A DNA stretch of 54,573 bases, counting the filler, from Sluysia triapertura (Eukaryota), in NCBI GenBank assembly GCA_046118255.1. It is 4 parts of 4 records of this genome, joined end to end, with 100 filler letters (N's around TTAATTAATTAA, not from the genome) between each part and the next. Parts side by side here need not be neighbours in the genome. Positions count along the whole stretch, not along the records: positions 1 to 13,813 come from JBJNIA010018077.1; 3 more parts are not named here. One strand, 5' to 3'. The notes below the pieces were generated by a model. That model saw only the letters and a list, made by a program, of their open reading frames with translations, was not told the DNA's origin and did no database searches. Position numbers and translations under genes: made by a program. This document shows positions 1 through 54,573 of this stretch, piece after piece. Numbering within the stretch: position 1 is the stretch's first letter; the number at the start of each line of letters is the position of its first letter.

Positions 1-74
<74 letters not shown>
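1..74. repeat. (TAT)n microsatellite at window start
   Basis: Perfect trinucleotide run. Similar runs at ~1263-1320, 3233-3300, 20781-20839, 28004-28077, 43276-43348 and 54505-54573. Confidence 0.98.
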
Positions 75-75
<1 letters not shown>

Positions 76-1151
76 GTAATAAATGTACCGGATAATATTA
101 AATCAATTTATAATTTATGCAGGAAATAAGTAAATATTTTATTGTTTTTATGAATTATTACAGTTTCAAAATTTAAAAATATATTTTGAGTCGTAAAGTT
201 TAGATTTTAAAAACATCGAGTACAATTTTCTTTTTGATATTGTATTTTGTTCCAGTAATTTTCTATGATTTCAATAAACAAAAGAAAATCAAGTACATAT
301 TAAATCACAGCATCGTAGATAAAACGAGCCTATAAAATTTTAGTTAAATAAGATTTATTTGCTAAAATATACCAATCATTGGACTTTGTTTTAACAATTG
401 TCATTTAAATTTTTTGTTTTAGTTTACATTACATGGCGGCCAAATTAAAAACTTTTCATTTAATTTATTTTTTGAGCTTTAAATAAACGAAAAAAACTGG
501 CTATTCTAGATATAATACGACATGATTAGAAAGAGGTTTGAACATCACATAAATTTCAATATTTTTTTGATTTATGTTATTAATTCACCTGGTCACTTAT
601 TGAAGAGATGGATAAATAGTATATAGTCTACATCATGCATCTGTAACTTAATTATCTTACTTAATTATCTTGTCAAACGTTAAAGATATTATAATTCATC
701 ACTTGAAATTTTTCTAATATTAAAAATCGACGAAAATCAATAATATTGGTGTAAAATATTAATTTATTCCCAAATAATCACGTTATTCAAAACAGCATTA
801 TTCAAGGTTTATTTGTCATATACTTCATTTTGACAGTTTGATAAGTGAATCATTTCAATTCTTCATAATAATTGAAATTGCGTATTAAAAACTTACTACG
901 TTCGAAACCGAGTTATGCAATGCATTCAGCTTAAACTATATTTAAATATATTATCTAAAGAATGTAGATCAATATTTTTAACATAAATTAAACATTCATA
1001 ATTCAATTTCTCTTTAATACTACATTCATCAAGTCCCTAAATAGACAATAAATTTTTAAACTTTACGAATAATTTAATGATAATTTAATATATATTTTAA
1101 AATGATGTATACTAAAGTATTTATTTTTAATTGTATTCTATTTATTTTCAG

Positions 1152-1249
1152 TATCTTCAGTCAATAGCGCCGCAACAATTAGATAATGACAGTACTCATT
1201 TATTTGATTTAATGGGCAGCATCAAGTTGAACAGTAGAAAAATGAAAAA
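1152..1249 (+). CDS. Possible isolated coding exon of an unidentified gene
   Basis: ttttcag acceptor, one open frame (YLQSIAPQQLDNDSTHLFDLMGSIKLNSRKMK), gtatgt donor, GC higher than flanks. No family recognised. Confidence 0.3.
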
Positions 1250-1262
1250 GTATGTACTTAAG

Positions 1263-1322
<60 letters not shown>

Positions 1323-3232
1323 TTTATATTATTATGTACTTTTATTTTTTATTATTGGATAAAAATATTTACCTGCAGTCAAAGGTTTCTAAATAAATAG
1401 AATCAATATATTAAAATTGATTAAATAATTGTACGTATAAAAAATAGTTTATTAAAAAATAATTTAATAAAAAATAATTTATTATATTTTTAAAGTTTAG
1501 TGCAATTTACTAAGGTAATATAATAATGAAACTAATTTATTTTGTAGCTGAAACAAATTATTTTTAAATAATAATACTATTTTTAAACAAACAATATTTT
1601 TTAAATTAATTATTCATTTTTAATTTTAGCAAGGTAATTTTTTAATATAATTTGTTAGAGATATTTTAAGATGACCACATTGGAAATTTAAAATTGTACA
1701 ATTTTTAAATTTATTAGTATTATTAGTATTAGTATATTAGTAATAGTCTATTAGTATTAGTATTTTTAATCCAATTATTAGAATAATTGGAATATATTTA
1801 CAAAACGAAACATGCATGCAAAAATGGTAACAATCACATCAAATCATCTTAAGAAAAATTTTACATATTTACAAGACTCTATTACACGCTTAATACTCAA
1901 AGACGGTAATCCGACAGAAGTTCAAGTGGCATTCAAAAGTATCCACTGCTAAATTTAATTTTGGCATTAAATAAAATTGATTTTTTCATCACAGTGTTGT
2001 TGAATCGGTTAACCAAAAGAATTACCAAGATTTTATAATGGAAATATTATCAAGACTAAGCAATTAGAATTATTAAATTACAAACGGCAGTGCCTTACAA
2101 TCACAAACTGATATATTAACACTTATTGAACACGTTGTTAGCAAATTGAAGTTTAAATTCAAGATTAGCTGAAAAAAGAATAATTAATAGATTAATAATA
2201 TTAAGCTATTATGTTATAATCAAAAAATTATGCCCTAAGGTTACGTTTTATTGTACTTTTTAATTTCCAAACAATTATAAAACTATCAAATACACTAGGA
2301 TATATCAAATTAAGCGAAAATAAGAACATGTTATAGAATATGTTATTAAACGATCTTTTAATATGATTAAACAAGTTTCATTGTGCTTATTTTATTTGAA
2401 ACCTAAACGTGATAATATTATTGTGAGAATTTATGTAATATAAATGTAATATAAAATTATAAAAAGATATTAATAATCTTAAGATAAAATATTAACTGTA
2501 AAAGAATATTTAAGTAACAAAAAATTGATGGAACTCGCCAGATTTCATTATTAAACAGGGAAGAAACGGATCAAACAGTGGTAAACGAAGAACGAAAAAA
2601 ATCTGATTTTGTAAACATAGAAATGAAGAAACAATAATTAGCAGGAATAAACTAATACCGATAAGAATGTAATTACCAAACAAATGCATATAAATGTCTA
2701 CATGAATTATAATATGATCAAACCAATAGAATACAAGAAAATGCATTAATAAATAAAATAGGTCACGCTGTCACAATAATCTATGTATTAGGTTCATTTA
2801 ACTATTACAATCAAAAAATTTAAGTATAGAAAATTAACTGTATAAAGTTACAGTAGAATCAAATCAAAAAAATTATTGACCTCATAATATTATCAGTTGG
2901 AAGACCAAATAAGGTATTGTTTTTCATAATTAACTGAGAAACGGAGACAGTAATAACTATATAGACAAGGCACAACAGTAATAACTAATTTTTATATTGT
3001 AAATTTAATAATACACACTTGCTGTTATCATGATCTTATTGAAAATTCATTGTGATTTTATTTAAAAACAGTTGATATTCGTATTAGTTATTATATGAAT
3101 TATATTATTTGAATTTTGTATTATTTGATAATATTAATCAATCATTCACTAATAAAATAATTAAATCTGAAATAATTAAAATTTAAAATATTTATTTTCT
3201 ATGTAGACGTAGAAAATTAAATTTACATTAAC

Positions 3233-3302
<70 letters not shown>

Positions 3303-3309
3303 GATATAA

Positions 3310-3605
3310 TGTAACTTTATGCGTACTGTCATGGTAGAGAAGCCGATCTGAAAATAAAATAATAATATTAAATAATAATAATAAGAATATTAATATTAAT
3401 AATAGAAAGAAAAAACTTACCTTATTTGACCTAAAATTACTAAAAATAAATAATACTAATATTACTTACTAGATATTTTCTTCGTCACCATTTGGTTATC
3501 TAAGAATAAAAATAAATATTAATAATATTATTAATCATTTCTTACTGGAGATATAAAAAGACCATTGAGGTCACAAAGAAAACATAATTCAATTCATTGT
3601 TTGTG
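3310..3605 (-). pseudogene. Micro-exon spliced locus (small secreted-peptide gene remnant or ncRNA)
   Basis: Three consecutive GTAAG..AG introns: 3545-3500 (46 nt), 3469-3431 (39 nt), 3420-3348 (73 nt). They separate exons of 30 nt and 10 nt. No clean ORF across all exons. Confidence 0.4.
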
Positions 3606-5887
3606 CAAGTGTTCTTTCCTAACTAGAACTTTCTTACAAAAGATTATCGTCTGGAGCTGAGCTCGGCTAATTAGATACGGTTTACGTCACGAGCGGACGA
3701 CGGTCTAATTAGGCTTTAAAATAAGAAACGTGATGATCACTTATTGATAAGTCAGTAAGGCTCCTTTCAGTAATATTATGAATGTTAAATTATCTTTTAT
3801 TATGCTTTAATTTAGAAGTTAAACCAGCCTTTGTACGGTCTGATTTATACAAACTGTATTTTATAAAAATTAATCAAGAAAGACTTAATATTATAAGATT
3901 TATTATTTACAAATCGGTTGGATGCACAGAGTTTAGTTATAATGATAATAATAATATTCACTTTAGCACCTTAAACTTAATGTTTAGGTACAAAATAATT
4001 GAAAATTTAAAAGATTTTAACCTATCCTTTAACGGTATACGATAATACAATCAATTTAAGTCAATTTTATATTCTACCTGTTACGGTTAGAATAGTGAAC
4101 CCTATTTAATAAAAATTTACCTATGCATGGACAATAGCTTGATCCTTGAAAATTTTTCTCCATTTGCGATATCGAAAATTTTCTCTGAGTCCTATTTCTA
4201 AAATGTGTAGTTTATATATACAATCCTTACTTCCTTGTTTACTGTTTATATTCCTAATTTCGCTTTTGATTCATTAAAACAAAGTTATAAATTTAAAAGT
4301 GTAAATTATTATTTATATTTAAAAGTTTAAATTATTATTTATTTGTTATAATAATGATAATATTTAAGAGATAAATACTATAAAAATAAATAATTAATAA
4401 CTAAAATTATTCAAATTGTCAAAATAAAATAAATTACGATTGTTAAAATAATTAATCAGATATTATTAGAATAAAAATCGGATATTATTATTTGTTAATT
4501 ATTCCATTATTATTTGTTAATTATATGTCCGACAGTTCGACGATATATGTATGACAGTTCGACGATTCCGACATTTGAAAAATAAAGAGTTTACTTAGCA
4601 GATTTTGTGGTTTAATTGGTAACGCAATTTTTGAAAAAACAATTGAAAAGGAATACGTTATCTGACATTAATCGTTTTTGGTAACAAATTTATTCGTCGA
4701 AGAAATATTAGTAAACCCAACCAGTTGTCGATAATATTGATCTTCTGCTCGTCGGAGAAATTTCATTGTTTAACACTTTAGTAAATCAATTAAGTCAGTA
4801 ATATTTAGTCCGCTCGTTGGAAAAGTTCGCTTATTAGATTCCCGTGTGACCTGAATAAATAATTTATTTGATTTTGTGATCGAGAATTTTTTGAAACTAT
4901 CAGTAAGATTTTTATGTTAAGTTTAATCTATATTAGGAGATATAAAAATACTACTCAAAATCTTAATCATTACCTTTAGTTTCGGCTAGGCACAAAATCA
5001 TTTTTAGAAATCTTTAATAATAATTTTAATTTATTTTTATTATTATTTGAAGTAAATGGTTATATATTCTTCGTTTTTGATAATATATTTTGTAGTGTTA
5101 CGTCGTTGATTTAGTTAATTTTTTAAAGTAATTGCTGAGTTGACAAAGCTGAGTTCGATTGAAGTAAGCATAACATTTTAATTGATATTTATGATTTACA
5201 AACAGTTATTAAGCTAAAGAAGCATAAATATAAAGTTTTATATTTTTAAGTAAATTAAAAAGTAACCATAATTAAGTAACCATAATAGAAGAGAGTCCTT
5301 TCTAGAATTAATCATTTAGACTAAGAAAAAGATTAACTTTTGAAGGGAATAAGATTTATAGGTGATTAATATAAGAAAATTAGGACATAAGTTAATTGTG
5401 AGAAAAACCCTCAGAAGATTTATAATCTTTGTTATTAATTACAAGAAAAGAGTATACATTTGCATATATTTCAATTACAAGAAAAGCTTTTTTAAGTTTA
5501 CGTGCTGTTACTTACGAGTGCGTCTCCTTAGAATTAAAGCATACATCGTAAGCGGACCTTTAGAATTAAATAAGGAAATACTAACAGTACTAATACTGAA
5601 ACTTAAATTTATCTCGTTTAGAATGCTGAACTTATAGTAACTGATTCTAATATTTAATGCATTATACTGGAAGTTATCGTTCACACGTATCTGGTGGAAG
5701 ATATGGAACTGCAAATTCATTTAACAAAGTTTAAATTTGAATTTTCTCTTTTTGTCTTAAATCAAATAAGCTAGATTAAACTAAATACAAACCTTGAATC
5801 ATTCAATACAATATTTATCAATTTGTAACGAACTCAAAAAAATAATCATTTGTTTAAAAAACGGTTAGTTGTTACCACATATAATTT

Positions 5888-7370
5888 CAGTGGTAGCCAC
5901 ATTATTAGACTAAAACAGAAAAAATATGTTTTCTTTGGATTTCTTAATATTTGCTCATTATTGAATGTGTAACATAAGAAATATTATATATAATACACGA
6001 AATATTATGTATAATATACAAAATTCGATATATAATATATCTATGTTCTAAATTGCCTATATAATTAGATTATAATAAAAATATGATATGTGATAAGTTG
6101 TTTTAATTTGAAAAACTAAAAGTATCTGCACAATTTGTGGTTTTATCTTGATATTAATGACATCATTAGCCTTGACATATTGATTAGAATATTTTGTTAA
6201 GTGAGTTTTTTTTATATATCGATTCGAAAAAAAGGCCAAAATTGAAGTTTATCTTAAAAAACTGAAATGACGCAAGAAGATATTGCCAAAAATGTATGAG
6301 TTTGTCAGAAATCCATGTCAAGGGTGATGTATCAATTAAGTGGGAAAATGCAGCAGAAAGAAGAAAACATTAGTGAGAAATGATGGATATTTGGTGAAAC
6401 TTTCTACGATGAATCGTAAAGCCACCAGTATGATTTTGCAGAAGCAGTTAGAGACTTGCGGAATTCACGTTAATGCTAGAACAGCCAGAAGGAGACTTGT
6501 AGACCCAGAAGAAAGCCTAAGTTGGCGCCAGTAAAAAGGTTTGCAAGGCTAAACAACACCAGCATTTAACAGAGGATGACTGGAATCAAGTGAGTTTTAG
6601 TACGAGTCGTCCTTTCGAGTATTGGATGAAAAGACCACCTTTGGAAGAAGGAGACCTGATGAGGAGTTTCACTCTGATTGTGTCATAGAAACTGTGAAAT
6701 GTCTAACAATGATAGTCTGGTCGGTTATCTCCATCCATGGTCATGGCAGGCTGTACAGGTTGATGGAACAATGAATCAACATCAATATATGAATGTTCTT
6801 GAAACAAGGATTTTTCCTCAACTTCAGGATAAGTCCAAGAACGGTGATCTCCAATTTATGCAGGATGGTGTACCATGTTACATGGTGAAATCAGTGCGCA
6901 AGGTCATGGTGTTAATCTGGAAACTCTCCAGACATGAATCCCATAGAAAATCTGTGGAAGATTGTTTCAAGAAGAGTTTCTTCCCATAAACCAACTACCA
7001 GGACAGAACTTATTGAAACCCTGAAAAAGTCTAGGAATCATGATGACGATATCAAAGACTTGTACCCCAGGATAACAAAAGAGGTCAAACAAAGTACTGA
7101 TGCAACAGTTTGTACATTTTTTTATTAGGAGTAAATTGTGTTATCATTCTACATTAATAAAACTTCTATATGTTTTGGATCTCAGTATTTTTATCTCTTA
7201 TTTTACTTTCACCATAATTGTTTTGTAGAAAGTAGTTATTTTCCAATATTTTCATTTTTCCATGACATCTGTCGGTAAATGGCATGCATTTATACACTTT
7301 GGATTAATAGTTTCATAATATCTTGAATTTTATCACAATAATGGTTTGTCTAATAATTTGGTCACCACTG
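5888..7370 (+). mobile_element. Tc1-family DNA transposon, degenerate full-length copy
   Basis: 23-bp TIRs (CAGTGGTAGCCACATTATTAGAC vs rc CAGTGGTGACCAAATTATTAGAC, 20/23), TA on the right flank. Broken transposase: HTH-like 6340-6534 (HVNARTARRRL), WNQVSFS..ES, FMQDGVPCY, SPDMNPIENLW. Confidence 0.93.
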
Positions 7371-7801
7371 TACCTTATGAATTTTTCTTTTAATAATTTA
7401 TTGATAATATATCAGTCTAAATACTCTCTCTTCAAAACACAATAAAGATTCAGTAAAAATGTTTAAAATGCAAAATGTCAAGAAGTTAAAACACATTATT
7501 AGTAACAATTAATTTGTACAAATTATACGTTAATAGAATAAAAACAACTAAATTATATTTTTTATACTCTTTTTTCACTATGACTTATTCTTGTTCTATT
7601 AATACTATTTATTCTCACTCCATTGTCAATTACTTTTTCAAAATAAAATTTAACTGGATACTATACCAGTACTATTCATTTTCATTCTATTGTTGATTAT
7701 TTTTTTGGAACGATACATTAAATAGCTTTATTTTTAGTTTAGAATTATTTTTAATTAAATTAAATTTATATTTATTATTTTTTGATAATTTATCTCAATT
7801 G

Positions 7802-7977
7802 TTAACCCTTCCACTGCTCTACACGTATATATTTATAAAAATAATGTGTTTCATAAGCTCCAAGCGAGTATTTTTGCATCATGTTTTAAAATGGTTTCCT
7901 CCTCAACACAAATAAACTCGCAACCACTAAAATATATGTGCGCAGCGGTCGCAAAATTTCAAACGTGTTAGGGTTAA
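7802..7977. mobile_element. Possible piggyBac-type MITE
   Basis: Bounded by TTAA-CCCT ... AGGG-TTAA. The TIR is poor beyond the first bases. Confidence 0.3.
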
Positions 7978-8131
7978 AAGGTTAATTTAATTATGTTCAC
8001 TACATTAACTTCGGTTTATGTTTTTTAGTTGTGATGTTTTTAGGTGTGATGTTTTCTGATAAGTAATTCGTACTTGATATACAAGATAGATACATACATA
8101 TCAAGATTGTAGACTTTACTTGAGTCATTTG

Positions 8132-9970
8132 CTAGTCTCCGTATATAAGCGGTATTTGATTATTTGTAGCGTATTCATAAATTGGAGGTGGAAGTACTGG
8201 CATACCTGGAGGAGGAGTGTAATTATTCCTATGTGGAACTGTATATGCGTCGTCGTCATTATTATTGTTATGTGGCAAACATGGGTATCGACAACTATTC
8301 GAAACAAACATAATAATAGTCAATACCACTATAGCTAAAGCCATTACGAACAGTATTGCCGCCACAATTAATATCACTAATGCTGGATCATTTCGTAATA
8401 TTTCCAATATTGTTAAATGTTTTCTTGTTCCTTTAAATGGAAAATTCAAATATTTTGATGAGTGGCGGAATTTCACTATAATATGTCTATCTTCGACATA
8501 TAAAATATCTGAGCAAACCGTGACTGGATATCTCAATTCACTATTAATATAATTTTCGTATATGATCCACGAACTAAAATTAAGTCTGGCAGGTTTTAAA
8601 CATGCAAATTTGGCATGAATGTTTTGATTCAATATCTTAACTTTTACTTCATTGTTTCTATTATAGAATTCACAATATTCCGTTTTAAAAGATTGTTCGT
8701 GACATTGAACTATTGTAATTATCGTAATTAAAATCAAATGTATAAGATTTTTATTATTCGCAGGAGCCCGTATTTTCGTACCTATTTGAGATAAGTAGAG
8801 TATTGTCCAAAATATGTATAGTACCGCAAAAATTAGGAATATTGTAAAGAACTTGTAAGAGTGTCCCGTTGTACCTTCTGTAGTTGAATTATTTAAGTTA
8901 CTTATCGGTTTCTTAATTGTACCATAATCGGATAAGGTTGTCTGTATTTTCGTTGTTTCTTCATTTCTCAATTGATCTATTTGCTTAATAAATTTCCAGA
9001 TGTCTCGTGTATTTCTTTGAGTGTCGAAAGAAAAAGTTATTATCATTGGTCTATAACCGTAATGTAGACAATGTGGGATTCCGTTTAAACGATGTGGTTT
9101 CCCCACCAGTAAGGGTTTTAGGTAGATGCAATAGATTTCGAATTTATGTCGTAAAATCATTTTCTTAGAAATGAATTCGAACTTCCAATATTGATTGTAA
9201 ATATCGGTAATCATTATTTTCTGTTCCCTGCCATGATTTGTAGCTATATTCATATTTTTATATTCTTCGTCTGTTTCTGTTGCCATGACATTAGTTATAA
9301 GTGACAGAAGAATCACAATTAAGATAGAAAGCCAACAAATTATCTTTCCGAAACGATATTTATTAAAACAATTTCTTTTTCTTATACTAGTCATTATCAT
9401 TACTGTATTCTGAATATCTGAGTTGATTCCTGAATCCGAATTTTCCTCTGATTTAATTGCCGATGGTGATCCCCATGATACATCCGATAAATGAAGTGTA
9501 GAATCGACGATAACAGGTAATGGAAAATCTGGAATTTGTAATGGTGGATTCGACATAGGCATTTGATGTAAAGTTAATTCATCGCCAACTTGTGGAACTA
9601 ATAGTTGCGGTATAATCATATTTGAACCTGGTGGTATTTTTATAAATCTATATTTACTGTGAATAACCATATCTTCCAATTCATATGGGCCATTATCCCA
9701 ATCATTTACTAAATTTAGTACATATTGTACTAATACTTCTATATAGCATGATAGAGTTCCATTGATATTTATAGGTGTTTGATTTACATTATATGTTACC
9801 AGACTTGGTCTTTTTAAGAATATTGATTCCCAAGTAGTTAGAAAATTTTTATGAATGACAGTAATAGTAGTGCCGGTATCTACGATTGCTCTAACCCAGC
9901 GTCCGTTAAACCGCACATTTTGCATTATATGAGCTAAGTCATTTCCATGAGAATGCATCATAAATACCAC
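8132..9970 (-). CDS. 612-aa ORF: retropepsin-like aspartic protease fused to multi-segment membrane/secreted polyprotein (element accessory/env-like ORF)
   Basis: N-terminal VRFNGRWVRAIVDTGTTITVI. Hydrophobic segments KIICWLSILIVILLSLITNVMA, FFTIFLIFAVLYIFWTILYL, LIHLILITIITIVQC, ALVILIVAAILFVMALAIVVLTIIMFV. Pro-rich tail with PPIY. Confidence 0.85.
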   Translation of the reverse strand: MVFMMHSHGNDLAHIMQNVRFNGRWVRAIVDTGTTITVIHKNFLTTWESIFLKRPSLVTYNVNQTPININGTLSCYIEVLVQYVLNLVNDWDNGPYELEDMVIHSKYRFIKIPPGSNMIIPQLLVPQVGDELTLHQMPMSNPPLQIPDFPLPVIVDSTLHLSDVSWGSPSAIKSEENSDSGINSDIQNTVMIMTSIRKRNCFNKYRFGKIICWLSILIVILLSLITNVMATETDEEYKNMNIATNHGREQKIMITDIYNQYWKFEFISKKMILRHKFEIYCIYLKPLLVGKPHRLNGIPHCLHYGYRPMIITFSFDTQRNTRDIWKFIKQIDQLRNEETTKIQTTLSDYGTIKKPISNLNNSTTEGTTGHSYKFFTIFLIFAVLYIFWTILYLSQIGTKIRAPANNKNLIHLILITIITIVQCHEQSFKTEYCEFYNRNNEVKVKILNQNIHAKFACLKPARLNFSSWIIYENYINSELRYPVTVCSDILYVEDRHIIVKFRHSSKYLNFPFKGTRKHLTILEILRNDPALVILIVAAILFVMALAIVVLTIIMFVSNSCRYPCLPHNNNNDDDAYTVPHRNNYTPPPGMPVLPPPIYEYATNNQIPLIYGD

Positions 9971-9982
9971 TTGTTTATTCCT

Positions 9983-12900
9983 TAGTGCGTGAATTGAAGG
10001 CGGTTTATATTTCTTAAATTGTACTCCTCTTTTGGTGCCATTTTACATCTATTAACGTGTACTACGAATGTTTCGGAATTAACTTTGTTAGGATCTTTAA
10101 CACATTTGTATTGGTAACTTTTGTTATTAAATAAGGACCTTTAAAAGGTTTGTGTAACTGACCAGGTTTAGTTATTGTATAATATATTAATACTTCATCA
10201 CCTATTTTAAAAGTATGTTCCTTCGCTGTTTTATCGCATGCATCTTTATATATTTCTTGAGAGTATTTAATTTGAAGACCTGCGCGTTTCCATGCATATT
10301 GTAATTGTTTTCTCATTGTTGTCACATATTCCGAAATCTCCACGTACTGTGAAGTTGGAGGAACCCACTCCAAATCTACTGGCATGTTAGAATGTCTGCC
10401 GTACATTAAATAGAATGGAGTAAAATTAGTTGCCGGGTGTACAGAACTTCTACATGCAAAAAGGCATGGTGCTATATATAAGTCCCAGTCAGTCTGTCTA
10501 TCATTTACGTAAGATTGAATCATATTAATAAGAGTTCTGTTAAAACTTTCCACTAATCCGTCAGTTTGTGGATGGTAAGGAGATGTATAAATTCGAAGAA
10601 AATTGAAGATTTTAGCCACTGATTTAATCACATTGCTAGCATAGTTAGTTCTATGATCTGTTAATAATTTTCTAGGAGTTTCATATTTGTAAATGATCTT
10701 TTCTACCAATATTTGTGCCACCGTTTCGGTCTTTTGATTAGGCATCGGGTATGCCTCTGGCTATTTAGTCAGGTAATCCGCAAATACATTTATATACTTA
10801 TTACCATTAATAGTCTCTGGAAGAGGACTCGTAATGTCCATAGCGGTAAATTCTATTGGTGATAATGGTACTAGCATAGGTTTTAGTGGTACTTTAGTCT
10901 TTTGTCCAGTATTCTTTCGTCGGCAACATATCGAACAATCTTTACAGCATTTCCTTATATCCGATTCCATATTTTCCCAGTAGTATTTACTTTTAATTCT
11001 TGATAATGTTTTCCTCGTTGATAAGTGACCTCCTAATTGTCCGTCATGACATTGTATTAAAATAGGTATAATTAATGATTCCGGTATAATAGTTTTCCAT
11101 TCGTCTTTATTATTTTTAAATCTTAATATTCCATCCATAATAGCTAGTCTTTTTGATTGTAATTCGTTTAAAGTTCCTTTAGCTAACCCATCTAGAATAG
11201 CCGAAATCTCTTTATCTTCTCTCTGATGTTTAACAATGTCTTCAGAGTTCTGTAATTTTCCCGATACTGACATAATTTGTATCAAATTGATACTTCCCTT
11301 ATCATCTACATTCGTCAATCTAGACATACAATCGGCTCCGTTATTTAAGCTACCTGGCTTATAAACAATTTCCAAGTTAAATTCTGATAGTTTGTTGAAC
11401 CATCGGTTGAGTCTACTAACTTCGTCTCGGTGATTATATAAATATGTTAAAGGTTTGTAATCAGTGTACAAATATACTTTCTGTCCTAGCAAGTAATGTC
11501 TGAACAATTTACATGCATACACAATTGCTAGGCATTCTCTTTCGACTGTTGAATAATTCATTTCTGCTTTATTAAGTCTTCTACTGGCGTATGCTATAAC
11601 TGCTTCACGATTATTTTTATCCTTTTGACCTAAAATTGCACCGATAGAATAGTTACTAGCATCCGTAGTTTATTAACATCCGGAAATATTAATATTGGTG
11701 CTGTAGTTAGATGTTCTTTTAGTTCCTTAAATGCCTTTGCCTGTTCTTCGGTCCATTTAAATTCTACATCCTTTTTTGTAAGTTTTCTAAGAGGTTGTGC
11801 AATTTTCGCAAAATTTTTTACAAATCTTCTATAATAATTAGCCAAACCTAGAAAACTCTGAACCTTTTTAACGTTATCAGGTTGAGGAAACTTAATTACC
11901 TTTTCAATATTTCTTGGATTTGGTTTGATACCATCTTTAGATACTATGTGTCCTAAGAACTCGACTTTTTCTTCTGCCCATACACATTTTGTAGGTTTTA
12001 TTTTAAGTCTTGCAACTTCTAGTCTTTTGAGTTTTAAAATCTTTTGAAAATATTATGATGTCATCTATATATACCATAACATTCTTGCATCCTGATAATA
12101 CAAAATTCATACAACGCTGGAAAGTTGCTGGTGCGTCGGTTAAATCAAAAAGCATTTTTTCGCACTCATATAACTCATTTCCGCACGTAAACGCTGTTTT
12201 ATGTTTATCTTTTTCTGCTATTTCAATTTGCCAATATCCACTTTGTAAATCTAAACTTGTAAAATATGTAGCGTTTCCTAATTTATCCAACATCTCATCT
12301 ATTAGTGGCAGTGGGAACACATCTTTTCGTGTTATTTTATTCAATTCTCTAAAATCTATACAGAATCGCATCGTGCCATTCTTCTTTTTAACTAGTAATA
12401 CTGGTGATGAAAAAGGAGAGAAACTCGGTCTTATAACTGCGGCTTTCTTCATAGTGTCAATTTGATCTTGCATTTCCTTTTGATTGCATATAGGGATTCT
12501 ATAAGATTTTCTTCGAACTTATAAGGTTATCTTCTGTTAATGGTATTTCATGTTTTATGATTAATGAATCTCCAATATCATATTTATTTTTTGAAATTGC
12601 TCTTGGATATCGATATATAACTTCGTATAGTTGTTCTTTTTGTTTTTTAGTTAGATTTATGTTGTTAATTTGAATTTCTCCGTAATCCTCCTCTTGTATG
12701 TCGTGTTGTAGTTTTATTGTATTATTTTTTTAATCTGTCACCACGTTAACATGTGTTGGTATTTTATAATTAACAATTCTTCCTAATTTAGTTCCTATGA
12801 ATAACCATTTATTATCATTTGTATAATTTATAATTCGAACAGGTATCTTCCCTTCGCAATTATTACAGATCGAATCTGCAATACCTACATCCAATTTCTT

Positions 12901-13425
12901 TTGGTTAGTCTCTGAAGCTATAAACATAATTCGGCCAGTTAATGAACTATTTGTTTTTGCTGGCATTATATATTCGGTTCTACGCAATAACCATAATGGT
13001 TCATCAACATAAACATCATCATCATCATCGATAGTTCTGTTTGAATGACTATCCATCAATTTAACACTATTAAAATCCAGTATTACTTCTTTTAGTTGTG
13101 ACAGTATATCCATTCCCAATATCATGTCTTCTGGACATTTTTTCATTACTCTCAATTTTACGTCGACTTTATTTTGCCCTATTTCGCATACGGCTTTCAT
13201 TACTCCAACAATGTGTATGGCATCTCCGGTGACTCCTGATAAATGTGAAAAATGATTTGCTACATTTCCTTGTTCCTCTTCTGTTAATTGATTTTCATTG
13301 ATTAATGATGACACTGCCCCTGTATCTACTAGTGCCAAAATGGTTCTTCCATTAATTTTAACGTTAGCCATTGGTCTCTTGGAATTGTTATAATTATTAT
13401 TTGCACATATTATCATATAAACCAC
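9983..13425 (-). pseudogene. pol: Gypsy pol (protease, reverse transcriptase, RNase H, integrase), disrupted
   Basis: ORF pieces 12730-13425 (PR), 12003-12473 (RT), 11630-11845, 10761-11561 (RH, IN zinc finger), 10062-10745 (IN core). In-frame stops at ~12730 and ~10761; frameshifts or deletions near 12520, 12030, 11665 and 10100. Confidence 0.95.
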
Positions 13426-13471
13426 ATTTGGTATCGGTGTCGTTGGAGGATTTGGATAAATTTTATTATCC

Positions 13472-13813
13472 TTATCTTTGATTATCCTTATGTATATCCT
13501 TTTGTGATTTTCTAAGATTTTCCTTTAACTCTTCAATTTCTTCAATTTCATCATTTTGAATTGTCTGTAATGCTACATTTTCATTTTCTATTCTCGTTCT
13601 TTCTTTTCTTAACGCATTTATTTGTGAGTTAGCGTGATGATGTAACAAATATTTCGCCAAAAATGGAAAACAACCTTTTATCAATTTCCAAGTAAAACCT
13701 GAAATCTTATAAATTCCTACAACAGATAAAACTTGGGATATTATTAACGCTATTACTTTAATAATTATGTAAATACCAATTAATCCTGAGAAAGCTTGAC
13801 CTAAAATTAGAAA
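13472..13813 (-). CDS. C-terminal fragment (TM anchor + cytoplasmic tail) of a putative viral-type envelope glycoprotein, chuvirus G / gB-like
   Basis: Frame is open from the gap edge: FLILGQAFSGLIGIYIIIKVIALIISQVLSVVGIYKISGFTWKLIKGCFPFLAKYLLHHH, then a charged tail. The pattern resembles the C-terminus of chuvirus-type glycoproteins as recalled; not verified by search. Confidence 0.6.
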   Translation of the reverse strand, partial: FLILGQAFSGLIGIYIIIKVIALIISQVLSVVGIYKISGFTWKLIKGCFPFLAKYLLHHHANSQINALRKERTRIENENVALQTIQNDEIEEIEELKENLRKSQKDIHKDNQR

Positions 13814-13913
13814 NNNNNNNNNNNNNNNNNNNNNNNNNNNNNNNNNNNNNNNNNNNNTTAATTAATTAANNNNNNNNNNNNNNNNNNNNNNNNNNNNNNN
13901 NNNNNNNNNNNNN
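13814..13913. other. Assembly gap linker
   Basis: 44 N + TTAATTAATTAA + 44 N. Confidence 0.99.
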
Positions 13914-14859
13914 TATTATTAATATTATTTATTTATTATTATTATTTATTGAATGAATATCATAAATCTATTGAATGAATATCGTAACATATATATAATA
14001 TAATATTAAAAAAATAATGTAATTTATTACATTAGTTTATAAAATATCGAATTGCCTGTTTATATTTTTTGTAATCCTTTAGGGGCTGATGTTTTTTAAA
14101 ACATTCCTCAGGATGGAGCCCGTGTTTTCGCAACAATATACTGTTTCTTTTCTACCTTTTATTTTTCGATCACTACAAAATAGCGCAGTCCTTGGAATTA
14201 CTTCGTTCATTTAAAATAAAAAAACATTTTCTTATATGACCATCTTCGACATATGACGGATTACATAAACTAATTAGTGTTGAGGTTGCCTCGGCGGTGG
14301 AACGCAAAAGGTTAAGAGATCAAAACCTCTTAAGCAATCTATATGCTAATAATTATTTCTTCCATTAGGATTATTTACATTTTCGGTTTTATTGGTTATG
14401 TGTAAATAATCTACAAAATAATTAATTAGAAATTAACAATTACTTTGTATATTTTCGAATTTTGAAATATCTTTTGGGTGTTCTTCCGAAAATTAAATTA
14501 TGTCCAACATGTTTATGTTCTTGAATTTTTTCTGCTATTTTCCTTTTAAAAATCAAAGCTTACTTCAGGACATATAAAATACTTTCGTCACAAAAATTTA
14601 TTCATTTTCGTACTAAAAATAAAAATTTGTTTTTACCAGTTTTAATAGAGTTAAATGTTGTTTCACACGTTAAATATTGTTTCACACGTTAATACTTTAA
14701 AATTTAATTTGCATTCTACTTTTAATAATTTAAATTTATTTAAAGAACAATTAAATACATACTACAAACATTTTTATTTCCTAAGAATCACAATAAATGA
14801 TGTACAATTTTTCAACATAAATGCATTATTGAATGTATTAGTGATGTCGATTTGGAAAA

Positions 14860-15200
14860 CATATCACGTATTCACAGTAAACACCGATGACTAGATGGAC
14901 GTAAACCTATAAATATTAATTCAATTAACTTTGTGGAAATATGATAAAACCAATTTAAAACAAACAAAAAATGAATCCAAATATAAAGTTGGTGATTAAA
15001 TCAGAAAACTTTAATAATTGGGGTGATGAGGTGATACATATTAATGAAATTTGTACAAGAAAATAGGTACAATGAAAATTTTATCATGGAGAATTACAGG
15101 TTTTACCTGAAAAACCAATAATTTATCATATTGAAACTAAAGGCAGAGGAAAAACCAAAAAATTTACTTGTTGGAGGCTTGAATCTCAATTAGTGTATAA
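14860..15200 (+). mobile_element. Polinton/Maverick-type integrase C-terminus plus chromodomain remnant
   Basis: Broken translation SKYKVGD*IRK..NNWGDEVIHINEI..FYHGELQVLPEKPIIYHIETKGRGKTKK..LV matches the KFKVGD..NWS.E.F..FY..ELQ..Y.IEK pattern of this integrase class. Confidence 0.6.
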
Positions 15201-16250
15201 GCGTCGACGTAATGCATTCATTTTCATCAAAGGAGTACTGAAAGTTTTCATTTAATATTACTCACTCGAAATCCAATAAAATTTACTTATAATTTTTATA
15301 AAATTTCAATTAGGCCAAATTTACTTTTACCGCTGACATTAATTTGTTTTTGACCAGAAAATTAAACTTATTGATAAATCGTGTATTGTAGAAAAACAGA
15401 AAATACAATATTTCGACGAATGTATGATTATTGCATTTGTGGAAAATAATAAAATCATATTAAAATAATGGATCATTATATTGACAATAAAATAAAAATG
15501 AAATTATTATACATGGAGAAATTTAATGTACAAATTAAGAATGTATCAATTACTATATGAACAATTTAATTTTAAACATTGAAATTATGGCAGGTGAATT
15601 TTGTGATGTTGAATGTTATATTCTTAAATTATGCTTGAAAAATAAAACATGGTTGAGCCAGATGGAAATTGACTAGTTAATTAATTGACAAGTTAATAAG
15701 ATCTCTATATTTATTCAAGAAAGTTTTTATCAGAATGATGATGGCACCAATATATATTACCAAGTGACTGTAAAACTATTTCTTAAAGTATTGTCGTAAG
15801 GATGAGTTAAGTAGTAATCACACGACTCTGTTAGAGTTGCAAGACAAAACCTTATTAGTACTTTCATTGTCTTACCAAGATGAAGCCATTGTTTGAAATA
15901 TTTGATCCTTTAGTTTAATTATTAATTAATTTAGTTTAATTTCATTGCAATCTTATTTAATTTAGTTTCAAATATTGTATTTATTGTCGTGTTATTTTCG
16001 GCTCAGATTTAGTTCAGTCTGAATATCAGATATTTCATGGTTTAATATATCATGATTGAATTTTATATTATTTTTTATTTTATGTTGTACCTCAGTTACA
16101 AATTTTTGGCTCGCTATTTTGAGTTTTTTTATCGGACTATAGAAGTGCGCACGTTATTTAGCATTTGGATGAGGATAAACTTGGAAATACTGGGTACGAT
16201 AACTAAGTGCATGATTTAGTGCATCAAGCCGATTGTTAGATGACTGACTT

Positions 16251-17380
16251 TTATTTGATGCATTTTTCCACATTGAAATATTTGAATTGACTTTTAAGGG
16301 CATCACTCTTAACATTCTTAATTTTATTTAATGCATCTTTAGCACGTTCCGAAAATGTAAATTCAGTAAAATGAATAAATGCATCATCTTTCATCTTTTT
16401 AACACGTTTACTACAATTACTAGGCCCACCTGATGCAGCCAGAAACTTTCTGTAGTTGTTAGCATAGATTTCGAACATAGAAAATCTTAGCATGCTTCAT
16501 TTTTTATTTACTTTTCCGTTTCGGTACACCACTAGAATACAATTATCAACCGAAAATGGCTTATCCATCATTTTGCCAGATTTAATTTCATGATTATTTG
16601 ATTTTGAAAGAACGAATTGTGCAATTTGTTTAGTTTGACAAACACAAAATACATTACCACGATTAATATTAAATGAAATTCATAAAATTTTCCACCTGAT
16701 TGAAAAAACGTTATCAAATCACTTTCACCAATAAATGCTTCACAACTTTTACATGGTGCCTCAACGTAATAACTTCTTGGTGGACATTGTCATAATTTGT
16801 ATTCAGTTTACATGAATTGTAATGAACAATTACATCTTCAAGTTTACTTTTGAACTGGCATTCATTTAAAAGACATTTGACTTTATATCTTTATATACAG
16901 GTGTGCTGCTCGTTTCATAATTTTTATATTGCGAATTTTGAGATGGACAGTTACTTGTTTTTAAATAATTTTCTAAACATGGTTTACTAAAATAAGGATC
17001 TACAACAATTTTTTGCACGATTTACATTTAAAACAATCATTACAATCAGAGAATAAATCGGATAAAATTGATAATGTTCGTCATCATAATAATTTTTTTC
17101 GCTAAAATTTTAATTCATTAAATCTTTCTTTTGTGATTAGGTTTTTCTCTCCTCTCTGTCTTTTGTAATTTATTTTACTTTTTCTTTGTAGTTCTTACAT
17201 TACGTTTGAGAGCACTATCATTACAAGTAAACATTCTAATATATTGCACAACCGAACCACAAAATGAATTCACATGTACAGATTTTATAAGTTGACGCAA
17301 CAACCAGTAGTCCCAACTATTAATTATTACCTCATTGGTACACAACCGTTTACTATATAATTTATTATTATCATTATTTT
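16251..17380 (-). pseudogene. Degenerate intronless ORF with RING-like and TRAF/Sina-type zinc-finger remnants
   Basis: Frameshifted translation FKCKSCKK/IVVDPYFSKPCLENYLKTSNCPS ... KVKCLLNECQFKSKLEDVIVHYNSC (~17070-16805). Confidence 0.45.
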
Positions 17381-19006
17381 AATTGAAGTAAAATTTGTAA
17401 TAAAAATATTTTCTATACGTTTGTAACGTTATTTTTTCTGATTTTGTGTATATTTTATAAAAATTAAATTAATAAATTGTAATAGTTAATAGAGCCAAAA
17501 TTAAACCAGAACTGACTCTAAAAACTATCAATTATACAATCAAATCAAGGAAAATTGCACTGACTAGGGAAGAATCAAAGTATAGTTTATGGGCACTATT
17601 TTCTTAATAATGAGAATGAGGATAATTTTGATGGCTTTTATCTTTTTCTGATTTTGATGACAATTTTTAATAAATGTCAAATACATTGTTTTTTCTTGCC
17701 GTTTACGTTTATAATATTAAATTTGTAAACTACATTTTTAATAATACCATAATTTTTGTAGGTGTTTAAGATTTGTGATTATGTATTAAGAATATGAAGG
17801 CAATTATTTCTTATTTTTAAAATATAATCATTATGATGATAATTTTCTGTTATTATTTAGTAATAATCAATATTTACGAAATTAGGTTGATATTATTCGG
17901 AGATGGGGATTTCTTCGGCGATCATAATATTCGAATGATATTTATTTTTCTTGTACAAATTGGTTTCTGTGATCACGGTGAATGCTGTTTAAGGAGAGGT
18001 TGATTTCTTCAGACAGTTATATAATTTTTAAACAGTGTAATCGTCATTGATACAAGATTTGGTTTATATTAGACTATATAAACTGTAATAAGAACAGAAT
18101 CTTAGCAGGCACAACCATGGTAACCATAGAACCATCAATGTATGCAATATATAATATTGTAGGTCAGATTCTTGTATAAATTATGCGTATGGTTGGTTAA
18201 GTGATTGCAAAGCATAACAGTGACACTGAACTCATTTTTGCGATCAACTGATCACTAAAGCCAACTTAAAATAAAATTCCCCGCATATACAATTATCTCC
18301 ATTCATGTACAAAGTCAATAACTAAAAAAATCCTTTTCCAATTAATTAACACCAAATCCAAATTTAATATAATACTCACTCTAAGTAAAGCCCAATAAAA
18401 TCACTCAACCAGTTAGAACGTTCTAACTGAATCCATAATTAAATGCGTCCGAATAAACATTATATCCTTCAATTCATCCATCGGGAGGTACAAGGGTGGT
18501 TTGTATTTTTCATTTCATATAATTTCTTTGTATTTATTTATATCTGTTAGTATTTGTCTTTTAGCGAATTTTTTTTGTTTTATTTGTGTTTTGTTTGAGT
18601 TTGATGGATTCATATCCACTCCCATCACGTTTATCTATTGATTTCTGAATGCTTTTTGGTGTTTATGAAGATGTTTTTGAGATTTTAAACTGTTTTTAAT
18701 TGTAACATAACTGAGCGTGGATATTTAGGTATTATAAATTAAGTACAATATTAATATTTAAATATTGAAGATGTATTTAGAATATGTTTTTTTAATTTAT
18801 TTTAAAGATGTTCGTGTAGTTTTAATTGTTTTTTAATTGTGAAATCTTACAATACTCTATGGTAAGACTAATGAAAATTTGTAAAAACTAATTAGTTTGT
18901 GATTATGAAATTCAACTTAAATGGAGAATAATAGTTGCTGACTGTTTGATTGCATTATTATTATTATTATACCTAATAACTAATTAAATGTTAATTTTCT
19001 AATTAG

Positions 19007-20778
19007 ACATTACAGTGTACTCAAAGATTGATTTTGAATAAATCAAATGCAGCAATTTCTGGCTGTTTGGCAGGTTTGGCTAAATTCTTTTATCCGTCAA
19101 CATCACTATCAATGTATTTACTTTCTAAATCTGGTGAAATATTTTGCCAAAATTATTTTGGCAATAACGTGTTTCTGAATCGCTATAAGGACATTTTTGT
19201 GGCGTTTATCTATTCGATAGCAACTTCAATTGTGTTTCATACGGTTAGTTTAATTAGTTTAATTTATGGTTAATATATTCAAATTTGAAACACAAATATA
19301 ATCTTTACAATTTTGTAATTAACACTAGGTTTACTGGTGGTGATTGTGTATACATATTTTTTTCTGAACTGAGCTATTTTTAAATCATTTCATCCGTTTT
19401 AAATGAATCTATTATTAAAAGTTTCATTGAAAACATTTGTTACATATAAACTCTATTTTTGAAATACATTTTCCGCAAATACTTTATTACATTTAACACA
19501 AAGACTCACATCATATTTCTCTTGTATGATGCTTGAACTTGACAATTCTTCCGTGCGTCAATAGTATAGAAAGGGAAGTTTTCTCGACATCGTCGCTATA
19601 CTTACTTTCTTGACCCTTCAGCCAACTTGTTGGCATTGCCCAATTTGTGTATGGAGAATAAAATATATATAAGAAAAGTGATATAAAATACCTGAAATAT
19701 GATAAAATAAACAAAATGAGAGTAAAATGTTTATAATCACTTTCAAACTGAAGAATCCCTTGGAGTTCCAAAGACCTTTGTAGGGTATGAAACCCTTGTG
19801 AAGACTTAAGTAAGCTTTAGAAAGATGTTTTGAAGATACCTTTGAACGCTGAACCTTGGGATCATTTGAGACCTTGTTGATTTGTTGTAATCTTAATAAA
19901 CTTTTGAGACCTTCGAGTAACCTTGAAAAATGTGTGGAACCTTTGAAATGTTCAAGAATTAAAATCATGGTTCATAATATTAAAGATAAATTTAATACAT
20001 TAATGAATCAGAGTGGTGAAGATGAAAATATCTAGAGCCTCCTAAGTACATTATAAAGTATTTAACAACTTTATAACCATAATAAAACCTTTAAACCTTT
20101 AAAATAATTAATTAATTAATTAAATTCTTAATTAACTTAATTTAGAAAAATTACGTTAGTATGAATAACTTTTGAATGAGGAATGCTGTGTTTTAAAGAG
20201 ACCTTTCGATGAAAATAAGGAAAGCTTCCAAATTGAACAAAGTCGGATTTTAATTAAATTTTAATTCAAAATGCAGAAAATTTCATATTTCGAATGATGA
20301 AGAGATTATGAGTTGGGTATGAAGTGATTGCTATGAAATAGGAGAATCCGAAAATGAGGTTGAAATGTTTGTGAAATGGTTTGTTTGGGAATGAGAACCT
20401 TAAAAATTTTCCATTAAAAATAGTGTGAGGAATTTAAATTTAATTAAACTCTAAAAACTAAAGTTATATTCATCATTTTAAAGTATGTCAATAATAATAA
20501 TAATTGTTATTTAAATGTAAGAAGTGATTCATGAAAGAATAGATGAGTAGAGTAGAAGAAAAATGAGAGTTGATTGTTAATCGAATTGTTTTGTTTTGCT
20601 TGATAGGTCTTGCCATATAAGTGTCAAAGTCGGTTTAATATTTAGGAGGTTTTGATGATTTGTGTAATAGTAATTCCTGAAAGTGATTGGACAATACAAA
20701 GATATAAAAGCGAATACTTAAAAAATTTTCATCACAATTGATTGTATGGCACAGTATTGAAGGGAAGATCCATGATTA

Positions 20779-20839
<61 letters not shown>

Positions 20840-23730
20840 GAATAATTTTTGAATTAGTTAAGTTATCGTTAAATTGGTTTTATTTGATTTTAATTGATTT
20901 CTTGAGAGACTCCTTGCGGAGTTATTTTGGTCAAATTTTTAATTATTTTTTGATTTAGCTCTCATTAAATTGCCCAAATTGCTTTCTAGTTTTTCGGCTA
21001 TCAAATTAGAATAGAGCTATTCTATAAGATAATAATATTATTCATTTCAATTTCTTTAGATATGGGTATTTTAATTTTGTTGTTTGTTGCGTCACCTCTG
21101 CTTTCTTTGGATTGATTGTTGTGGTCGTAATATTGTCATAAACTTTATGGTTATTCGAAATTTAGTTATTTTTCATTTAGTTTACTTTTATTATTGTTCA
21201 GGCAGATAATTATAATAATTTTTGATTATTATATTATTGACTTCTTGCCATTATTTTAAATTAAGAACTCAATTTTGAATAAATATCATTAAGATAAGAA
21301 AATTTGTGATAAATTGTACTTGTTAATTGAATGTACAAGGATTTTAATTTATAATTAGAATTTGCATTTATTCCGCGAACATTGAAAGTTTACTGCAGTT
21401 AGAGAATAATCAATAATTGTAACCATTTCACGATTACTGAAAATACATTAAAAATTCTGAGTTAAGATAGTCATTAAATTATTGTTAATAATTTTAAATA
21501 ATCTTAAACAAACTGGAAAATACAATCATTACTTCAAATATTTATTTGAGTGGTCTCTTTATATAGATTCCAAGCATAAGTAGCTGCTAATACTAGGATG
21601 TTATAGAAAACATGTTGTGGCCATCTGATAGAGCCTGCTTAACGCTCTATTTTCGGGCTATTTGGTCAAATATATCCACGCCATGTTATTGTTTCGTGAA
21701 TGAGTTTTATTTTTTTTAATTGTTACATTTTTATGTTTGTGCTTAGCAGTAGAACTTTTTTGTATTAGGTTTGCTTTTATATATGGTCAGAGTACAATTC
21801 TCAGATTTATATAGTTTGTGGAAAACCGTGCCATTTTATCTTTCTTGGCTTTCGCAATTTTAGGTAATTCTTTTCGGTTTAGACGTATAGTAGTTTTCTT
21901 TCAAAGGCTTGTAAAAAAATCTGTGGTGATATTTCGTGTACAATCTAAATATGGCTCTGCAAGCTTAGTCACTACAAATGTTCGATCATCGGGTTTCATA
22001 CTTTCTCAAGTATGGAAAAGCATTTACAAGATACTTGCTTTTAACCCCTGATGCCAAATTTATCAGGCTTGTTTAATCGGCATCTAGCTTTAGTTTAGAA
22101 CAATTGCTCATCGATTGTAATATTTGCCCAAGGTTTGTAACAAACTTCACTATTTTCAATAAATTTATCCCACATTTTTGAAATTAAGGCAAATATGTCT
22201 GCTTTTAGTCTTTCACTGCATCATTTTTTTTATCAAAACGTATGAACCGCAGTATGTCTATACATTTGTCTCTAGACATTGTTTAGGAGAAAAAAGCCGG
22301 AACCCACTTCGTAGATCGCAAATACGAACACTTTAAATTTTTTGCCACATATGCTCCTCAAGCATACAATATTGCTACTGTGATTTTGTAATTGTCCATT
22401 CCTTGAAGTTCTGTGCATGATTTATGTATTTCATCATGCTTTCGTCAGCATAGGTAATTGGACCTTATTCAGTTTGTATATGGTGTAATCTGGTAATCTA
22501 CCCACATCTCCACCTTCTTTCAAGGTTTCCCAGAAAGTCTCATTAGAAGCTGATTCGGTTGAATTGTTTTGATCACAAATTTTATCAACAAGATCTCCTT
22601 CATTTTCTGTTTCAGAGTCACAAATAATCATGGCTCTTTTTGAGATGAACCTCATCTTCGCTGCTCGAAAATTCAATTCTACTGACTTTATTCTCTATAT
22701 CAATTTCGTTATCACATAGTTCCGCATCAGTTGCATCCGATTCATTATCTTATTTCGTTTAGTTTTTTAGCAAAAGAAAATTTTTCAGATTTTTCCCCAT
22801 AATCGCAACTCTACGTAAGTAGATGTAAAATAAATATGAATTTATTTTAAATAAATATCAATAAATATCACACGCTATGTATAAAACGGAATGATGAAAA
22901 AAGTGAGTAAATAAGACACTTTTTGATCCCAGCTAACTAATAAATTGGCAAAACTGAACATCAATTTGTGTTAGAAATCAGATTTTTTTATATAAGCCAG
23001 AAATTTTATGAGTCAAATAGGTATACCACATTCGACAATAAGAAATGAAGGGTTAAGTCGAGGGGAGTAATTCATATTTATGTATAATTCGTTACGGAAT
23101 TAAAAACCAACATATGTTATTATAAAAATTATACATATAATTCTAAATTAGTCACATTGGCTCAGTCCACAAATCTAGTGTTAATATAATTAATTACATT
23201 ATTTTTTGTCATGAAAGCATTTCAAGTCATTACAATACATAATTTATAGACTTTTGCAGAGAATTGACAGTTCATAATAAATTGCATTTAATCTTTGCCA
23301 TTAGTAACTGTTTTTGAATATTGTAATTATTGTAATGGATTTTTCTGTTTGTGACCTCACCAAGTGAATTTACTGAAGAAAGCGAGAAATAATTTTTAGA
23401 AATAGAAATGGTAATTAATCCGACGGCGTTTTCTCTACTTACTAAATTTACTGATATCTTCGATAATTCACATTACCTCAAAATTATAAGTATATATTTT
23501 ACAAACTTTTTTTAAATTTATAAATATATCAATTGTTTCAAGCTAAATAATACTAACGCTTGTTATATAAAGAATTTTATATTTTTAATATTTAGGCATT
23601 TTTAGATCCAAATAATGTGCCCAAAGCTTATTATAATTTCATGAAAAGAATGACTGGAGAAGCGTTAGTTTTTATTGTAGCATTTATATTGTTTAGGATA
23701 TTGAAAGTTAATAGACTTATTTTGAAGTAG
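19007..23730 (+). CDS. TMEM135: Transmembrane protein 135 (peroxisomal PMP52 family), 3' exons
   Basis: Exons 19007-19243 (NAAISGCLAGLAKFFYPSTSLSMYLLSK..IYSIATSIVFHT), 23596-23663 (AFLDPNNVPKAYYNFMKRMTGE) and 23697-23730 (ILKVNRLILK*). Canonical, phase-compatible splice sites; collinear with the TMEM135 C-terminal half. 5' exons not located. Confidence 0.85.
19628..20701 (+). mobile_element. Non-autonomous TGTTGG-terminal repeat element (family B), copy 1
   Basis: Starts TGTTGGCATTGCCCAA; internal blocks resemble 25146-26584; degenerate right TIR at ~20685-20701. Confidence 0.5.
21419..23056 (-). mobile_element. piggyBac transposon, degenerate (inside TMEM135 intron)
   Basis: Minus-strand motifs TMSRDK, ITIDEQLF, NKPDKFGI, RNITTD.FFT, GVDIFDQ, RWPQHVFYNIL. 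AGGG-TTAA terminus at 23056; degenerate opposite terminus at ~21419. Confidence 0.9.
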
Positions 23731-25574
23731 TACATTTTGATTTTATGATACATCCGTTATGAAATTAATAAATTATTGTTTTTATTTTAACTGTAAAGTC
23801 GTTAGTGTTGACTTTGTTAAAGTTTTCGAGTGACTTTTATAAATGAATGAAATTAATTAAAATTAGGATATCATTCGTATAATTAAATTAATTCTCATGC
23901 ATCTATGACAAAGTAAAATTTATACCTTTATAGTACGCTGTGATTGATCATAAAATTTTAATTTATTTTCATTTAAATTTTGTCTTCTAATTCTTTTTTA
24001 CTTAGATTACTTATTTTTATTATTTATAATTTCTTTAATTGTTTGTAGTTTTTGGTATTATAATTTTCTATATTTCTATTAGTTTTCTTTATTCAAAGCA
24101 TTCTAGGCTTAAGCTTTATATTTCTTCTGCTGATTTAGTTCTAAAATCTTATTAAAATTTAAATCTTGATCTGAAAACTTTCAGTTAATATTAATATTAT
24201 TTCACTTAATATTAAATTCTTTTTTACGATTTTCGTTTGGAGTCTTAATTTAATACTCGTCTCTGTTCTTAAAGATGGAAGAAGAAATGGGGGTATGGAT
24301 AGGCAGGTGTTCCAGTAGCAACGTCATAGGGTCGCAATTCGAACTTATAGATGTTGGGTGTGATAGACAAGTTTTTGAATGCCAGGCCTGGGTGCATGTC
24401 ACGATTGTACGAATTGGAAAAGATAAAATAAACTACTTTTATTTAGACTTTTTAGTTATACATTGTCAATGCACATTGATTTTTGACCATTGGTGGTGGT
24501 GTTTAGGGGCGCCAAGTCGAGGTATTGCTACTCGGCAAGCCACTGAGTACTTTGTTAAAATTTTACAAATTGTTATTTTAAAAACTTTATAATCTTACTT
24601 TTAAATATCTTGTTCAAAATAAAATTTAATAAAAATGACGCATAACAAATATACTTTCAATTACAAACAACACAAAAATTAATTTTGTACATAAAATATT
24701 CGATTGAAGAATATTCACAATTTAATTTTACAAAGTTTTTATTTATGAATTTAATGCAGGTGATTGTGTACAGATAAAAATGGTTCCTTAACGTCAAACG
24801 TTGACGTGTTATTTGATTAAATGTAAAATACTGTTAATTGTTTTGATTTTCAAAAAATAATGATCAGCTTTCATGGAATTATTTAATTAGATACACTTGC
24901 TTAGAGTAGATCAACTGGAAATTGTAGATCAGACAATTTTTATAATGCGTCGTTATTTTGTTTATCATTTCCTCTATATAATTATTGAATCATATTTTTA
25001 TTTATAATAAATATATAATTCATTACCCATTAAATCGTTTTCTATGTAATTTATTTTACATTTAGAAATTTTTTATAAGTTACTCTACTTACTTCATAGA
25101 TAAACTAAAATAGTTTTATAAAATATAAAATTATATTTTTGTATATGTTGGGATTGCCCAACTGTGGATTAGGAGATGAGTGAGAAACAGAACCATAAAA
25201 TGAAGGAAAAATTGATACGAAATAATAGAACATTATAAACATTGTTGGTGTAAGAAATATGAAAATGTCTATAGCATTTAAAAATTTTTTAGTAATCTTG
25301 TTGAGTAGTTGAAATCCTTAAAATAATTGAGAAAAATCAGTTTTACTAATAATTAAGACAAATTTAATGCGTTAATAATTTACATTAAGAAATATAAAAT
25401 TGAATCAGATTGTTAACTGTGAAAGCATCTGGAACCTCCTGAATGCTTTTAGAACCTTAATAGAACCTTTAAAAAAATAAGATTAACTCTAAAAATAGAT
25501 TAATTAATGAAAATTAATTAATTAATAGCGTTTAATGCGGATTGCTATGTTAAAGTTGAGACTGTGTGTGTATG

Positions 25575-25692
25575 TGTTGGGATAAAAGACTGTAATAAAA
25601 TAAAAAATTGTTAGACTGGGCTGATAGCTCGAACTGCGCAGCGAGAGGTCCCGGGTTTGATCCCCGGTCAGTCCACTTTATGAAGTATAACA
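25575..25692 (+). mobile_element. tRNA-core short element, copy 1 (internally deleted)
   Basis: TGTTGGG..TAACA termini, 4-bp TSD TATG, tRNA-like GGGCTGATAGCTC..CCGGGTTTGATCCCCGGTCAGTCCA. Confidence 0.85.
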
Positions 25693-25717
25693 TATGGTTT
25701 ACCCGAGTTCATGCAAT

Positions 25718-25876
25718 TGTTAGACCATTATAAAGTGGTCTGACCTGTGATCAAACCCGGGACCTCTCGCTGCGCCGTTCGATGCTTTACCCACTGAGCT
25801 ATCAGCCCCGTCTAACAATTTTAATTTATTATAGTGAATAATACCATCATGGCACTTTAGGCCTTTTACCCCAACA
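25718..25876 (-). mobile_element. tRNA-core short element, copy 2
   Basis: TGTT..AACA termini, 4-bp TSD CAAT, 73-nt tRNA-like core at 25736-25808 with A-box TAGCTCAGTGG and B-box-like GGTTTGATC. Confidence 0.88.
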
Positions 25877-26688
25877 CAATGAAAGTCATAATGTTGAGAA
25901 AAGTAAAATTTTAATTAATTTTTGATAATGGAATGTTGCATATTTAATATCCAGAATGATGAAAATATAATGAAGTTAATATGAGATTATTGCTGTGAAA
26001 GAGAAGAAAATCTAGAAGTGAGTTTGAAATGTTTTTAGAGTGCTATTATGTGGTGAAAATCTTTTGCTTTTATAACCTTTAGTTATGTATATTTGTGCGT
26101 CCCTTACGACATTGGGACTTACTCAATTAAGGGTCAACTCGTTGGTGTAAGGATAAAATCGAGTGGAGTGAATGGAAGTCAAGTATGTGCAATGCGTTAA
26201 TGAACTGTTAATTATTTGAAGTTAACGATGTTTCAATCTCCGCGTTTAGTTTAAACATTTTATGCTCGATCCTAATGTTGAAACAGGATCTGAAATTGTT
26301 TGGTGATTTTAAATTAATATATATTCAATGCAATTACTATGATACTCTCAATTTTATATTTAGGTTACAGCTATATAAGTTATTTATATCGTAAGGTATA
26401 AATCTGTATAAAATTCGAGGACAACTTAATAAAATGTATTAAATAACAATACATGATGTTGATTAAGCCTTGACTACAATATTTACACAAAATATTACAA
26501 AATAAATGGTTTAACTGAAGTTAGTAATTTTGTAATTCCATATGCTACTACTTGTTCTTATTCAATGATTGAGCAATCCCAATAAATGAATTATTTATAT
26601 TTTACCTTAAATGGTACACGATTGAACTTAAACATGCTAAAAATACTAAAAAATGACTCGGTGTTAGTAATTCTTATTGTTGCCGCTG

Positions 26689-26799
26689 TAATAATAATAA
26701 TAATATATTAATTTATATTGCCCTCATATCTACCGCGAAAGTACTCAAAAGCGCTTAAGGTAAATCATTCACCATAATATTTCTGAAACAGAAAGAACT
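26689..26799 (-). mobile_element. L2-clade LINE 3' end
   Basis: rc reads AAGCGCTTTTGAGTAC..GATATGAGGGCAATATAAAT followed by a (TAT)n tail. 67 nt are identical to 43449-43515. Confidence 0.75.
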
Positions 26800-26899
26800 N
26801 NNNNNNNNNNNNNNNNNNNNNNNNNNNNNNNNNNNNNNNNNNNTTAATTAATTAANNNNNNNNNNNNNNNNNNNNNNNNNNNNNNNNNNNNNNNNNNNN
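26800..26899. other. Assembly gap linker
   Basis: 44 N + TTAATTAATTAA + 44 N. Confidence 0.99.
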
Positions 26900-27246
26900 A
26901 ATCCTGCATAGCTGTACCGTGAATAAACAGTAAGCTTTATTTAATAAGTTTTCGTCTTTTCATATTTCACTTAGTTTAAATCTAAGTTCAAAATCAATCT
27001 CTAAATTGTTTAATTAAGTATTAAATATATCAAATATATTAAATATATATCTCGTTATTTTATTGTTGTATAACATGACACTTCTTTTATTTTGTTAATA
27101 AATTATTATATTTTGAATTGTTACATTTTGTATAGTATCGGATTATTAAATTCTTTTAATTTTATTTTTTTTGAAAACAAGTTAAGTCAATGGATTTTGA
27201 GGTTAACTAAAGTTTTCAGCATTGATCAAAGAGTGACTATGGGTTA

Positions 27247-27291
27247 ATAGAATACTAGAATAGAATAGAATAGAATACTAGAATAGAATAG
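27247..27291. repeat. (AGAAT)n pentanucleotide microsatellite
   Basis: Direct inspection. Confidence 0.9.
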
Positions 27292-27649
27292 TTCGAAAAG
27301 AAAATTTGAGACCATCTTACCGAATTAATATACTTCAACGAATAAAATTGTATAGCAAGGGTATAAATTGTTTGCTGTAGGCGAATCCAGATTTGAATTT
27401 ATTTTGTAAGATAAAATTAAATAAATAAGAGAAAAATCTTGCAGTCAACAAAGGAACCACACATAAATGGACTTGGTAGTAATTCTCATTTTGGAAAAGA
27501 TGTTTTTTCGAATCAATTGTACTTTACGAAACACGCTTTTAAGTTAAGCGAACTAATTAGATCTGCAAACGATATTAATTTAGAATGTCGTATTTACATT
27601 TCGATAGTCAAATTAAATAAATGGGTTATTGAATCTACCGAATTTTGTT

Positions 27650-27860
27650 ACCACTAGACTTAAATCCAATGTAGGTCTTGATCAATTTCAACATTTTCTA
27701 ATGATATTTGTAAGTGTGGTGTGCCTCTTTGTATAGTGATTTTTGTTGGTACTGAATCACAGCCTATATTCTTTAATTATTTGATAATCAGTTTTTCCCT
27801 ATTTTTAATTCTGACTAATAGCCAATTAGAAAATGCACCTTTTTTATTTTGTTATCAATT
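27650..27860 (-). mobile_element. Possible LINE reverse transcriptase remnant
   Basis: rc translation ..NIGCDSVPTKITIQRGTP resembles the I..GVPQG motif. Highly decayed. Confidence 0.3.
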
Positions 27861-28009
27861 TCTCCATGTAATAATCAGTCAATTTTCTAAATAATTATTA
27901 TATATTTGCCCTATACTGTATTACTACACAAGCACAATACTAGTGTATCTGTTAACTTTAGTAATTTTATTATTGTGGTGCAACTATTTTTTTGTCACAT
28001 TATTATTAA

Positions 28010-28041
<32 letters not shown>

Positions 28042-29194
28042 GTAGTAGTAGTAGTAGTAGCAGTAGTAATATTAGTAGTGTTGAAGCAACACAATACTCA
28101 ACGTTAACATTCAATATTTTAATTAAAATCTTTAAAAATAAATTAAAAAATGTAATGTAGTACTTGAAAAATAAAAATGAGTCTTAAAAATGTTCGAAAT
28201 GTCAAAACCGAATGTTTGTTCAATGTAATACTCATGTAATAATGTACAATGCAATAAAAGGTGATGACAGAATAAATATAATATTTAAATATACTTTTAT
28301 TGAATGTTTATTATAAAATAATTTAAAAAATTTAATCTAATTTTTTTGGTGAGCCGTAAATGTTTTAAATGAGGAGCCACCATAAATTAAAAATAAACAA
28401 AATGTGAAGTACGTAATCTAATAATATGTGAAATAATTAAATCGAATAAGTAATAAATTGGATAGAATTTGTAAGTAATATTACTATTTATCAAACTTTG
28501 TACATAAAAATTATTTATAATCGAACAAATTTCGATTTACAAAGGAGGAAAAACTAACAGAAAGGAAGAATTGATACGTCGCTGGTAGATGAATAATGAA
28601 CTCAATTTCAGAGATTAAATTGTTAAAAAATATTGAATAAATTGAGCGAGAAGTTATTTAGGATAAAGCTATAAAGAGAATTTAATTTTAATTAAGAAAG
28701 AACCGAATTAAATAAAGAGTTGGTTAAAGTTTAAAGAATAATTTGTATAAATCATAAAGAATAATTTGTAGAAAAAGGAATTAACAAATATACAAAAGTT
28801 ATAAAGACAAGGTTATCAGATATTTGAGAACTTGCTTTTGATTTTATATATTTTTAGTAGTTAATTTTGTTTTTATTCTTACCTTTAATTTAGTCATGTC
28901 CCCTACTATTTTTTGAGATAATACATCTGTTTAAGGCCAGGCCAAAACGATTTCTTGTTTATATTTCAAGTTAAACAAATAAATAAACGCGTGAAAACTA
29001 ATAAAAATCGAACATTATATTGTTAATTGACGACACAATTAAATTGTTAGTGGAAAACCATGGCATAGCAACAAAGTTGACGATTTCACCAATCAACGGA
29101 TTTCGATCATTTAACACGTTTTGTACTTTGTCATCCCAATCTAAGGTTATTCTAGGTTTTATTAGTTGTAAGACTTTTATCTCGATACGTCTAG

Positions 29195-29696
29195 TGTGGT
29201 GGCCAACCTTTTCATCTAAAATTTAAATCATTATTTTACATAAAATATCACATTTATTAACATTTAACATTTTACTTTTTCAGAATCCATTAAAACCGTT
29301 TTACAATTTAAAACATTTTAATTCACAATTTACATCTCAAATTATCAAATTTACATTTCAAAACTAATCCAAAACATTTCACGTTCACAATCCTTCAACA
29401 CTCAATCATCAACATCAGTGAAGAACATTAAAATCACATCTAAAATTAATTTAGCACATCGCGGTCAAAGTAACATTTCTTTAACATTTTTAATTATGTA
29501 CTATTTTCTTTATGCATTCTCTTGTTACCTTTTTCCAAGTTTCATATTCTAGTAATCACCAAATAAATATAAAAGAAAAAAAGAGAATTTTATTTATGTA
29601 ATTTATTTTGTAAAAGAAATCCCAAAAGTTTATGTTAAAAGAATTTAATTTATAATAAGAAGAGTGTGTAAAGTTTGCATTTCATTTTTTGTTTTA

Positions 29697-29732
<36 letters not shown>

Positions 29733-30100
29733 GTAATTATTTTAATTATAATTATTTTTACTATTTTTATTATCTTCAACAGTTTTTTGTTAATTTTTGT
29801 TTCTGTCAATTAAGACAGATTATCTGCATGAAAATGCCTGTCCCCGTTTTTCAATCGCCTTTTCTGTTTAGCTGCATGGTGACAGACATACATTTAGATA
29901 AAATTATTTAATATCAACTTAGCGAATTTGATTGGACATCCAATCAGTTCTGTTTTCTCATTTCACTATCAGTTACTACCATTGGATGTCCAATCAATAC
30001 AATCAATCCAATCAAGCCAAAAAACAATCAATCCAATCAAGCCAAAAAACAATCAATATCTCACTATTTTGATTTCTAGTAATAGCAATAATTCAAAAAC
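29195..30100 (+). repeat. Interspersed repeat family A (TGTGGTGGCCAACC start), copy 1
   Basis: Shares its start and ~500 bp of C/A-rich sequence with 30170 onward. Internal 17-bp perfect inverted repeat 29928-29997. End approximate. Confidence 0.7.
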
Positions 30101-30169
30101 TAGTAGTTAACAAATTTTTTAGAAAGCAGAAATATTGGAAGAGAAGATATATCTTGTTGAAAACATTTA

Positions 30170-30850
30170 TGTGGTGGCCAACCTTTTCATTCAAAATAAG
30201 AACCATTAATTTACAGGAAATATAACATTCATTAAAACCTTCAAACATTTTAAATTTCATTTAAAATATTTTTAATTCACAATTCACAACATTAGAATCA
30301 CAATTTACATTTCAAATTATCAAATATACATTTTAAAATCAATCCAAAACATTTCAAGTCTACAATTCTTTATTACTCAATCATTAACACCAGTGAAAAC
30401 CATTAAACTCATAAGTTAAAGTCATTCTAAGCATTCTAATCAAGAAAAGAATTTTATTTAGGAAATTTTATTTTAAAGAAAGAGAACACGTTGTAAATAT
30501 GTAAAGAAATTTTTTAGATCATGTAAAGAATAATATTTATGCGTTTTGTATTTTTTTATAATTTTATTATTATTAATTATTAATTATTACTTTATTATTT
30601 ATTTTATTTTCATTTGTAAATTTATTATTTTTCATATTATTATTACTACTATTACTCGTAGTACTTTTATAATATCAACAACCGTCAGTAATTTACAGTT
30701 TTTAATTGAATTGAACTAATATCACATTATTGACTGTCAAGTGCTGACATTCTCATAACCGGTAATCGATTCAGTTCTTTGTTTCAAACCAGTTTGCCGG
30801 CTAATCGTTAACAATATAAAAATTAAAGAAATTAAAAATACACTCACCAC
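30170..30850 (+). repeat. Interspersed repeat family A, copy 2
   Basis: TGTGGTGGCCAACCTTTTCAT start, collinear with copy 1. End approximate. Confidence 0.7.
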
Positions 30851-33800
30851 AGCTAAAATTGTAAAAATTATTTGTGACTCAATCAACAGTAAAAGATTGA
30901 TACTAAAAGCTTTATATCTACCTTTGCCTTTCAATAATCCCAACATGTCTCTGTTCGCCAAAAAGTCATTGACCTATCAATACACAGACAACAAGAAACA
31001 GAAATTAAGGATGACAAAACAATGAATTACAATCGGTCCATAGTAAATTTACACAATATAAAAGAAAGAAATAAATGCAATTTTTACTTATTAGAATAAT
31101 TTATCATCACATTTTGTAACAATGTTTGATAATAATAAAAGAAACGTTGGAAGGCTTCATTCAAGTTGTATCTTGGAGCATTGTCGCAGTACGATACTAC
31201 GTACGTTCAGAAGCCTATGTTTCATCTGAAAAAGTAGAAATACATATGGATATGAAGCTTATGAAGCGTTTAATATGGTCATATAAATAGTATTTACAAT
31301 TTTTATCATTTTGTACATTTTATGCGTACGTAAAATGTAAAATTATGCGATTCTAATTAACAAATGTACTTATTAATTTAAAATTGGTCATTGTTTTCCA
31401 CTAATGACAACATTTATATGATGACCGTAATTGTTTCCCGATATTATACACAATAATTTTAGTTGATTTTCCAAGAGCTGGCATGTGCTATGTCTTTTGC
31501 TTATATAGAAACAAAACATGCATTTAGATTTGTGGATACGTTCCCTTTTTTAATTAAAATTTTTAAATTTCTAAATTTCCTTTTTCCATTGACTTTACTA
31601 TCAAATTGTTTTAAGATAGTATATAAACCGTTATATTTTGTTATATTTATTCAACATCCAGTATCACGATGGAGGTAAGTTATTTCGTGGAAAACACTTA
31701 ACTTACCCTAACATGATCTTTCTTCTTATTAGGCCTTTCTTCTGTCACTCTACTTACAGGAGTCTTATCTTACAGGAATGTCTTATCTCTTGCTTTATCT
31801 CTTAATTCATGCAATGAGTTTTCGCTTACATACACGCATAACTTACAATTTTATCATTAATTTTTTACTTATTATCATATTTTCTTTATTTTTCCAGAAC
31901 GCATCTCAAAAAATCATAAAGCTTATTAATACCACCAATAGTCAGACAAAAGTGGACATTCTAAAAGACTTAAAAAGAATGTGCCATAGTGCCGAAGTAG
32001 CTGATCTCCTCCTGCGCAGTCTGCCGCATATTTCTGTGGACACGAAAGTCCGTCCTAATCGACGAAGACTGCTGATTAGCCTAGGCGGAGACGAGGTTTC
32101 GTATTCGTAACCTTTCGTGGACAGATCGAGGAGATGACGATATCTAAAAATACTACAATCGGCACTCTAGCCCAATGGTTCGGCGTACGAAGAAAATCAA
32201 AAATGAAATCATTATAAATCACAAAGGGAAGCAGATTTCAGGTGCCATCCAAAAATGCATTTTTATTGTAGACGGTGCCACGTACGATGCGCACGAAATT
32301 ATTGCGAAATTAATGGATTTTTTTCTTTTTAATTTGAAAAGGTTTTTTTATATTTAAATATATTACTTTCGTTTTGAGTATTTAGTATTAAAAATGATTA
32401 AATTGATGATTAATTAGTTATTGATAAATTAGTAATGATTAATTAGTTATTGATGATGCTGATGGTATTCGAAAATAGATAAGTATTACTTTCCTAATAT
32501 ACGCGCACTAACAAACCAAAATGAAAAATAGCACATATTTTTTTAATTTTTAAAAATAAAACGTTAAATAAAACAGTAAAATAAATCGAAAATATAATAA
32601 CCGGCAAAAACTAAACACAATTACAAACAAAATTAATTAGAAAAGCTAAAAATTATTTATTTATTGAAATCTATAATTTATTCTTCTCGTTAATATATTT
32701 ATTCGTTAAAAATTTAAAGCTTACCTTAAATAATTTTTTATTATACGTAACACGTTAACGGTACATCACACGTTAATCTCAATAGCTTTTACTGACTTGT
32801 TTCTTTACAAGCTTTAATGTGATATATACTTTATTAATGCTCAGACATTGGAACCTATTTAATCTTTAATTTTAAATTAGAAAATTAATTAAAATAACTA
32901 ATTTTACGCTATCGGCGTTGACGTGCTTCGTAAGACTTCATCATTAAAACCAATAATAAAACTCAACATTATACACTAAATTTAACATTTTTATATCGTG
33001 AGTAAACATTTCTATTAAGTTATTAAATTAAATAAATTTTAATTAAGTTAATTAACAAATGTACTTTAGTATTTTAACAAATAAAACCTTGTAAGGGGTT
33101 ATTTCTTCGTATTTCTCATTGTTTTGTCTTAATTCAAGTATTTTATATATTTATCTTACCATTACAATTCGTCAGAATCCTCTATCTCAATTCCTCAATA
33201 ACGTTCACCTTATTATGTTATCCTGAGTTTTAAACCTTTATATCTAGCTTTACCCTTCAATAATCCCAACATTTCAATAGAAATCAAATAATAGTTAAGT
33301 CAATGTAAAACTAGATCTTTTACAAAAATTAATTATATTAAAACTCAATTATAATATTCAATCTTAAGGATCACTCAGCACATATATATTATTGTACAAA
33401 ATGTAGTAAATAAACAATAAAAACTTAAGATCCAACTAACCACAAACAAGATGACTTTAAAATACAATTTTAGTCAGATTTCTGAAGATTCTTCAAGATT
33501 CAATCAGTGTTTGCCACTATGCATGGAATCAGCTTTCTTACAGCAAAAATACTAACTGTATCCTTTTTTATGTGCCACGATAGCAAAATGTGGTTCATTA
33601 TATACTGTTTAGATAATTTCTAGGAATTCGTCTTAATTATTGTGAATGTCGAGGAGACACACATATTTCTTAGAGTCGGTTTTATACCTACCAATTTTAC
33701 TAATCAAATTTGAACATAAATTTTCGACGAATTTCCATTTTAATATTATCTAGCAATTATGCAAAGATAATGAATTTTGTGGCAAACAAAATAAAAATTT

Positions 33801-34204
33801 AAGATCATAGTTATAATAATACGTATTAATCGTAATTTAATATATTCATTTTTTTAATTACATGTATTTTTATATTTATTGATTATATAATAAGTTATTA
33901 AACTTCGTTTTTGCCGTCCTTTTAAAAAATTAAGCTTTTTGTACATGTGTTTTAATTCATCATTTTGTGTAATATTCAAAATTGTAATTAACCTAAATAA
34001 AATACATTTTCCTTGATTTATAAATCTTGATTTATTATAAAAAGATTCATTTTTTTAATAACATGTACTTTTATATCTATTGCATATAAAATGTGTTAAT
34101 AAAAAAATTTTTTTATTAACTTCATTTTCGCCATCCTTTTAAAGTCTCTATATATCAATTAAAATTAAGTTTTTTTGTGCCTTTTTCATTTATAATGCAT
34201 TGTA

Positions 34205-37200
34205 ATGGCCGATTCTAAGTATAGTCCACGCAGTAAGCGTTCAAAACGTTCATATACCAATGATAGAACCAAACGAAGGTCCGATGATTCATCAAATTAT
34301 TCTGATGATAGATCGCACAGAAAGTCTAAGAAGAATCATTACAATGAAAGTGATTCACGGTCATATACACCAGATTCGTCAAGAAATTCCTCACAGTCAT
34401 CACGCTTTAGTTCGTATTCTGCCCAAGATTCAAAAAAGAAAAGTCAAAAAAGATCTTACAAAAGGTCTCGTCGATCTCGCTCTTGGTCAAAGCGATCTTC
34501 TAGTGGTAGCAGTAGTAGTAGCAGAAGCAGTAGTAGGTCATATTTAGAAAAAAAGAGAATAACTCGACCTAGAATAAAAAAGCAGGTTTGGAATAACAAA
34601 GTGTACATAGTTGGAGAAGGTATGAAGGAAAACTCTTTTCATTTTTGTGATTCATGTTCACTTCCTATATATATATATATATTTATTGTCGATTAGTTCC
34701 TTGTAAACACGTGTTTTGTATGAATTGTGGTACAAAATATCAGAATAAAAAGTGTCCCAGATGCGAGAAACAGGTCACGATGACAGAAGCATGTCCGTAT
34801 CACACAATTTTTATGTGCTATGAAGGTGGAAGTTCTCATAGCACTCAGGGTTGTCGTCGCACTTATTTTTCTCAGCGTGATCTCAACTCGCATATAAATC
34901 ATAGACATAAAAAATCATTGCCTGGTATTAGCGCTATTTGCGCAACTAGTGCATCAACAGCTGCTCCCACAGGTTCATGTCCTACAATTACAGCTCCTAT
35001 TGTATCTGTGTCAGGTACTATGAAAGCTCCACATGCTTCTTTAGGTATGCCAGTTATTAGTGGTGCTGTTGGAGGAATTCCTGTTTCTGCAGTTGCTGCA
35101 GTTTTTAATTTACAAGCAGTAGCAGGTTTACCATCAAATCAATTTTCGAATGCCGCAGTGCCGCCTGGTGCGTCTACTCCATCTATTGTCGGTCCAAATC
35201 CATTACACAACAGCAGTCAATCGTCAAATGCGTTAATGCAATCAATGACTAATTTATTTCATACTATTACGAGAAATCAACAGTCTCATGCACCTTACAC
35301 AAACCCAGTCAATATCAATACAACTGCTAAGACAAATATAAACACAGGAACAAATTTAGGACAAATTACACCTCGACTAACGGCCCACCAAACAATTCTC
35401 CTGTAAACACTAGTAGACCACCACCACAAGCACAGACTCTTAATCCATTATCTTTACTTCAGTGTGCAAATAATCCACAGAATGCATTACCTGGTTTACT
35501 TAATCAAGTAAATATTTAATTATATTAAAAATTATTGAAACAAGGTTTACTCTTATTTATTGCGGCAAGATGAGAGTTGTATTTTTATGGGAATATTTTA
35601 TATTTAATGTAGTTCGGTTTATCATATTTTATGAACAATCATATTTTTATATACACAATGTTTGTATCTACTATAGAAAATACATAGAAATGAACACTAA
35701 GAACGAATCAAACCAATAAATTTATTTTATTCTACTTCATTTAGAATTTATATCATTTTGAACCTTTACTTACTAATTCACCAATACAGTAAATTAGTGA
35801 ATTATTGTATTCAGCCATTTTAGCTGAGAATTTCTGTAGCATTTCAAGATTTTTAATATCGTTTAGAATCGCTTTAGTTAAGAATTAGATTCAGAAAAAA
35901 ACGGTTTTAATCGATAGTAATTTTAATTTAAAACACATGACATGTAATTTTAACATCTCATAACTTTTAATTATATTATTAATATCTGATTATATTTTTA
36001 TAGTTTTAATACATAAACTTACATCCAATAACTTAACTTTACAAATACGTAAGTTATACGCTATAATTCAACTTATAATCGAGTTTTTTGACAAGGATGA
36101 AATTTAATTTCGATAAATTTATCTCTACGAACATCAAAAGCTATGAGAAATATTAACAAAGCATTTGACAAAAATAAGCAAACGTTAGAACCCTTAAGCG
36201 ACAAGTTAACGATGACAATATAAGTTTTCAAAATGAGTGCCGAAACTCATAGGAATCTATTATGTACTTGAAGGAGTTATTTGTCTTGGATCCTTGGAAA
36301 AGCCAAATTTTGATGATTTTCTACATATAATTAATCAATATTAATCATCGCTCATCGATTTGTGATATTCCTTGCTTCTATATTTTGGATCATGTATTAT
36401 AAAGTATTTCAAAGGCTTCAAAAGCCCGAAACATTTACTGTACGATACTCAACAGTTTGTGTTATATTATAACCTTAAATCACAACAATGTGCATAAAGA
36501 GATATCTATCAAGTGGCCATCATTAGTTAAATAATAATGCTAAACTGAATATTTCAAGTTAACCATTATGGTAGTGAATCAACTTCAATGTGAATCATTT
36601 TTTCATTTTTCGTACTTCAAACTCGGTACCATCTAATTACCACTTTTCGAAGAAGTGCTGAATCAGTTTAGTCAAAACGGAGTGCTCGATCTGTTAAGTA
36701 TGTCTAAAGTTGAAATAAATGAAATTCTACGTAAAGTTTAGTAATGCAGTGACGCATTTGGTTCTTATTTTGATTAAATAAAATCAATTTTGAGTAGCTA
36801 TTAACTTAATTTTGTTATATAAAAATATATACGATTACTAAATTTTTTGCGCATTAAATTTTATGCATTAGGTTTTAAAGATTGATGCAATACTAAGCGA
36901 AATTTTTACATTAAATTATTACTATTTAACTTAGTAAGATATTTTAAATTTTTGATCTGATTGTATTTAATAGCATGAAATACTGAAAAAGGAAATGTAT
37001 TAAAAATTATAAGCCAAATTAAATTAAATGTTAAAAAGATTCTAGAATGTTACGAAAACTTCTTGATAAATATACCTTGATTTGTTTGTTCGTTTTTTTT
37101 AAAGGTTAGTATTGTATAGAAGTACACTACAAATTTAATAAAATTAATAATTGCAATAAATATTAATACTTTAATTTATTATGAATATTATGTAAATTAT

Positions 37201-40068
37201 ATTAATGTAGTTACCTCTATTCTGTAGTTAATTGTCTATGATATTAATGAGGTAATATCATAATCTCTTAAGTTGGAAAATCTACGGAAAATGCCAATTT
37301 AAAAATTGATAATAATGTTTAAATATTCCTTTTAATTATTAAAACTTATAAACGCATATTTAAATTTCAAAAATAAAATTTGTATTTTATTTTAGAAGTT
37401 TTGTAATAGGTTCATATTCGATATTGTTTCAATTTCGAGAATAAGGCTGGTTCCAAAGCCAATGTCGGTTTTAATAAATTTTTAATAACCATCCAGATTC
37501 TGTAAGCCTTAGAACAGTTGAAAAGCAGTGCCAAAATTTTATATGTAAACTCTAACGTAAGGAATAGACCTATATCTTGACAACCTTCAGAATTTGATCT
37601 ATGCACTGCTTCTTAGAAGACAGATTTGAAGAAATTGATGATATAAAACTGGTCTTTATCAAATATATCAGCTCGAAATAGAAAAATTGTTTACAGCATT
37701 GAATATTACCATCAAAATGGACAGTGATTATTTTTTTGACTATACATTTGGAATTTTTTCAAAAATTATTTTTTGTTACTAAAATTTCATTAGATTGTCA
37801 TTCATACGTTACCTTTGGTCATAATTTTGAAAAATAAATAAATATTGGAAGGAAAATATTTGAACATACGTCAACCCATAATTAAAAATTAAAAAAGGTT
37901 GTACAAAATATTATTGCACTTATTGAAATTCACATTAGTAAAAGATTAACTGTATAAACACATTTCGCTCTGCTGACGTATTCGACGCACATGCAAGTCA
38001 GCTATATTTACTTGCCCTTTCAAGTACTTTGAGTAGATAAATATGTCTTTGTTTAACTTGGTTGGTCGTATCCATATGTCTCACATACAAAACAACGCAC
38101 AATGGTTAATACGTTATTTAAAACATGTAGTGTGCCTAAATGGGTGGAACGTGAATTTTGTCCCGTTGTGTGAGTTATTGGCACATGTCCTTTAAAAATA
38201 CGATGAGTCTGTTATACGTTGCCTGGTTAACAAGTTAATTAGAGTAATACTATTCTTACTGCTTAATTTTTATGAGTTTTAGCCTTTTGTTTTCAATATT
38301 TTCATTGCAGCATAATTTGTAAACGCTTTATAATGGTTTAAGTGACAATTTTATTTTCAATAACAAATGATGCGCTTTTTTCACTCAGCATTTATATATT
38401 TTGCTTTTTTACGTATAATTTTATTTTCATGTTTTTTGGTCACAAATTACTGGAACTGTGGTTCATATAGAAAAATTCATCAATAAATTGAGAAGCAATG
38501 AATGCGTCAATAATTATTACGTAGAATTCGTAATTTGAGGAATAATTATATTGTAAAATTTTAATTAAACCATAAAATAAATATTTTATAATTTAAAATA
38601 AATCTCTCAGTAATTTTGGTAGATTCAAAGATATCTGAAATTAGGGAATAAATGTTATAAGAACGTAGGATGGATTTCGTTACAATTACTAGCAAGTAGA
38701 GATGGTAGCAGATTTAGCAGAAGCACCGCACAAATGAAAAAACATGAATATTAACAAGCTCAAACCAACAATTTTAATTGAGTATATGTAAATAAATAAG
38801 TTGAAATATTGTAGGAAAAGTTAAGTAATGTGTAGAGGAAATTAACCTTATTATCACTAACATTTATACAATGTTAACCATTGAATTATAATGACCACAA
38901 TGGGGATACTTAACTATGTAAAAAAGAGTGGAACTGGCCATAAACATCGGCGAAAAATTTTGTGTGAAGCGAGTTTTCCAATCGCAACACAAGGCAATTT
39001 AATATTTTTGGAGGCAAGAATATTTTATTTCGGATTCTCCGATTTTGAGACAATCTGTTAAATTTGGAATTGGACATTTTAATAATATTTGACCACTACC
39101 AAAATGGATTATAATTAAAATAAGTACAATACCTAAGTTAAAGTAAGTAATTATAAAATAAAATTTTAAAGTGCATATTGTCCCTTTATACACTTTATTG
39201 AGTCGATAGATTTATTCGTTTCTGAGTATGGGGATTATTATTTTAACTCTGGAATTTGCGCTTCCCTTTTTACCGTAAGTCACCAGTTCAGAATTCATTC
39301 CATAAAGTAAATTTTAATTATAAATCAACTTGTTTATTAGAATTTATACAAGATAAAAGTTATGTCACCTTATAAAAAGAAACGGGATTTTTATAATGTA
39401 ATTCTTTCAAGATTAATTGTTTTGGAGATAACTCAAATGTTAAAATATTTCTTTAGTTAAATACCTTTCGTTTTCATACACAAAGAAATATTTTAAGTCA
39501 AAATTAAGATAAGTAGAATTAGAATTTTCTTTTTGTATTATATGAAAATTAATGGGTTGTTTAATTTGTAAAATTTGTAAAAAAAATCAAGCTTACTTTT
39601 AATTACATTAATTTATGCATAATAATATATATATTTAGGAATAGATAATTACAGGTTTTTTATATTCTTTTTTCTTATTTAAAATTATTGATCAACATTT
39701 AGGCTTCTAGCTTAACATCCGGTTCAACTTCTAATTCTTTGCAAGCTTCATCTGTAACAGTTAATCAACAAAAACAATCTGGGCCTTCTCCAAATCATGC
39801 TGCTCTAATGGCAGCTGCTGTGGCTTCTAATCCATTACTATTGGCTGCAGCAGCATCAGCAGTTTCATCCAATCAACAATCAGTTCCAACTGGTGCAGTG
39901 CAATCTATTCAGACAGGACCTCCACCACCTAATATTCCACATAATAATACACCATTTTTAAATACACTACAATCCTTCTTGACACTAGCAGCTTCGCAAC
40001 AGCAACAAGGACCCCCACAATATGGCGGTAATGTATCGCAACAAAACAGACATCTGCACAGAAATTAA
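34205..40068 (+). CDS. CBLL1: E3 ubiquitin ligase Hakai (m6A writer complex component); two apparent frameshifts in exon 1
   Basis: RS-rich N-terminus; WNNKVYIVGE..HFCDSCSLPIYIY/CRLVPCKHVFCMNC..CPRC RING; GCRRTYFSQRDLNSHINHRH C2H2 (HYB domain). Exon 1 34205-35507 (shifts at ~34675 and ~35370), phase-0 intron 35508-39702, exon 2 39703-40068. Confidence 0.9.
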
Positions 40069-40187
40069 ACACCTATCAGAGTGAATAAAAATGTATAAAA
40101 TTCAACGAGTGGTAATGAATTATAAAAATTAAAATTGATAATAAGTTAAATGAAAATTTAAAAAATCAATAAAATTTGAAAGACTAA

Positions 40188-40659
40188 ATGACAGTAACAA
40201 GGCGCTCTTCTCAAGGGGAATTTAATTTCTTGTTTAACTTAGATCATATTGACAAGTCAGTACAAATACATTTACAAAAAGTCTATGTTACTTTGACGTT
40301 AGGTTGGCTGGCAGCATCAATTGGATCAGCATTCTCAATTATTTTTATGCGAGTAAATTAAATAAGTAATTTATATTCTTGATTTTTGTAGTTTGGTTTG
40401 CTTGCAATAATAGGATCAATATGTTGTTTATTGTATTTAGTTTTTGTACAGCCTACTGAAAGAAATTTAATACAACGATTTATAGCATTTTTATTGTTTG
40501 GATTTTTTTCCGGTATTGGTACAGGTGAAATAATATTCGTTGCATTAATAATTGAACCGTCAATTGTGGCTACAGCATTTTTACTAACTGCAGTTATATT
40601 CTTTTCATTTACTATGGCCGCTTTATTCAATAATAATCGGTCGTTTTTATATTTGGGAG
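40188..40659 (+). CDS. TMBIM6: Bax inhibitor-1, 5' exons (3' part not found)
   Basis: Exon 40188-40352 (..VQIHLQKVYVTL..), 39-nt intron, exon 40392-40659 (..EPSIVATAFLLTAVIFFSFTMAALFNNNRSFLYLG). Matches BI-1 HLKKVY and PSI..TAF..RSYLFLGG motifs. Confidence 0.9.
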
Positions 40660-42096
40660 GTTGATTTTAGATTTCTGACAATTATTATATTTGACTATTT
40701 TATATTATATTTGATTATTTTGCAACTTCTAACCAATACAAATCTTTAAAATAAACAGAGACATCTTCAATTTTTTATAAGTGAAAATAAGTTATATTCT
40801 GCAACATATTAAAGATAAATATTGTCAAGAAAAAATAATTCAACTAAAATATGATGAACTTTGTGCAAGAGGATTCATCAGTGAATAATAGAACAAGATA
40901 TTGGGTCGTCTCTTAAGCAATGTCAAATATTTTCAATTTTATAAATTTTTTTCGAAAATTTTTCGATTTAGGGAATTCACATACGATCTAAATATTAAAT
41001 CACGTAATCGTCAAAGTACTAAGTATGTCCTCACATTCACGTTGATTGGCGACATGTTATTTTACTGTTTCCGAATCTTTCTTTTCATTATCAATAGCAA
41101 TTTATTATCACCCAAGTTTACTTATAATTCATTGTTCCATCGTCGTAGAGCTCAACTCGAACGGCAGACATTAATATTGCAATCACATGAGGGCCTGACC
41201 ATAATTGATCGCATCTTCTACTTTTCATAATCATTACTTTTAAATCCGGATATATTATTAGAGAAAAAAGAGTTCGGCTGCCTAAATTATGGAAATTTCA
41301 CTGTATTAATTTATTTCCTCAGAAAATTTGCTGCGCTATCTCGTCCAAACACAAAACCTTGTTTCAGAATCTAATATTGTTAGGTAAGCTACATCTTTAT
41401 GCATTTGGTAGTGGATAAATGGTTGTGCTTTTGTTTAAGCATGTATCACAATAAAGTAGCGCATTATTGATTTAATCTATTCAGTCATTATGTCGACTCT
41501 AAAGTGACAAATGTGAAGTACATTCTGAATTTCATCAACGCTCAGTTATTAGTTAAACTTAATAACATTAACATTAATTTTTCTACTTAATTATCACCAC
41601 ATTTTATATATACATAATCTTTAAGCTTTATCGTCAATCCATGTTTGAAACATTTTGTATCATTTCTTGACTGAACTTATTCTTTTTCATTACATTTAAT
41701 TAAAAATTGTGAAATTTAACAAATTGTTTGAATTTTTATATTCAAACATTTTTATATTTTAAATTATTTACTAATATTAATTTATTTATTATTGTCATGA
41801 ATATAAATTATTTTTTTATTGATAAATTCATCTTGGTATCTCGAGTTAATTCGTCAATTGCGTAAGAGAAACACTAAAAGCAAAATATGAATGCTAATAT
41901 TTGTTCAATTTACGGTGTTTTTTAATCCCTTAACTACTGATAAATTTCTACAAAAACAAAAACAAGAGTTGGAAAAGTGGTGTAATTGCACATGTATTTT
42001 AATAGGAATTATATGCGTTATGATTTATGCATGCATTCATTTATTCAGGACAGAAGGGTTTTAAACTTCTTTTCTGGATCGATTGAAAATAAATAT

Positions 42097-42252
42097 TGTT
42101 AGACTTCATAAAATGGACTAATGGAGGATCGAATCTGGGACCTCTCGCTGCGCAGTTCGGTGCTCTACATTTGAGCTATCAGCCCCGTCTAACAATTTTA
42201 TATTTCTATAGTCTATTATACTACATGGTACTTTTAGACCTGTATCCCAACA
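42097..42252 (-). mobile_element. tRNA-core short element, copy 3
   Basis: TGTTAGAC..CCCAACA on the + strand, 4-bp TSD ATAT, homologous to 25718-25876. Confidence 0.88.
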
Positions 42253-43274
42253 ATATTCACCCAAGTTGTTTAATGCTAAAACTGTCATAATTAGAAAGTA
42301 ATATGCATCAGTGGCATAGCTATGAGTGGATTAGAGGATAGTTCACTTCCGAAATACTTTCTGGTAAGAATAAAATCAATCAATTTTTTATATCACTTGA
42401 AATACAGTGAAAGTAAAAAAACAGGATTACAGAAATGACATTATACAGAGACTAATAAATAACTCATAGTATATCTCCGTATTTAGAAATAACGCAATTT
42501 TATAAACGAAAAATATATTTTATTACGATTATCTTTTCCTTCAAATTTCAAATGTTTTATTTGAAAAGAAATTCCAAATGCAGATTCGGCTTTATCTCTA
42601 AGCTTTTGCTAGCTATTATTTATATGAGAATGAGTTCTTCTTAGGAAAAGACGGTCTAATAGGGTTTTTGCGTAACAAATCAAAGCGAAAAGTTCTACCC
42701 TATTCAAAACTTTAAGATCAATTCGCATTAATACAAGTCTTTAAAATATATTAACAGAATACTTACACAACAGGTGCAAAATTTACAAGTTACAAAAAGT
42801 AAAACAATATTTAAAAGATTTCCCTTAATGCGGTAATAGTGATTTTAGTGATAGTTTAAAGTTACTATTAAAATAGCAGTGAAATTGTATGATTTTAAGT
42901 AATATTTTAGTCCATTCATTAAAAAGGGATGAAATTTAATAAAAATAATCTTACGTATTCATGGAAAGAATGTCTTCTGATTGTGAAATTATATCTCATA
43001 AATAAGTATCTTTTTCGTCGTCGTTATTGAAGTGTTTCATTACAAATGCTGCTTTTTATACTCTTTAAAGCAATTAAAAAACAATTCTTTCAAAAAGTTA
43101 ATTATGGAATAACTTTTACAAAATTATCCATAAAGCAATTTAGAAACATTTATTTTTTGAAATTAAATACTTATTGAAAAACAATCGTAATCTTAATTTT
43201 ATCTTAAACAACTAAACAATTATTTAAAATAACGATTATTAATTACACGAATTATTATTACTTTCATTTACAAA

Positions 43275-43339
<65 letters not shown>

Positions 43340-43348
43340 ATTATTATT

Positions 43349-43448
43349 NNNNNNNNNNNNNNNNNNNNNNNNNNNNNNNNNNNNNNNNNNNNTTAATTAA
43401 TTAANNNNNNNNNNNNNNNNNNNNNNNNNNNNNNNNNNNNNNNNNNNN
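43349..43448. other. Assembly gap linker
   Basis: 44 N + TTAATTAATTAA + 44 N. Confidence 0.99.
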
Positions 43449-43795
43449 CCGCGAAAGTACTCAAAAGCGCTTAAGGTAAATCATTCACCATAATATTTCT
43501 GAAACAGAAAGAACTTTGCTTTTTCCTTAAATATTTCATAATCTTCTAGCAATTTGACATTATCTGGTAACTGGTTGTATATTTTTGAGACATAACAGTA
43601 TACAACCTATCACCTAGCTTGTTATGACTGTTAATTTTATATAGATTATTATTAAGTCTCAATGAAATATTCATCTTCATTTCCAATATTCGTATTATTT
43701 CCAAAAGATATTGAGGACTTCCGTGATGTAAGCAATTGTAAATTATTGTCATAATTTTAAATTCTATTCTTGCTTTTATTGGCAACCAATAAAAT
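43449..43795 (-). mobile_element. L2-clade LINE, 5'-truncated (ORF2 C-terminus and 3' UTR)
   Basis: WLPIKARIEFKIMTIIYNCLHHGSPQYL..GDR is the typical L2/CR1-group post-RT motif. Confidence 0.8.
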
Positions 43796-44654
43796 TGTGA
43801 TTAAACTTTATTTTGACTTCAAAAGATCTTTAAGTAATTAGTAACATTAGATGCCACAAAGTAATAATTTAATAAAATAATTTAAACTATTAATAGCTCA
43901 AGTATCTTTTATTTACATTCACATGAATACAAAACCCAATTTTCTTAGAAAATCTACTTTGAAGAGTAAGGTAATGAAATAGTGTTCGTATCAATATCAC
44001 GTAGAAGTGAAATTGACTAAAATTACTAGGTTATTTGAAACGTATTTGAAGTTTAAAAACAAATATTTAACAGCTATTCAGTATTAAAATCAATACGTAC
44101 TTCAATTTAAGTTAAGATTATTTTACAAAGGTATACCTAAATAATTATTTTTTGATTTCATAGTTATTAATTTGCTACTATTCTAGCTTCAACATTACAA
44201 TTTATTTCTTAACAGTTATCAAATTGTTTAACTTTTGTTTTTCTAATTTAAAAATAAAATAAAATAAATACTTGATAGATGTTTTTCACGTCCACTAGAT
44301 TTTGATTAATATTGTAAATTTATTATGCTATATAAAAGTAATTGGAAGATTTTTTTAATATCCATAATTTCATTTTTAGAACTAAAAGCTGTATTATATT
44401 AAAGATATAGTGCATGTAATGTAAATAACTTTAAGAATTTTTAATTCACCTAAATGTTTTATGGCAACCATATACTATTCAACATAAGATTATTTGAACA
44501 TGAAATTTTTACAAAAATTAATTAAGTTTTTTGTCAAGGAAGACACCTTTTTAGTCATGTGTTTCTATTTATATTCTATTTCAACCAATTAAAGTTATTT
44601 GCATTAATCTATATTTAATTGTGTAATCACGCATAATAACTATTGCCACGTAAA

Positions 44655-45339
44655 ATGAGTCAAAAACTTGAAACAGATTGTATGACGTTGGTTAGATATA
44701 TCCTAAAGATGCAACGGAAGCATCCTGAGGCATCTGGTGATTTTACTCAATTAATGACTGCAATTGCAACTGCGGTTAAAACAGTTTCCTCGTATGTCAG
44801 GAAAGCTGGCATTACAAAACTGTAAGTTCTAGAAAAATTAAAGAAAACTTGTTTTGTTTTCAGATTTGGATTAAGTGGTGATGTTAATGTACAAGGTGAA
44901 GATGTAAAAAAGTTGGATGTAATTGCTAACGATTTGTTTATAAATATGCTTAAATCATCTTATAAAACTTGTTTTCTAGTTTCGGAAGAAAATGATGAAG
45001 GAATTTTTATTCCACAAGAATTTGAAGTTAGTAAATAAAATTTTAATTAGATAATAATAAAGTAACATGTTAGATGTTAGTTATAATTAATGCATTTTAT
45101 AGGGCAAATATGTGGTTGCTTTTGATCCTTTGGACGGTTCATCTAATATTGATTGTCTTGGTTCAATTGGTTCTATATTTTCAATAACGAAACGTAAATC
45201 AAAAATGGGAGAAACGAACAAGTCAGATGGACTTCAAGTTGGTCGAGAAATAGTTTCTGCAGGTTACGCGTTATATGGTAGTGCAACAGTTATTGTATTA
45301 AGTCTTGGAGAAGGGGTTCATAGTTTTATGTTGGATCCA
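44655..45339 (+). CDS. FBP1: Fructose-1,6-bisphosphatase class I, first three exons
   Basis: Exons 44655-44821, 44864-45026, 45103-45339 with GT-AG introns of 42 and 76 nt. Motifs [46 protein letters not shown]. Remaining exons not found in the window. Confidence 0.95.
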
Positions 45340-46128
45340 GTTAGTTAATTTTATTTATTTATTAATGTGTTTTTCTTTAACTTTTTAAATCAAACGAGTC
45401 TAATATAACACACCAAGTCTAAAGTAATGTAACATGTTCAGTATAATATACCAAATCGGTATAATGTAATCTCTATTTAAGTAATGTAAAACACTGTCTT
45501 TATATATTCTGATTTATTGCATCGTGTTATGCATTAAATTTATAATTTTAAATTCTCACAGTTTTATATTTTAATGTTTATTTGAGATGTAGAAACACCC
45601 GAGGTAGATTTGTTAATATAATATAATTAAACATTGAACTGTTAATTTTAATTGAAACTTCCTTTGAAATTGTTTATGACCCATGCATATGTATGTATAC
45701 TTATGAATACTTTGTATTACGTGGATCTTTAGTGTTACATTTATATTGTAAAAAATGAACTTATTAGTTATTTTTTACTTTAATAATTATTTCTTTTCTT
45801 TTACTAAATTTCTTTTATCTTAGTTAATCAAATTCATTAACCATTTGGTATCATGTTTGTAGTGAATTCTAGTTCAACTAATAACGATTACAAACAAACT
45901 TCAACAGAAATCAACATATGAAAATGAAGAATCTAATGGCATTGATAGTATCAAAAAATATGAAATGTTAAGTACAGATAATATTAAAAAAATGAAAAAG
46001 GAGACTTTGTTATTAAAAATTAGCGACATTTATGAATTATTAGATAATTCAATGAAGATAATTTACGTGAATTATGTTTTGGAAAAAAGATTAATTCGAA
46101 AACAGAAGAAGTTTCTGTAAATGGAAAA

Positions 46129-46170
46129 GTAGATATGAGCGCAATATAAATTAATGTTATTATTATTATA
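46129..46170 (+). mobile_element. Severely truncated L2 3' tail
   Basis: GTAGATATGAGCGCAATATAAATTAATGTTATTATT matches the rc of ~26695-26733. Confidence 0.6.
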
Positions 46171-46559
46171 TCTTACTTAAACAAATTATTAAACAAACAG
46201 CTCAATGCAAACAAAACATGCATACTCATAATAATTCATAATTGTCTAAATCCGTTTTATTATTATATTATTATAAACCTAATATATATTATCGTTACAA
46301 TTGTTTTTTTATTGTTCCTTTTTGCAAGCGTGTTTATTTTTGTGCATATTTTTTTATCGTTTCTCGCATTTTACACTATTATTATGTTATTATTTCTGCT
46401 ACTTATGCATTTTTCATTATATTGCTCAAGAGAAATCTTTCATTATAACATTTATAAAACAACCTATAATTCGTGCTTTATTTGGTTTTTCTCTAAAAGA
46501 ACCATTTACCAGCATTTTACATACTTTATATAAAACGAGATGATCACTTTGTGGTGAAT

Positions 46560-47790
46560 GGTTAATGCTTATTATTTTTCTCGAGTTGAGGTTAAAATCA
46601 GGATTAAATTTTAATTATATCTATCTTTACAAATTATACTATTAGGTTTTATTAAAATTTTTTGCATTTGTAAATTTAATCCAATTGTTAGATTTTCTTT
46701 ATACAAGAGCTGAAAATAAAAACAAAATTTTATTTATTAGAAATTTTATTATTGATATTTCGCTCCTACTCATGAGTCTTCTTGGTGTTTCACCATCTAA
46801 TAAAAGAAATAATAATTGATAACACAAAGGATATAAAAGTAAAAATTATTTACCTTAATGTTGCAGTCCATTAAAATATTGTCGGACGAAGTAGTATAGG
46901 TAACTACAATGCTCTTTAGTAATTTTGCAATTCTTTGTAAATGACTATTACAACCCGCTTCATCTTCTTTACTAAGCGTCAATTCGTAAACAGAATGAGC
47001 GTAGCGACAGTATATTCCATTCATCAAACTGGACACAGGGCAGTTATACGAGCAATTTTATGATTATTGAACGTGTAATATTTATGTTCGTTATCATTAA
47101 GTGAATAGAGATTATTATTATAATTTGTGTTCACTCCATAAACCTTAGACTTATCTTCATTACATTTATAAATATTACTATTATCATTACTAAAATCGCA
47201 TATATCAAATTTATAATCATAAAATTTGTAAAGACGTATTATTTTTATAAAAATCAAAAATATCAATTTATGGATATTGTCTTTGTAGCCGTAAAACCGA
47301 TGAGCATGTTCTTTATTGTTGTTAACTCCGTCATCAACACCTTTTTTCTTCTTAGCTTGAGTAACATCATCTCCAACACTGTTATCTTTGTCATTATTAG
47401 TTTTATAATTTTCGTCTTCAACATTGTTTACTTCGCCACCAGCATTGTTAGTTTGGAAATCATCGACTCTACTGTTGTTAATCACGTTATATATATCTTC
47501 ATCATTATATACTTGAAAGTTTTCATAATTAACATCATTAACTTTATTTTGATCACCTTTAGCATTATTAACTTGGACATTATCATCTTTATTATTGTTA
47601 ATTACATTATACTTATCTTCATACTTTTATACTTGATAGTTTTGATATTTAACATCATTAACTGTATTCTGATCATCTTTAGCATTATTAAGTGACATCG
47701 TTTTTATTATAACCACCGGGATCAGTGTCTTCTCTTGATTCATTTGCAATCACTAAATCCGAATAACCTGTGGCTTTGTCAGACAGCATT
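46560..47790 (-). pseudogene. Decayed ORF with 40-aa Asn/Asp-rich tandem repeats and a SWIM-like zinc-finger remnant (possibly MULE-related)
   Basis: 120-bp period (AGCATTATTA ends at 47690 and 47570; AGCATTGTTA at 47450). NCSYNCPVSSLMNGIYCRYAHSV resembles CxC..CxH SWIM. Stops and frameshifts present. Confidence 0.45.
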
Positions 47791-47899
47791 AATAAGTTTA
47801 AGTTGACCGTTTTACAATATATTGTTTTAGGTACTCTAGTACAATAAATCTAAAAAATGTTTTTAAAACAATTCGTTCTTTTTAGTGGTACAAAATTTT

Positions 47900-48631
47900 T
47901 TTACCTTTAAATTGTAATTGTGAATTTTTCAAATTAATTTTTTCTGAATAAAAATTTTCGCCGTACAAATCAATCTGATTGGTCTTCCAACCAGGGAAAC
48001 GTATAAAAATAGTGATAAAAATAAATCTGGTTGGACGATCAATAGTGAAGAACAAAAGTTAGATGATTGATATGTGGACCATTATCAGTGGTGTCATTGT
48101 AAATCAATGTAGTCACCACTGATAATGTTAATAGAGTGTAGAAGGCTATGACTTAATTACTTTGGAATAGTGTAAATGTTAAATATACGTTGGTGTTTTG
48201 AAAGAAAGTAATTTTTGGTTGTTAGGATTTAATGGTACAAGATCGTGAATTTAGAATGTTTGGATTGCTTTGAAGATGTTTGTTGGTTAATATCGAATGT
48301 GATTGTGCTCGAATTGTTAAGAAATGAAAAATAAAATATTTTGAATGAATTTTTACTGTAATTTGATGGTACTGAATGTCACCGTAGATTATGGGAGGAA
48401 ACGTTGTGTTGAGTAAAACTTATGTAAAGGTATGTTTTTAGTGGATGTAAAGAGATAAATATGAGAATGTTAAAATGTTTAAGAGTATGGTTTTATGTAA
48501 AATGTGTTGATTTAGTTTAATGTTGTTTGCTGTTGATTTTTGAATGTGATTTGTAGAGAATGATTATTAGGTTAGCGAAAGTTTATGTAATTTTTTATAA
48601 AACTCATTAGGGAAATAGGTTAGCCACCACA
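47900..48631 (-). repeat. Interspersed repeat family A, diverged inverted copy 3
   Basis: rc starts TGTGGTGGCTAACC; homologous hairpin at 47978-48043. Confidence 0.55.
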
Positions 48632-50116
48632 CAATTAAATTTAGAAGGCATTCATCGAATATTTGGTGTTAATTCTCAAATATCGAAATTGAAATACAAT
48701 TTATATGGTAATATCAAGTTTAGAATTTTGTATCACACTGTATTTATTTTGTTATTTTGATTTTCTGTACTGTATTTCAAAAATTTATTCAGAATAATCT
48801 CGTGATAGCGATTTTGCGTTTATAAATAATCTTTTATTAATACCTTTAAGAAAAAAGTCAAATTATATTTGTTTGGAGACGACTTAGTAAATATTTCTAG
48901 ATTTTTATTTACACATAAGGATAATATAAGTTTTCATACAACTATGTCAACTACGTCATAGTTGAGTTTTAAAATATTAATGTATTTCTTAAGCCTTATA
49001 TATGAATAACTTAACAGTTTTCGATTAGATACATCAGGGCCAAAGTGGCGATACAACAATTATGCTTGAAAGTAAACAATTTCCCGATTATATTGTGATT
49101 TGTATATTAGTGATTTTATCTTGTTTATCTGCTTTATACAGTGAACTTAATCTTGGGTTTCAAATTTTTTTCTTTTAATAACTGCAGCTTCAAAAAGAAA
49201 TGATATAATGAGATCGTACTATCACGTGCTGCAAGAAAGGATAGATAACTAACAATTTAGTTTATTTTATATTACTGAATATGCAGTTAAAATATATTAT
49301 CGACTTTTTATGATGTATCATAATACCTACGATGAATAAAATTTTGTGAGCAAATTTTAAATCACTGGTGAATGTTTTTGGTCGTAGATATTTTCATTTA
49401 AGTTTATGTATTGTTTAAAGAAAGTGAATATTATACCAATCAGAACAATTAAAGAACGCTTTATTTACTTTAAAAATACTCAAAATAGTATTTTAAGTTG
49501 TCAAAAAAGAACTTTTCAATTAAATATTATTCTTAATCTATTAGTTTTTTGTCATTTTATTATTAAATCAACTAAATATCCAAATATTAATGAAACTGTT
49601 GTTTCGATTATAAAGTTGTTGCAATCTGGAAACATTTTTATTTTATAAATTCATTTTAATAACCGATGCTTTTATCAGTATCTGATCTATTCGTTGCCTT
49701 TTTTCTCAAAAATAGGTGGCATGGTTTTATGTTTCTAGAAGTGTGTGCTTTATAGTATTTTATGTTGTTAAAAAGTTGTAGGTAAAACTTTTCATATAAT
49801 TCCTTCAAGTCCTCGACAATGTTATTTTATGGACTGTCAGTGTGACACATGATTCGAAATCAAAATATTTCGATAGAATTATTCCTTTCATTTTAAAATG
49901 TTTTTGAAATTATGGATATTTTATTGTTATTTATCATTTCATTTTATAACAGCTGTAGCTGCTAGATAGAATCTTTAAATTAAATCATGATATATGGTTA
50001 AATAAAAATTGTTTTATTCAGAAAAATCTTGGATGTCAATATACAATGTTTTTTATTTGTATATACAACAGATATTTATTTTACAAAGTTTTTTAAAGGC
50101 ATATATTATATTACAC

Positions 50117-50465
50117 TTATAAATGCTCAAAATGTCGTCCGTGCATTTCGACAATTCTGAATCTGTCAATATCAAGCTCCAAACGCAGTAATCCATGACA
50201 ATTAAGTCTGGAGCTTTAGAGGGCTAATCTTCCGTTCAATGAAATTAGGAGTCGATTGCTGAAGAAAGTGAACTGCTGCCATGTCAATTTTTGGTCGTCC
50301 ATTACATTTCGTATATCGCTGAACATCTGTGGACACATCTCTTAACAATAAACTTCTTGGCTTACCTTCATGTTACCGACACTTATGCAATGTTATCACA
50401 ACATAGTTTATCTTAACAGAAAAACCCACTGTTCTCAATTTTATGTGACGAAGAAGCAGGAACAT
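50117..50465 (-). mobile_element. Tc1/mariner superfamily (maT/rosa-like DDxD) transposase remnant
   Basis: rc translation LTWQQ.., ED*PSKAPDLIVMDYCVWS, C-terminal HGRHFEHL*. Confidence 0.7.
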
Positions 50466-50599
50466 GTTATTGCTCGGCGATAAGAATATCTCATATATGT
50501 ATATTACGTTATTTTAATTACGAAACAAATAAAACTACTAATTCGGTAGTACTAAACGAATCATTATTCAGCTTAACATTAATAATCCGTTTCTTTTCC

Positions 50600-52835
50600 T
50601 CTTATTTTTGATAATAATCCTCTTACTATTAATCCGAAAAGGCTGGAAAATCTATATTTCACAGACGATCAAACCTCCCTCTTATGACAAAGGAACTATC
50701 AATACTTCAGTACTCCCATCATATTCAATTAATCCATTACTTACGAACACCAACTTTCCAAAATTGGACGTCGAATTTAATACATGAAATTTCCATCTAT
50801 ACTAACCACTATAATAACCTATCCTTGCGAATCACAATTTCAAGAGAATACCGAAAATACTCCTAATTCGAAATTACTAGCCAATTTCAAACAACTACGA
50901 CATAATCGGACGTATCTATTAATAACATATCTATTGTTAATCTTAATCCCGTCTATAGAACGCGTCAAACAATTATTCATTACGTCAAGTTCTCTATTAA
51001 AATGAATGACTTTCTACAGGCGGACGAAACGATTAAGAGAGTAACAAACTATTTACAGATCCAAACTACATCGGATTCCATAAAGTTCTCCTTGTTTATT
51101 ATACCATTTATAGTCTTCGTCAAGTGCCTCAATTCTAAAATAAAAGTTGTGCGCGAAAATCACCTTGCCGTATGCAAAGAGATGCTCCCCGAAACATATT
51201 ATAAAATACCTATTTAGATACAAATTTTCATGGAATAATGAACTTTTAGATTTGGAGTTTTAGGATCTAGAAACTTCGAAAATTTCAATTACCTTTACGA
51301 AAGAGGAGATTATGACATACGATATTGTGACGGACCCCGATGATAATGATCCATATTTTGATGATGCAAGAAATAATTCTATAACCACGACTCCGGAACT
51401 AACAAATTATTCACGTACAACTGCCCTCTTGACGGTTAGTGATTCGCAAAATCTACCTAGTTCCCGAGATCTCAATGAATTCCACGGCAAAAGTAGTCTA
51501 TCTAAAAGAGGAAAATACATACACCTATTCGACTAATCTAATACACGCAATGCTGATAGCCATAAGTATGCAGTTCTTATGGACCACGATTTCCATGATA
51601 TTATCCATTTTGCAATGGCCAAAACCTATGACAATTCATAAAAAGTACGAGGACAACCCGCTATCAGCAGTCCAATGCGCTTAATGACATTAGGTAATCC
51701 TAACCTCGACAAATTCTGTCTGGCAAGATATAAAAAAATTGATGGTATGCCAATTCATGCACTTATAGACAGCGCTCCACCCTACAATATAAGGCGTTTT
51801 GAGTCTTTGCAGGTACAGGAATTAACCTTTCTTAGGTCAACTGCTGGTCAGTTGGTCGATGCTCTGGGTCGCGAACTGCCCATAATGGGCGTAATTTCCA
51901 ATCAAGTAGATATCCTAGATAGGAAAATAATAATCACCTTTATCCCACCTCTTGTATTATAGGTCTAGACACAATTCACGCATTAAATAACGTTTTTATT
52001 CATCCTATCACTGGACTTACTATTATTCACCCCATAACCAGTTATTATAACCGGATAGGATAACTTTACATATAAAGTACACATTTGTATACACACATTT
52101 TTTATCATTATTATAAACATATTTATTGGTATGTAGTGTATAGACTCATAATCGTATAAGTTAGGATAATAATTAATCTCGGTGCATGAAGTCCGCTGAT
52201 CTCATCTTGCTGAGTAGTCAGCACAACACCAGAGGTTATCATTTACAGTAAATATTTAAATAGGATTTCATCGATTTGATGCTTAAGGATTCAAGTTTTC
52301 TCCTTAAAGTCTGTATTATAAGCATGCTTTGCCCTATTTGCTTAGATTCTTTAGCGTATTATTATGTTAAATGTTCACCTTATGGTCATAGTTGCAATCA
52401 CAAATGTCTCTATATCACAAATGTCCAATGTGCGGAACACAAGTAGTATATTATCAACTTTTCTTTAAATTTCAATTGACCCCCAAACCTTCTAGTATTG
52501 CACAACAAAATCCAAAGTATAAGTTAAACGCTCAAATTCCCCCTCCACCTGATCTTTCGTTAGCTCTAACACCATCTCAACGGAAACACCACCGTCGTAT
52601 ACAGCTAAAAAACTTTTATAAATCTATTAACGTCTATTCAGAGAATCCTACGCGCATCATAAATCCTTTTCTTAAAAATATTATATAAATGTTATTCTGA
52701 AATAATAGTCATTATGTGTATATTTATCATTTTTATCTATTTTATTGTATGTACATTATTATATGGATTTTATTGTTATATTACCTCACGTAAATAGCTT
52801 TGGGGACAAAGCTTCCCCACCATGGAAGGAATGTT
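50600..52835 (+). mobile_element. Decayed LTR-retrotransposon internal region (gag-like plus protease, internally deleted)
   Basis: KIDGMPIHALIDSA..DALGRELPIMG..VL*GLD retropepsin remnant at 51675-51975. TTTGGGGACAAAG..GGAAGGAA-TG near 52800-52833 resembles a pre-LTR/PPT junction. Boundaries approximate. Confidence 0.55.
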
Positions 52836-53089
52836 GAATTAATATTATTTTAAAGTTAATATTTAAAAAATTTCGCTTACTATAATCAAATATGTAAATT
52901 ATATATGATTAAAATTAAATTACACATGTAAATTATAAAATTAAAATACAAAAATCAAAATTTAAAACATTAGTAAACAAAATTACAGTATTTTACAAAG
53001 AGAAATAATCAAGTAAATATTTAATACAAGAACAATATTCAGTGCAAGAACAATGGTCCTAAGAGACTGTAATAATACTGATACCTGTG

Positions 53090-53300
53090 GTAATGACAAA
53101 AGCCTATTGTCATTATCGTCATTTTTAATATTACAAAAAGCAAATTGTCAATAAAAGTATCTATTGTAAAAGTAATGATAAAAACCTATTATTATCATCA
53201 TTATAGCAAATAGTTAATAAAAGATCTATTGAAATGGTAAAAAGTAATGACAAAAGCCTATTGTCATTATTGTCATTATTAATGTTACTAAAAGCTTATT
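53090..53300. repeat. Minisatellite, 3 units of ~72-82 bp with palindromic core TAATGACAA-AAGCCTA-TTGTCATTA
   Basis: Units start at 53090, 53172 and 53244. Confidence 0.8.
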
Positions 53301-54504
53301 ATTTTATGAGAGAAATAATAATCAATGTATATTATAGAGAATAATAATAAACATAATAAATAAATTAGATTACAGAAAAAGGAATAAATAATATAAAGTT
53401 AATTATTATTATAAAAAGACAATAACCATTAGTTTAAAAAAGCGTATATAAAGAAACAACCAAAAAGTATTTGGTTCAATTTGCAATTATTATTCGAAGA
53501 ATATTTGTTGAAGAAGAAGAAGCTACTCATTGAAGATATCAAAACTGCTGTTCGAGTTAAAGGTATTTGTTATATCCAACTCAAGGTATTTGAATAACTG
53601 GCATTTTTATAATTTAAAATACAATTTATAATTTTACTTTTTAACTGAAAATTTCATCAGAATATCATTTAAAAGTAAGTGTTAAATTTAAATTTAATTT
53701 TAAAAGAAGTTTATAAGCACCCAAAATATAACTACGTGTGGTACATTTTTTGTGAATATTCGAACTATTTTTTATAGACTTTGTATTCGTTACTTAAATT
53801 TGTTAAATAAACATTTAGCGAGTTTAGTTTATATTATTTGATTTTTGGGGAGAGGAACTTGACTTTTAACGTTAATCAAACAAAATTTAACTTCCATCTC
53901 TCACATCAGAGACGAGTGAACAGTAACCTCCAGATAGAATTATTAGTGTTAGAATAATCATCTTAAACTCAAGTTATAATTTTAACATCTACAAGTTAAG
54001 TAGAAGTCAAGGACATAAAATTATAATTAACTTCCATATTTATTCTAAAAGCTATTCTTTGTAAAAATAAACAGCTGTTTGACAAATATTGAAGAAGAAT
54101 TAATTGTGTTGTAAAAATGGTAAATTAAAATGAAGAGAATATCAAATACGATAATAATTTATTATACTCAAATAAATACATTAAAAAATCAATTGACAGT
54201 TATTTTTCAATTAAATATGCCGATAAAGACGAATAGAAATAACATCAGATGATCGTGTATAAGTGTTTGCAGAGTGGACGTTGTAAATTTCGGAAGTAAT
54301 AAAAATACCAACAAGAAAATGTTTACATATAACAATTTATACAGAACGTACGATAAAAATAAGTGGTCGGTTATGTGCGCCTGCTTCTTTAAATATACAA
54401 CCAGCTATTAGAAAGTGTCAAATTATGGAAAGATTACTAAATATTTAGAAATATTAATTAAGCACATTTACTACTTATTTTATAGTAGATCCCAACTACA
54501 TAAA

Positions 54505-54573
<69 letters not shown>
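54505..54573. repeat. (TAT)n microsatellite at window end
   Basis: Direct inspection. Confidence 0.98.

Follow-up and report, generated by a model that had tools for sequence, protein, structure and literature searches.

The window analysed here is a 54,573-nt stretch of Sluysia triapertura DNA (GCA_046118255.1), along the whole of which positions are counted, and the element under study lies at 8132..13813, on JBJNIA010018077.1. In minus-strand order, the tail of a class III fusion protein (PF24664) is followed by a protease (PR), a reverse transcriptase (RT), RNase H (RH), an integrase (IN) and a 636-codon frame, which holds a second DTG protease motif and three to four hydrophobic segments. 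Every part that a preliminary description had reported on this strand was found in its place, as follows:

13814..13913, no strand: assembly gap, which cuts the 5′ part of the element
13472..13813, minus strand: end of a fusion glycoprotein of class III, gB/chuvirus type, comprising its C-terminal membrane anchor and tail (PF24664, E 3.9e-11)
13093..13362, minus strand: protease 1 (PR1), a full-length retropepsin domain in which both DTG and the second motif, ILGMD, are present (RVP, E 7.3e-12)
12520..13092, minus strand: PR-RT spacer, in the slot of the Burro dUTPase-like domain, aligning with the relatives' PR-RT spacer; in-frame stop at 12730-12732
11651..12518, minus strand: reverse transcriptase (RVT_1, E 3.3e-22), interrupted near 12030 by a frame change with a short gap
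10101..11669, minus strand: RNase H and integrase (zinc finger, core, GPY motif); in-frame stop at 10761-10763
9982..10100, minus strand: integrase C-terminal tail in a third frame, aligning to relatives; stop at 9982-9984
9731..9916, minus strand: protease 2 (PR2), a retropepsin reduced to its N-terminal two thirds, with DTG at 9880-9872 but without the second motif
8792..9343, minus strand: predicted type I membrane unit 1 (hydropathy; putative topology)
8132..8758, minus strand: predicted type I membrane unit 2 (hydropathy; putative topology)

The pol order, PR-RT-RNase H-IN, is that of Metaviridae (Ty3/Gypsy), and env lies directly upstream of pol. The ORF end before the protease had been described as a glycoprotein, correctly so given its PF24664 match (E 3.9e-11), which covers positions 544-628 of 653 of the Monjiviricetes_fusion profile. 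Of the 120 matches listed, the closest 11 (P0001-P0011) are known from protein sequence alone. The env piece is 47% identical to P0121 1837-1912 and 44% identical to P0010 931-1001, and the same profile matches the full env of P0010, P0011 and P0121, which indicates a class III (gB/chuvirus) type; a search with the env tail for longer proteins found none. Protease 1 covers profile positions 1-90 of 90, with its DTG at 13326, and the RT carries YIDD at 12071 and is 57-61% identical to those of L001, L002, P0005, P0008, P0010 and P0121. The spacer at 12520..13092 gave no Pfam dUTPase match, so that the dUTPase name applies to it by position only. The integrase tail aligns to L002 1198-1228, P0005 1393-1426 and P0121 3266-3296.

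In natural relatives, these parts are encoded together. P0121 (3735 aa), P0010 and P0011 each carry env-PR-RT-RH-IN and a membrane tail in one frame, with gag ahead of env in P0121 and P0011, and L002 ORF1 (2368 aa) is collinear with the Sluysia PR1, RT, RH, IN, IN tail and PR2 across the breaks of the latter. These four proteins support the earlier proposal that a single long polyprotein includes more than one protease and has pol flanked on either side by membrane proteins. All 11 closest matches (best 11 of the 120 listed) run on for 228-1389 residues past the integrase match. In a quick RH-IN tree of 40 rows, the Sluysia copy groups with P0001-P0010 (SH-aLRT 99); this tree holds 39 of the 120 matches (all of the top 28 and 11 picked ones, P0035 having been dropped by the coverage filter) and compares unnamed matches only.

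The Sluysia copy itself has eight frame breaks, two at junctions and six inside pol, the latter being the stops at 12730-12732 and 10761-10763 and frame changes near 12520, 12030, 11660 and 10095. At the junctions, the env and protease frames overlap by 50 nt (13475-13524), and the integrase tail, read in a third frame, shares 58 nt with the last ORF. The short overlaps that had been reported are thus real, but they are two of eight breaks rather than a programmed layout: since neither junction involves a change of frame in the relatives, we read them as decay. Among the contigs of run X1, length differences from the Sluysia copy were seen near 12520 and 13471, and a letter difference at the integrase stop codon; at the IN-PR2 junction, no contig was shown bridging and no length difference was listed, in a table that also missed the break near 10095. 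It is very improbable that both overlaps are programmed frameshifts, setting the env:pol and pol:3′ membrane protein ratios. Both do fall between domains, and no length difference is listed at the IN-PR2 overlap, but a slippery heptamer (X XXY YYZ) is present at neither, the relatives pass through both without a shift, pol itself contains six more breaks, and contigs of different length exist at the env-PR junction. The frameshift-linked ORFs offered earlier as an alternative to a single polyprotein fail on the same heptamer result and on the six breaks inside pol.

Beyond 13813, tblastn of P0121, P0010 and P0011 against the whole stretch gave no env or gag similarity, and the longest stop-free run in the minus frames of 13914-16500 is 81 codons. 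No long direct repeats were found flanking the element, gag and LTRs were not found with this copy, whose 5′ side ends at the assembly gap, and the repeat depth of the run X1 contigs drops off near 8055. Given the missing flanking repeat and this drop, the copy appears to be cut at both ends. Neither an ordinary gag before PR nor an LTR directly after IN was found in place of the described layout, nor was a misassembly. In summary, the copy is broken, decayed and truncated; this particular copy is dead, and its worth is hence as a pointer to its family. That family is very abundant: 21,076 contigs of run X1 map on 5000-13813 and 3,285 on 7600-10300, and the summed depth over the element ranges from hundreds to 10^5, compared to ~17-30 for unique flank contigs. 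An Rfam search gave no match, and loci searches of viral contigs and genome contigs returned none. We also considered whether the last ORF had been spared from decay, for which the case is weak: all eight breaks lie in 3.77 of the 5.68 kb (p 0.04), p rises to 0.09 without the two junction breaks, and the borders of the ORF are themselves defined by breaks.

The second protease and the membrane segments described behind the integrase are present in the last ORF (10042-8132). PR2 matches positions 1-62 of 90 of the profile (E 1.2e-11) and is without the second conserved hydrophobic-hydrophobic-Gly-x-Asp motif; missing its last third, it is probably inactive. Among the tails of the relatives, phmmer matched it best to the protease that comes first after the integrase in P0006, P0004 and P0008. 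Among the 120 matches listed, a post-integrase protease occurs in four of the 11 closest (P0004, P0006, P0007 and P0008) versus none of the 109 others, and it is also found in the loci L001 and L002, L002 being about the same element as P0006. The records of L001, L002, P0004 and P0006-8 start after env, and the Sluysia copy is the only one with env and a post-integrase protease together. When each of the 13 post-integrase domains (the Sluysia one included) was scored, all 13 had a higher median score against the eight pre-RT proteases of the clade than against 73 outside ones; the post-integrase protease thus resembles the clade's own first protease. On the RH-IN tree, the trait needs three changes, and a single origin is not shown; a protease tree had low support and was left unused. 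Seven of the 11 closest matches have no post-integrase protease, and six of these seven have a predicted tail anchor, which shows that the layout can do without PR2.

The first post-integrase domain is conserved: neither D[TS]G nor the second motif is missing from it in any of the five intact elements (P0004, P0006/L002, P0007, P0008 and L001), and L001 and L002 are ~57% identical in this domain. In the L001-L002 comparison, in which synonymous sites are near saturation, pS and pN are 0.60 and 0.24 for PR2 and 0.66 and 0.21 for PR1, which suggests that PR2 is about as constrained as PR1. Four other post-integrase domains (P0006_954, P0008_1197, L001_1251 and L002_1388) are without the catalytic Asp-Thr/Ser-Gly and are still conserved (pN 0.33, pS 0.72). 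These four, the motif missing from the Sluysia PR2 and the seven close matches that manage without such a domain would fit post-integrase proteases that are mainly non-catalytic scaffolds or regulators, dimerising with the real protease or binding partners while protease 1 makes all the cuts. We consider this unlikely, as the first domain retains both motifs in five of five intact elements at the identity given above.

The remainder of the last ORF, whose open length of 636 codons has a chance of ~3e-23 at the local composition, shows hydropathy peaks at residues 234, 399 and 555 and, by eye, a shorter hydrophobic stretch near 433-447. Unit 1 is predicted to consist of a signal/TM segment (9343-9287), an ectodomain with two Cys and a Ser/Thr stalk, and an anchor (8848-8792), and unit 2 of a short signal-like stretch, an ectodomain with three Cys and an anchor (8380-8303), followed by a proline-rich tail with a PPxY motif (8188-8177). 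No homologue of this ORF turned up in a set of 3,161 candidates (349-1113 aa) or in 1.84 billion representatives, and PDB sequences gave nothing at E below 1. Against the Atlas there was no usable match, and a search with part of the ORF returned viral glycoprotein C-termini at 0.75-0.78, which is chance level. The two ectodomains do not match each other, and against the ~90-residue, putatively fibronectin-like repeat of the relatives they scored −1.7 bits, with shuffles reaching 6.4; in a second comparison, 12/100 and 6/100 shuffles scored as high. However, the unit 2 anchor and tail scored 7.0 bits on a profile of eight relatives' C-termini, which was equalled by 1/300 shuffles.

This resemblance bears on whether the ORF is a chimera, in which a deletion or recombination event near 9730 fused the start of PR2, without loss of frame, to an unrelated gene for tandem membrane proteins, so that the family's normal 3′ end would not be seen here. 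The protease similarity does end at 9730, depth is 192 at 9717 versus 3,577 at 9729, and the relatives contain no match to the ectodomains. Yet equally low dips occur elsewhere in the ORF (164 at 8795, 332 at 9347), none of the listed joints falls at 9720-9730, the C-termini of the relatives are similar to the last anchor and tail, and the signal-ectodomain-anchor layout is the clade's own. A chimera thus appears quite unlikely.

The preliminary description had seen here a candidate undescribed lineage. Env before pol is already in print, so the lineage is not new: in planarian Burro, env lies in frame between gag and pol (PMC6431247), and a GAG-ENV-POL order has been published for errantiviruses of Platyhelminthes, Nematoda and Bryozoa (PMC13524379). 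Burro/GYPSM1 is described as one huge polyprotein, in which an env with matches to mononegavirus fusion glycoproteins follows gag and precedes PR in the same frame and a dUTPase-like slot separates PR from RT; accessory ORFs and thousands of copies are described as well, and decayed fragments are reported in Dugesia japonica (PMC6431247). The in-frame env is retained in P0010, P0011 and P0121 and broken in the Sluysia copy; the ankyrin repeats reported for Burro also occur in the clade members P0006, P0008, L001 and L002, whereas none were found in the ORFs of the Sluysia copy. Burro exceeds 30 kb and has BIR, BCL2 and MATH domains, compared to the surviving 5.7 kb here, and the text of PMC6431247, taken apart from its figure, mentions a single protease and has no membrane protein behind the integrase. 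The HSV/gB-type errantiviruses (Smed_errantivirus_1-6 above all) also have a class III env ahead of pol, and the Smed_errantivirus ectodomain rows share motifs, by eye only, with the P0121 env (PMC13524379). Since the published segment and the Sluysia env piece do not overlap, the latter could not be matched directly to any named element. In the main text of that paper, chromodomains alone are discussed behind the integrase, 'protease' appears once and 'fibronectin' never. Partly from the by-eye likeness of the relatives' env to the Smed rows, the element likely comes from a flatworm or planarian; the DNA of the window is AT-rich and carries a Hakai-type gene. Drosophila-type errantiviruses (gypsy, ZAM) share the Ty3/Gypsy PR-RT-RH-IN and an envelope gene, but they are gag-pol-env, with a separate F-type env ORF behind pol and one protease. 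In the literature that we found on second proteases, Burro domains and gag-env-pol elements, the one feature without a counterpart is the protease behind the integrase, which the Grohme 2018 domain maps and supplements or Repbase GYPSM1 could already show.

Hence, we think it probable that the locus holds a decayed, truncated copy of a high-copy, Burro-like, env-before-pol Ty3/Gypsy element, likely planarian, whose intact form would be one membrane-threaded polyprotein with a duplicated PR behind IN that likely frees IN from the downstream membrane proteins. Gag would stay cytosolic, a signal peptide would direct env into the ER lumen, and the env anchor would bring the chain back to the cytosol for PR-RT-RH-IN-PR2. 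Further signal/anchor pairs would then give one or two surface proteins, freed by signal peptidase. An uncut integrase would remain tethered to the next signal peptide, and PR2 would be placed there. Retropepsins act as dimers, so another such domain in the polyprotein may also provide a partner for PR1 or for a tandem copy.

More tentatively, and somewhat short of an even chance in our view, these elements may form a flatworm clade of enveloped retroelements with a flavivirus-like, ER-threaded polyprotein, in which up to three extra retropepsins behind the integrase, at least one of them catalytically active, release the integrase and interchangeable surface proteins. In the Sluysia family, two ectodomains that belong to no known family would then serve as an additional envelope or attachment system. 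Retroviruses and LTR retrotransposons are not known to use more than a single protease, which precedes RT. Here, the protease is duplicated behind the integrase, in active-looking and dead copies under selection, and is coupled to membrane proteins of the same chain, which raises the question of how a nuclear-bound integrase gets free of an ER-anchored polyprotein. Orphan tandem membrane-protein ORFs are now tied to env-pol elements.

Six-frame reading, Pfam searches and hydropathy placed the parts named in the preliminary description (glycoprotein, protease, RT, RNase H (RH), integrase (IN), a second protease motif and membrane segments) on the minus strand, and the two short frame overlaps that it described exist. 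PR1 and PR2 are the proteases ahead of RT and behind the integrase; PR1 and the domain order come from six-frame reading and Pfam, and the overlaps, stops and frame changes from frame reading:

From the gap at 13814, minus strand: end of the fusion glycoprotein, last 113 residues (PF24664, profile positions 544-628 of 653, E 3.9e-11)
13475-13524, minus strand: overlap of the fusion glycoprotein and PR1 frames, 50 nt
13326 (DTG), minus strand: PR1, a complete retropepsin
After PR1, minus strand: spacer, RT, RH, IN and last ORF, in this order
9985-10042, minus strand: overlap of the integrase tail (third frame) and the last ORF, 58 nt
10042-8132, minus strand: last ORF, 636 codons, DTG motif at 9880
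12730-12732 and 10761-10763, minus strand: in-frame stops
Near 12520, 12030, 11660 and 10095, minus strand: frame changes

Hydropathy along the last ORF peaks at residue 234 and again at 399 and 555, and a shorter signal-like stretch was seen by eye near residues 433-447. The linker that joins PR2 to the first hydrophobic segment contains a DSGINS motif at 9419-9436 (minus), which fits the DSGxxS phospho-degron pattern and may be there by chance.

The window copy carries eight frame breaks in total, two of which are the junction overlaps, and four of the six others fall within RT, RNase H or integrase. It is very improbable that the overlaps are programmed shifts, as a search at the fusion glycoprotein/PR1 and IN/PR2 junctions found no slippery heptamer at either. 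No LTR flanks the element in the window, nor was any env- or gag-like sequence found there beyond the gap; the copy is truncated at both ends and dead. When contigs of the sequencing run X1 were aligned, 21,076 lay on positions 5000-13813, with a summed depth over the element that greatly exceeds the 17-30 seen for unique flank contigs; this depth is no measure of copy number. Some contigs are longer or shorter than the window near 12520 and 13471, and every bin of the last ORF exceeds the flank depth (258 to 83,624); no run X1 contig was shown to span the IN-PR2 junction. Nearly all of the run X1 depth carries a different letter at 8132-8134, where the last ORF stops in the window copy, so that in the family this ORF may extend further downstream.

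We then searched with the window RNase H-integrase, its in-frame stop entered as X, which matched 1,488 longer proteins, the best 120 of which were listed. The best 11 of these stood apart (40-52% identity), and in a quick tree ten of them formed one clade with the window (SH-aLRT 99), which P0011 joins at 91. In three relatives (P0121, P0010 and P0011), env, PR, RT, RH, IN and a membrane tail lie in a single frame, with gag in the same protein in P0121 and P0011; the window env tail is 47% identical to that of P0121. One to three retropepsin domains follow the integrase in the same frame in four of the 11 top matches (P0004, P0006, P0007 and P0008) and in none of the other 109 listed. A metagenome scan with P0004 as query yielded two loci, L001 and L002, each a single ORF of more than 2,200 residues, ordered PR, RT, RH, IN, PR2, degenerate PR3, ankyrin-type repeats, signal, repeats and anchor (Pfam was run on L002). 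L002 is nearly identical to P0006 and aligns collinearly with the window from PR1 through PR2. These relatives show the order of the domains and their coding in one frame. The long polyprotein proposed earlier for the ancestral element holds for the junctions of P0121, P0010 and P0011, and the window copy itself is broken at eight places. P0001 and P0010 are labelled as bacterial metagenome-bin proteins (Turicibacter, Flavobacteriaceae), yet are eukaryotic-type retroelement polyproteins, and these labels probably reflect contamination.

For all 13 post-integrase domains, the median score was higher against the clade's own proteases ahead of RT than against 73 from outside it, and this points to a duplication within the lineage. 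On the RH-IN quick tree, which cannot show a single origin, the trait needs three changes. Between L001 and L002, PR2 gave pS 0.60 and pN 0.24, and PR1 (44 aligned codons) pS 0.66 and pN 0.21, synonymous sites being close to saturation. In each of the five intact elements, the two catalytic motifs are retained by the first domain behind the integrase, and four later domains have lost Asp-Thr/Ser-Gly. That the post-integrase protease is a non-catalytic scaffold seems to us unlikely. In the window, PR2 ends at position 62 of the 90-position profile (match 1-62) and is without the second motif; a weak match in a different frame (3.6 bits) is not significant. P0121 has two tandem proteases ahead of RT (2012-2257), and in P0005 the post-integrase repeat recurs, together with signal and anchor, immediately before the protease (1-290); protease and repeat modules move to both sides of pol. 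A protease-like fragment (ALIDSA) was seen by eye at 51642-51962 (plus), with no Pfam match.

Sixteen aligned copies from the relatives define a common repeat, about 90 residues long and containing two cysteines, which neither of the window's two ectodomains matches; nor do these match each other or any homologue in protein, Atlas and PDB sequence searches. The last anchor and tail showed a modest likeness to the relatives' C-termini (7.0 bits, reached by one of 300 shuffles). A chimeric last ORF is a rather improbable reading. Similar acidic/hydroxyl-rich tails closing with Val, resembling PDZ-binding motifs, end P0003, P0004, P0005, P0006, P0008, P0009, P0010, L001 and L002. Behind the polyprotein lie accessory ORFs (L001 6861-9923; L002 7268-11517), none present in the window: an exonuclease (PF00929, E 6.5e-9 and 1.5e-11, respectively) and a second ORF, related as judged by eye, that has no Pfam match; those of L002 show a weak ubiquitin-like match.

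The intact element probably makes a single polyprotein crossing the ER membrane several times. As we infer its topology, its cleavage and the part played by PR2, env would be luminal and pol cytosolic, with one or two surface proteins behind them. Release of the luminal ends would fall to signal peptidase and that of the enzymes to PR1; PR2 would sever the integrase from the signal peptide that comes next, or act as an in-chain dimer partner. The absence of PR2 from seven of the 11 close relatives counts against a required role.

The 5′ half of this layout is already known, so that the candidate undescribed lineage does not hold for env ahead of pol. Planarian Burro is reported to carry ankyrin repeats and a dUTPase-like domain, and to have its env between gag and pol in the same frame (PMC6431247), and GAG-ENV-POL elements with a gB-type env occur in flatworms, nematodes and bryozoans, six of them in Schmidtea (PMC13524379); the available parts of PMC8532177 and PMC11410931 add nothing further on domains. 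The element works like these, but is no more than a candidate for Burro proper: the window copy is without ankyrin repeats, and its remaining parts are lost in the gap. We infer that the host is a planarian. A protease behind the integrase was not found in the literature searched, a scope lying apart from Grohme 2018 with its supplements and the Repbase entry; the conserved extra proteases appear undescribed and are directly testable.

Elsewhere in the window, many run X1 contigs skip about 960 nt at 5955-6917. This stretch contains, at 6678-6989, a decayed frame that is transposase-like, Tc1/mariner-like by its motifs and with no fitting Pfam match; it is likely an inserted DNA transposon. 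One host gene was located:

34196-35406, plus strand: host gene, RING plus Hakai zinc finger (PF18408, E 2.1e-14)

Two stretches, 25582-25876 and 42095-42252, are short repeats related to each other; they have tRNA-like inverted arms and no Rfam match. An exact 67-nt repeat adjoins two assembly gaps (26733-26799 and 43449-43515), which hints that the assembly was scaffolded at repeats.

Follow-up and report, generated by a model that had tools for sequence, protein, structure and literature searches.

The element in the analysed stretch of Sluysia triapertura DNA (54,573 nt including filler, assembly GCA_046118255.1; hereafter the window) carries, immediately behind its integrase, a second retropepsin domain, PR2, which we judge, at a probability of roughly 55%, to be an accessory retropepsin of a giant, Burro-like Ty3/gypsy element that helps to release Pol from its tethers. 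That PR2 is a real second protease, and one typical of its lineage, is very probable. By its sequence the element itself is a decayed Gag-Env-Pol copy of the Burro or planarian-errantivirus type of Ty3/gypsy, with features at the following positions of the window.

13586..13813 (-), membrane region from the C-terminal end of a gB-type (Monjiviricetes-like) Env, lying 5′ of pol (tblastn with the relatives' Env)
13081..13425 (-), PR1, a canonical retropepsin, with VVYM at 13425-13414, DTG at 13326-13318 and ILGMD at 13122-13108
12778..13020 (-), interval between PR1 and reverse transcriptase, homologous to the equivalent interval in relatives (phmmer to P0064 2280-2360)
11642..12518 (-), reverse transcriptase (Pfam RVT_1; tblastn against intact relatives)
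10761..11669 (-), RNase H and integrase zinc finger (Pfam RT_RNaseH, E 9e-35; Integrase_H2C2, E 3e-19)
10024..10760 (-), integrase core and C-terminal tail (Pfam rve; tblastn)
8132..10042 (-), ORF2 of 636 codons, comprising PR2, a linker and a membrane protein region
9728..9976 (-), PR2, a retropepsin recognisable over its N-terminal two thirds (DTG at 9880-9872)
9956..9970 (-), V-V-F-M-M, a candidate site for self-cleavage at the N-terminus of PR2 (VVFM at 9970-9959)
9620..9727 (-), expected last strands and GxD helix of PR2, unrecognisable in any frame
9269..9361 (-), hydrophobic segment 1, signal- or anchor-like (Kyte-Doolittle peak 2.6)
8777..8860 (-), hydrophobic segment 2 (Kyte-Doolittle peak 2.4)
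8285..8410 (-), hydrophobic segment 3 (Kyte-Doolittle peak 3.5), followed by a Pro-rich tail

Pfam profiles found the Pol domains in the Ty3/gypsy order of protease, reverse transcriptase, RNase H and integrase, and the element fell inside a clade of relatives (support 97/94, and 97/99 in another tree), of which 32 non-redundant members were taken from public metagenomes. Its integrase is 51-57% identical to those of the clade, and the Env remnant, which ends immediately before PR1, matches the relatives' Env at 47-58% identity over 72-76 aa (tblastn, E 2e-13 to 2e-16). Gag is not visible in the window; beyond the Env remnant lie runs of N (13814-13857 and 13870-13913), and the 5′ part of the element is lost at this assembly gap. 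PR1 scores above the cut-off of Pfam RVP (E 7e-12), and the spacing between its Asp and the Gly of GxD (70) is that of the relatives. Pfam gave no match in the interval at 12778..13020, the region that is called dUTPase-like in the available text on Burro (PMC6431247). From env to pol the copy has six frame changes and two in-frame stops: the reverse transcriptase frame shifts near 12515, 12030 and 11650, the frame of RNase H and the zinc finger terminates at an in-frame stop, and shifts near 10090 and 10020 set the integrase apart from ORF2. Neither LTRs nor a primer site were found in the window, where the element runs from the 5′ gap to a 3′ end near 8000, and LTRs were likewise absent from all four relatives' contigs searched, which probably end at repeats. 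The window sequence is AT-rich and eukaryotic, and includes a Hakai gene.

The type of element is already known. As in the clade, the available text on Burro/GYPSM1 of planarians describes a single very long ORF in which Env, akin to the fusion proteins of mononegaviruses, is placed in frame after Gag and before Pol, and a dUTPase-like stretch separates protease from reverse transcriptase; it also describes ankyrin and ubiquitin-like cargo and accessory ORFs (PMC6431247). Ankyrin and ubiquitin-like modules occur in some relatives, accessory ORFs are likewise seen among them, and the window retains the end of Env before PR1. Unlike the elements described here, that text names one protease and neither a post-integrase protease nor a membrane module, and its polyproteins measure 4,873-5,140 aa, against 2,600-4,100 aa for the single polyprotein of intact clade members; the likeness to Burro rests on this description and on an Env motif. 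The GAG-ENV-POL errantiviruses of Platyhelminthes, Nematoda and Bryozoa, with an Env of HSV/gB type (PMC13524379), agree in gene order and Env type, whereas the accessible part of that source mentions the protease once, in its standard description of POL, and no extra ones. The Env motif VYQE occurs five times in the accessible part of its supplementary file 2, in Schmidtea mediterranea rows only, and [VIL][YF]QE in 17 of 18 clade Envs, which suggests that the hosts of the clade may be flatworms.

A preliminary description of this DNA had quoted two protease contexts, each with a DTG and each preceded by VV(Y/F)M, and both are present on the minus strand. Its claim of a second retropepsin after the integrase was borne out by profile scores and by predicted fold. 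Profiles made from the relatives' proteases, with PR2 left out, gave PR2 48.7 bits for the accessory type (positions 5-85 of 123; best of 500 shuffles 5.9) and 35.7 bits for the canonical type (best of 500 shuffles 5.7), and a pooled profile of the relatives gave 51.3 bits, the shuffle figures belonging to the two sub-profiles. The Pfam profile gag-asp_proteas, which had been suggested as a check, matched the first 121 residues of ORF2 (E 7.4e-5), but over profile positions 2-31 of 92 only and below its curated cut-off. In PR2 the D[TS]G triad follows two beta strands, and its Atlas features gave 0.95 to retropepsin clusters; a PDB sequence search with PR2 reached a best E of only 0.15. Structure prediction of the single chain yielded an AlphaFold model with a retropepsin fold, confident over approximately residues 15-101 of 131, that matched EIAV protease (Z 9.0, rmsd 3.7, 99 aligned), other retroviral proteases and Ddi1 (E 1e-3); since the alignment that guided the model included 13 other retropepsins, this predicted match partly depends on the one found by sequence.

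PR2 was also said to have no obvious ILGxD, and this held. A hydrophobic-hydrophobic-G-x-D/N helix about 70 residues past the Asp is absent from all three frames of PR2, the retropepsin match ends at ORF2 residue 105 with nothing in the other two frames, and pLDDT is below 50 from model residue 102 onward. PR2 thus shares DTG and the N-terminal two thirds of the fold with retropepsins of MEROPS A2 and their kin (HIV, EIAV, Ty1, PEG10, Ddi1), and differs from them in having no recognisable helix motif. Two candidate accounts of the missing third were rejected: a single gap, for which 39 of 300 shuffles fitted the next 40 residues as well, and a Trp-anchored tail, which ranked fourth of 625 windows and fell below the range of true tails. 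Because the GxD helix is lacking and the frame differs from that of the integrase, PR2 in the window copy is probably inactive. From the integrase tail to the PR2 Asp there are approximately 48 codons, within the 26-57 residues that separate the two in relatives, which fits a fusion of integrase and protease in one frame. No homologue of the whole of ORF2 was found among 3,161 candidates, 1.84 billion representatives or 590 pattern matches.

Extra proteases recur in the clade. Among the 32 relatives, an intact in-frame protease lies directly behind the integrase in 13, an extra protease lies between Env and the canonical protease in 12, and seven have all three; the remaining 19 have no post-integrase protease, with the membrane layout downstream unchanged. 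Both D[TS]G and GxD/N are kept in all 15 intact post-integrase domains of the relatives. None of 50 gypsy Pol proteins from outside the clade, 30 of which include a protease and 26 of which have more than 230 aa past the integrase core, had a post-integrase protease or more than one protease. The order in the relatives is Gag, gB-type Env (Pfam Monjiviricetes_fusion, between capsid and protease), an extra protease in some, canonical protease, reverse transcriptase, RNase H, integrase, again an extra protease in some, and then a signal-like segment, ectodomain, membrane anchor and tail. A hydrophobic segment follows in 11 of the 13 elements with a post-integrase protease, 28-113 residues behind the last protease in nine and approximately 390 in two, and the other two (P0001 and P0099) end without a membrane segment. 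The post-integrase protease is more conserved than the following 100 residues in six of eight pairs and not in the other two. Within single elements it is 18-25% identical to the canonical protease (6/6 elements compared), in keeping with the old duplication proposed earlier. A single clade for all post-integrase proteases was rejected (AU p 0.028), and pre- and post-integrase proteases are intermixed in the tree, as where the pre-type protease of P0005 groups with the post-type proteases of P0001, P0112 and P0115 (98/98). PR2 fell among the canonical proteases in the free tree, without starred support, and since constrained tests allowed it both in the accessory group (p 0.64) and as a pair with PR1 (p 0.32), it cannot be placed. 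The extra proteases are probably a non-essential help that elements have acquired or lost on several occasions.

The VV(Y/F)M motif, noted earlier as shared by PR1 and PR2, is a lineage trait of accessory proteases and not peculiar to these two. Of the 15 intact post-integrase proteases, 11 carry V-x-M-hydrophobic 18-38 residues ahead of the catalytic Asp, as against 3 of 13 pre-type and 4 of 20 canonical proteases; a slightly stricter pattern occurs in 2.1% of 20-residue windows, the motif having been defined after these sequences were seen and the relatives not being independent. It lies where a self-cleavage site would be expected. According to the available text of PMC6952103, Ty1 cleavage sites have Val or Ile at P2 and P2′, a point in favour of the motif, and hydrophilic residues at P1 and P1′, so that Met at P1′ of the motif is a misfit.

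That accessory proteases cut Pol off membrane tethers at both ends is, in our estimate, evenly balanced between true and false. By hydropathy, an Env anchor upstream and a signal-like segment downstream would hold the Pol block on the cytosolic side, with each of its ends anchored in the membrane. Extra proteases positioned beside these tethers would most likely dimerise while membrane-bound and cut at their own N-terminal V-x-M-hydrophobic sites, which would free integrase or Pol and the accessory proteins while sparing the canonical protease. Retroelements normally carry one protease, ahead of the reverse transcriptase. A functional parallel is offered by closteroviruses and nidoviruses, in which duplicated leader or papain-like proteases are paralogues within one polyprotein, each serving a nearby junction, and in flaviviruses a cytosolic cut frees the capsid protein from its signal anchor; these are unrelated enzymes and viruses, and retropepsins, unlike them, need to dimerise to cut. 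The dedicated integrase-freeing protease of the preliminary description gains from the membrane polyprotein downstream and from the motif at the self-cleavage position, but an element does not need one: because 19 of 32 relatives have none, the post-integrase protease is dispensable.

Release from tethers overlaps with a reading that we consider unlikely, though worth weighing, since one cut frees both sides: each captured module (ankyrin, zinc finger or membrane protein) would bring its own self-cleaving leader protease, which frees the cargo and not the integrase, and, at the same low odds, a module could in this way join the polyprotein with no need for a new site that the canonical protease can cut. 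Arrays such as PR-Ank-PR in P0073, PR-degenerate PR-Ank-PR-TM in P0130, PR-ZnF-PR in P0001 and PR-PR-TM-ectodomain-TM upstream of the canonical protease in L003 speak for it, as does the intermixing of pre and post proteases in the tree, and several extra proteases adjoin ankyrin or zinc-finger modules, not anchors, which counts against release from tethers; many modules, however, have no protease ahead of them (19/32 tails). Extra proteases acting as effectors on host proteins of defence, apoptosis or ubiquitin pathways, like other Burro cargo, seem improbable. Apoptosis and ubiquitin domains abound in the cargo of Burro elements (PMC6431247, available text), some relatives have ankyrin, ubiquitin-like, RING, Ig and DEDD exonuclease modules, and a divergence of the protease paralogues to 18-31% identity would allow new specificity; yet their placement at domain junctions beside membrane segments is regular. 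BIR, MATH and BCL2 cargo was not seen in the relatives, and the 5′ half of the window element is missing.

That the window's family has kept PR2 as a pseudo-protease that damps PR1 by heterodimerising, or that the element family or the host has kept ORF2 for the membrane protein it encodes, is scarcely better placed than a role as effector. ORF2 is open for 636 codons against 7-8 breaks in 3.8 kb of env-pol (Poisson P 0.02-0.03, post hoc), and three relatives, forming one clade at 100/99, carry a degenerate second protease in tandem without the DTG triad. The same picture would arise from an in-frame loss in a single dead copy, and a large part of the interface between dimer subunits would be missing from a domain that has lost its C-terminal third (PMC7212762 and PMC6952103, available text). 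Of the dominant-negative role suggested for PR2, what stands is a possibility for the window copy and the three degenerate tandem copies; the 15 other post-integrase domains retain both motifs. Very little probability falls to PR2 as the leftover of a second gypsy element inserted behind the integrase, or as an assembly chimera. The copy is decayed and adjoins an assembly gap, PR2 is out of frame with the integrase, and the free tree puts it among canonical proteases, but no reverse transcriptase follows PR2, the frame continues into membrane segments, position and spacing agree with the 13 intact relatives, and GC by codon position is that of pol (GC3 of ORF2, 0.25). Many contigs of one run (X1) span ORF2, a weak argument against a chimera as they come from one study that is possibly the window's own source; among the 12 of 91 indels and 15 of 490 joints listed, none lies inside PR2 or at the junction of integrase and ORF2.

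Retroviruses and LTR retrotransposons are generally credited with one protease that makes every maturation cut. A lineage whose polyprotein carries two or three retropepsins that have diverged from one another would show how a membrane-threaded Gag-Env-Pol precursor of 3,000-4,000 aa is dismantled, and such natural paralogue pairs would serve the study of protease specificity and dimer choice, with Burro-type processing becoming testable through small isolated domains; the window copy itself, decayed and with an incomplete PR2, matters less. No description of extra proteases in retroelements was found in the accessible literature, and the available parts of PMC12440569 (Troyka) and PMC5408684 hold nothing bearing on the protease question.

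More tentatively, in a lineage of enveloped retroelements up to three active retropepsins of diverged specificity may share the processing of the polyprotein, the canonical one serving Gag-Pol and those on the membrane side the tethers, and the integrase may continue in frame into a second surface protein (an FN3- or Ig-like ectodomain and a PDZ-type tail) that is a possible attachment partner of the gB fusogen. Most relatives carry the signal-like segment, ectodomain and anchor, and the ectodomain is FN3-like in one family. The ectodomains of the window did not match the relatives' repeat profile, and in the Atlas reached just 0.79 to viral glycoproteins, which is chance level. A motif scan of the Pro-rich tail of ORF2 found PPIY at 8188-8177 (-), which we take to be a putative PPxY, that is, a late-domain or WW-binding motif.

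On its minus strand, from about 13,430 to 10,020, the window (AT-rich eukaryotic DNA, GC 0.20-0.34 in 2-kb bins) carries a Ty3/gypsy pol arranged PR-RT-RNase H-IN, with the end of Env retained just before the canonical retropepsin, PR1 (47-58% identity to clade Env). Compared with intact relatives, this copy shifts frame 6 times from 13,813 to 10,020 and contains 2 in-frame stops there. The second retropepsin, PR2, lies at the start of a further frame:

10042-8132, minus strand: ORF2, a 636-codon open frame behind the integrase

Three segments of ORF2 are hydrophobic and its tail is rich in Pro; database searches found no homologs of it. The frame is open over all 636 codons; in the env-pol upstream, 7-8 breaks fall within 3.8 kb.

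The two sequence contexts quoted for PR1 and PR2 in the preliminary description are both present in the window, and PR2 does lack ILGxD as described there. The suggested gag-asp_proteas check gave a match (E 7.4e-5), but one under the cut-off and limited to profile positions 2-31 of 92; Pfam evidence by itself is weak for PR2. Further profiles were built from proteases of relatives with PR2 left out (12 accessory domains; 8 canonical), and PR2 scored 48.7 bits against the accessory profile (500 shuffles, ≤5.9), 35.7 bits against the canonical profile (500 shuffles, ≤5.7) and 51.3 bits against the pooled profile (positions 6-86 of 125). Atlas features assigned PR2 to retropepsin clusters at 0.95. 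An AlphaFold model guided by alignment with 13 other retropepsins, with pLDDT <50 over residues 1-14 and again from 102 onward, matched Ddi1 and retroviral proteases in structure comparison. Taken together, these scores, features and the modelled fold identify ORF2 residues 23-105 as a genuine retropepsin. For the last third of PR2, none of the three frames searched gave a recognisable match, single-gap alignments there were no better than shuffles (39/300 equally good), and the model has no C-terminal helix. The GxD/N glycine of relatives is found 67-72 residues past the first triad residue. Judged by retropepsin structure (portions of PMC7212762 and PMC6952103), PR2 of the window is probably inactive, since it lacks that helix and the neighbouring strands.

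For the window integrase, 12 protein matches at 51-57% identity span most of the query and a further, partial protein reaches 56%; beyond these 13, identity falls to 40%. Metagenome loci match the integrase at 45-56%. Among the best 120 of 435 matches, an RT-IN query from the longest relative recovered at least 16 clade members (52-81% identity), the remainder of those 120 being mostly concatenated gene models of other gypsy elements. A tree from the unbroken RNase H-integrase frame, omitting the 4 of 32 relatives without RNase H, places the window inside the clade (support 97/94). Each complete member is a single frame of 2,600-4,100 aa, with capsid, zinc knuckles, cargo, Monjiviricetes/gB-type fusion protein and Pol in that order. 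The clade shares this layout with the giant planarian elements Burro/GYPSM1, as presented in section 7 of PMC6431247, and with GAG-ENV-POL errantiviruses, as presented in parts of PMC13524379; the element type is already known. One Env motif is common to 17/18 clade Envs. As it is limited to 5 Schmidtea rows in supplementary file 2 of PMC13524379, flatworms are likely hosts. Two relatives, P0010 and P0150, were deposited as bacterial MAG proteins (Turicibacter, Flavobacteriaceae) and are probably animal DNA binned in error.

Extra proteases were counted in 32 non-redundant relatives, after removal of near-duplicates (P0002, P0003, L002, L007, L009, L011, L012) and of fragments or broken loci (P0004, P0031, L008, L010, L013, L015, L022). 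An intact in-frame PR follows the integrase in 13/32 (15 domains, all 15 keeping D[TS]G and GxD/N), and 3 further domains are degenerate. One or two extra PRs precede the canonical PR in 12/32, a minimum because many rows are 5'-incomplete; PRs in all three positions occur together in 7/32, and 18/32 have at least one extra PR. Among 50 non-clade gypsy Pol proteins, none had a PR after integrase and none had two PRs; extra proteases are a trait of this lineage. The duplication had been proposed to be old, which is borne out by the 18-25% identity between canonical and post-integrase paralogues of the same element (6/6 elements). On the element tree the trait requires 5 changes, at least 3 of them forced by starred branches. 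On the protease tree, a single clade of post-integrase domains was rejected (AU p 0.028); an accessory-versus-canonical split was the best tree found (p 0.64), but pairing of the window's PR1 and PR2 was not rejected either (p 0.32), so that PR2 of the window may belong with the accessory group or with PR1. In L005, L007/P0011 and P0130, a degenerate PR without the DTG triad stands in tandem behind the post-integrase PR, followed by ankyrin repeats; such a pair could form a single-chain pseudo-dimer. Literature searches found no report of extra or post-integrase PRs, section 7 of PMC6431247 does not mention them, and the main text of PMC13524379 uses the word 'protease' once and does not mention extra PRs; figures or supplements of Grohme 2018 and Sacco 2022, or the Repbase entry, may annotate them.

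Behind the integrase or last post-integrase PR, most relatives continue with a signal-like hydrophobic segment, then an ectodomain, then an anchor, and hydrophobic segments adjoin the post-integrase PR in 11/13 elements. A widespread ectodomain repeat, modelled from locus L002, has a fibronectin type III (FN3) fold (pLDDT 81, Z 10.3, rmsd 2.5, 82 aligned):

L002 10423-10710: FN3-like repeat unit after integrase, with equivalents in P0008, P0009, P0064, L001, L003 and L007

The profile of this repeat had no match in window ORF2. L003 and P0009 carry a similar module also ahead of the canonical PR, and P0168 has an Ig domain. S/T-x-V/L C-termini, the class I PDZ-binding pattern, occur in 12/20 clade proteins with two downstream hydrophobic segments; window ORF2 has no PDZ-type end. 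Downstream of the polyprotein, loci L001-L012 have one or two independent ORFs of 440-710 aa, for example:

L003 10617-12104: downstream ORF
L005 8592-9920: downstream ORF
L001 2684-4135: downstream ORF

Ten of the 12 compared are mutually related; two have matches to Pfam RNase_T (DEDD exonuclease), and another is a RING protein. The window copy stops short of such ORFs.

The pattern [VIL]-x-M-[VILMA] lies 18-38 residues ahead of the catalytic Asp in 11/15 intact post-integrase, 3/13 pre and 4/20 canonical PRs of relatives; both window proteases have it too. The background for a slightly stricter pattern is 30/1,427 20-residue windows. The catalytic residue of HIV protease is Asp25, and the motif-to-Asp distance is compatible with a mature retropepsin starting at the motif. 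Ty1 sites, in the part of PMC6952103 covered, agree with the motif in Val/Ile at P2 and P2' but disagree with Met at P1'. Because the pattern was defined post hoc and its carriers are kin, a self-cleavage site is a plausible reading.

Domain order, conservation of catalytic motifs in relatives and adjacency to hydrophobic segments (11/13) are observed directly. Pol would be tethered by the Env anchor on one side and the downstream signal-like segment on the other; precursors bound to the membrane would bring neighbouring accessory proteases together as dimers, which would cut at their own N-termini and release integrase and cargo. The earlier proposal that a PR2-type protease frees integrase is kept as a plausible kind of role, but not as a strict need, 19/32 relatives having no post-integrase PR. 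Among the rivals of this release model, a leader role for the cargo modules seems unlikely. Retention of a pseudo-protease, or of ORF2, in the window family is more doubtful still, even though ORF2 has kept its frame beside a decaying pol (Poisson P 0.02-0.03, post hoc); a protease directed at the host is slightly less probable again, and a nested or chimeric origin of PR2 is very improbable.

Elsewhere the window holds a Hakai/CBLL1-type gene at 34196-35406 on the plus strand (zf_Hakai, E 2e-14). Just beyond the retroelement 3' end, at 7803-7977, is a ~175-bp element with TTAA-CCCT...AGGG-TTAA ends that looks by eye like a piggyBac-type miniature element. A fragment at ~6340-7130 (plus) resembles a Tc1/mariner transposase, and one at ~14100-14400 (minus) resembles a piggyBac Cys-rich end. 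Short tRNA-like repeats occur at 25629-25844 and 42097-42221, and an identical 67-nt stretch at 26733-26799 and 43449-43515, each copy beside a different N gap, is perhaps an assembly artefact.

Follow-up and report, generated by a model that had tools for sequence, protein, structure and literature searches.

A candidate accessory membrane cassette following Pol in a decayed GAG-ENV-POL type Ty3/gypsy element of Sluysia triapertura

A contig of Sluysia triapertura (GenBank assembly GCA_046118255.1) carries, next to the remains of a retrotransposon, a reading frame in which two small units follow one another, each with a signal-like segment, an ectodomain and a transmembrane (TM) anchor. This raises the question of whether the units belong to the element, whether they are made as one membrane protein or two, and what they might contribute beside an envelope protein (Env). 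The window analysed here is a stretch of 54,573 nucleotides in which linkers at 13814-13913, 26800-26899 and 43349-43448 (44 N, a 12-base palindrome and 44 N) join four contigs; it is AT-rich (GC 19-37% per kb across the window), and the coordinates below count along it. A first-pass annotation had described 8132..9400 as a two-glycoprotein cassette processed by signal peptidase and carrying a PPxY tail. All the features that it quoted are present, on the minus strand and in a single frame (ORF map and Kyte-Doolittle scan), and the cassette is real, but the stretch so delimited holds just aa 188-609, which are the final 422 codons of a 609-codon ORF, and the reading omitted both an upstream protease-like domain and the context of a single Gag-Env-Pol polyprotein.

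The 609-codon frame and the element that carries it

The frame of the ORF is open from 10042, giving 636 codons without a stop (chance 3e-23 at local composition), and the ORF at 8132..9961 has an ATG of its own, from which aa are numbered. The features of the element and of the ORF are as follows.

13472..13813 (-): C-terminal TM region and tail of a chuvirus/gB-type (class III) Env, by Pfam PF24664
12499..13524 (-): protease 1 and Pol linker, by Pfam RVP (E 5.3e-12) and ORF map
11630..12518 (-): reverse transcriptase in two frames, by Pfam RVT_1 (E 2.5e-22) and tblastn with relatives
9982..11669 (-): RNase H, H2C2 and integrase, by Pfam RT_RNaseH (E 4e-18), Integrase_H2C2 (E 3e-19) and rve (E 1e-3)
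8132..9961 (-): 609-codon ORF with protease-like domain, linker, two signal-ectodomain-TM units and tail
9611..9925 (-): second aspartic-protease-like domain (PR2), the N-terminal part of the 609-codon ORF, with DTG at 9872-9880
9281..9388 (-): putative internal signal 1, with basic n-region, 16-aa h-region and V-M-A before the putative cut, from hydropathy and charges
8852..9280 (-): ectodomain 1 (aa 228-370), a body of ~110 aa with 2 Cys plus an S/T-rich stalk
8789..8851 (-): TM anchor 1 (aa 371-391), from hydropathy and a single-sequence AlphaFold model
8702..8788 (-): cytosolic basic loop (aa 392-405) and putative internal signal 2 (aa 406-420), from hydropathy and charges
8384..8701 (-): ectodomain 2 (aa 421-526), with 3 Cys and sequon N461
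8303..8383 (-): TM anchor 2 (aa 527-553, 27 aa), from hydropathy and the single-sequence AlphaFold model
8135..8302 (-): P/Y-rich cytosolic tail (56 aa), with PPxY at 8177-8188 (PPIY, aa 592-595)

The Pol order of protease, reverse transcriptase, RNase H and integrase, established with Pfam, the ORF map and tblastn, is that of Ty3/gypsy elements (Metaviridae). Ahead of it lies the Env tail (112 codons before protease 1), which matches PF24664 (Monjiviricetes_fusion, E 1.7e-10) at profile positions 546-628 of 653 and is 52-58% identical over 71-75 aa to the Env of L008 and L012, two of the relatives described below; Env upstream of 13,813 is missing, the contig being joined there to the linker 13814-13913. 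Since the PF24664 match precedes protease 1, the element is Env-Pol in layout and the cassette is not its fusogen, and the first-pass view of the two units as accessory rather than fusogenic is borne out by this separate class III Env upstream of Pol. The element is not intact: from 13810 to 9982 its coding sequence is interrupted by eight stops or frame changes. A frame change at the Env junction and an in-frame stop at 12730-12732 were found in the protease 1 region, and a stop at 10761-10763 and a frame change near 10100 break the RNase H-integrase region. The integrase tail carries the YxLR motif of the clade and ends at the stop at 9982 in a frame that differs from that of the cassette ORF, so the fusion of the ORF to Pol is deduced from the relatives. 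No long direct repeat was found at the element in the window, from which the 5' part beyond 13814 is absent. Judged by domain content and order, the element is a decayed Ty3/gypsy of the GAG-ENV-POL errantivirus type, with an HSV/gB-type Env upstream of Pol.

PR2, at the start of the ORF, has IVDTG at aa 26-30 and matches Pfam gag-asp_proteas at E 6e-4, below the cut-off. It aligns with protease 1 (48% over 33 aa, E 4e-7) and with the post-integrase protease of L003 (31% over 74 aa, E 3e-5). The DTG and the flap region align; the second G-x-D motif is out of register, unlike that in PR2 of L003, L006 and L009, and for this reason the activity of PR2 is doubtful.

Downstream of PR2, four hydrophobic segments with cores of 16, 21, 15 and 27 aa, in this order, were detected in the ORF by a Kyte-Doolittle scan, and all four are drawn as helices in a single-sequence AlphaFold model of the ORF (mean pLDDT 42, ~30 in both ectodomains). 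A basic stretch (aa 192-206) precedes segment 1, with 6 K/R and no D/E before the segment and 1 K/R and 4 D/E after it; the 14-aa loop between segments 2 and 3 has 3 K/R and no D/E, and the charges flanking segment 4 are less clear (3 K/R and 2 D/E before, 1 and 0 after). This alternation of charge fits a cytosol/lumen/cytosol/lumen topology at the first three segments. Signal peptidase sites carry small residues at -3 and -1 (the (-3,-1) rule). By inspection and charge count, both signal-like segments have n-, h- and c-regions with small residues at -3/-1, the putative cuts falling at NVMA/TETD (A227/T228) and, after V-Q-C, at VQC/HEQ (C420/H421). From h-region length, charge pattern and the (-3,-1) rule we infer signal-peptide cleavage at both internal signals. 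Ectodomain 1 is 143 aa long with sequons N357 and N358 in its stalk, ectodomain 2 is 106 aa long, and a comparison of the two gave no detectable duplication (E 5.4). The tail had been thought to end at PPIYEY; 12 further residues follow.

The element is a high-copy family. In two public sequencing runs, from two organisms, 17,854 contigs (X1) and 981 contigs (X2) match it, mostly at less than 95% likeness, and contigs 80-95% alike cover 30 of 30 bins of 7300-13810 in both runs, depth being no measure of copy number. Ten of 15 variants in the ORF are synonymous, where 21-29% would be expected (P 2e-4 to 3e-3), and none creates a stop, the 15 sites being drawn from the best-supported 40 of ~1,820 variant rows and not a random sample; within 8132-9400, five of the seven listed variant sites are synonymous. 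Among sites at which 90% or more of the depth disagrees with the window, 4 of 8 are synonymous in the ORF against 6 of 19 in Pol and the Env tail (Fisher P 0.41), so that coding constraint is seen at the level of the family and not for the window copy. The first-pass annotation had looked to conservation among copies for support, and contig coverage and the synonymous excess provide it, the cassette being a constrained part of a multicopy family.

Other sequences of the window were recorded alongside. A short element with TTAA-CCCT and AGGG-TTAA ends and high contig depth lies just 3' of the ORF (7802-7981), and we take it to be like a piggyBac-type MITE. A decayed Tc1/mariner transposase remnant is present at 6340-7128 (+) (HTH_Tnp_Tc3_2 E 4e-4, DDE_3 E 6e-4) and a host gene resembling the E3 ligase Hakai, in exon-like pieces, at 34196-35519 (+) (zf_Hakai E 2e-14, and RING). 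A 67-base exact repeat abuts two linkers (26733-26799 and 43449-43515), and a dispersed, GC-richer repeat found in both orientations (25629-25844 and 42097-42221) has a tRNA-like look and is possibly a SINE; ARAGORN found no tRNA in it. A 141-codon ORF at 47270-47695 (+) contains a 120-base tandem duplication and has no Pfam match.

Relatives and the slot after the integrase

A search with the RNase H-integrase region returned 159 proteins, of which 120 were listed; the first five, at 47-51% identity, stand apart from the rest. Among the matches listed, 3 of 115 integrase-matching proteins (P0001, P0004 and P0005) have an extension of more than 200 aa with a hydrophobic segment, and all three are within the top five; the 151-aa extension of another clade member, P0003, lacks any hydrophobic segment. 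An integrase motif common to the top five, and present in 0 of 117 other proteins, was used to retrieve 18 loci. Gypsy Pol was recognized in 16 of these, 14 of the 16 coming from just two metagenome assemblies, and L001 and L018, which have no Pol match, were excluded; L002 and L011 stop short of the integrase C-terminus, and 14 informative loci remain. Two loci, L016 and L017, are contigs of this eukaryotic element inside two bacterial genome bins (one titled Turicibacter sp.) and are therefore probably binning contaminants.

An in-frame signal-like segment follows the integrase in 12 of the 14 informative loci, and the full series of signal, ectodomain, TM and tail in nine. A protease lies between integrase and signal in three (L003, L006 and L009), as in the window, and stops interrupt the extension in L004 and L015. 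Single ORFs in L008 (3426 aa), L010 (3184 aa) and L012 (3703 aa) hold full Env, Pol and cassette; the Env (E 1e-83 to 5e-94) is full in each of the three relatives whose DNA reaches far enough 5', and Gag zinc knuckles are present in L010 and L012. L008 and P0005 have a further signal-domain-TM unit ahead of protease 1, between cytosolic domains. In an RNase H-integrase tree of 30 rows, built without published elements, a clade of 15 rows (support 98/96) includes L008, L010 and L012 and has the window as its deepest branch (0.93). By these predicted layouts, a signal-ectodomain-TM unit after the integrase is a clade-wide slot. The two-unit cassette put forward in the first-pass annotation is present in the window, whereas relatives usually carry one multi-domain unit, often of fibronectin type III (FN3) domains; two tandem units after the integrase occur in none of the 14 informative loci and are seen only in the window lineage.

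The slot is filled in the relatives by at least three kinds of ectodomain, namely a repeated domain with conserved Cys (20 domains cut from nine elements), a second repeated family in L004, L007, L010, L013 and L015, and a short Cys-rich domain in L006. The first kind was modelled for L012 from a 13-row alignment (pLDDT 86.5). Its best structural matches are FN3 domains (Z 9.4, rmsd 2.9 over 82 residues), and its Foldseek list is dominated by FN3, with no E below 0.001. On this model, the ectodomain of the relative is predicted to fold as FN3, with only 6-19% identity to the FN3 domains of cell-surface receptors and matrix proteins that share the fold. The likeness belongs to the relatives' domains. 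A profile of the relatives' FN3 domains, which recovers 16 of 20 held-out domains and misses four, gives the two window ectodomains scores that 368 and 134 of 1000 shuffles reach (glocal z 0.4-1.0), and the window sits on a long branch. With a second profile from the relatives, 66 and 9 of 500 shuffles score as high, which is not significant over four tests, and likenesses of the window ectodomains to the relatives' domains that were noticed by eye failed the shuffle tests. In wider searches, the ORF had 0 matches in a full phmmer search of 1.84 billion representatives and none in word-indexed searches, a metagenome scan gave 590 pattern matches and 0 confirmed, scans of viral contigs found no relatives, and the best match among PDB sequences had E 0.5. 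For the cassette, Pfam returned only TM-composition matches; the best ESM Atlas score, 0.82, is a lead only, with no usable match there for ectodomain 2.

The PPxY of the tail is not conserved across the clade, being present in 2 of 13 relatives' tails (L005 and L006); most relatives' tails are P/Y-rich and four are shorter than 20 aa. A PPxY also arises in 22% of 20,000 shuffles of the P/Y-rich window tail. On both counts the budding or late-domain reading offered earlier is weak, and the motif is at most a lineage-specific aid to trafficking or egress.

Additional domains were seen in several relatives. Ankyrin repeats lie between PR2 and the signal in L003 and L009 (Pfam Ank_2, E 1e-10 and 2e-11), and the stretch from Env to reverse transcriptase holds two or three protease-like domains at L008:3600-6130 and L012:6000-7100. 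Weak ubiquitin-like and UBX matches, below the cut-off (E 0.018 and 0.006), fall between Gag and Env at L012 aa 848-903 and L010 aa 610-642. In eight relatives the polyprotein is followed downstream by one or two ORFs for DEDD/RNase T-like exonucleases, with Pfam support in 5 of 10 ORFs scanned and several others linked by blastp; none was found downstream in the window. In L010 and L013 the exonuclease ORF follows the polyprotein stop in the same frame, a possible case of read-through. The sites are as follows.

L003:1148-4251, exonuclease ORF site
L006:1113-2627, exonuclease ORF site
L008:10617-12104, exonuclease ORF site
L009:183-3242, exonuclease ORF site
L010:161-1981, exonuclease ORF site
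L012:12085-13470, exonuclease ORF site
L013:2316-4442, exonuclease ORF site
L014:3712-5556, exonuclease ORF site

Proposed processing and the alternatives

The ORF very probably encodes an accessory membrane cassette belonging to the element, and this cassette is probably cut into two proteins. In the mechanism proposed here, the polyprotein would be threaded repeatedly through the ER membrane while Pol and PR2 remain cytosolic. Signal 1 would take ectodomain 1 into the lumen, with TM1 stopping transfer, and signal 2 would take ectodomain 2 across, with TM2 as its anchor. Signal peptidase would free Env and the C-terminal units, and the proteases of the element would free the cytosolic enzymes. 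In the window lineage this would yield a pair of small glycosylated membrane proteins, of which the first would retain the loop and the remnant of signal 2 and only the second would bear the PPxY tail. The remnant of signal 1 would tether integrase and PR2 to the membrane of Env, and the Env tail would hold the other end of Pol; such tethering could be a route to co-packaging Pol without a Gag-Pol fusion, Env separating Pol from Gag, and PR2 may have released the integrase. The ectodomains would most likely serve as partners of Env in attachment, adhesion or tropism, because relatives exchange FN3 domains in the slot while Pol and Env are conserved. We propose this attachment or adhesion role tentatively, at somewhat less than even confidence, and rank it ahead of host-cell modulation through the tail. 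On balance, we favour a cassette of accessory surface proteins that would be released by signal peptidase from an exchangeable slot and would act beside Env in attachment or host-cell modulation.

The predicted topology would be identical with or without cleavage, and the same ORF could give a single uncleaved, or once-cleaved, multi-pass membrane protein with two luminal loops, acting as a scaffold, channel or junction-like protein. This would agree with the loop of just 14 aa between segments 2 and 3 and with the four helices of the single-sequence model, weak as that model is at a mean pLDDT of 42. It agrees less well with segments 1 and 3, whose cores are short (16 and 15 aa, against 21 and 27 aa for segments 2 and 4) and have small residues at -1/-3, or with the relatives, in which one signal-like segment and one TM surround the FN3 domains in a type I layout, and no four-TM family of Pfam (innexin, tetraspanin, claudin) was matched at E up to 10; a multi-pass protein is, in our estimate, rather improbable. 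Far less credible still are small fusogens. The available text of 10.1101/2025.03.14.642691 reports fusogens among the small membrane proteins of LTR elements and characterizes the sORF2/FAST type by an ORF of 60-210 aa, one TM, a myristoylated ectodomain of 10-50 aa and a polybasic patch after the TM. Identity with this type was rejected for both units: the ectodomains are 143 and 106 aa long and have T and H as their first residues, the 15 aa after TM2 contain one K/R, and a class III Env is already present in the element.

Cleaved accessory proteins could also act on the host cell and not in entry, as receptor-like decoys or adaptors whose P/Y-rich tail recruits Nedd4-family ligases, with egress, receptor down-regulation or superinfection exclusion as the outcome. 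The PPxY shared by the window, L005 and L006, the P/Y-rich character of most tails and the other host-facing cargo of the relatives (ankyrin repeats and DEDD-type exonuclease ORFs) point in this direction, and rapid exchange of ectodomains also fits a host arms race, but PPxY is absent from 11 of the 13 relatives' tails, the four shortest tails leave under 20 aa, and the ectodomains are the larger investment. We regard such a host-directed role as unlikely, though it is the strongest of the alternatives. Very unlikely, in our view, is co-option by the host, in which the ORF of the window copy would have been kept after the rest of the element decayed. The ORF has its own ATG, and 6 to 8 breaks fall in the 3.5-3.8 kb of Env tail and Pol against 0 in the 1.9 kb cassette frame (P 0.02-0.04), a deficit that is subject to ascertainment because the ORF was picked for being open; moreover, the window-specific sites compared above do not set the ORF apart from Pol (4 of 8 against 6 of 19), and the ORF is part of a high-copy family.

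Enveloped gypsy elements are usually viewed as Gag-Pol-Env with a single surface protein. If the cassette, which we continue to read as accessory proteins released by signal peptidase, occupies a conserved slot for extra surface proteins, these elements would separate fusion from attachment or host modulation. Herpesviruses split fusion from attachment between gB and its partners. The slot would also give a testable answer to the question of Pol packaging in elements whose Env lies between Gag and Pol. A broader and more speculative proposal is that of an animal, probably flatworm, retrotransposon clade with a multi-glycoprotein entry apparatus, in which a class III fusogen would be joined by one or more signal-released receptor-like surface proteins (FN3 and other folds) that are encoded after the integrase in one polyprotein and exchanged between lineages as tropism modules, and membrane tethers at its two ends would take the place of a Gag-Pol fusion in co-packaging Pol.

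Comparison with known systems

The nematode NERVs of Sacco et al. 2022 (J Gen Virol) reportedly have a continuous gag-env-pro-pol ORF with an RNA-virus-like glycoprotein, an arrangement like that of the present element and its relatives. Their extra ORFs are said to encode a small hypothetical protein or a Upf1-like helicase and, unlike the window, no post-integrase glycoprotein cassette.

Bdelloid LTR elements have captured small TM-containing and DEDD-exonuclease ORF3s 3' of pol, according to the available text of PMC5408684; those ORF3s are separate and replace env, whereas in the relatives the cassette continues the Pol frame and exists alongside Env. In Atlas virus (Belpaoviridae), the polyprotein ends after the integrase in a tandem GN-GC (PMC9094657, available text), and two tandem membrane glycoproteins after the integrase are thus common to Atlas virus and the window. 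Atlas virus differs in being Bel/Pao and in having as its sole Env a class II fusogen, the 498-aa GC (same source), whereas the units of the window are of 143 and 106 aa and are additional to a class III Env. A phlebovirus-like GN/GC Env was rejected as an identity for the cassette, the second unit having 106 aa, 3 Cys and no Pfam match against the ~500 aa of a Cys-rich class II GC.

The element class itself is already known. GAG-ENV-POL errantiviruses with HSV/gB-type Env have been reported from Nematoda, Bryozoa and Platyhelminthes (Chary and Hayashi, eLife 2026, PMC13524379), and in these, as described in the available text, Ty3/gypsy Pol is preceded by a class III Env as in the window. An Env motif common to L008 and L012 has four matches in the supplementary alignment of that paper, and all four are Schmidtea mediterranea elements; those nearest by motif are Smed_errantivirus_1, 2, 3 and 5, with Env rows that resemble the relatives' Env by eye. 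This suggests, by eye only, that the clade is or adjoins this planarian group. In the available parts of the paper, no post-integrase membrane cassette or second protease was found described, the words 'fibronectin', 'accessory' and 'exonuclease' being absent from the main text and 'fibronectin' from the supplements; the elements may well contain the cassette unannotated. Full-text literature searches, with most subscription papers and Repbase entries outside their scope, turned up no description of a signal-ectodomain-TM cassette after the integrase of gypsy elements, and the cassette thus appears to be undescribed. Related elements reach up to 215 copies in a laboratory planarian (PMC13524379, available text), and these copies make the cassette idea testable in a model animal.

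Follow-up and report, generated by a model that had tools for sequence, protein, structure and literature searches.

An envelope gene of the PF24664 family before pol in a decayed Ty3/gypsy copy of Sluysia triapertura

Introduction

A short frame in the genome of Sluysia triapertura (GenBank assembly GCA_046118255.1) lies upstream of a retroelement pol, at the place where gag should end, and the initial annotation took it for the tail of a chuvirus-G/gB-type fusion glycoprotein. This raises the question of whether the frame is the end of an envelope gene and, if so, whether that gene belongs to the element whose pol follows it. We examined the frame within the whole stretch of DNA that contains it (the window, 54,573 nucleotides) and among its relatives. 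In our judgement it is highly probable that the locus represents the 3' portion of a decayed Ty3/gypsy copy in which a PF24664 env precedes pol, likely an element of the GAG-ENV-POL type, and that its intact relatives are single polyproteins, which we predict to pass through the ER membrane and to be cut by their own proteases. Since the env-before-pol order has already been published, the window adds one more broken copy.

Results and discussion

Identification of the envelope tail

The ORF track gives the frame 70 residues, which is consistent with a TTG codon at residue 44 of a minus-strand frame that stays open for 113 residues (Table 1), as the initial annotation had noted; the plus strand at 13472-13813 has no open frame. 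Residues 1-40 form a single hydrophobic stretch by hydropathy and are followed by a charged tail, and the peptide KIYPNPP lies in the adjoining frame and leads into a retropepsin. None of the three minus-strand reading frames across 12701-13813 contains a CCHC knuckle, as expected if gag sits past the contig end. In these points the early description of the locus was accurate. The frame also reaches the gap described beside it, although this gap most likely marks the place where separate contigs were joined, because the same pattern of N, spacer and N recurs identically at 13814-13913, 26800-26899 and 43349-43448. The window thus most likely consists of four concatenated contigs, and DNA past 13913 may not adjoin the element. 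The env gene of this copy is truncated 5' by the contig end.

A Pfam search assigned the tail to PF24664 (Monjiviricetes_fusion) at profile positions 544-628 of 653, with an E-value of 3.9e-11 and 42.1 bits against a gathering cut-off of 27 bits, and the chuvirus-G/gB-type family call was therefore right. A word-indexed protein search with the 113-residue piece gave no match among 296 candidates, and a PDB sequence search with the tail gave nothing useful.

Table 1. Positions of the features in the window and of the post-integrase modules in its relatives
Feature	Position (strand)	Remarks
Env tail frame	13813 to 13475 (-)	113 residues; stop 13474-13472
C-terminal membrane anchor and cytoplasmic tail of PF24664 (chuvirus-G/gB-type) envelope protein	13472..13813 (-)	
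YP motif between env anchor and protease	13460-13455 (-)	
YP motif, retropepsin (DTG, ILGxD motifs) and PR-RT spacer	12733..13524 (-)	RVP E 7e-12
Reverse transcriptase, N-terminal piece	12006..12518 (-)	RVT_1 E 3e-22; 58-63% identical to relatives
Reverse transcriptase, C-terminal/connection piece	11633..12052 (-)	different frame
RNase H and integrase zinc-binding domain	10764..11669 (-)	RT_RNaseH E 8.5e-35; Integrase_H2C2 E 3e-19; in-frame stop at end
Integrase core and GPY-type C-terminal region	10065..10760 (-)	rve E 6e-5, below cut-off; 44-57% identical to relatives
Last integrase residues, HVNRCK motif	9985..10101 (-)	different frame
636-codon open frame directly after integrase	8132..10042 (-)	covered by repeat-family contigs
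Artificial joint, 44 N + 12-base spacer + 44 N	13814..13913	not biology
Post-integrase type I membrane module, L001	10069-10710	
Post-integrase type I membrane module, L002	9101-9958 and 4808-5233	
Post-integrase type I membrane module, P0004, P0016, P0037, P0039	C-termini	

Pol domains and decay of the window copy

The env tail stands directly 5' of protease and pol on the same strand, and the pol domains follow it in the order protease, reverse transcriptase, RNase H and integrase, all on the minus strand, which is the Ty3/gypsy order. The spacer between protease and reverse transcriptase is homologous to that of the relatives; it is dUTPase-like by position only and gives no Pfam match to a dUTPase. 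The integrase carries a GPY-type tail, described as a hallmark of the integrases of gypsy elements, retroviruses, Odin and Ginger1 that was not found in Troyka (PMC12440569), and ends in an HVNRCK motif common to the window and the relatives P0004 and P0039, with HANRCK in P0037.

The copy is interrupted by at least six frame changes and two in-frame stops. The frame changes lie between env and protease, between spacer and reverse transcriptase, within reverse transcriptase, between reverse transcriptase and RNase H, within the integrase tail, and between integrase and the next frame. With so many breaks the window copy is likely dead, and it falls outside the intact-ORF rule by which elements were included in the paper on GAG-ENV-POL errantiviruses, as that rule is worded in the available text (PMC13524379). 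It is a decayed copy of an env-before-pol family and not an intact member. About 5.7 kb of the element lies inside the window, which contains no gag, env ectodomain or recognised LTR, and we therefore infer the GAG-ENV-POL arrangement of this copy from its relatives. Among the matches listed, no long direct repeat was present in 1-13813, and none was found in the related loci L001 or L002.

One public sequencing run, X1, contains the stretch and may be the source sample. Of its contigs, 19,664 match 6000-13813 with a likeness of at least 85%, mostly of 90-95%. The contig depth of the env-tail bin equals that of the pol bins; no contig spans the stretch, and the depth summed over contigs does not give a copy number. 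The element belongs to a repeated family.

Relatives with env and pol in one polyprotein

We searched 1.84 billion representative sequences (a 50%-identity library) with the env tail using HMMER at an E-value of 0.001 or better and obtained 34 matches, 33 of which were real; P0034 was rejected as a repetitive non-homologue. Together with the Pfam match, these hits bear out the similarity on which the first reading of the fragment depended. The HMMER matches, their cluster mates and two metagenome loci gave 39 sequences aligned to the tail. Nineteen of them (three being cluster mates of others) stay in frame up to a protease motif that lies 127-387 residues further along, and the other 20 stop 68-146 residues past the start of the anchor. 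Seventeen of the 19 read-through relatives have a YP motif between anchor and protease, and KIYPNPP of the window corresponds to it; we take this motif to resemble YPxL late domains. In the window, about 162 codons separate the env anchor from the protease catalytic motif, a spacing that falls within the range of the relatives.

In six relatives (P0004, P0016, P0037, P0039, L001 and L002) env, one or more proteases, reverse transcriptase, RNase H and integrase share a single frame. One of them, L001, is a single frame of 3703 residues with a Gag containing two CCHC knuckles, a signal-like stretch, an env with the whole PF24664 domain and its anchor, two proteases, reverse transcriptase, RNase H and integrase, whose pol is 56-62% identical to that of the window in reverse transcriptase and integrase core. 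CCHC knuckles also occur 5' of env in P0010, P0012, P0016 and P0019. The number of protease motifs per polyprotein ranges from one to seven across the relatives, with three to seven D[TS]G retropepsin motifs in P0012, P0039, P0004 and P0007. The top matches for the env tail and for the pol pieces are the same proteins. Since the closest relatives are single GAG-ENV-POL polyproteins, the window element is likely of the same type. The proposal that env lies 5' of pol in a Gypsy element thus agrees with both the order in the window and the polyproteins of the relatives. The tail does stand before pol, where gag was expected to end, but env does not replace gag, since the relatives have a Gag with CCHC knuckles upstream in the same frame.

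For the 70-residue anchor we built a quick tree from 35 rows, having excluded four matches that were too short at the start. Stand-alone G proteins formed a separate clade with a support of 99, and the window fell among the protease-linked sequences, without strong support. P0027, the one full-length stand-alone G among the matches (31% identical), belongs to the stand-alone G clade. The likeness to chuviruses therefore holds at the level of the PF24664 family, but the nearest relatives are retroelement envs and not free chuvirus G proteins. Capture of the env from a chuvirus is a putative origin.

Several relatives carry further features. A YQE[ST]D-type env motif is found in P0004, P0007, P0009, P0012, P0037, P0039, L001 and L002. 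P0019 gave a BDV_G match below the cut-off (E 3.9e-5), L001 a weak ubiquitin-like match 5' of env (E 0.018), and P0039 contains ankyrin repeats. Searching the PDB by sequence, with the L001 ectodomain as with the env alignment, turned up no fusogen, and the putative class III fold therefore rests on PMC13524379, as far as its available text describes it. IMG/VR scans with the protease piece, the reverse transcriptase piece and the env alignment confirmed no locus. At NCBI the gag-env-pol polyprotein P0016 is listed under a Flavobacteriaceae MAG, where it is called a hypothetical protein; animal DNA was likely binned with a bacterial genome in this record.

Alternative explanations

A programmed +1 frameshift that sets the ratio of env to pol could account for the change of frame from env tail to protease. 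LTR elements commonly shift frame before pol, and here the env frame ends where the protease frame opens, with an overlap of about 17 codons. However, 19 of the 39 aligned relatives are in frame through this junction, the window copy has at least seven further breaks, and the X1 copies vary in length at this junction. We consider programmed frameshifting very improbable, and the frame change is likely a lesion of the window copy. The possibility that the tail lies against a gypsy pol by chance, as a free chuvirus-derived endogenous element or as the 3' env of a neighbouring element, seems to us slighter still. Jingchuvirales glycoprotein EVEs, with a chuvirus-like G, are often found next to gypsy fragments, with no capture proven, according to the available text of PMC10084718, and the 5' side of the tail is outside the contig. 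Against this, neither LTR nor host DNA separates tail and protease, the anchor-to-protease spacing fits that of the relatives, tail and pol share their top matches, and the stand-alone G sequences are in another clade.

We also considered whether the tail comes from a host gene, as a membrane-protein exon, or is a hydrophobic frame that arose by chance, as its shortness, its hydrophobicity and a weak Pfam match to S_4TM (E 0.01) might suggest. A profile built from the relatives scored the tail at 103 bits and its reversed sequence at -1.2 bits; none of 1000 shuffles of its first 70 residues reached the real score, the best being 11.8 bits, and scores of 2 bits or less were obtained for two further membrane proteins from the window. 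In addition, the tail is 58% identical to the L001 env over 72 residues. Based on the Pfam, HMMER and shuffle results, we regard a host exon or chance frame as refuted, with almost no probability left to it.

The membrane topology of the element's proteins was derived from hydropathy. Judged by this and by general polyprotein topology, Gag would remain cytosolic in an intact GAG-ENV-POL polyprotein, an internal signal sequence would direct the env ectodomain into the ER lumen, and the anchor at 13472-13813 would stop transfer, so that one or more retropepsins just past the anchor would free reverse transcriptase and integrase. A second module of signal, ectodomain and anchor after integrase would yield a second surface protein. 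The env, a putative class III fusogen, would let particles fuse with other cells, for example germline or stem cells.

Post-integrase membrane module and the 636-codon frame

All six relatives that continue past integrase end in a signal-like stretch, an ectodomain, an anchor and a tail, as judged by hydropathy (Table 1), and L002 has an additional copy of this type of module between two proteases. The post-integrase ectodomains of the relatives are mutually homologous, with a score of 49.4 bits for the held-out L001 against shuffle maxima of 9.1 and 7.7. The L001 ectodomain was placed with FN3 clusters in Atlas (0.89, a lead only). Its AlphaFold model, made from a four-row alignment, shows two beta-sandwiches (pLDDT 78.7, pTM 0.44), and a Foldseek search with this model was led by tandem FN3 pairs (E 1.3e-7, TM 0.3-0.37, 9-14% identity). 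We therefore predict a tandem FN3-like architecture for the L001 post-integrase ectodomain. Sequence searches of the PDB with the L001 ectodomains yielded no useful match. Such a membrane protein may serve attachment as a candidate role. We found no description of the module in the literature, where Repbase, figures or supplements could contain one. In L001 (12085-13473) and L002 (10617-12107), an RNase_T-family (DEDD) exonuclease ORF lies 3' of the polyprotein (E 1e-3 and 1e-5), as does a small ORF rich in charged residues; no match to the exonuclease was found in window 5000-8134.

In the window, integrase is directly followed by the 636-codon frame, which stays open, while pol has at least eight breaks. 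The frame starts with a partial retropepsin-like region in which DTG is present and about 30 residues match Pfam below the cut-off; a further protease motif directly after integrase is also found in two of the six relatives (P0004 and P0039). Hydropathy shows three hydrophobic stretches, to which a fourth, weaker one, a signal by eye, can be added, and the tail is proline-rich with one PPxY. The frame is likely part of the element, encoding a putative protein that likely consists of two signal-ectodomain-anchor units. As homologues of the relatives' FN3-like module these units were rejected, with scores of 0.0 and -0.7 bits, within the shuffle range, and hhalign between the frame and the module gave a probability under 1%; the two match in position and topology only. 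The frame had no homologues among 5653 candidates, its Atlas likeness to viral glycoprotein clusters was at most 0.79, a level often reached by shuffled proteins, and its single-sequence model had a pLDDT of 42.

These features permit a tentative proposal, which we think possible but rather less likely than its being wrong, that a single polyprotein holds a two-part entry system, with a gB-type fusogen before pol, a swappable attachment glycoprotein after integrase, and extra retropepsins at the membrane boundaries that free the enzymes. The attachment protein would be tandem FN3-like in the relatives and an unrelated two-unit protein in the window. Such a system would echo viruses in which binding is split from fusion; for an LTR retrotransposon, no description of this split was found in the literature, and we know of no attachment partner of gB-type retroelements. 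If the post-integrase protein sets cell binding, it would give a handle on the choice of target cells by gB-type retroelements in invertebrates, and annotations that end pol at integrase would miss a structural gene.

Comparison with published elements

The planarian Burro elements have env in frame between gag and protease within one very long polyprotein; they exceed 30 kb and have long LTRs, cargo of BIR, BCL2, MATH and ankyrin types, and a dUTPase-like domain between protease and reverse transcriptase, according to the available text of PMC6431247. Taken together with its relatives, the element described here resembles Burro/GYPSM1 in the position of env between gag and protease, in the very long polyprotein (of its relatives) and in the PR-RT spacer, and further in the ubiquitin-like match before env in L001 and the ankyrin repeats of P0039. 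With its 5' half outside the window, we do not assign this copy to Burro. In the same text the Burro env is gypsy-Env-like with mononegavirus matches, and no membrane protein after integrase is named.

GAG-ENV-POL gypsy elements with a gB-type env are reported by Chary and Hayashi from Nematoda, Bryozoa and Platyhelminthes, and their group Platyhelminthes_C1a comprises six Schmidtea mediterranea elements whose ENV is of the HSV/gB type, in 1-215 copies, as given in the available text (PMC13524379). The window element is like this group in having env before pol, the PR-RT-RH-IN order and a repeated family, and unlike it in being broken and cut. Its nearest relatives have in common with Platyhelminthes_C1a a YQE[ST]D-type motif in env, and the spacing of the env cysteines also agrees by eye. 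Four spellings of this motif were searched in the env alignment file of PMC13524379 and occur only in the six Schmidtea elements; 19 nematode env rows, none of which has any of the four, look unlike the env of the relatives. The main text of that paper describes neither repeated proteases nor a post-integrase membrane module, and its figures could contain one.

Env and pol are flipped in order against gag-pol-env in the window as they are in the nematode non-canonical ERVs (Sacco et al. 2022, as cited in the available text of PMC13524379). The Anakin elements of mosquitoes likewise are LTR retrotransposons with a Chuviridae-like glycoprotein (PMC7642597, and cited in the available texts of PMC10084718 and PMC13524379), but Anakin belongs to BEL/Pao and the window element to gypsy.

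Other content of the window

A broken Tc1/mariner-like transposase remnant with weak Pfam matches to HTH_Tnp_Tc3_2 and DDE_3 lies at 6340-7125 (+), beside the 3' end of the element. Host genes on the plus strand at 34196-40065, 40392-40661 and 44676-45339 comprise a Hakai-like E3 ligase, one exon of Bax inhibitor-1 and, with short introns, three exons of FBPase, and by their sequence likeness we take them as belonging to an animal genome. In an FBPase tree, the window sequence grouped at 99/95 with three other sequences, apart from the six named parasitic flatworms and from the named arthropods, molluscs and deuterostomes, in a set containing no named triclad or nematode. Judged by the env family, a planarian is a plausible host. 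Long (TTA)n microsatellites are present at 1-77, about 1260-1320 and 3230-3300.
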